From Azolla caroliniana (Eukaryota > Plantae > Polypodiophyta), in the NCBI GenBank assembly GCA_043228905.1, contig JBHGNT010000382.1, forward strand, positions 1 through 29,993: 29,993 bases of DNA, given 5' to 3'. A model generated the notes under the pieces. It saw nothing but the letters and a program-made list of their open reading frames with translations, was not told the DNA's origin and did no database searches. Made by a program: the position numbers and the translations under genes. Positions 1 to 29,993 of this stretch are shown here, piece by piece (the stretch's first letter is position 1; each line of letters starts with the position of its first letter).

Positions 1-744
1 ACGGATCGGCAAGTTGCCGACATCTTCACCAAACCACTCGGATCAGACAAGTTGCATCACTTCACTGAAATGCTTGGTGTTCAGCATCTCGATGTGCCAC
101 ACTTGAGGGGGAGAACGAGCAAAGACACCGGAACAGGCAAAGGCAAAGAAACTGTCGATTGTGCCGGTGAGGGAAGAACCGACAAAGGGGGAGACAAGAA
201 GAAGGAAGGAGACGAGTCGACAAAGGAAGTTGACACATCCGAACATGTCAGAATAAGCGGCAACGACGATAGAGTCAAGAAGGACAAAGCCGACCGAAAG
301 AAGATGGCCAAGACCCGGACATGGTCTGATGTGGTGAAGGGCCTGGAACCAGAAGACGAATCTGGAGCAACCGATTCGGACAAGAGCTGGAACAAATCGG
401 AGATAGCCGATTCAGTTAAACAGACAGATTCAGAAGAACCGGATCAATTCAAGGCCAAGAGGACGAGAAGACAGCGAAAGTCGACGCCAACACGAAGGAA
501 TCGGCGAATCGGCAAGTGCCGAAGTCACAGCAGCGAGGGAGCTGAATTGGGCCTGTTGAGCAGACAAGCCGACCGAGGAGGTCCAGGTGCGCAGAATCAG
601 AAGGGTCGCGGCAACCGGGAGCGCACTGGACGAGGAACGCGAGCGAGGCGGAGTGACGCCAAAAGGAGCCAGGTGGAAGAACCGGCTCCCATGGAGAGTA
701 GCACTACGATCCGACCTCAAGTTGAGCTTGAGGGGGAGTGTTGA
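1..744 (+). CDS. pol: 3' end of Ty1/Copia pol (element A): RNase H C-terminus plus about 210 aa of charged in-frame extension
   Basis: Frame 1 reads TDRQVADIFTKPLGSDKLHHF, the Copia RNase H ADxFTKPL motif. It stays open to ...QVELEGEC*, with the stop TGA at 742-744 lying inside the LTR start TGTTGA. Confidence 0.85.
   Translation, partial: TDRQVADIFTKPLGSDKLHHFTEMLGVQHLDVPHLRGRTSKDTGTGKGKETVDCAGEGRTDKGGDKKKEGDESTKEVDTSEHVRISGNDDRVKKDKADRKKMAKTRTWSDVVKGLEPEDESGATDSDKSWNKSEIADSVKQTDSEEPDQFKAKRTRRQRKSTPTRRNRRIGKCRSHSSEGAELGLLSRQADRGGPGAQNQKGRGNRERTGRGTRARRSDAKRSQVEEPAPMESSTTIRPQVELEGEC
727..738 (+). other. Polypurine tract of Copia A
   Basis: CTTGAGGGGGAG immediately precedes the LTR start TG at 739. 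An identical 12-mer occurs at 102-113. Confidence 0.85.
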
Positions 745-1171
745 GCAGCAAGCTCGACCGGATCCGGATCGGCTGAATAAGCCTGAGCCGGATCAACATC
801 CGAAAGGATGAGCCAGATCGGTGAGCCGGTGAGCAAGCAACCCAGTGAGCTGGGGAGCCGGTTAGCCGGATCCAACAGTAACCAGAAGCCTAGTAGCAGC
901 CTAGACTACTAGGTAGTTAATGTCTCGTAGTTAGTGTCAGACGCTCGTGTGATCATTGAAGTACATAGTACCTTTGTCAGTCCTCTTAGGACTTATATAA
1001 ATAGTGATGTTGAGCATGTTGTATGTACATAGTTTTAGAGTTATTTTGAATAGAGTTTTATGTTCTGCTCTTTCTTTGTCTCTCCTGTGTACCCTTTGTG
1101 CGATAATCTCTCTCTCTGTTGCTACCCGGCTAGGCCGGTTTGTTTGACGCTTCCGCACATAATCTTTTACA
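739..1171 (+). mobile_element. 3' LTR of Copia A (about 433 bp)
   Basis: TGTTGAG...TTTACA termini, the same as Copia B read on its own strand. It follows the PPT, has a TATA-like TATATAAATA near 994, and Gypsy LTR sequence resumes at 1172. Confidence 0.8.
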
Positions 1172-1449
1172 ATTATGTTAAGGGAATATTCAATAGTAGC
1201 TAGGAGGCTTAAGACTGGCGTTGAACCGATTTGGTTCGAAATAATGCCTTGTGCCTCCTTTTATAGTGTTGTCAGGAGTACTCCTGAAATTTCTAGAATG
1301 TTCTAGAGAAATATGGAATATACTTCAATTTTCTATAGTAAAACCTAAATGAAAATAATATCCTTCATATTACAACATATAGTTTAATGGTCAAGAGCTT
1401 GACCCATGTAACATAAGGTCATGGGTTTGAGTCTTGCTATATCATGACA
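1172..1449 (-). mobile_element. Partial 3' LTR of an older chromovirus copy, interrupted by Copia A
   Basis: Clearly homologous to about 19620-19891 (GAGGCTTAAGACTGGCGTTGAACC, GTGCCTCCTTTTATAGTG, terminal CATGACA). It is followed by a decayed PPT complement. Confidence 0.9.
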
Positions 1450-3650
1450 CTATCTTGCCTTTAAAACGATGGAAGTATTCAAGAAGAGCACGAGCATTGG
1501 TCACATTCTCTATTGGTTCCCAAGTACGCTTGATGGGACTATATCCTAGCCAATCGACTAAATTGTAGAGCTTGTTGCGAACAATCTTGGAATTGAGGAT
1601 GGCGGCAACCTCGTACTCAGGTCCATAGTCAAGCTCGATCGGGGGTGGAGGTTGTTTAATACGACCTGTGATGGTGCTGTCTTGATAGGGTTCGAGGAGA
1701 GAACTATGAAACACCAAATGTATCCAAAGTTGTGGAGGTAGATCGAGTCGAAAAGTGACATCATTAATTTTTCCGATAATACGGAAAGGACCTAATCGCC
1801 GGTAATCCAACTTCTCGCATCGCATGGGTGAGTAGTCTTGATGTGTCGTCATAGTAGCCACACCTGATCTCCAATGTCAAAACTGGATGGAAGTCGATGA
1901 CAATCCACGCAAACCTTGTGTGTTTGTTGAGCTTGTTGTAGATGAGTAGATAAATCCGCTTGTATCTTACGTAGCCGCTCCAAATGATCCTCTGCAGAAG
2001 GATTTGTAGGTAACTCTAGGGTTTCAAATACACACAACCGGGGGTGACAACCCTTGTAAGCATAAAATGGTGTCACCTTTGTCGATGAGTGGACAGAGTT
2101 ATTATACGCAAATTCGGCGAAGTGGAGAATATCCACCGAGTCATCTTGATGATAGCTTAAAAAGCACTGAAGATACTGCTCCAACGTTTGATTTGTTTTT
2201 TCTGCTTGGCCGTCTGTTTGCGGGTGGTAGCCGGAGGAGAGGTTACAAGTGACCTTAAGCATTTTAAAGAGGTGCTTCCAGAACTTCGAGACGAATTGGG
2301 GTCCACAATCGCTGATGATACTATTGGTAAGGCCATGATGCCGACATACTTCACGCATGACAATTTCATCGGTTTCTTCACTGGAGATTTCCTTAGTACA
2401 TGGCAGGAAATGGGCCATCGTCGTATATCGATCTATGACTGTTAAGATCGCATCGAATCCCTTAGAGACCGGAAGATCTGTGATGAAATCTAGGGCAATG
2501 GATTGCCATGGCTTGCTTGGAATTGGTAATGGTTCTAATAAACCGTATGGACTATGCCTTGGCATTTTTGCTCTCCAACATGTATCACAAGTCCGAACAA
2601 AATCTTCGACAAATTGTCGCATATGGGGCTACCAGAAGGATCCTTGTACTAAATCTAGTGTTTTAGTACTACCAAAATGCCCAAGTGTGTATGTGCCATG
2701 ACAATTTTGGACTTCTTGAAGGCGATAAGTACCATTGGGAACATACAAGAGTTTCTTAAAGAATAGTAATCCATCATGACATTCGAATTGTCAATAGTCC
2801 ATACCTGGTTGTTGTTCTGTGAACAAGATGCTCGAGAGGGATCAATTTGTGTTAGAATGGCTTGAGCGAAAACATCTGTCTTCAAGTCCTCACGTATGGT
2901 ATCGATAACGTGGGAATCCAAGGGCATACCGAAGACCTGCGTTGCTTGCAGTCGTGCCGGTCCCAAGATTACTTGCTTTTGGTTATCGAAAGCTGGCTCG
3001 CCGGGACGCAGTGCTAGATACGAACGCCGTGATAATGCATCTGCCTTCCCTTGTTACTTCCCCAGACGATATGTAATTTTGAAGTCGAAACGAGTGAGGA
3101 ATTGGGCCCACTGATCTTGACGTCGATTTAACACACGAGCATTCTGAAAGTAGGCAAGGTTTTTGTGATCATTGAATACGATGACTTGATGAGAAGACCC
3201 CTCTAGAAAATGCCTCCATTGAGTAAAAGAGTCCACTATTGCTAATAGCTCTTTATTGTGAATTTCATAGTTGATTTCCACGACATCAAACTTGTGTGAA
3301 TGGAATGCCACAGGATGTAGCTTTTCATCATCGCCTTGTTGAGATAGAATGCTACCCAAGATGAAATTCGACGCGTCTGCTTCAATGATGAATGGTTTTT
3401 CTGGATCAACATGAGCTAAAATAGGAGCTGATGTAAATTCCTTTTTAAGAATCTCAAAAGCAATGTCCGCTTCTTCAGATCAAACGAACGATTTTCCCTT
3501 CCTGGTAAGTTGTGTGAGAGGCAGAACAAGCTTTGAGTAATCCTATATGAACTTGCGGTATAAATTGACAAAGCCTAAAAAGCATTGCACATCTTGCAAT
3601 GAACGCGGAGTCTACCACTCTACCATCGTTTTGGCCTTAGCTGGATCCAT
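1450..3650 (-). pseudogene. pol: Degenerate Ty3/Gypsy pol fragment (end of RT, RNase H, integrase, chromodomain), truncated near 3650
   Basis: Broken ORFs at 3054-3359 (HPVAFHS, ELLAIV), 1849-2622 (LDFITDLP, YHPQTDGQAE) and 1442-1861 (LGPF, EYEVAAIL..LVDWLGY..TWEP) are colinear with the intact pol at 19903-22143. Confidence 0.95.
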
Positions 3651-3738
3651 CAATCATGATGTTGTTCATCATCAATCAAAGATCTTCATAAGAGAAGTGT
3701 TAGTTTTGTTCTGCATCTTGACGACCGTTTCCAACATT

Positions 3739-3750
3739 TGGTATTAGAGC
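3739..3750 (+). other. tRNA-iMet primer binding site (1 mismatch)
   Basis: TGGTATTAGAGC versus the canonical TGGTATCAGAGC, 2 nt after an LTR-terminal CA. Confidence 0.85.
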
Positions 3751-4646
3751 TTGACGTTTTTTTATTTTGTTGGTTGCCATCTTCTTTTCCTCATCAACAA
3801 CTCCTCCTTGTTACCCCGTAAAAGTCTTCTGGCTGATTTTGTTTGATAGAATAGACTCTGAGATTCCAATTGGTTTGAAATCTCCCATTCGACAACTTCT
3901 ACTTCCTGAGAAGCAATACCTAGAAAATCAACACTTCACTGAGCTAAATAACTCCTGAAGTAGGCTAGTCAGTTGTACTTCGCCTTTGTGATTGTAACTG
4001 CTTGAAGTGAGGTATTTCCATCGAGTCAACCATAAATCATGCTTCATCATGCTGGACGGCAATCGGTAAGGCCATCCGGCGATACCCACGCTCATCGTAA
4101 GCACTCGAAGCTGATTCAGTCCCATCAGGCCCTAGGAACAACCCACATTCGTGCTTCATTAAGCTAGAAGACATTCGGGAGGATCAATTGGCTCCATCTC
4201 TCTCATCGTTGTAGTCACCCAAACCTAGATCACCTTGGAAAACGGCACAAAGGTACATAATCTGTGATCAGTCTATAAAATCGGCAATCGAAATTAGACT
4301 GACAATTAACTGCACTCAATTCGACTAGATGATATTCGGGAAGACTAATCTGCTCTGTCCCTCCACTTGTCATAGTCACTCTGAGAAAGATTAGGACCCA
4401 AATTCCATCTGAAATCCAATCGACAATTAAATTGGCAAATTTAGGTTTAATTTGGCTAAAGTCAATCAACTACAGCCGATTCGACCCATCAACAATCGAA
4501 GCCGATTCCGCACACAACCCATCAACAATCGAAGCTGATTCGACCCATGTCCAAATCTGACTAGAATGATATAGGGCGAGCCAGTCGACAGCACCCCACC
4601 ACTGTTCGTAGTCCACTCCGGACAGAGCTTAGTCAACCGACACCGA

Positions 4647-5268
4647 ATGGTATCAACATTCGGCTCATCTGAGATGATTCTAAGGAAGTTCGACGAATCG
4701 AACTTCAAGTTCTAGAAGGAGCAGATGCAAGACTATCTTATAGTTAAGGGTCAGATTGACCCAATCGAGATTGAAAACGCTCCAAAAGGATACAACCCGA
4801 ATGAGTGGACAAAACTAGATAGAATTGTCCGCGCCAACATTCGGATGCACTTGTGGGAGTCAGTGTAGTTCACAATGCAATCATGTTCGACTACCTTACA
4901 ACTATGGAAGATACTCTCGGACACTTATGGAAAGAAGGTTGCCGCAACAAAGATATACCTAATCCAACGCCTCTACAACCTTCGGATGAAAGAACCTGAC
5001 CCAGTCCAAGCACACCTCAATGAGTATGAAAGCCTAAGCTCCCAAAGTTCGGCTCCGGGGACAACAATTGAAGACGAACTAGAAGCAGTGTTCCTAATGA
5101 GTAGTCTCCCCCATTCATGGGAAACTTTCGTCACAACTCTGTGCAATGCATCGACGACTATAGTAAAATACTCCAAAATCATAAGCTCAATCTTGACTAA
5201 AATAGCTAAGAGGAAATCATTTCCAAACAATTCAGCCAGTGATGCCTACGTAGTGCAAGGTTCAGTCG
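4647..5268 (+). pseudogene. gag: Copia gag pseudogene (element F)
   Basis: MVSTFGSSEMILRKFDESNFKF*KEQMQDY...RLYNLRM..LMSSLP.SWETF..AYVVQGS aligns with gag at 26103-27080 and has in-frame stops. Confidence 0.9.
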
Positions 5269-5284
5269 AGGGGGAAGTTCTTCC

Positions 5285-5542
5285 CGATTGACAACAAATC
5301 AACGGTAGAAATCCGGGAGGTTGTACCATGTACACTTGTTCCTCAAGTCGCCTTGCAAGAACGCATTCTTTACACCCATCTGATGTAGATGCCACCCCTT
5401 TTCCGTGGCTACAACCAATGACGATTGTCATCTTAGTGTCCAATGCAAATGTCTCATCTTAATCAATGTCGTGTTGCTGCACGTAGCCCTTGGCCACCAG
5501 TTGGGCTTTGTATTGGTTTACGGAGCTGTCAGTGTTGCAATT
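5285..5542 (-). pseudogene. pol: Copia E reverse transcriptase fragment (continuation of 17544-17782)
   Basis: The minus strand reads NTDSSVNQYKAQLVAKGYVQQHDID*DETFA...EEQVYMVQPPGF. This directly continues WVYKVN, which ends at 17544. Confidence 0.85.
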
Positions 5543-5718
5543 TGTTAGGAATATGTCCCTCCTATAGGTGCAGCCGACTGGTCGTGCCGAGTGCCGACAG
5601 TCGAAGACATGGAGAGTCAACTGGGGGAGTTGATAGTGGGAGAGTCCAAGTCGAAGACACGGCCGACTAGTCGGGCCGACTGCATAGTCGACACTAGAGT
5701 CAACTAGTCGAATCCCAT

Positions 5719-6654
5719 TGTCGTGAGGTAGGAAAGCTTCACATTAAAAGTCTACCATAAGATAAATACATAACTAAAATAAAAAGAATCTTGATAGTGT
5801 TTTATACATAAGGATCTTATGAACAAAAACACTATGATAATATTATACATTATATGTAGAGGCAAATAAAGAAAAATATTGTATTACATGAGCAAAAGAA
5901 GACTTGAACCGATAACCTCCACCTTATGAGCCTCAAACCTTACCATTTAGTCAACATTGATGATGCATATAAAAATATTGTTGTTTTATTTGAACTAGCA
6001 TTCTATAGTCTAAACAATGTAATGTACTACATGTGCAGCATATAGCACACATGCAAGAGCCACTCTACATGTGTGCCACATGGCCCACATGTAGAACCAT
6101 CCCATTCCTATAAAGGAGAAGGGAGTATAGTCACAGAGATATCAAGGAATCGAAATCGAAGAACTATATTGTATAAGATATCAATCAAATAAAATAGAAT
6201 TATATGGTAAGAAATATCATAAGAAAGGAGACAAGGAGGAAACTTCTTTATATACAATTTTTAAAGATAAGAGAAGAACTAGCTTGGCAGTTGTGGTGTT
6301 CAACTCACAACGAAAGGGCTCGAGGTTTGAGTATTTTTCTCATCGGAAGATAGATTCAGGGAAGATTGTGATCTACTATCAACAAAGAGAAGAGTGGTTA
6401 CCTTGTGAGACAAAGTGCAAAGGTTCAACGACCCTCACAACTATTTTGTAACTCTTTCATCTAATAATTATAAATTTCTTACATTCCCTCAAATATCATG
6501 TTACATCCTATCTTGTCATATCTCATTGATCTTTGTTCACTACATATCTACTGTTTTCGTCTCTTCCGTCTGAAATCCCAACGATTCCTTCCTCACTTTC
6601 ACGTTACCTTCTATCAGAGCAACGGTACGCTTCTGGGCGAGCCACGCCCTGACG
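5719..6654 (+). mobile_element. Probable solo LTR I (about 936 bp) with a 4-bp TSD
   Basis: It starts TGTCGTGA, like the LTR of element G on its own strand, and ends CCTGACG. CCAT flanks it at 5715-5718 and 6655-6658, a TATAAAGG box lies near 6109, and LTR H sequence resumes afterwards. Confidence 0.65.
5892..5958 (-). promoter_or_regulatory. Degenerate tRNA-Met-like segment with Pol III A/B boxes inside LTR I
   Basis: The minus strand reads TGACTAAATGG (A box) TAAGGTTTGAGG CTCATAA (Met-type anticodon loop) GGTGGAGGTTATC GGTTCAAGTC (B box), then TTCTTTT. The stems do not pair. Confidence 0.55.
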
Positions 6655-6947
6655 CCATCGGTTAAATAACTATTATTGTTATAGTAGGAATGACAGTAGT
6701 AGTGGCTACATTTATAAATAGCCCATATAGTGTACAAGTATAAATACACTTAAGGCAATCATATAGAATAAGAAGGTTGAATAGAACAGTTGTGTGAGCC
6801 TCTGTTGTAGAGTGCGATAGATAAGAGAGAGTGTGTGAGCGTGAGAGAGCGGCAACAAAGTTCTGTGAACTTGCTAAGAACCCTAAGCGGGTTATCCTTG
6901 TGTGTATTAGAGAAGATTGTAATCGTTTTCTGTATTCTCTTGTGTAT

Positions 6948-7399
6948 TGTAAAGAATCGATGGTGATTCTTGTGTAGTAGAAGAGATATGTGTTCTGTGT
7001 ATGTGTGAAAGGAATTAGAGGAGAGATGAGAGAACACAAAATAGATAGAAAAAGGAATACTAGAGAAGAAGGTGTATATTTCACAAGTAGAATAAGATTT
7101 AAAAAATGTAGCATAATCAGGAGTCACAACCAGCATAGTATGAAGTATGAGGAGGGTGCTTTATATAGAGTCACCCTCTCTCTTCATTAACTTTACAACA
7201 ACCACTCTCTCTCTTGGGGAATGTGAAGAATCATAGTCATGGGGAATATCTAACTCATTAGTTATGTGTCATAGAATATGATTCTATGACACATAGTTAA
7301 TGTGTAAAGCGTAGTGGTGTGACTCTTGACCTTTGAGTAATCATGGATTCTCAAAAGGTGTGTTCATACGTTGCACTATGTTGAGCTTGATTCTCAACA
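6948..7399 (-). repeat. 3' LTR of Copia B (452 bp)
   Basis: Direct repeat of 16948-17396 with TG...CA termini, adjacent to the PPT TTGAGGGGGCG. Confidence 0.95.
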
Positions 7400-7529
7400 C
7401 GCCCCCTCAAGCTCAACTCGTGTTGGTTCCTTTTGATTCGTGTCCGCTTCGACTAGTATCCAGTTCGGACGATCTCCATTGACCGCTTCGGCTTGTACCC
7501 GGTTCGGACGATATCTAGTTCTCGCTTGT

Positions 7530-10500
7530 ACTCCCCCTCAAGCTTGGCAAGTCAGGAATCGTCAATCCGAGGTCTGACATGAATTGCCGAAGTTTGTCGG
7601 CTCCTAAGGCTTTGGTAATGATTTGTGTTGATGTATTGAAGGTCGACATCTCTGGCTTGTACGCGCTCTCTAATGAAGTGATAGTGCACTTCAATATGCT
7701 TTGTGCATGGGTGGAACACTGGGTTCCGAGCCAGATATATATTGCTCATGTTGTCGCAGTAAATGGGAGTCGGATCCTTGATGGGGATGCCCAGATCCTT
7801 CAAAATCCTCTTGGGCCATACGACTTCACATGCAGCTACAACTGTGCCCTTGTATTCGGTCGGCCTCCGTACTCGAAAGTGCGACAATAGGCTGCTTCTT
7901 ACTACTCCAAGATATTGCTCCGCTACCGAGCGAGAAGACAAATCCGAAGGTCGATCATCGATCAGGTTTGTAGCCTGCCCAGTCCGAGTTTGTGTACCCT
8001 TCGAGTCGTATTGGTGTGGTCGATGCATAGAGAACGCTGTAATCCATTGTGTCGCTCACGTATCGTAATACTCACCTAGTGCAATCTAAGTGAATGCCAC
8101 GTGGTTTTTGCATGAATTGGTTAAGGATTCCGACTGGATAGCTAAGATCGGGTCGAGTGATCGTGAGATAGATGAGGCTCCCGATAAGTTGACGATATTG
8201 GGTCGGCTCGCAGTCGTCTGTGCCGGAGTCAGCATCTAGTTTGAAGTTTTGATCGAGAGGTGTAGCGACTGATTTGCACTCAACCATCGGGAACTTGTAT
8301 AACAAGTTGAGAATGTAGTGCCGTTAAGATATCATAATGCCGGTCAGAATCCGAATTACTTCGATGCCAAGGAAGTAATGGAGCTCCTTCATGTCCTTCA
8401 TCTCGAATTTTCCGGAGAGGAGGGACTTGACCATGTTGATGTCGACTAGAATTTCACCTCCAATGATCAGATCATCCAGGTATAGGATGATGACAATTAG
8501 GCTTCTAGAGTCGTGTCGTACGTAGAGGGAGTTGTCGGATTTCGACATTCGAAATCCGATTTGATGAAGATATTGCGTAATCTTCGAATGTCAAGCACGC
8601 GGTGCTTGCTTAAGGCCGTAGAGAGGCTTCTAGAGTTGGCATACGGCTTTTGGATGAATGTGTGATTTGAAGCTAGGTGGTTGTAACATGTACACCTCCT
8701 CGTCTAATTCACCTTGAAGAAAGGCGTTCCAGACGTCCATTTGGTGGAGGTGCCACCCTTTTGCCATTGCAAGTGCGATCACGGTCCGCACCGTTGTCAT
8801 CTTTGCCACCGGGGCAAAGGTTTCTTCATAGTCAAATCCATGTGTTTGTGCGTATCCTTTCGGTACGAGTCAAGCTTTATAGTGGTTGACGGAGCTGTCG
8901 GCATTATATTTCACCTTGTAGATCAATCTGCAACCAATTGCCTTCTAGGGCGGTGAGTGGGGAACGAGATCCCATGTCTCGTTCTTGCGTAGTGCACGCA
9001 TCTCCTCGTTCATTGCTTCGATCCATCGTGGGTCCTTCGCAGCTTCGGAAAAGGTTTCCGACTCCCGTACTGTTGCTACCTTCATCATAAAGGCATAATG
9101 GTACGCCATGTAATTGTTATAGCCGAATCGGCTTACGGGGTTCTTTTCACGGGTGGATCGACGGAGCTTCTTGTTTGCGGATACTATGGGTTTCTCCGCT
9201 CCATTTGTCCAGATCTCAAGGCCTTCGAACTCACTATCGAGGGAGTGAGTCGATTCGTTGCCGTCGAAGTGATCGTCTTCCGACTCCGGCATTTTCGCCT
9301 TCCCTTTTTCTAGCTTCGGACTCGGTCAAGATGTGCTTTGATCGCTTGAAGGCTCTTGTGGTTCACTCAGTTGGGTCGTGGTCGGACTTTCTTGGAACAT
9401 GCGCGTAAGGCGATATTCGGCTTCTATCTCTATTTCAGCGTATTCCGGGTCAAGCGGAACCAGGATGTGGACTCGTCGAAAATGACGTCTCGACTTACTC
9501 GAGATTTTCGATTTGAGGTATTGTAGCACTTGTACCCCTTTTGCTCCAGTAAGTATCCTACGAGGATACATTTCTCTTACTTTGGGTCGAGCTTTTGACA
9601 CTTCTCGTCGGGGAAGTGCACATACGCAATGGAGTTGAATATCCGGATGTGTGATAGATCCGGCTTCTTTCTGAAAAACTTTTCGTGCGGCGTGAGGTCA
9701 TGCACGCCAGATGTTGTACACCGATTCATGAGGTATACGGCCGTGTTAGCCGCTTCTGCCCAGTATGACTTCGGCACGTGCTTTTTGTTCATCGTGGCCC
9801 ATGCTACTTCGAGGATGTGCCAATTCTTTTGTTCGGCCAATCCGATTTGTTGTGGCGTATGTCGACACGAAAACTCTCGCCAAATTCCTTCTTTCCGTAG
9901 ATACGCCTTAAACTCATCCAAGAAATGTTCCTTGCTTCCATCTGACCAAAGAAAGCGTACATGTCAGTCCGTGGGTTTCTCTACTTCATTCTTGAATTTT
10001 TGGAAGTGTCCGAATCGGGTAGATCCAAGTGTGCCTAGAGAAGTCGTCGATAAAGGTCACGTAGTATCGGCATCCACCGAATGTCGCCGTCTGAGCCGGA
10101 CCCCATACGTCGGAATGAATTACGTCGAGCACGGCTTTGTTCACCTTGCACTCCTTTGAAAATGGGTGCCGATGTTGCTTGCCGAATTGGTAAGCGGCGC
10201 AGACGCCTTCAATCTCTTTCTCCGTGAATGTCAGGAGCCCAATCATGACTCCTTTTGATTGCATTGCCTTGAGTTTTTGGAGGTTGATATGGCCAATCCG
10301 CTTGTGCCATAACTCTATGTTGGAATTGGCTTTCATGCCCTTTGCGAACATGGCCGATTTCATCTTGTGTGATCGAGAATGAACATTTGGCCCTCTCTTC
10401 GTCCGCGAGCAATGAGTTGGCCCTCTTTTTCAATGAAGCAACCGCCTTGATTAAATTGTACTTGCATTCCTTGCTCTACAATTTGGCCGAAGCAAACCAA

Positions 10501-10730
10501 ACTCTTCGTGATAGTTGGTACATGCAAGACATTTTTAATATAAGTTTGCTTACCTTCTTCTCCGAACGGAACCTTGCCGATGTTCCGAATCAGGTGCGTA
10601 GTGTCGTGTCTGGTTTTGACATAGCCGGGTCGGTCCGGCTGTCGAAGTTCTCGGAACCTTTCTTGATGTGACATCATATGGTTCGACGAACCATACGTCT
10701 TTCGGACCGGAGGCACTAGTAGAAGTAGAG
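7530..10730 (-). pseudogene. pol: Copia B pol pseudogene (protease, integrase, RT, RNase H) with many frameshifts and stops
   Basis: Motifs include SNHM (PR), LWHKRIGH, IHSDVWGP, YYVTFIDDFSR, TPQQIGLAE (IN), NETWDLVP, LYLDDLII, TRPDLSY (RT) and YCDNMS..TKHIEVHYHFIRE (RH). Confidence 0.95.
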
Positions 10731-11083
10731 GCCGACATAAAATTCGCTCTATGTCTCATCACGAACATTCCGCCGTGATCGTCATAGTCGGATTTGATGG
10801 CGTATTTGATGAGTTGTCGGCTAGTGGAAACCGACTCGCGTATCTTCTTACGGCATTCTTCTTTGTGGTAATTGATTATTCCGCAATATCTGCATTCGAC
10901 TGAGCTTTGTCGGTTTGGACCGGAATGGAAGCTCCCCCTTCTTCCGAAGGTTCCTCAATGGCTTTCGTCTTGATGCCGAAATTGTGAGTTGTTTTCGTAA
11001 GTCGGGCCTGGTCCACCTCATCCTTGGCCGAATCGGCCTCTTCTTGCACTGTCGTGTCCTCCCGCACTCTTCTGAGTCACCCC

Positions 11084-11552
11084 AAAAATAGCGATTACTT
11101 AATGGTTTTTTTTTTGCTGAGCAAGCAAAAAAAAAATCATTTAGTGATTCTTGCAATTAAACTTTTGATGCACTCTTTCCTCCACGTACGGAGCATGCTC
11201 CTGAGTGATTTTATGGGCGGATAGCGGGAATCGAACCCGCGTCATCTCCTTGGCAAGGAGATATTTTACCATTCAACTATATCCGCAGATTTTCCTATCA
11301 CTTTTATTGTACACTCCATCGCAGGCTTAGTATATAGTAACCTCTGCAAGTCATTCGGCTTCTTGATTAGCTGCTTGACTCGATCGGGTTGCGGGCGAGG
11401 GGACCCACTCGCCCTCTCCCCCGAGATAGATTGAGGCGAAAAAGCTACTCCGTAACTTCTTTTTAGAGTAGATTATATCTTAACTATATTTATTGCGTCT
11501 CTACCCGCGATAGTAAGTTCCGGAGAACTGGGATTATTAATCATTGGGAAAT
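11084..11552. other. Plastid-derived insertion (NUPT) of about 470 bp inside Copia B gag; boundaries approximate
   Basis: Non-retroelement sequence that interrupts gag. It contains a plastid-type trnG-GCC and a T10-GCT/AGC-A10 hairpin at 11106-11136. Confidence 0.8.
11216..11286 (-). tRNA. trnG-GCC: tRNA-Gly(GCC), plastid type
   Basis: GCGGATATAGTTGAATGGTAAAATATCTCCTTGCCAAGGAGATGACGCGGGTTCGATTCCCGCTATCCGCC. The acceptor, anticodon and T stems all pair, and it closely resembles land-plant plastid trnG-GCC as I recall it. Confidence 0.93.
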
Positions 11553-12023
11553 ACGTCCGAATGCGTGTAGAGCATGTGGCCTTCCGAGGCGTTCCTCCTC
11601 GTTCGAACATGGTTTTATTCAAACAACAACAGAGATTGAAGATTGAAGAAGGAGGGTGGATTCTCCTGTGCTAGTATGGCGGTCCGCATCATGCCGAATC
11701 GTGGTGCAAGGCTGCTGAGGCATATTTGCACCATCTCATCCTCGTCGACATTGACGCTTATCGAGAAAAGTGAGTCGCAAAGCTCCTTGATCTTCAAGGT
11801 GTAGCTTGTGATGAACATATCCCTTTGTTGGATGTTGTTCAACTCTTGGCGGTGTTGAAGCTTTCTCGCGGTAGTGTTGGCAGCAAAAATCTTTCGTAGA
11901 TTTTCCCACGCTTCCTTCGGCGTCTCGGCTTCTCGAATGTACCCGAGCATGTGGTGGTGAACACATGTCGCAAGCAATACATCACTCGGGTTGCCGCTTG
12001 CTCCCACGTTGCATAGTCAACGT

Positions 12024-12887
12024 TGTCGCGTTATTACGCATGTGCATATAGAAGGGGCGGGGCCACGGGGGTCTCGAATGAGAGAGGAAGGGATGGCGAG
12101 AAACCGACTCCGGACACGTCCCGGAGGCAACCGAACACGAGAGAGAGATAGAGAGAGGAAAGAAAGCATGCGCGCGCGGCACCGACTCTTATGCATAGGA
12201 AACAAGGGGCTGTGCTCCTGACACCACCAAATACACCAATATGCACAAACAGTTACGAGTATGTATATTACAAGGGAAAGAATACAACCCCAGGGGTCTC
12301 GAATGAGAGAGGAAGGGATGGCGAGAAACCGACTCCGGACACGTCCCGGAGGCAACCGAACACGAGAGAGAGAGAGAGAGAGAGAGGAAAGAAAGCATGC
12401 GCGCGCGGCACCGACTCTTATGCATAGGAAACAAGGGGTTGTGCTCCTGACACCACCAAATACACCAATATGCACAAACAGTTACGAGTATGTATATTAC
12501 AAGGGAAAGAATACAACCCCGGCTTCGAGCCGGGTACGCTCAGAAGAAGTGAAGTTAACCCTAACAGCTTTGCCGCCATGGACGCGACGCCCGACTTCTC
12601 AAAAAGGAGGAGAAGAAGAAGAATAGGAAGTAACTAACCTTAGAAAACTCTTAACAAAAGACCCTCGACAAAAACGTATACCCCTATGTCTCAAAATGGG
12701 CAACCCCATACAAGAGACCCCTCCCTTCCTTTTATAGCCCAAGGAGGGAGGAACGTTACAATGTGGGATCAATACTCCCCCTTTATTCTATACACCATTT
12801 TCCTACTATACATGTGCACATGTTGCACACCACCGACTTGCCCTATTCTACCCCGATTTCACACTATAGCCGGAAATCTTCACAACA
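12024..12887 (-). repeat. 3' LTR of G (864 bp) with an internal tandem duplication of about 225 bp
   Basis: It matches 15986-16625, and the unit 12068-12292 is repeated at 12293-12521. A PPT-like GGTGGTGGTGGA is adjacent at 12888-12899. Confidence 0.92.
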
Positions 12888-13534
12888 TCCACCACCACCA
12901 AACCGCACATCCACTGGTATGTGCCAAGGAAGAAAAAAGGGTGAGAGATTTCGGCGACGGTGATCAACCGGGTCTTTCGCCTTACTAACACTCGACCGTC
13001 TCGCCGGCTCCTTGCCAGTCCCGACCCATCTCTCCATCCGATCCACCACGTCCTCCGCACGCACCTTCTTCTTCGACCGGCCTTCTCGAACACCGTTACC
13101 AATTCGGTCTCTCTTCCTTCGCCCATGTTGTGCATGCCGCCCCTTTAGTCCTGCTTTGATTTCGGCCCTTGATGGTTACTCGCACGATCCTTCTTCAGCT
13201 TTGGGTGTGCCTTTCCAGCCCGGCACACTGCTTCATGCTCGCCTTGCTGGCGCTTCGGAAACCGTAACCAACCGGTAAAGGCTTTGCACCCCGACTACCC
13301 CGTCTTGCCGGCTTTCGTTGTTGCCGGGTCCCGTTTCCCGCCGCCACCATCTTCCTCCTTGGTCTTACATCACATCGCTGGCTTGTACTGCCAGGGTCTC
13401 CGGATTCGAACTCCATAGGATAGGCTTCCTTTATCCTCATGAGCTTGTCGGAAGGTCTATTTCGGTTTGTGGCCGTCTCACCGGCCCGATGCCTCCTTGC
13501 CGCTCTGCCTTCATCAACTGATCACGTTCTCCTG

Positions 13535-13985
13535 CCGCCACCGTGGTTTCCTTTAGGGCTCACGCCGGCACTCGGGCCGACCGTCGGATCGGTGCGAGGA
13601 TCTCTGTGGGACCTCCCCCTTTGCCGCCTCAGTTGCCCGCCTTGCCGTTGCCACCGTTATTCCCTCTTGGTCTCACGCCAGCTCTCGGGCCGACCGCCGG
13701 AGTGTCTTAGAACCGGTGTGTGTAAGGTCGCGGCGACATCGCTTACCGTTTTCCTCTTGCCTCTTTTGCTGGTCACGTTCACCTACCGCCACCGATCTCT
13801 CCTATAGGACTCACTCCGGCACTCGGCCCGATCGCCGGATTGGTGTGAGGATCTCCGCAAATCGCCCCTCCTTTCCCTTCGCGTTCCCGCAAACCGCCCC
13901 TCGCCGCCACCATTCATCACTCTAGGTCTCACGCCGGCTCTCGGGCCGACCGCCGGAGTCTCTAGAATCGGTGTGAAGGATCCTC
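13535..13985. repeat. Degenerate GC-rich tandem repeat (four units of about 120 bp) in the interior of G
   Basis: Recurring CCGCCACC...CTCACGCCGGCACTCGGGCCGACCG..GGA..GGTGTGAGGATC. A further diverged unit lies near 14210-14285. Confidence 0.75.
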
Positions 13986-14743
13986 CTCGGACTCATTGTA
14001 TATCGAACCCTTATCCCGGGTCATCTTTCTCCGCAAGTTGAGAGGGTGGCTTGTTCCACACCCTCCCTCGTGGTACTGTCGTATCGTGTTCCCGGTCTCT
14101 TTGTAGGCCTGCATCTTCCTCCCTTCCGGATCGGTTATCCAGAAGTCCGCCGCACCCGGTTCTTGTCCGGGTCCGACCGTTACTCCACATTGCCGGGTCC
14201 CGTTCTCCTGCCGCCACCGTCAGTATCTTGGTCTTATATCGGATCCGATGTCGATCGCCGGAGTCTCTAGCCCGGTGTGAGGTGACGCATAGGACCGGTC
14301 TTCGTTCTCCGCTTCGTCGCTTGTACTTCTCCCTCCATCTCTCTTCTCTTCCGGACTCACGTTGCCACGCCATTCGAACTGCCAAAGTCTCCGGTCAAGA
14401 TGTGGGGTAACTGATCGCATAACGACTCCTGACAACTCATCCCAGGCCACTGACCCTTTTAGTGGTGTCGGTGGATAGCATCTGCTCTGGGCTTGATTCT
14501 CCAATGTCCGGCTTTCAATTCCCGACCTTCGCCCGGTCGGTCTTTCTCCCCATGTAAAAGAGGGCGGCTCGTTCCGCACCCTCTCTCGTATCGGCGCCTT
14601 CATGCTGATTCTGTCCCCGATCGAACAATCCACGACCGGATCACGCTCCACCCGAATCGGAGCGCCGCGCGGTTCGGTCCCCGGTTGGGTCGTTTCTTGG
14701 TCTCTTCGTCGACCTTCTCCCATCCATCTTCATTGGCATCGTG

Positions 14744-15960
14744 CTAGGACTCCTCGATACTGTCATCCATCTCCTCGGTCTCACGTGGGCATAAGGGCCC
14801 GAATGCTGAGATCTCTGGAATCGGTTCCGAGGGCTTTTGTCCGTTCCTTCCTCGTATCATCTCGCTGGTGATCCTTGGTCTCACGCCACCGCCTTCCTCC
14901 TCTTGGGACTCAAGTGGGCACTCGGGCCCAACTGCCATCATCTCGGGAGCAAGTGTGGGAAGACGCGAAGAATTGCCTATCCATTTTATGCCCATGTATG
15001 TAGCCACCGGTTCCTCGTGGTCGGTGGACGTTCCCTTACCGATCGCACAAGCCCCGCCTGGGCTTGCTTCTCCAATGTCCGGAGCCTCGGGCTGTCGTGC
15101 CTGAAACCGCCGGTCCCAATGTTCCGATTCTGCGATCTGTATCTCGTCCTTGTCCTCGACCGTTCTATCTCTGCTATCCGAGAGGGCGTTTTGTTCCACA
15201 CCCTCTCCCATGGTACCATCGTACCGATCTTCTACTATCTCGTGGGGCAAGTTCGTCTCCTCGGCGTCGTCTCGTGGCCTCGATCTTTCCTCTTCCTCAA
15301 GCATTGCCTCGAGAGCTGCGTACGCCTCCGCAATCCTGGCCCCGAAGCCAAGCCTTGCCGACTCTCTTTGTCGTTCGGCCTCTTCCCGCTGTGATGGCAC
15401 GCCGTCGCACGCCTTCCTCTTAGCCTTCTCGGCTCACTCGTCATCTAGCCGCTGGCATACCCTTCCAACCTTCGACCAATCCTCCGTAAGGCCATTCGCT
15501 CCGTGCTCGTCTTTGAGCTGAATCCCGATGACCTCCCGTTCTGCTCGGTCGATTGACCTAACGAACAACAGGACTTTGTCCGCCCCCACCAACCTTGCTC
15601 CCCGGTAGGCCTTCACCGATGCCACCCACTGGTCGAAGCCGCGTCATCCCCGGCTCTTCCATTGTCCTCTATATGCCTGTAGCAGTGCCTCTTCGAAGGC
15701 CTCCCACGAACTATGAGCTTCTCGGAGCTCCTTCACTTCCGCCTCAATGCCTCGTCTATGTTTCGCTCCTCCATTTTTGCATTGTAGGCTTCCAAGTAGA
15801 ATGGGACTTTGTCCCCGTTGAAACGGCCGACTCTTTCGACCACTCGCTAAACCGCTTGCTGCACCGTCTCTCTTCTTGTTGTTGCTCGTCCAAACTCCCT
15901 GACCGCCTCGATGAAAAGTTGCCTGAAGTCGTCTTCTTCCAACTCCATTCTCCCTTGCCG
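14744..15960 (-). pseudogene. Degenerate gag-like region of G with an acidic low-complexity tail
   Basis: It lies directly after the PBS. Fragments include FNGDKVPFYLEAY and DKVLLFVRSID..GLTEDWSKV, followed by an E/R-rich ORF at 14744-15400. The call rests on position and weak resemblance. Confidence 0.55.
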
Positions 15961-15963
15961 CCC

Positions 15964-15981
15964 TTCACATCAGGTTCACCA
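15964..15981 (-). other. tRNA-Trp primer binding site of G
   Basis: TGGTGAACCTGATGTGAA versus TGGTGAACCCGACGTGAA, the complement of the plant cytosolic tRNA-Trp 3' end as I recall it. Both mismatches are CpG to TpG. Confidence 0.8.
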
Positions 15982-15985
15982 AAGA

Positions 15986-16625
15986 TGTCGCATTGTTAGG
16001 TGCGTGCATGTAGAAGGGGCAGGGCCACGGGGGTCTTGAACGAGGGAGGAAGGGATGTCGAGAAACTGACTCCGGACACGTCCCGGAGGCAACCAAACAT
16101 GAGAGAGAGAGAGAGCGAGAGAGGAAAGAAAGCATGCGCGCATGACACCGACTCTTATGCACAGGAAACAAGGGGATGTGCTCCCGACACCACCAAATAC
16201 ACCAATATGCACAAACAGTTACGAGTATGTATATTACAAGGGAAAGAATACAACCCCAGCTTCGAGCCGGGTACGCTCAGAAGAAGCGAAGTTAACCCTA
16301 ACAGCTTTGCTGCCATGGCCGTGGCGCCCAACTTCTCAAAAAGGAGAAGAAGAAAAAGAACAGGAAGTAGCTAACCCTAGGAAACTCTTAACAAAAGACC
16401 CTCAACAAAAACGGTATACCCCTATGACTCAAAATGGGCAACCCCATACAAGACACCCCTCCCTTCCTTTTATAGCCCAAGGAGAGAGGAATGTTACAAT
16501 GTGGGATCAATACTCCCCCTTTATTCTATACACCATTTTCCTACTATACATGTGCACATGTTGCACACCACTGACTTGCCCTATTGCACCCCGGTTTCAC
16601 ACTATAGCCGGAAATCTTCACGACA
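15986..16625 (-). repeat. 5' LTR of G (640 bp)
   Basis: TGTCG...CGACA terminal inverted repeat, PBS 4 nt away, and a TATAAAAGG box on the minus strand near 16466-16474. Confidence 0.92.
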
Positions 16626-16629
16626 ACGT

Positions 16630-16781
16630 CTTCCGGGTCGGGTTGGTTTTCTTGTGCTCCCTTGATGTAACCCCAATAGCCTTGGCAGACAAGGTATTGG
16701 TGCATCTTGTACTCCCAAGATGCAAAGTTGTTTCACTCCAACTTCTCACTAGGGAGAGCTCTCACCATTTGAGTATTCATT
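16630..16781 (-). pseudogene. gag: Copia B gag N-terminus
   Basis: MNTQMVRALPSEKLE*NNFASWEYKMHQYL..GYWGYIKG is a typical Copia gag N-terminal motif. Confidence 0.85.
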
Positions 16782-16935
16782 GTCGATTAAGCTTCCTTTC
16801 TTCTTTTCCTTCTCTCTCGAACATGAGCTATGTAGTGGTAGTACGAAAGCGATGAGCTGGTTCTTCTTGAACGTCGGCGTAGAGCACAACACACGATCAC
16901 GATGAGGCGAGTGGGCTAGATCGAGCTACCAAATT

Positions 16936-16947
16936 GCTTTGATACCA
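16936..16947 (-). other. tRNA-iMet PBS of Copia B (1 mismatch)
   Basis: TGGTATCAAAGC directly abuts the 5' LTR. Confidence 0.9.
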
Positions 16948-17396
16948 TGTAAAGAATCGATGGTGATTCTTGTGTAGCGGAAGAGATGTGTGTTATGTGT
17001 ATGTGTGAAAGGAATTAGAGGAGAGATGAGAGAACACAAGATAGATAGAAAAAGGAATACTCAAGAAGAAGGTGTATATTTCATAAGTAAATAAGAATTA
17101 CAAAATGTAGCATAATAAGGAGTCACAACCAACTTAGTATGAAGTATGAGGAGGATGCTTTATATAGAGTCACCCTCTCTCTTCATTAACTTTACAACAA
17201 CCACTCTCACTCTTGGGGAATGTAAAGACTCATAGTCATGGGGAATATGTAACTTTGTTTATGTGTCATAGAATATGATTCTATGACACATAGTTAATGT
17301 GTAGAGAGTAGTGGTGTGACTGTTGACCTTTGAGTAATCATGGATTCTCAAAAGGTGTGTTCATACGTTGCACTATGTTGACCTTGATTCTCAACA
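16948..17396 (-). repeat. 5' LTR of Copia B (449 bp)
   Basis: Direct repeat of 6948-7399, with roughly 25-30 differences counted by eye. Confidence 0.95.
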
Positions 17397-17543
17397 TGTA
17401 TAGTGGAATCTTTGTTCCCGTGGTTTTTCCGTTTAGGGTTTCCACGTAAAACTGTGTATTCCGTGTATCTGGTGTGTATTTGCGCGATATTGTGTATTTC
17501 ACAATCAGTTTTTCTCATGTGAAGAAGAGAGTGAAACTGAACA

Positions 17544-17782
17544 TAATTGACCTTGTACACCCATATGCATCCGATCGGCTTCACACCCTTGGGGGCGTCA
17601 ACCAAGTCTATTAGCGCGCGCATCCTTTCTTCCATGGCAGCATGCCAATTCGCATCCTTCGCTGCCTCTATGTAGCTTTCCGGCTCACGCATCTCTGCCA
17701 CCTTTGCCATATACAGATAGTGATGGGCCATATGGTCGTCATAACCGTAAGAACGAAAAGGTTCTTTTGGCAGGCGGATCGG
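17544..17782 (-). pseudogene. pol: Copia E fragment (IN-RT linker and RT start), related to B
   Basis: YGYDDHMAHHYLYMAKVAEMREPESYIEAA..W..AMEE..DLVDAPKGVKPIGCIWVYKV parallels FGYNNYMAYHYAFMMKVA in B. Confidence 0.85.
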
Positions 17783-19452
17783 TTGTTGACTTGCAACTGT
17801 CCACACAGCCGGCGAAGTCTGAGTCGGTGTAACCGGCTACGCCTGAAGTTGAGTTCGGACCGAAAAGGATGTCGTGGTCTTTTGTGCCAGCTAAATATCT
17901 GAACACATGCTTGACTGCGTTCCAATGAGATCAGCCGGGATTGTGCATAAATCTACTGATGACTCCTACGACGTGAGAAATATCAGGCTGTGTCGTGACC
18001 ATCGCGTACATCAGAGAGCCTACTGCCGGTGCATACGGTACCGACTTCATGTCTTCCCCCTCCGGACCGGATGTCGGGCAGTCTCGCTGAGAAAGCCGAA
18101 GATGAATGGGGAGCGGGGTCAAAGCAGACTTGGCCGATTGCATGTTGAAGCGTTCCAAGACACGTCCGATGTAGTCGGTTTGAGACAAAAAAAGCTGTCT
18201 TTTGGCGCGATTCCGACTAATCTTCATTTCGAGTATGTGTCTTGACAGACCGAGGTCCTTCATGGCAAACTTCAATCGCAATTTTCGAACGAGTTCGGTG
18301 AGCTCTCCGGTATGCCGACCGGAGAGTAGCATGTCGTCCACGTAGATGATGAGGAAGACGGGAGAACCGTCTTGAGTTGTTTTGGTGAAGAGGCAGTGGT
18401 CCTCATCGCTCTTGGAGAAGCTGACCGACTGGATGAAATCGTTGAACTTCTTGTACCACTATCGAGGTCCCTGTTTCAGGCCGTAAAGACTCTTCCTGAG
18501 TCGGCAGACTAGATGTTCCTGACTGGTGGCCACAAAGCCTTTCGGCTGCTCCATGTAGATTTCCTCCTTTAGATCACCGTAGAGGAATGCCGTTTTCACA
18601 TCTAGCTGAATCAGCTCCAAATTGTCGGCGGCCACAACACCGAGCATGAAACAAAGGGTTGTCATTTTCACCACTGGTGAAAAGATTTCGTCGAACTCGA
18701 CGCCATATTCCTGTCGAAATCCCTTCGCAACTAATCTAGCCTTGTACTTTGGGGTGGTCAAGTCGGACGTCTCCTTTAGTCTATAGACCCACTTGCAAGG
18801 AAGAGCACGTCTATTCTTTGGTAAGTCGACCAAATCCCAAGTCTTGTTGGCGCGGATGGAGTGCATTTCCGACTCCATTGCCAGATGCCAGGTGGCTGAA
18901 TCGGCAGCTGCCGATGCTTCTTCATAGGACGTCGGTTCGCCAGCGTCGGTGAAGAAAATTCCGGGAGAGTACCTCTCCGGAGGTTGCGACAGTCTCTCAG
19001 ATCTTCGAGGTATGACTGAACTGGTCGCACCGGGTGTCAATGTCGGATGGTCGGAAGCCGATCCATTCGGCTGTGCCGAATCTGTGGATTCGGTGCGAGA
19101 GAAGTCGGTTACCCGTGAAACCGGTCTCCTGTTGTGTGATGGGCCATCATGAAGGGTTGGCACTTCAGAAAATATTACCCTTCGGACTTCAATAGGCCTT
19201 TCAGCCGTTTTGTGCATAGTCGACTCGTTGAACACGACGTCCGAACTTCGGACGATTTGCCTGTGCTCAGGGTCCCAGAGTCAGTATCTGATCTCGCCGT
19301 CGGGTCCGTACCCGAGGAAAACGCATTTCCTTGATCTCGGTTCCAGCTTTCGGCGGTCGTCTTTCGGTATGAGGGCGTATGCCTCGCAACCGAAAATCCT
19401 TAGCTTATCATAATTCGGCTTTCTGCCAGTCCATATTTCCTGAGGTATCTTA
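17783..19452 (-). pseudogene. pol: Copia C integrase C-terminus, RT and start of RNase H
   Basis: Motifs TWDLVDLP, KARLVAKG, QLDVKTAFL, SLYGLKQ, YVDDML and DLG. There is a premature TAG at 18459-18461. Confidence 0.93.
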
Positions 19453-19891
19453 TGTCAGGAATAGTACTAAAACAGAGATGGAATTAGTACTAAGAACAAC
19501 AGTACTATTAGTACTAAGAGGACGGGACTGCGTAAGATTCCCGAGAGAGGAAGTGAGAAGAGGAGAGAGAGAGAGATAGCGAGAATGAGAGAGAGAGAGA
19601 GATGATGACAACAACTATATATTATGTGAAAAGATAAGTACAAGCGGCTAAGAGGCTTAAGACTGGCGTTGAACCAATTTGGTTCAAAACAATGCCTTGT
19701 GCCTCCTTTTATAGTGTTTTTAGGAATAATCTTGAAGCTTCTAGAATGTTCCAGAGAGATCTGGAATATACATCAATTTTCTATGATAAAGTATAAATGA
19801 AAATAATATCCTACAAAATACAATTCCTAATCTAATGGTAAGAGCTCGACCCATGTAGCATAAAGTCATGGGTTCGAGTCTTGCCATGACA
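19453..19891 (-). repeat. 3' LTR of the chromovirus
   Basis: TGTCA...TGACA termini, matching 24700-25138. Confidence 0.97.
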
Positions 19892-19904
19892 CTATCTCCC
19901 CCTT
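19892..19904 (-). other. Polypurine tract of the chromovirus
   Basis: AAGGGGGAGATAG on the minus strand, immediately before the 3' LTR. Confidence 0.9.
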
Positions 19905-22900
19905 AAAGACGACGAGTGGAACGAGTCGGCGCTAACTGCGGACCGGGTTTGTCCGGATACTTTCGGTGGAAATCAGCAAGAAGATCTTGTGCATTGGCAA
20001 CATTCTCGACAGGTTCCCAAGTACGTTCGCTCGGACTATAACCGAGCCAATCGACCAAGTAATAAAGTTTGTTGTGAACAAGTTTGGAATCGAGGATGGC
20101 AGCAACTTCATACTCCGGGCCGACGTCCAACTCCAGCGGGGGCGGCGGTGGTGTCACACGATCGGGAATGGTGTTTGCTTTATAAGGTTCAAGAAGAGAA
20201 CAATGGAAAACCGGATGTATCTGAAGCTGCGGAGGGAGATCCAGGCGGAAGGTGACATCATTAATCTTCCCCGTAATACGGAAAGGACCGAGTCGTCGAT
20301 AATCCAACTTGTCGCACGGTCGAGTAGTCTTGATGTGACGACGTAAGAGCCATACTCGATCTCCGATGGCAAAAGAGGAGGGAATCCGATGACGATCCGC
20401 ATAAGTCTTCTGTGTGTGTTGAGCATGACGAAGATGAGTAGAGAGATCCATCTGGATCTTGCGTAGCCTCTCCAAATGGTCCTCGGCACGAGGGTTGGTA
20501 GGTAGCTCCGGAGTGTCGATCACCGACCAGCGAGGATGGAAACCGGTATAAGCGAGAAATGGGGAGACCCGAGTCGAGGAGTGAATAGCATTATTATACG
20601 CAAACTCCGCAAAGTGGAGAATCTCGGCCCAATCGTCCTGTTGATAACTCAGGAAACACCGGAGATATTGCTCCAACGTTTGGTTTGTTCGTTCCGCCTG
20701 TCCGTCAGTTTGAGGATGGTAGCCGGAGGAGAGGTTGCAGGAGACCTTGAGCATCCTGAAGAGATGCTGCCAAAATTTGGAGACAAATTGCGGGCCTCGG
20801 TCACTGATAATACTGTCTGGTAGGCCATGATGCCGAAATACCTCACGCATAACAAGAGTGGCGGTTTCCTCGCTAGTGATGGCTTTAGTACATGGCACAA
20901 AATGTGCCATCTTCGTATATCGATCGACGACGGTTAGGATAGCATCGAACCCCTTCGAGACCGGCAGATCTGTAATAAAATCAAGACAAATAGACTGCCA
21001 TGGCTTACTTGGAATTGGTAAAGGTTCCAACAAGCCATATGGATGGTGTCGTGGCATCTTTGCTCGGCAGCAAGCATCACAAGTCCGAACGTAGTCGTCG
21101 ACAAAACGGCGCATGTGGGGCCACCAAAAAGATCGTTGCACTAACTCCAACGTCTTGGTACTACCGAAATGTCCCGCCGTATGGGTGTCGTGACAATGTT
21201 GGACGATTTGAAGGCGACAGGAGCAATCGGGGACATATACGCGTTTTTTAAAGAATAACAAACCATCATGATATTCGAATTGTCGGTAGTCAATACCTGG
21301 TTGTTGAGACTGAGAACAGGATGCCCGAGAAGTATCAATGTGCGCCAGGATGTCTTGAGCAAAACTATCCGTCTTCAAGGTTGCACGTATGTCATCGGTA
21401 ATCCGTGAATCCATCGGGGTGTGAAAAATCCGCGTCGTGTGCAATCGTGTTGGTCCCAAGATTACTTGCTTTTGATTATCAAATGTTGCGTCACCAGGAC
21501 GAGGTGCAAGATATGAACGCCGTGATAGTGCATCTGCTTTTCCTTGCTGCTTCCCCGGTCGATATGTGATTTCGAAGTTGAAACGCGTGAGGAATTGCGC
21601 CCACCGAGCTTGCCGTCGATTTAGTACGCGAGCGTTCTGAAAATAAGCAAGATTTTTATGATCGCTAAAGACAATGACCTGATGTGGAGAGCCCTCTAAG
21701 AAATGCCGCCATTGTACAAATGAATCCACGATGGCTAATAACTCCTTGTCATGTATTTCGTAGTTGATTTCTGCGACATTGAATTTGCGCGAATGGAAAG
21801 CCACCGGATGCAACTCTTCTTTATCGCCTTGTTGAGAAATGATGCTACCGAGGGCGAAATCTGATGCGTCGGCCTCCATGATGAATGGTTTGCTTGTATC
21901 CACATGAGCTAGAATCGGTGCTGATGTAAAGGCTTTCTTAAGATGCCGAAAAGCCATATCTGCTTCGATGGACCAAAGAAATGCTTGGCCCTTCTTCGTA
22001 AGTTGTGTGAGAGGTAAAATAATCTTCGAGTAATCCTGTATAAACTTACGGTAGAAGTTAGCAAAGCCTAGAAAACATTGTACATCTCGTACCGACCGTG
22101 GAATTTGCCACTCTAGTACAGTTTGGATTTTAGCTGGATCCATGGCGATGCCCTTTGAGGAGATGACGTAGCCTAGAAATTCCACTTGCTTGCAGTCAAA
22201 GCTACATTTCTCTAGCTTGGCATAAAGACCATTCTCGCGGAGTCGCTTTAGTACTAATAGTACATGAGAATCGTGCTCTTCCTGGGTCTTCGAATAAATC
22301 AACAAATCATCCAGATAAATGATCAAACAGATATCCAAGAGGTCTCTGAATATATCATTTGCCATGTGTTGGAAGACTGCGGGTGCATTGGTTAGGCCAA
22401 AAGGCATAACAGTATACTCGAAATGCCCATACCGCGTGCGAAAAGCGGTCTTCCACTCATCTCCCGGTCGGATCCGCACGAGATTATACGCTCCTCGTAG
22501 GTCGATTTTAGTAAAAAACTTGGCACCATTAACTCGCTCTAAAAGACTTGATATAAGAGGAAGTGCATACCTATTCCGGATGGTGACTTTATTCAATCCG
22601 CGGTAATCAACGACAAGACGAAGTGAGCCATCTTTCTTCTTGACAAAGAAGATGGGTGCACCGGCCGGAGATTTCGAATGACGGATGAACCCGCTTGCCA
22701 AGTTCTCCTCTATGTAGGCTCGAAGGACTTCTAACTCGGTGGGTGACAAGTTGTAAATTGGTCTCCATGGTGGCTCGGTTCCTGGTTGTAAATCGATGGG
22801 ACAGTCATAGGGACGGTGATGAGGAAGGGTACCGGCTTTTACCTTGTCAAATACATCGGCATAAGGATGATATTTTGCCGGAAGTTGTATTGAGGAGTCC

Positions 22901-23484
22901 TTCTTAATAGTGCTAGAAGGATGTACTGATATGGCAAATAGGAACATTGCCTCCTTGGGTCCTTCTTCACGTAGTTGATGGAGTGAAATGGTCGAAACTC
23001 GGTGAGTTGATTCTTGGGGTGGTCGATATCGGACTTCTCTTGTTCTCCAATCTATGGCTGGATTATGTAATTCAAGCCAAGGTAATCCTAGGACAATGGG
23101 ATGCTCTGGACTACTAATTATATTAAATGATATTATACACACAAAACTACCTAGGACAACTTGAATGGGTTCTGATTCTTCTACAATATTCCCGGAAGCA
23201 ATGGGACGACCATCAATGACCACTACAGATGCGGGACAAGGAAGTTTTCTTAAGGATATCTGAGAAGCTTGGGCAAAATTTCGATCCATGAAACAGGAAT
23301 TAGCTCCGGAATCTAAAAGTGCTAGGACGGGTACTGGGGGAGTACTTTTAGTACTAACAATGACTTGGGCTAGGAACACATTGCTAACTTGCTTGGAAGT
23401 AATGGAACCACTAATGGGCTGTACAGATCTAGGGCTGTTGTCCAACCAAATGGCTCCTATTTTGGCTGGACTCAATCGTTTAAC
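19903..23484 (-). CDS. pol: Pol polyprotein (PR-RT-RNase H-IN-chromodomain), probably expressed as Gag-Pol by a -1 frameshift
   Basis: 1190-aa ORF with LLDSGA, YLDD, ADASDFALG, HHCC zinc finger, LDFITDLP, SDRG, LGPF and EYEVAAIL..YYLVDWLGY..TWEP. The track's start codon is TTG, not ATG. Confidence 0.96.
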   Translation of the reverse strand, partial: VKRLSPAKIGAIWLDNSPRSVQPISGSITSKQVSNVFLAQVIVSTKSTPPVPVLALLDSGANSCFMDRNFAQASQISLRKLPCPASVVVIDGRPIASGNIVEESEPIQVVLGSFVCIISFNIISSPEHPIVLGLPWLELHNPAIDWRTREVRYRPPQESTHRVSTISLHQLREEGPKEAMFLFAISVHPSSTIKKDSSIQLPAKYHPYADVFDKVKAGTLPHHRPYDCPIDLQPGTEPPWRPIYNLSPTELEVLRAYIEENLASGFIRHSKSPAGAPIFFVKKKDGSLRLVVDYRGLNKVTIRNRYALPLISSLLERVNGAKFFTKIDLRGAYNLVRIRPGDEWKTAFRTRYGHFEYTVMPFGLTNAPAVFQHMANDIFRDLLDICLIIYLDDLLIYSKTQEEHDSHVLLVLKRLRENGLYAKLEKCSFDCKQVEFLGYVISSKGIAMDPAKIQTVLEWQIPRSVRDVQCFLGFANFYRKFIQDYSKIILPLTQLTKKGQAFLWSIEADMAFRHLKKAFTSAPILAHVDTSKPFIMEADASDFALGSIISQQGDKEELHPVAFHSRKFNVAEINYEIHDKELLAIVDSFVQWRHFLEGSPHQVIVFSDHKNLAYFQNARVLNRRQARWAQFLTRFNFEITYRPGKQQGKADALSRRSYLAPRPGDATFDNQKQVILGPTRLHTTRIFHTPMDSRITDDIRATLKTDSFAQDILAHIDTSRASCSQSQQPGIDYRQFEYHDGLLFFKKRVYVPDCSCRLQIVQHCHDTHTAGHFGSTKTLELVQRSFWWPHMRRFVDDYVRTCDACCRAKMPRHHPYGLLEPLPIPSKPWQSICLDFITDLPVSKGFDAILTVVDRYTKMAHFVPCTKAITSEETATLVMREVFRHHGLPDSIISDRGPQFVSKFWQHLFRMLKVSCNLSSGYHPQTDGQAERTNQTLEQYLRCFLSYQQDDWAEILHFAEFAYNNAIHSSTRVSPFLAYTGFHPRWSVIDTPELPTNPRAEDHLERLRKIQMDLSTHLRHAQHTQKTYADRHRIPSSFAIGDRVWLLRRHIKTTRPCDKLDYRRLGPFRITGKINDVTFRLDLPPQLQIHPVFHCSLLEPYKANTIPDRVTPPPPPLELDVGPEYEVAAILDSKLVHNKLYYLVDWLGYSPSERTWEPVENVANAQDLLADFHRKYPDKPGPQLAPTRSTRRL
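23430..23484 (-). promoter_or_regulatory. -1 ribosomal frameshift signal (slippery heptamer plus stem-loop or pseudoknot)
   Basis: G TTA AAC at 23484-23478 in the gag frame, a 6-nt spacer, then an 11-bp stem GTCCAGCCAAA/TTTGGTTGGAC (23471-23440). Confidence 0.8.
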
Positions 23485-24629
23485 TCTTCATCTAATTGAC
23501 TAAGGATTTCAAATTTATTTGAGATACTTGGGCTATTAGTACTATGAATACTATCTGACACTCTATTAGTACTATTAATACTATCAGACACTCCAAAGGG
23601 AAGAATTGACTCGGGTTTAGTACAGGTGACGATTTGATTTACCTGTCTTCTTGGCCTATGGGGACAATTGATGGCGATATGTCCTGGTCCACCGCAATAA
23701 AGACATAATCGATTGGCACGTCGTCGTTGCTTTTCTTCTTCCGATAACGGGCCGCATCGACGCATGGTATCGATCTCCATCGGTGTCGAAGTATTTGCTT
23801 GAGGTGTGTCTCGTGCAAACGGTTTAGCCGCGACTGCGGTGTAAGTGGGCTCTGGCCTAGAGCGTGGTATCTGTAATTGACGTTCTGAACACCGTTCAAA
23901 AAGGCGGTTGTCACATCGAACTGCTCGACTGATTGCCTCCGTAAGAGACTTTGGTTCTTCGGGGAAAGTTAGAAGTAGATCTTTGACATCGTTTCGCAAG
24001 CCATAGCGAAACTGCTCCATTAGTGCTTGATCATCCCAGGGTATATCTGAAGCAAGTAGGCGGAAATCCGCCGCGTAGGCAGAGGCTGGACGATCGCCTT
24101 GACGCAATCGCCGGATCTTGTTGATCGCCGTCCTGATGTTGTCGGTGTCTCCAAAGCAGGCTTTAAACTCACCAATAAAATCTTCAAAGTTATTAAGTAA
24201 GGGTGATTGTTTTTCTAGAAGCGGAGCAAACCATGCCAAGGCTGAGCCGCTAAGTAGCGTGCCTATTAGGCCGACTCGAGATGCATCGGTGGGATATCGG
24301 GAAGGATGCATCTGGATGACTAAGCGTACCTGATTAAGGAATCCCCGGAATTGCGAACGCGTTCCATCAAATTTCACAGGAAGTCCAATCTTGGGCTCTT
24401 TATGAAATCCTTGGGGACTGGATCCTTGTTGTTGCAACGCTGCTTCGAGTTGTTGTACCCGTAACGCTAACTCCCCATGTTGTTGTTGCGTTTGTTGTTT
24501 TTCTAGAGCGATTTGTTGCAGATCCCCTATCAGCCGTTGGTTTTCTTGTTCCAGGGCAACAAACTTTTCTTTTAGGCACTGTAGCTCGGAGAAAACGGAT
24601 TGGTATTCTTGGGCGCTAACCGTAGCCAT
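23472..24629 (-). CDS. gag: Gag (N-terminal coiled coil, capsid, CCHC zinc knuckle)
   Basis: 385-aa ORF with KFDG, LSGSALAWF, LRQG..YAADF, FRYGL and CLYCGGPGHIAINC. Confidence 0.96.
   Translation of the reverse strand: MATVSAQEYQSVFSELQCLKEKFVALEQENQRLIGDLQQIALEKQQTQQQHGELALRVQQLEAALQQQGSSPQGFHKEPKIGLPVKFDGTRSQFRGFLNQVRLVIQMHPSRYPTDASRVGLIGTLLSGSALAWFAPLLEKQSPLLNNFEDFIGEFKACFGDTDNIRTAINKIRRLRQGDRPASAYAADFRLLASDIPWDDQALMEQFRYGLRNDVKDLLLTFPEEPKSLTEAISRAVRCDNRLFERCSERQLQIPRSRPEPTYTAVAAKPFARDTPQANTSTPMEIDTMRRCGPLSEEEKQRRRANRLCLYCGGPGHIAINCPHRPRRQVNQIVTCTKPESILPFGVSDSINSTNRVSDSIHSTNSPSISNKFEILSQLDEELND
23533..23592. repeat. 30-bp in-frame tandem duplication in the gag tail
   Basis: CTATTAGTACTATGAATACTATCTGACACT / CTATTAGTACTATTAATACTATCAGACACT, encoding VSDSI[N/H]STN twice. 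Confidence 0.85.
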
Positions 24630-24684
24630 AGTATAGGGAAAAGGGTAGGAGGATGAGGGAGAGTGACAAGTAGGCTAGAGGGAA

Positions 24685-24699
24685 CAAATTGGTTCAAAC
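24685..24699 (-). other. Non-tRNA (self-priming) primer binding site
   Basis: GTTTGAACCAATTTG has no TGG start. Thirteen of its bases are complementary to CAAATTGGTTCAA at 24928-24916, about 32 nt downstream of the LTR TATA box. Confidence 0.8.
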
Positions 24700-24979
24700 T
24701 GTCAGGAATAGTACTAAAACAGAGATGGAATTAGTACTAAGAACAACAGTACTATTAGTACTAAGAGGACGGGACTGCGTAAGATTCCCGAGAGAGGAAG
24801 TGAGAAGAGGAGAGAGAGAGAGATAGCGAGAATGAGAGAGAGAGAGAGATGATGACAACAACTATATATTATGTGAAAAGATAAGTACAAGCGGCTAAGA
24901 GGCTTAAGACTGGCGTTGAACCAATTTGGTTCAAAACAATGCCTTGTGCCTCCTTTTATAGTGTTTTTAGGAATAATCT

Positions 24980-24999
24980 TGAAGCTTCTAGAATGTTCC
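24980..24999. promoter_or_regulatory. Perfect heat-shock element (four nGAAn units); also at 19733-19752 and 1285-1304
   Basis: tGAAgcTTCtaGAAtgTTCc lies about 20 bp upstream of the TATA box. Confidence 0.75.
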
Positions 25000-25074
25000 A
25001 GAGAGATCTGGAATATACATCAATTTTCTATGATAAAGTATAAATGAAAATAATATCCTACAAAATACAATTCC

Positions 25075-25138
25075 TAATCTAATGGTAAGAGCTCGACCCA
25101 TGTAGCATAAAGTCATGGGTTCGAGTCTTGCCATGACA
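25075..25138 (+). promoter_or_regulatory. tRNA-like A/B-box cassette at the U3 terminus, antisense to the element; also at 19828-19891 and 1380-1449
   Basis: TAATCTAATGG...GGTTCGAGTC with tRNA-like spacing. The older copy reads TAGTTTAATGG...GGTTTGAGTC. Confidence 0.55.
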
Positions 25139-27080
25139 TCTTAAGTCCTAGAGGTCTACTTGGCGACATATTGATTATGTGTATTGTCGTGAGTAGAGCC
25201 TCTGCCCAGAAGCCATCCGGCAATCTGGAGTGTTGGAGCATGGATACAACGCGTTCTTGAATCGTCCGATTCATGCGTTCTGCGATTCCGTTCTGCTCCG
25301 GACTATATGGTGCCGTATATTCACGTCTAATGTCGCGTTCTCGGCAAAAATTTGACGAATTCATCAGATTTGAACTCACCTCCATTGTCGGTTCGGAGAC
25401 ACTTCAGTTTCCGACCGGTCTGGTTTTCGACCATTGCGAGCCAATTTGAGAAGATCGAGAACACCCGATCTTTGGTTCTGATGGGGTAAGCCCACACTTT
25501 CCGAGTCGAGTCGTCAATGAAACTGACGAAGTACGAGGCACCACCGAGTGACTGATGTGGCATCGGGCCACAGACGTCCGAGTGGACCAAATCGAGCAGG
25601 CTCGACTCTCTTGGTGCTGATGTCGGGTGTGATGCGGCTACCTGTTTGCCGTACTGGCAATGCTCGCAAAACTGATGGTCCGAGAAGGAGAGTTTCGGGA
25701 TGTATCCGGCTCTGGATAGGTGCGTGATGTCGGTCTTGCTAAGGTGTCCAAGTCGTCCATGCCATAAGGATGACACAGGGATATCTACCAGAAATAAGTC
25801 ACCCTCCCTGAGTGTGACATACAAAGGGTACAATGAGTGTACCTTTGGTCCTCTAGCAAGCAGGAGGTTCCCTCTGTGGAGTGTCCACCCTCCTGATGAG
25901 AAACCAGCACGGATGCCAGCTTCATCAAGTTGTCCGACTGAGATCAAGGTCGTGAGAGCTCAGGAACGTGTCGGACGTTGTGTAGTACGAGTGTAGAGCC
26001 ACCCGGAAGGTTGAGCTCTACGGTGCCGATTCCGATGATAGCACAGTGCTGCAAATTTCCGACTCGAACTGAGTCGGAGTGCCGGTCCGAATATTGCCGA
26101 AACTATGATCGGTGAGGTGTCACGTGATACAACGCGCCCGAGTCCAGAAGCCATGTGCTCGATTCCTCAGTCGTAAGCAGAACTTCTGATTCGACTGGAT
26201 TCTCTATGGACAATATGTTCGGGTCGGTCGTCAATATCTCAGCTGAAGAGCCGACGTAGTTGACTTCCTCATGTCGGTTACTCCTCTGATCAGCTCTCTG
26301 AGCTTTGTCTGTCTTTGACTTGAGTACCCGACAGTCGGCCTTGATGTGTCCCAGTTTCTTGCAGTAGTTGCAGATTCGGGTTTCCCGGGACTTCTTGCGG
26401 CTTCGCTGATTTGTCGGTGGTCGGGAAGAACTTCTTCCCCGGTTGTTCGATCGGTCAGTCGAACCTTGTACTACATAGGCTTCTTCTATTGAGTCTTTGG
26501 TGAAAGACTTTCTCCGAGCTGCTTCAGTCAGGATTGCACTTGTGACTTCGGAGTACTTGATGGCAGTCGTAGAAGCGTTGCACACAGTTGTAATGAAGGT
26601 TTCCCAAGAGGAGGGGAGACTGCTCATGAGTATCATTGCTCTGAGTTCATCCTCGATTGTCGTCCCCTGTGACGAGATTTGGGAGCTCAAACTTTCGTAC
26701 TCGTTAAGGTGTGCCTGAATTGAATCGGAGTCTTTCATCCGCAGGTTGTAGAGGCGCCGGATCAAATACATCTTCGTTGAGGTGACCTTCTTTTCGTAGG
26801 TTTCCGACAGTTTCTTCCAAAGTTCGAAGGCTATCGTGCACGATTGCACTGTGAAGTACACTGACTCCGACAGGTGCATCCGAATCGTGGCGCGGACGAT
26901 TCTGTCCAGCTTTTGCCACTCATTTGCTTTGTATATTTCTGGAGCAGTTTCATTCTCAATCGGATCAATCTGACCCTTGACTATAAGATAGTCCTGCATT
27001 TGCTCCTTCCAAAAATTGAAGTTCAAACCGTCGAACCTCCTTAGACTCATTTCCGATGAGCCGGATGTTGATGCCATCAT
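25139..27080 (-). pseudogene. gag-pol: Copia C gag-protease-integrase with frameshifts
   Basis: ORF 26103-27080 has CNYCKKLGHIKADC and WLLDSGA. ORF 25327-25947 has LWHGRLGH, VHSDVCGP and LRTDNGGEF. ORF 25113-25385 has PEQNGIAERMNRT. Confidence 0.95.
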
Positions 27081-27770
27081 ATTCGGTTTCGGTTGACGAA
27101 GCTCGGTTCGGAGTTGACTACGAACCTTGTTGGAGCGCAGCCGGTCGGCTCACCCGATATCGTTCTAGTCGGATTTGAACCGGAGTCGGTTCGGTTTCAG
27201 ATATATGTATTATTGAACTTGCTCGAATTGACTCCGGTAACTCGAGGGACAGAACCGACTGGTCTTCCCGAATGTTACCGAGTCGGAGTGAGCCCGGTTC
27301 GCTTCCAAATATATATGCCAAATACCGATTATTGAAACCAATTATCTGGACCGATTCTGCTTCGGGTGACTGCAGCGACGAGAGAGACGGATCCAATTGA
27401 TCCTCCCGAATGTCGATCAGCCGGATGAAGCACGAATTGGGGTTGTTGTCTTGAGACCCATCTGCACCGAGTGGTTACAACGGGCGGCGAGCAGCGTTCG
27501 GTGACCTGTTCGGATGTCGTTTAACCGAGTGGAGCACGATCGTGTCAATGTTGCACAAGGGGATTTCACCTCGAGCGGTTACGATCACGAGGAACAGAGT
27601 ACAGCCGGCTGGCTTACTCCAAGCGAAGATGATCTAACGCGATGAGATGCAAGCCTCGTTTTTCTTCTTCTTCTCTCTTCTCTATTTCTTCAAATACAAA
27701 ACAAAAAAAAACAGAATGTTGTGATCCAAAGATTCGAATGGCGGCCGACAGCGGGATGAAGGACATCCAA

Positions 27771-27782
27771 GCTCTGATACCA
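27771..27782 (-). other. tRNA-iMet PBS of Copia C
   Basis: Perfect TGGTATCAGAGC, 2 nt from the LTR. Confidence 0.93.
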
Positions 27783-27784
27783 AA

Positions 27785-28103
27785 TGTAGGGAATGAACAA
27801 GGCCGTCAATGCGGAAGAGATCACACAGTATGAATCTGTGAGGAAGAAATACATGCGTATGAGAGAGGCAAGAACAAATTACGTACAGAGAGAGAGAGAG
27901 AGAGGCACAAAGAATATATCTATATTCATAAAGGGGCAACCGTTACAACAATGAACAACCAACCTTTACAAAAGGTTACAAAGTCACTTTATATAGTGAC
28001 TCATTTAGGGCAACTGCCCTTTATGTTATTTACAGAGATAGCCCGAACTTGGGCTCTCTAAGAGGATAGTGTGAATACGTCCATTATACATTTGTATTCG
28101 ACA
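27785..28103 (-). repeat. 5' LTR of Copia C (about 319 bp)
   Basis: TG...CA termini between the PBS and the abrupt start of Copia D RT (LLYVDDM at 28104). It has a CTATATAA box on the minus strand near 27990. Confidence 0.8.
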
Positions 28104-29096
28104 CTTCTGTACGTGGACGACATGTTGATCGTCGGACGGGACCAAGCCAAAATACGGATGCTGAAGAAGGCTCTCAACCGGACCTTCTCAATGAAAGACT
28201 TGGGTCCAGCAAGACAGATGTTGGGGATGCATATCATCCGGAACTGGTCAACGAAGCAATTGTGGCTGTCACAGGAGAAGTACGTGACAAAGGTGCTTCA
28301 TCGGTTCAACATGTCAGATGTGAAACCTGTCGGATCGACACTTCCGGCAAACTGCAGGTTATTCGGTAAGCAAAGCCCGAAGACGAAAGCAGAGAAGGCT
28401 GATATGATAAAGGTTCCATATGCCTCTGCCATTGGGAGCCTAATGTACACAATGGTGTGTACCCGACCGGATATAGGATACACAGTCGGAGTGGTGAGCC
28501 GGTTTATGAGCAATCCCGGCAAGGAGCACTGGAACGCGGTCAAATGGATAATCCGGTATTTGAAGGGCACTTCAAATATGTGTCTCCGATTCGGCTCCGG
28601 AAAACCTCAACTTGACAGTTTCACCGATTCAGACATGTCGGCTGATGTGGATACCAACCGGTCTACAACCAGGTATGTAATGACATATGCAGGGGGAGCT
28701 GTTTCGTGGCAGTCGAGGCTGCAGAAGACGGTTGCATTGTCAACCACGGAGGCGGAGTACATGGCGGTTGTGGAAGCCGGCAAGGAAATATTATGGATGA
28801 AGGACTTCATCGGAGAGCTCGGTATCCGGCAAGATGAATACCGGCTCTATTGCGATAGTCAAAGTGCCATCACCGTGCTAAGAATGCGGCCTACCATTCC
28901 CGGACGAAGCATATCCAGCGAAGGTATCACTGGATCAGAGAAAGAGTAGATGACCAAGAGTTCGCGCTGACGAAGATCCACACGGCCGAGAACGGGTCAG
29001 ATATGCTAACCAAAGTGTTGATACCCGACAAGCTGGATGCATGCCGAAAGCGGATCGAACTAGTAAGACACCCCATGCCAGAGTTAAGGGGGAGTT
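28104..29096 (+). pseudogene. pol: Copia D RT and RNase H (Tnt1-like), frameshift near 28870, ending in a PPT
   Basis: Motifs LLYVDDML, MKDLG, TRPDI, FTDSD, STTEAEY and YCDSQSA, then HSRTKHI and SDMLTK in another frame. The PPT AAGGGGGAG is at 29086-29094. Confidence 0.93.
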
Positions 29097-29753
29097 TGTT
29101 GGGAGACAGGTCCCTCCGGATGGGAAGGGAGAAGAATCCGGATGACGAGTACCCGGCTACGGAGAGCCGGATGGTGCAGACCCGGTGAGAACCAGATGAG
29201 GAGTACCCGGAAACGGAAGACCCGATGAGAACCGGATGGGAAGTACCCGGCAAGCGCCGAATGATGCAGGCCCGGTGAGGAGTGCTCACCGGATGAAGAG
29301 ACATATTCGTAAATATGTTTCTAAGAGTCCATCGAGGCTATATTTGTAAATAGCCGAAAAGTCATATTAGTATAAATATGACTTAGGGCAAACTTATTGT
29401 AGTAGTTGTTGTCATTCTTGTTGGTGCAAGAAGTGAGAGCGCGTAACAGTGTATAGAGTGAGAGAGAGAGAGAAAGAGACGAAGGTTTCGTATCTCTGTT
29501 GTAACCGCCAACTGTGGCGAAGATAGCAAGCTCGAGGTCGTTGCCTCAGTGCTCCACCATTGTACATTCTTATATACTGATAGTTTGGAGTCTGTGGACT
29601 CCCGTGGTTTTTCCCTCTCAGGGTTTTCCACGTTAAACATCATGTGTACTCTTCTCGCCTTTGAGTCGTGTGTTTCATTTCCCGTTTTCTATGTATGATT
29701 CTAATCTTGGTTGTGGCCGAGCGTTGCGCATAGGGAGCGTGCAGTTCCTGTCA
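29097..29753 (+). mobile_element. 3' LTR of Copia D (about 657 bp) with CCGG-rich U3 repeats
   Basis: It starts TGTTGGG after the PPT and ends in CA where Gypsy protease sequence begins. It has TATAAATA near 29371 and repeats of CCGGATG..GAGTACCCGG at 29138-29295. Confidence 0.8.
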
Positions 29754-29993
29754 AGATCTATGCAGCCCATTAGTGGTTTCATTTCCTCTATGCAAGTTAG
29801 CAATGTGTTCTTAGCTCAAGTAATGGTTAATACTAAAAGTACTCCTCCAGTACATGTCTTAGCACTCTTAGATTCCGGAGCCAACTCTTGCTTCATGGAT
29901 AGGAATTTTGCCCAAGCTCATCAGATATCCCTAAAGAAACTCCCATGTCCAGCCTTTGTAGTAGTCATTGATTGTCATCCCATTGCTTCTGGG
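29754..29993 (+). mobile_element. pol: Third chromovirus copy: protease region, continuing past the window end
   Basis: RSMQPISGFISSMQVSNVFLAQV..LALLDSGANSCFMDRNFAQ is homologous to 23430-23190, in the opposite orientation. Confidence 0.92.

Follow-up and report, generated by a model that had tools for sequence, protein, structure and literature searches.

A candidate antisense A/B-box cassette of tRNA type at the U3 end of a Tcn1-like chromovirus LTR from Azolla

In a 29,993-nt stretch of Azolla caroliniana DNA (the window, by which we mean the whole of the stretch analyzed), a chromovirus's long terminal repeats (LTRs) carry at their U3 end, on the strand opposite to the element, an A box and a B box spaced as in a tRNA. 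Comparison with related elements supports the view that these boxes have been under selection across the clade, the main evidence being their retention in three independent lineages. As far as can be judged from sequence, the cassette is probably a working TFIIIC/Pol III site, when a role as a chromatin barrier and a role in making a functional RNA are taken together. More specifically, we tentatively prefer the reading that it is a type-2 Pol III promoter at which TFIIIC and TFIIIB would shield the Pol II promoter of the element from flanking heterochromatin.

The host element and its older relative in the window have the following features.

19453-25138, minus strand: Tcn1-like Ty3/gypsy chromovirus, 5686 bp, with intact gag and pol
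19448-19452, no strand: target site duplication (TSD) TCTTA, second copy at 25139-25143
19453-19891, minus strand: 3' LTR, TG...CA, 439 bp
19892-19904, minus strand: polypurine tract (PPT)
19903-23487, minus strand: intact pol ORF, 1194 aa, with protease, RT, RNase H, integrase and chromodomain
23472-24674, minus strand: gag ORF, 400 aa from stop to stop
24685-24697, minus strand: self-priming primer-binding site (PBS), complement of LTR positions 211-223 (24916-24928)
24700-25138, minus strand: 5' LTR, 439 bp, same sequence as the 3' LTR
24954-24960, minus strand: putative Pol II TATA box at LTR position 179, lying 115 nt inward from T8
1199-3650: older, truncated copy of the same family

The two LTRs differ at 0 of 439 positions and the element is flanked by TCTTA, thereby indicating a recent insertion. 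This young copy is nested in a copia element and does not lie beside a tRNA gene. The chromodomain of Pol matches PF00385 at 1126-1176, and the aromatic-cage residues Y, W and Y are all present. The earlier note held that the element does not need a tRNA primer, and this proved correct: a 13-nt self-priming complement lies behind the 5' LTR, its target is located approximately 30 nt after the TATA box, and a tRNA PBS is absent. Because it precedes the self-primer by approximately 30 nt, the TATA sequence at LTR position 179 is taken as the putative Pol II promoter. The self-primer and PBS co-vary between the window element and two related lineages, L001 and L002, with 12-13 nt of complementarity kept through compensatory changes. 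Self-priming and the aromatic-cage chromodomain fit an assignment to the Tcn1 clade (Tf1/sushi group), which in the excerpted text of Neumann et al. is recorded from mosses and club-mosses only (PMC6317226). The gag and pol ORFs are in different frames and overlap by 16 nt (23472-23487), and a 30-nt tandem repeat (23533-23592) is located near their junction. A third copy of the family is represented by its protease region at 29754-29993 (plus strand), where it is cut by the window end.

The cassette and the structures associated with it are located as follows.

19828-19838, plus strand: A box (tRNA T8-G19) of the 3' LTR, with A in place of G10, 7 of 8 defined positions
19872-19880, plus strand: B box (G53-C61), at a distance of 11 nt from the LTR end, 8 of 8 positions
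19862-19867, plus strand: variable-loop-like segment, tRNA positions 43-48, kept across lineages
19793-19809, plus strand: AT-rich block upstream of tRNA position 1 (12-28 nt away), a putative TFIIIB zone
19835-19887, plus strand: family-specific fold-back hairpin with 19 Watson-Crick pairs, distinct from a cloverleaf
25075-25127, plus strand: cassette of the 5' LTR, same A and B boxes, facing outward into the flank
1380-1433, plus strand: cassette of the older copy, with A box at 1380-1390, B box at 1425-1433 and LTR end at 1449

The antisense boxes that had been described in the outer 64 bp of U3 were found on the plus strand as reported, TAATCTAATGG at 19828-19838 and GTTCGAGTC at 19872-19880. 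The distance of 44 nt from T8 to G53 is tRNA-like, as had been claimed, since the corresponding distance was 43-46 nt in 35 of 36 tRNAs used as a yardstick. The sequence of a second cassette is present at 25075-25138, but it does not count as a second observation because the two LTRs are identical. The diverged copy does have a full A box (1380-1390) together with a B box that carries C56>T at 1428. We scanned with a consensus of 16 A- and B-box positions; the young cassette had one mismatch, and when the terminal 130 nt were shuffled 3000 times with dinucleotides preserved, 0 shuffles came as close. Over both strands of the whole window, the consensus found five sites, corresponding to the three LTR copies, a tRNA-Gly gene and one site at 5953. 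A weight matrix built from bacterial tRNAs gave the young copy a weaker result, 13.5 bits, and 2 of 500 shuffles of the LTR end and 3 of 200 shuffles of the whole LTR scored as high. Since 35 background sites of at least 13 bits occur per 596 kb with this matrix, the score alone means little, and it is the place, strand and recurrence of the cassette that carry the case. Consensus hits were also noted within coding sequence, one in the pol of L002 and one, matching 15 of the 16 positions, at a homologous site within the pol of nine fungal-type chromovirus loci, where it is antisense on the minus strand (L019, L028, L042, L044, L050, L052, L053, L054 and L066); the homologous match of these nine loci is probably a chance product of codons.

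The site at 5953 belongs to a second A/B cassette (5900-5953, minus strand), which matches 15 of 16 positions, scores 16.3 bits and has its C61 approximately 21 nt from a TG. It lies in a 612-bp segment (5880-6491) that is bounded by TG...CA, has AATAT on both sides and a TATA at approximately position 231, and lacks a self-primer palindrome. This segment may represent another family's solo LTR, its cassette arranged in the same antisense way; its AT-rich TSD could be due to chance. The tRNA-Gly(GCC) at 11215-11286 (minus strand) is complete, scores 73 bits and lies in AT-rich DNA. It appears to be plastid-type, and the locus is possibly an organellar insertion. The window also contains two LTR-like pairs of 94% identity, 6948-7399/16948-17396 and 12018-12887/15980-16625; the latter has an internal duplication, and GC-rich tandem repeats (13500-14270) lie in between.

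A metagenome scan yielded 79 loci related to the element, and three further scans added 18. The PPT-adjacent start of the LTR could be assigned in 44 of the first 96 loci; L004 (79% protein identity, U3 end unalignable) and L080 (no 3' end) were left out. The U3 end also bears this antisense cassette in L001 (pol 67% identical) and L002 (pol 73%), and likewise in L035, a subfamily of the window element. Weight-matrix scores lay at 10-18 bits and were reached by 0-2 of 500 shuffles, and 0 of the 42 other chromovirus LTR ends, many of which are near-copies and which include the sister lineage L003, scored above 5 bits. Searches of viral and prokaryote collections found no further clade member with an LTR end. 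L001 matched the 16-position consensus completely, and the young copy, the old copy, L035 and L002 each matched 15 positions, in every case with 0 of 3000 shuffles as good. A quick tree placed the window element, L002 and L001 on one branch (SH-aLRT 99), with L003, which lacks the cassette, as sister.

At 4-fold degenerate sites of pol the window element and L001 are identical at 102 of 358 (0.28), against 0.27 expected at saturation, and the window element and L002 at 151 of 388 (0.39), which is near saturation. Between lineages, 6-9 of 11 A-box positions, 5-6 of 7 variable-loop positions and 6-8 of 9 B-box positions are identical; by comparison, 6-9 of 20 positions agree in the stretch that separates the boxes, a level near chance, as do 8-12 of the 30 positions upstream. 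Alignment of the 60 nt upstream of the A box was matched by 32-174 of 200 shuffles, and that of the cassette by 0 of 200. The B box is set back from the LTR end by a variable 11-36 nt, and the spacing of T8 and the TATA box ranges from 115 to 170 nt. Selection on the boxes across lineages thus finds support, in that they were kept in three lineages at or near synonymous saturation of pol while the flanks lost alignment.

The cassette is not a tRNA gene. The test against an Infernal tRNA model that the earlier note had proposed went against it, since RF00005 had no match at E<=10 in 151-bp stretches of the young and old copies. Relative to the gene cut-off of 29 bits, RF00005 likewise gave no match in L002 and 15.8 bits in L001. 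ARAGORN called only the tRNA-Gly at 11215 in the window and did not call the cassettes. The arms do not pair as a cloverleaf, and their pair counts are lower than those of real tRNAs. A tRNA gene as such is ruled out by RF00005, ARAGORN and the lost cloverleaf. In L001 the acceptor stem still has 6 pairs and a T4 run is present; together with its RF00005 score, these features point to tRNA ancestry. An origin of the cassette from a tRNA is supported by L001 and by the boxes kept across lineages.

It had also been noted that GTCATGG and CCATGAC fold the B box into a hairpin with the LTR terminus. This pairing exists, but the predicted fold is a far longer hairpin at 19835-19887, which joins approximately tRNA positions 15-36 to 48-68. 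Folding energies corresponded to z -5.5 in the young copy, -4.4 in L035 and -2.0 in the old copy, with 19-20 of 20 pairs formed, and family variants at 1387-1440 fall mostly in the hairpin loop, a bulge or the closing/end pair. In six cassettes, 83.9% of hairpin cells were paired, compared with 30-48% in slid controls, and six pairs change on both sides. L001 and L002 folded no better than shuffles (z 0.07 and 0.02) and formed 13-14 of the 20 pairs, which 481 and 69 of 20000 box-fixed shuffles equalled, respectively. Real tRNAs in the same register, taken at the best of five shifts, formed 9-15 pairs. Since the pairing of L001 and L002 lies within this control range, the long hairpin was dropped as a clade-wide structure. 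From these comparisons, the strong hairpin is read as a later, family-level feature and the boxes as a clade-level feature. L035 (564-644) has T54>G in the B box with the hairpin retained, and so offers a natural test of box versus stem.

Within the family, which is abundant (2056-3759 contigs per run on the LTR), variants were read from contigs mapped onto references, so that depth does not equal copy number, contig-end variants are missed and the old-copy reference favours its own alleles. The table of variants lists 40 of 74 rows for the young LTR and is complete for the old copy; X17 is probably DNA, X18 amounts to two contigs, and the contigs carry no strand information. In 1871, 1100 and 550 contigs from three runs, T8, A14, A15, T16, G18, G19 and T20 showed no variant at 4%. 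Position 9 of the A box is A or G, position 11 is T or C and position 12 is any of the four bases, as the A-box consensus permits; divided post hoc, 0 of 5 strict positions and 5 of 5 looser positions vary. G10>A accounts for 1-16% of depth and is present in the youngest, intact copy. The B box is invariant except for C56>T (2-16% of depth), and a CpG outside the boxes, at 1400, has T at a similar 3-11%, the reference favouring T at both sites. Because G10>A is found in the youngest intact copy and T54>G in L035, perfect boxes are not required. No family variants are listed in the AT-rich block at 19793-19809 (1345-1361 in the old copy).

The excess conservation of the boxes over the rest of U3 that the earlier note had expected did not appear within the family. 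Constant box positions were variable at 2 of 13, versus 10 of 35 positions at 1345-1379 (Fisher p 0.47), 8 of 34 between the boxes (p 0.70) and 0 of 16 in the terminal 16 nt; only the nearest 18 nt differed (10 of 18 variable, p 0.03). The hairpin itself could explain the invariance of A15-G19 and of the B box within the family.

The arrangement of the cassette, an A box and a B box at a workable spacing, is that of a type-2 Pol III promoter. As we picture its history, a tRNA or the head of a tRNA-derived SINE would have been captured once, on the branch leading to the clade, because the cassette is present in every one of the 3 lineages whose U3 end could be read and not in the sister lineage. 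The cloverleaf then decayed, but the boxes and the spacing between them remained, as did the variable-loop segment, a step that the lineage comparison documents. At 11-36 nt from the LTR edge, the B box would be bound by TFIIIC, and the A box would position TFIIIB within U3, in AT-rich sequence that lies from the cassette towards the TATA box (115-170 nt inward from T8), since type-2 promoters work in this manner. Occupancy by TFIIIC and TFIIIB would keep U3 open after the chromodomain integrase has delivered the element into heterochromatin, as yeast and human tDNA barriers act in this way. With LTR copying, every 5' LTR would bear the cassette on its host-facing edge, and any RNA would be directed outward, into the flank or, from the 3' LTR, antisense into the PPT and chromodomain region. 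Read-through from the 3' LTR would span the chromodomain codons (19960-20112), and the first T4 run is located at 21244. tRNA genes and ETC sites are TFIIIC-dependent barriers, and an ETC barrier needs the B box alone (excerpts of PMC12409998); the kept A box therefore fits transcription at least equally well. The excerpted text of a review of plant barriers reports no TFIIIC barrier in plants and no homolog of the yeast or animal barrier elements (PMC9540200), and the cassette would thus be a candidate plant barrier, one that occurs in a great many copies.

Chromodomain retrotransposons are thought to enter heterochromatin and yet need transcription there, and RLG1 of Physcomitrium is a case in point (excerpt of PMC7466625). 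If the shielding reading is true, a Pol III element built into the edge of the LTR would offer a concrete solution to the problem of transcription from heterochromatin, and tRNA-derived LTR promoters would extend from non-autonomous TRIMs to autonomous elements. In its present orientation the cassette cannot make the element's own RNA. The boxes are likely to recruit the Pol III machinery and may well help to keep the promoter of the element open in silenced chromatin. The fullest version of this idea, in which a clade of heterochromatin-seeking plant retrotransposons brings to every insertion a portable TFIIIC/Pol III insulator at the LTR edge and the promoter has been rebuilt in the family to yield a 20-bp hairpin RNA, appears doubtful to us.

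Alternatively, the Pol III RNA itself may be the product, an antisense or hairpin RNA that tunes copy number or engages silencing, by analogy with the LTR hairpins of foamy viruses. The A box determines where transcription starts, and it is retained no less well than the B box; the family hairpin has 19-20 pairs with its variants mostly in the loop, bulge and end pair, and in simian foamy virus (SFV) miRNAs arise from A/B-box promoters in the LTR (excerpt of PMC3993851). However, the terminator is not shared. The first T4 run downstream lies 65, 388, 1080 and 1416 nt away in four elements, which makes a conserved antisense RNA of set length unlikely; only in L001 is a T run found directly behind the cassette, inside the LTR, and this one favours an RNA product, whereas in the others it is 388-1416 nt off. 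The hairpin also fails to extend to L001 and L002, where pairing does not exceed that of real tRNAs. We regard an RNA product as unlikely.

A role in cis in reverse transcription or integration, either as a PPT-adjacent hairpin or by binding a tRNA on the genomic RNA in the manner of the 3' half of the Ty3 PBS in U3, is less probable still. The cassette is located at 4-60 nt from the PPT, its genomic-RNA strand is complementary to a tRNA, the hairpin is paired across the six cassettes well above the slid controls, and the U3-R region of HIV-1 has a tRNA-like segment. In Ty3, the T and D arms of the primer tRNA are bound in U3 (excerpt of PMC5371799). Against such a role, all of the lineages checked are self-primed with covarying complements. 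Pairing with one particular tRNA is a poor fit because the arms are identical at only 6-9 of 20 positions and position 12 is any of four bases, and the sense strand folds less well (z -1.9, 0.5 and -1.7). About as improbable is the view that a tRNA or SINE was captured and survives as a neutral relic, kept solely by its nearness to the att end used by integrase. The lack of excess conservation within the family, the degenerate boxes in two copies and the failure of RF00005 to match are what a relic would show, but the boxes outlast synonymous saturation, unlike the DNA that separates and flanks them, and they lie at varying distances from the LTR end. Ty3-type targeting of Pol III start sites is established and lends something to the idea that the cassette is a landing pad, to which elements integrating upstream of Pol III genes, its own family included, would be drawn, but this is very unlikely, because, in the loose-end rows listed (24 of 200 and 24 of 521; a weak test), no joint and no strong loose end fell 10-20 nt upstream of tRNA position 1 and because the young copy itself sits in a copia element away from tRNA genes.

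Returning to the cassette as a candidate Pol III promoter that would shield U3, we compared it with known systems. Helenus/TRIMp3 elements resemble it in having tRNA-derived boxes A and B in both LTRs with the cloverleaf mostly lost, and the plant and fungal members have a 5-bp TSD, as does the window element (PMC10886601). Helenus elements are non-autonomous, 311-1263 bp long and tRNA-primed (PMC10886601), whereas the window element is autonomous, 5.7 kb long and self-primed and has a putative TATA promoter; the cassette of Helenus-1_SMo from Selaginella is in sense orientation (excerpt of PMC10886601), whereas that of the window element is antisense at the U3 end. Its 5686 bp, intact gag and pol, antisense cassette and self-priming rule out the window element as a Helenus. 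Kojima (2024) expected the autonomous partners to use Pol II without such LTR sequence, and remarked that "not a few" Repbase LTRs have tRNA-like parts, of which TRIMs alone were pursued (PMC10886601). Cassandra TRIMs also have an internal Pol III promoter within a plant retroelement LTR, but theirs is a 5S-derived type-1 promoter that makes the RNA of a non-autonomous element (excerpt of PMC10886601). In tDNA and ETC barriers the B box is the predicted TFIIIC site at a chromatin boundary, as is proposed for the cassette; these are yeast and animal host loci, however, and not mobile LTRs, and ETC sites lack TFIIIB and Pol III (excerpts of PMC12409998). The bipartite PBS of Ty3 likewise has tRNA-complementary U3 sequence on the genomic RNA, but it binds one primer tRNA via the arms (excerpt of PMC5371799), whereas the window element keeps box and variable-loop positions only.

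Plant Tcn1 chromoviruses share two ORFs, the aromatic-cage chromodomain and self-priming with the window element, and the 440-bp LTR and 5-bp TSD of SM-Tcn1 are similar to its 439-bp LTR and 5-bp TSD; the excerpts of these sources make no mention of a Pol III cassette (PMC6317226, PMC2864245, PMC3350952). In the full-text literature, with Repbase entries and subscription papers outside the search, no antisense A/B cassette was found at the U3 end of an autonomous LTR retrotransposon. Foamy viruses are autonomous and, like the window element, have A/B-box Pol III promoters and hairpins in their LTRs; their cassettes differ in having demonstrated transcripts and T-run terminators and in not being described as tRNA relics (excerpts of PMC3993851), whereas the window family has no conserved terminator. 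For Pol III promoters within an LTR, foamy viruses offer the nearest precedent among autonomous elements.
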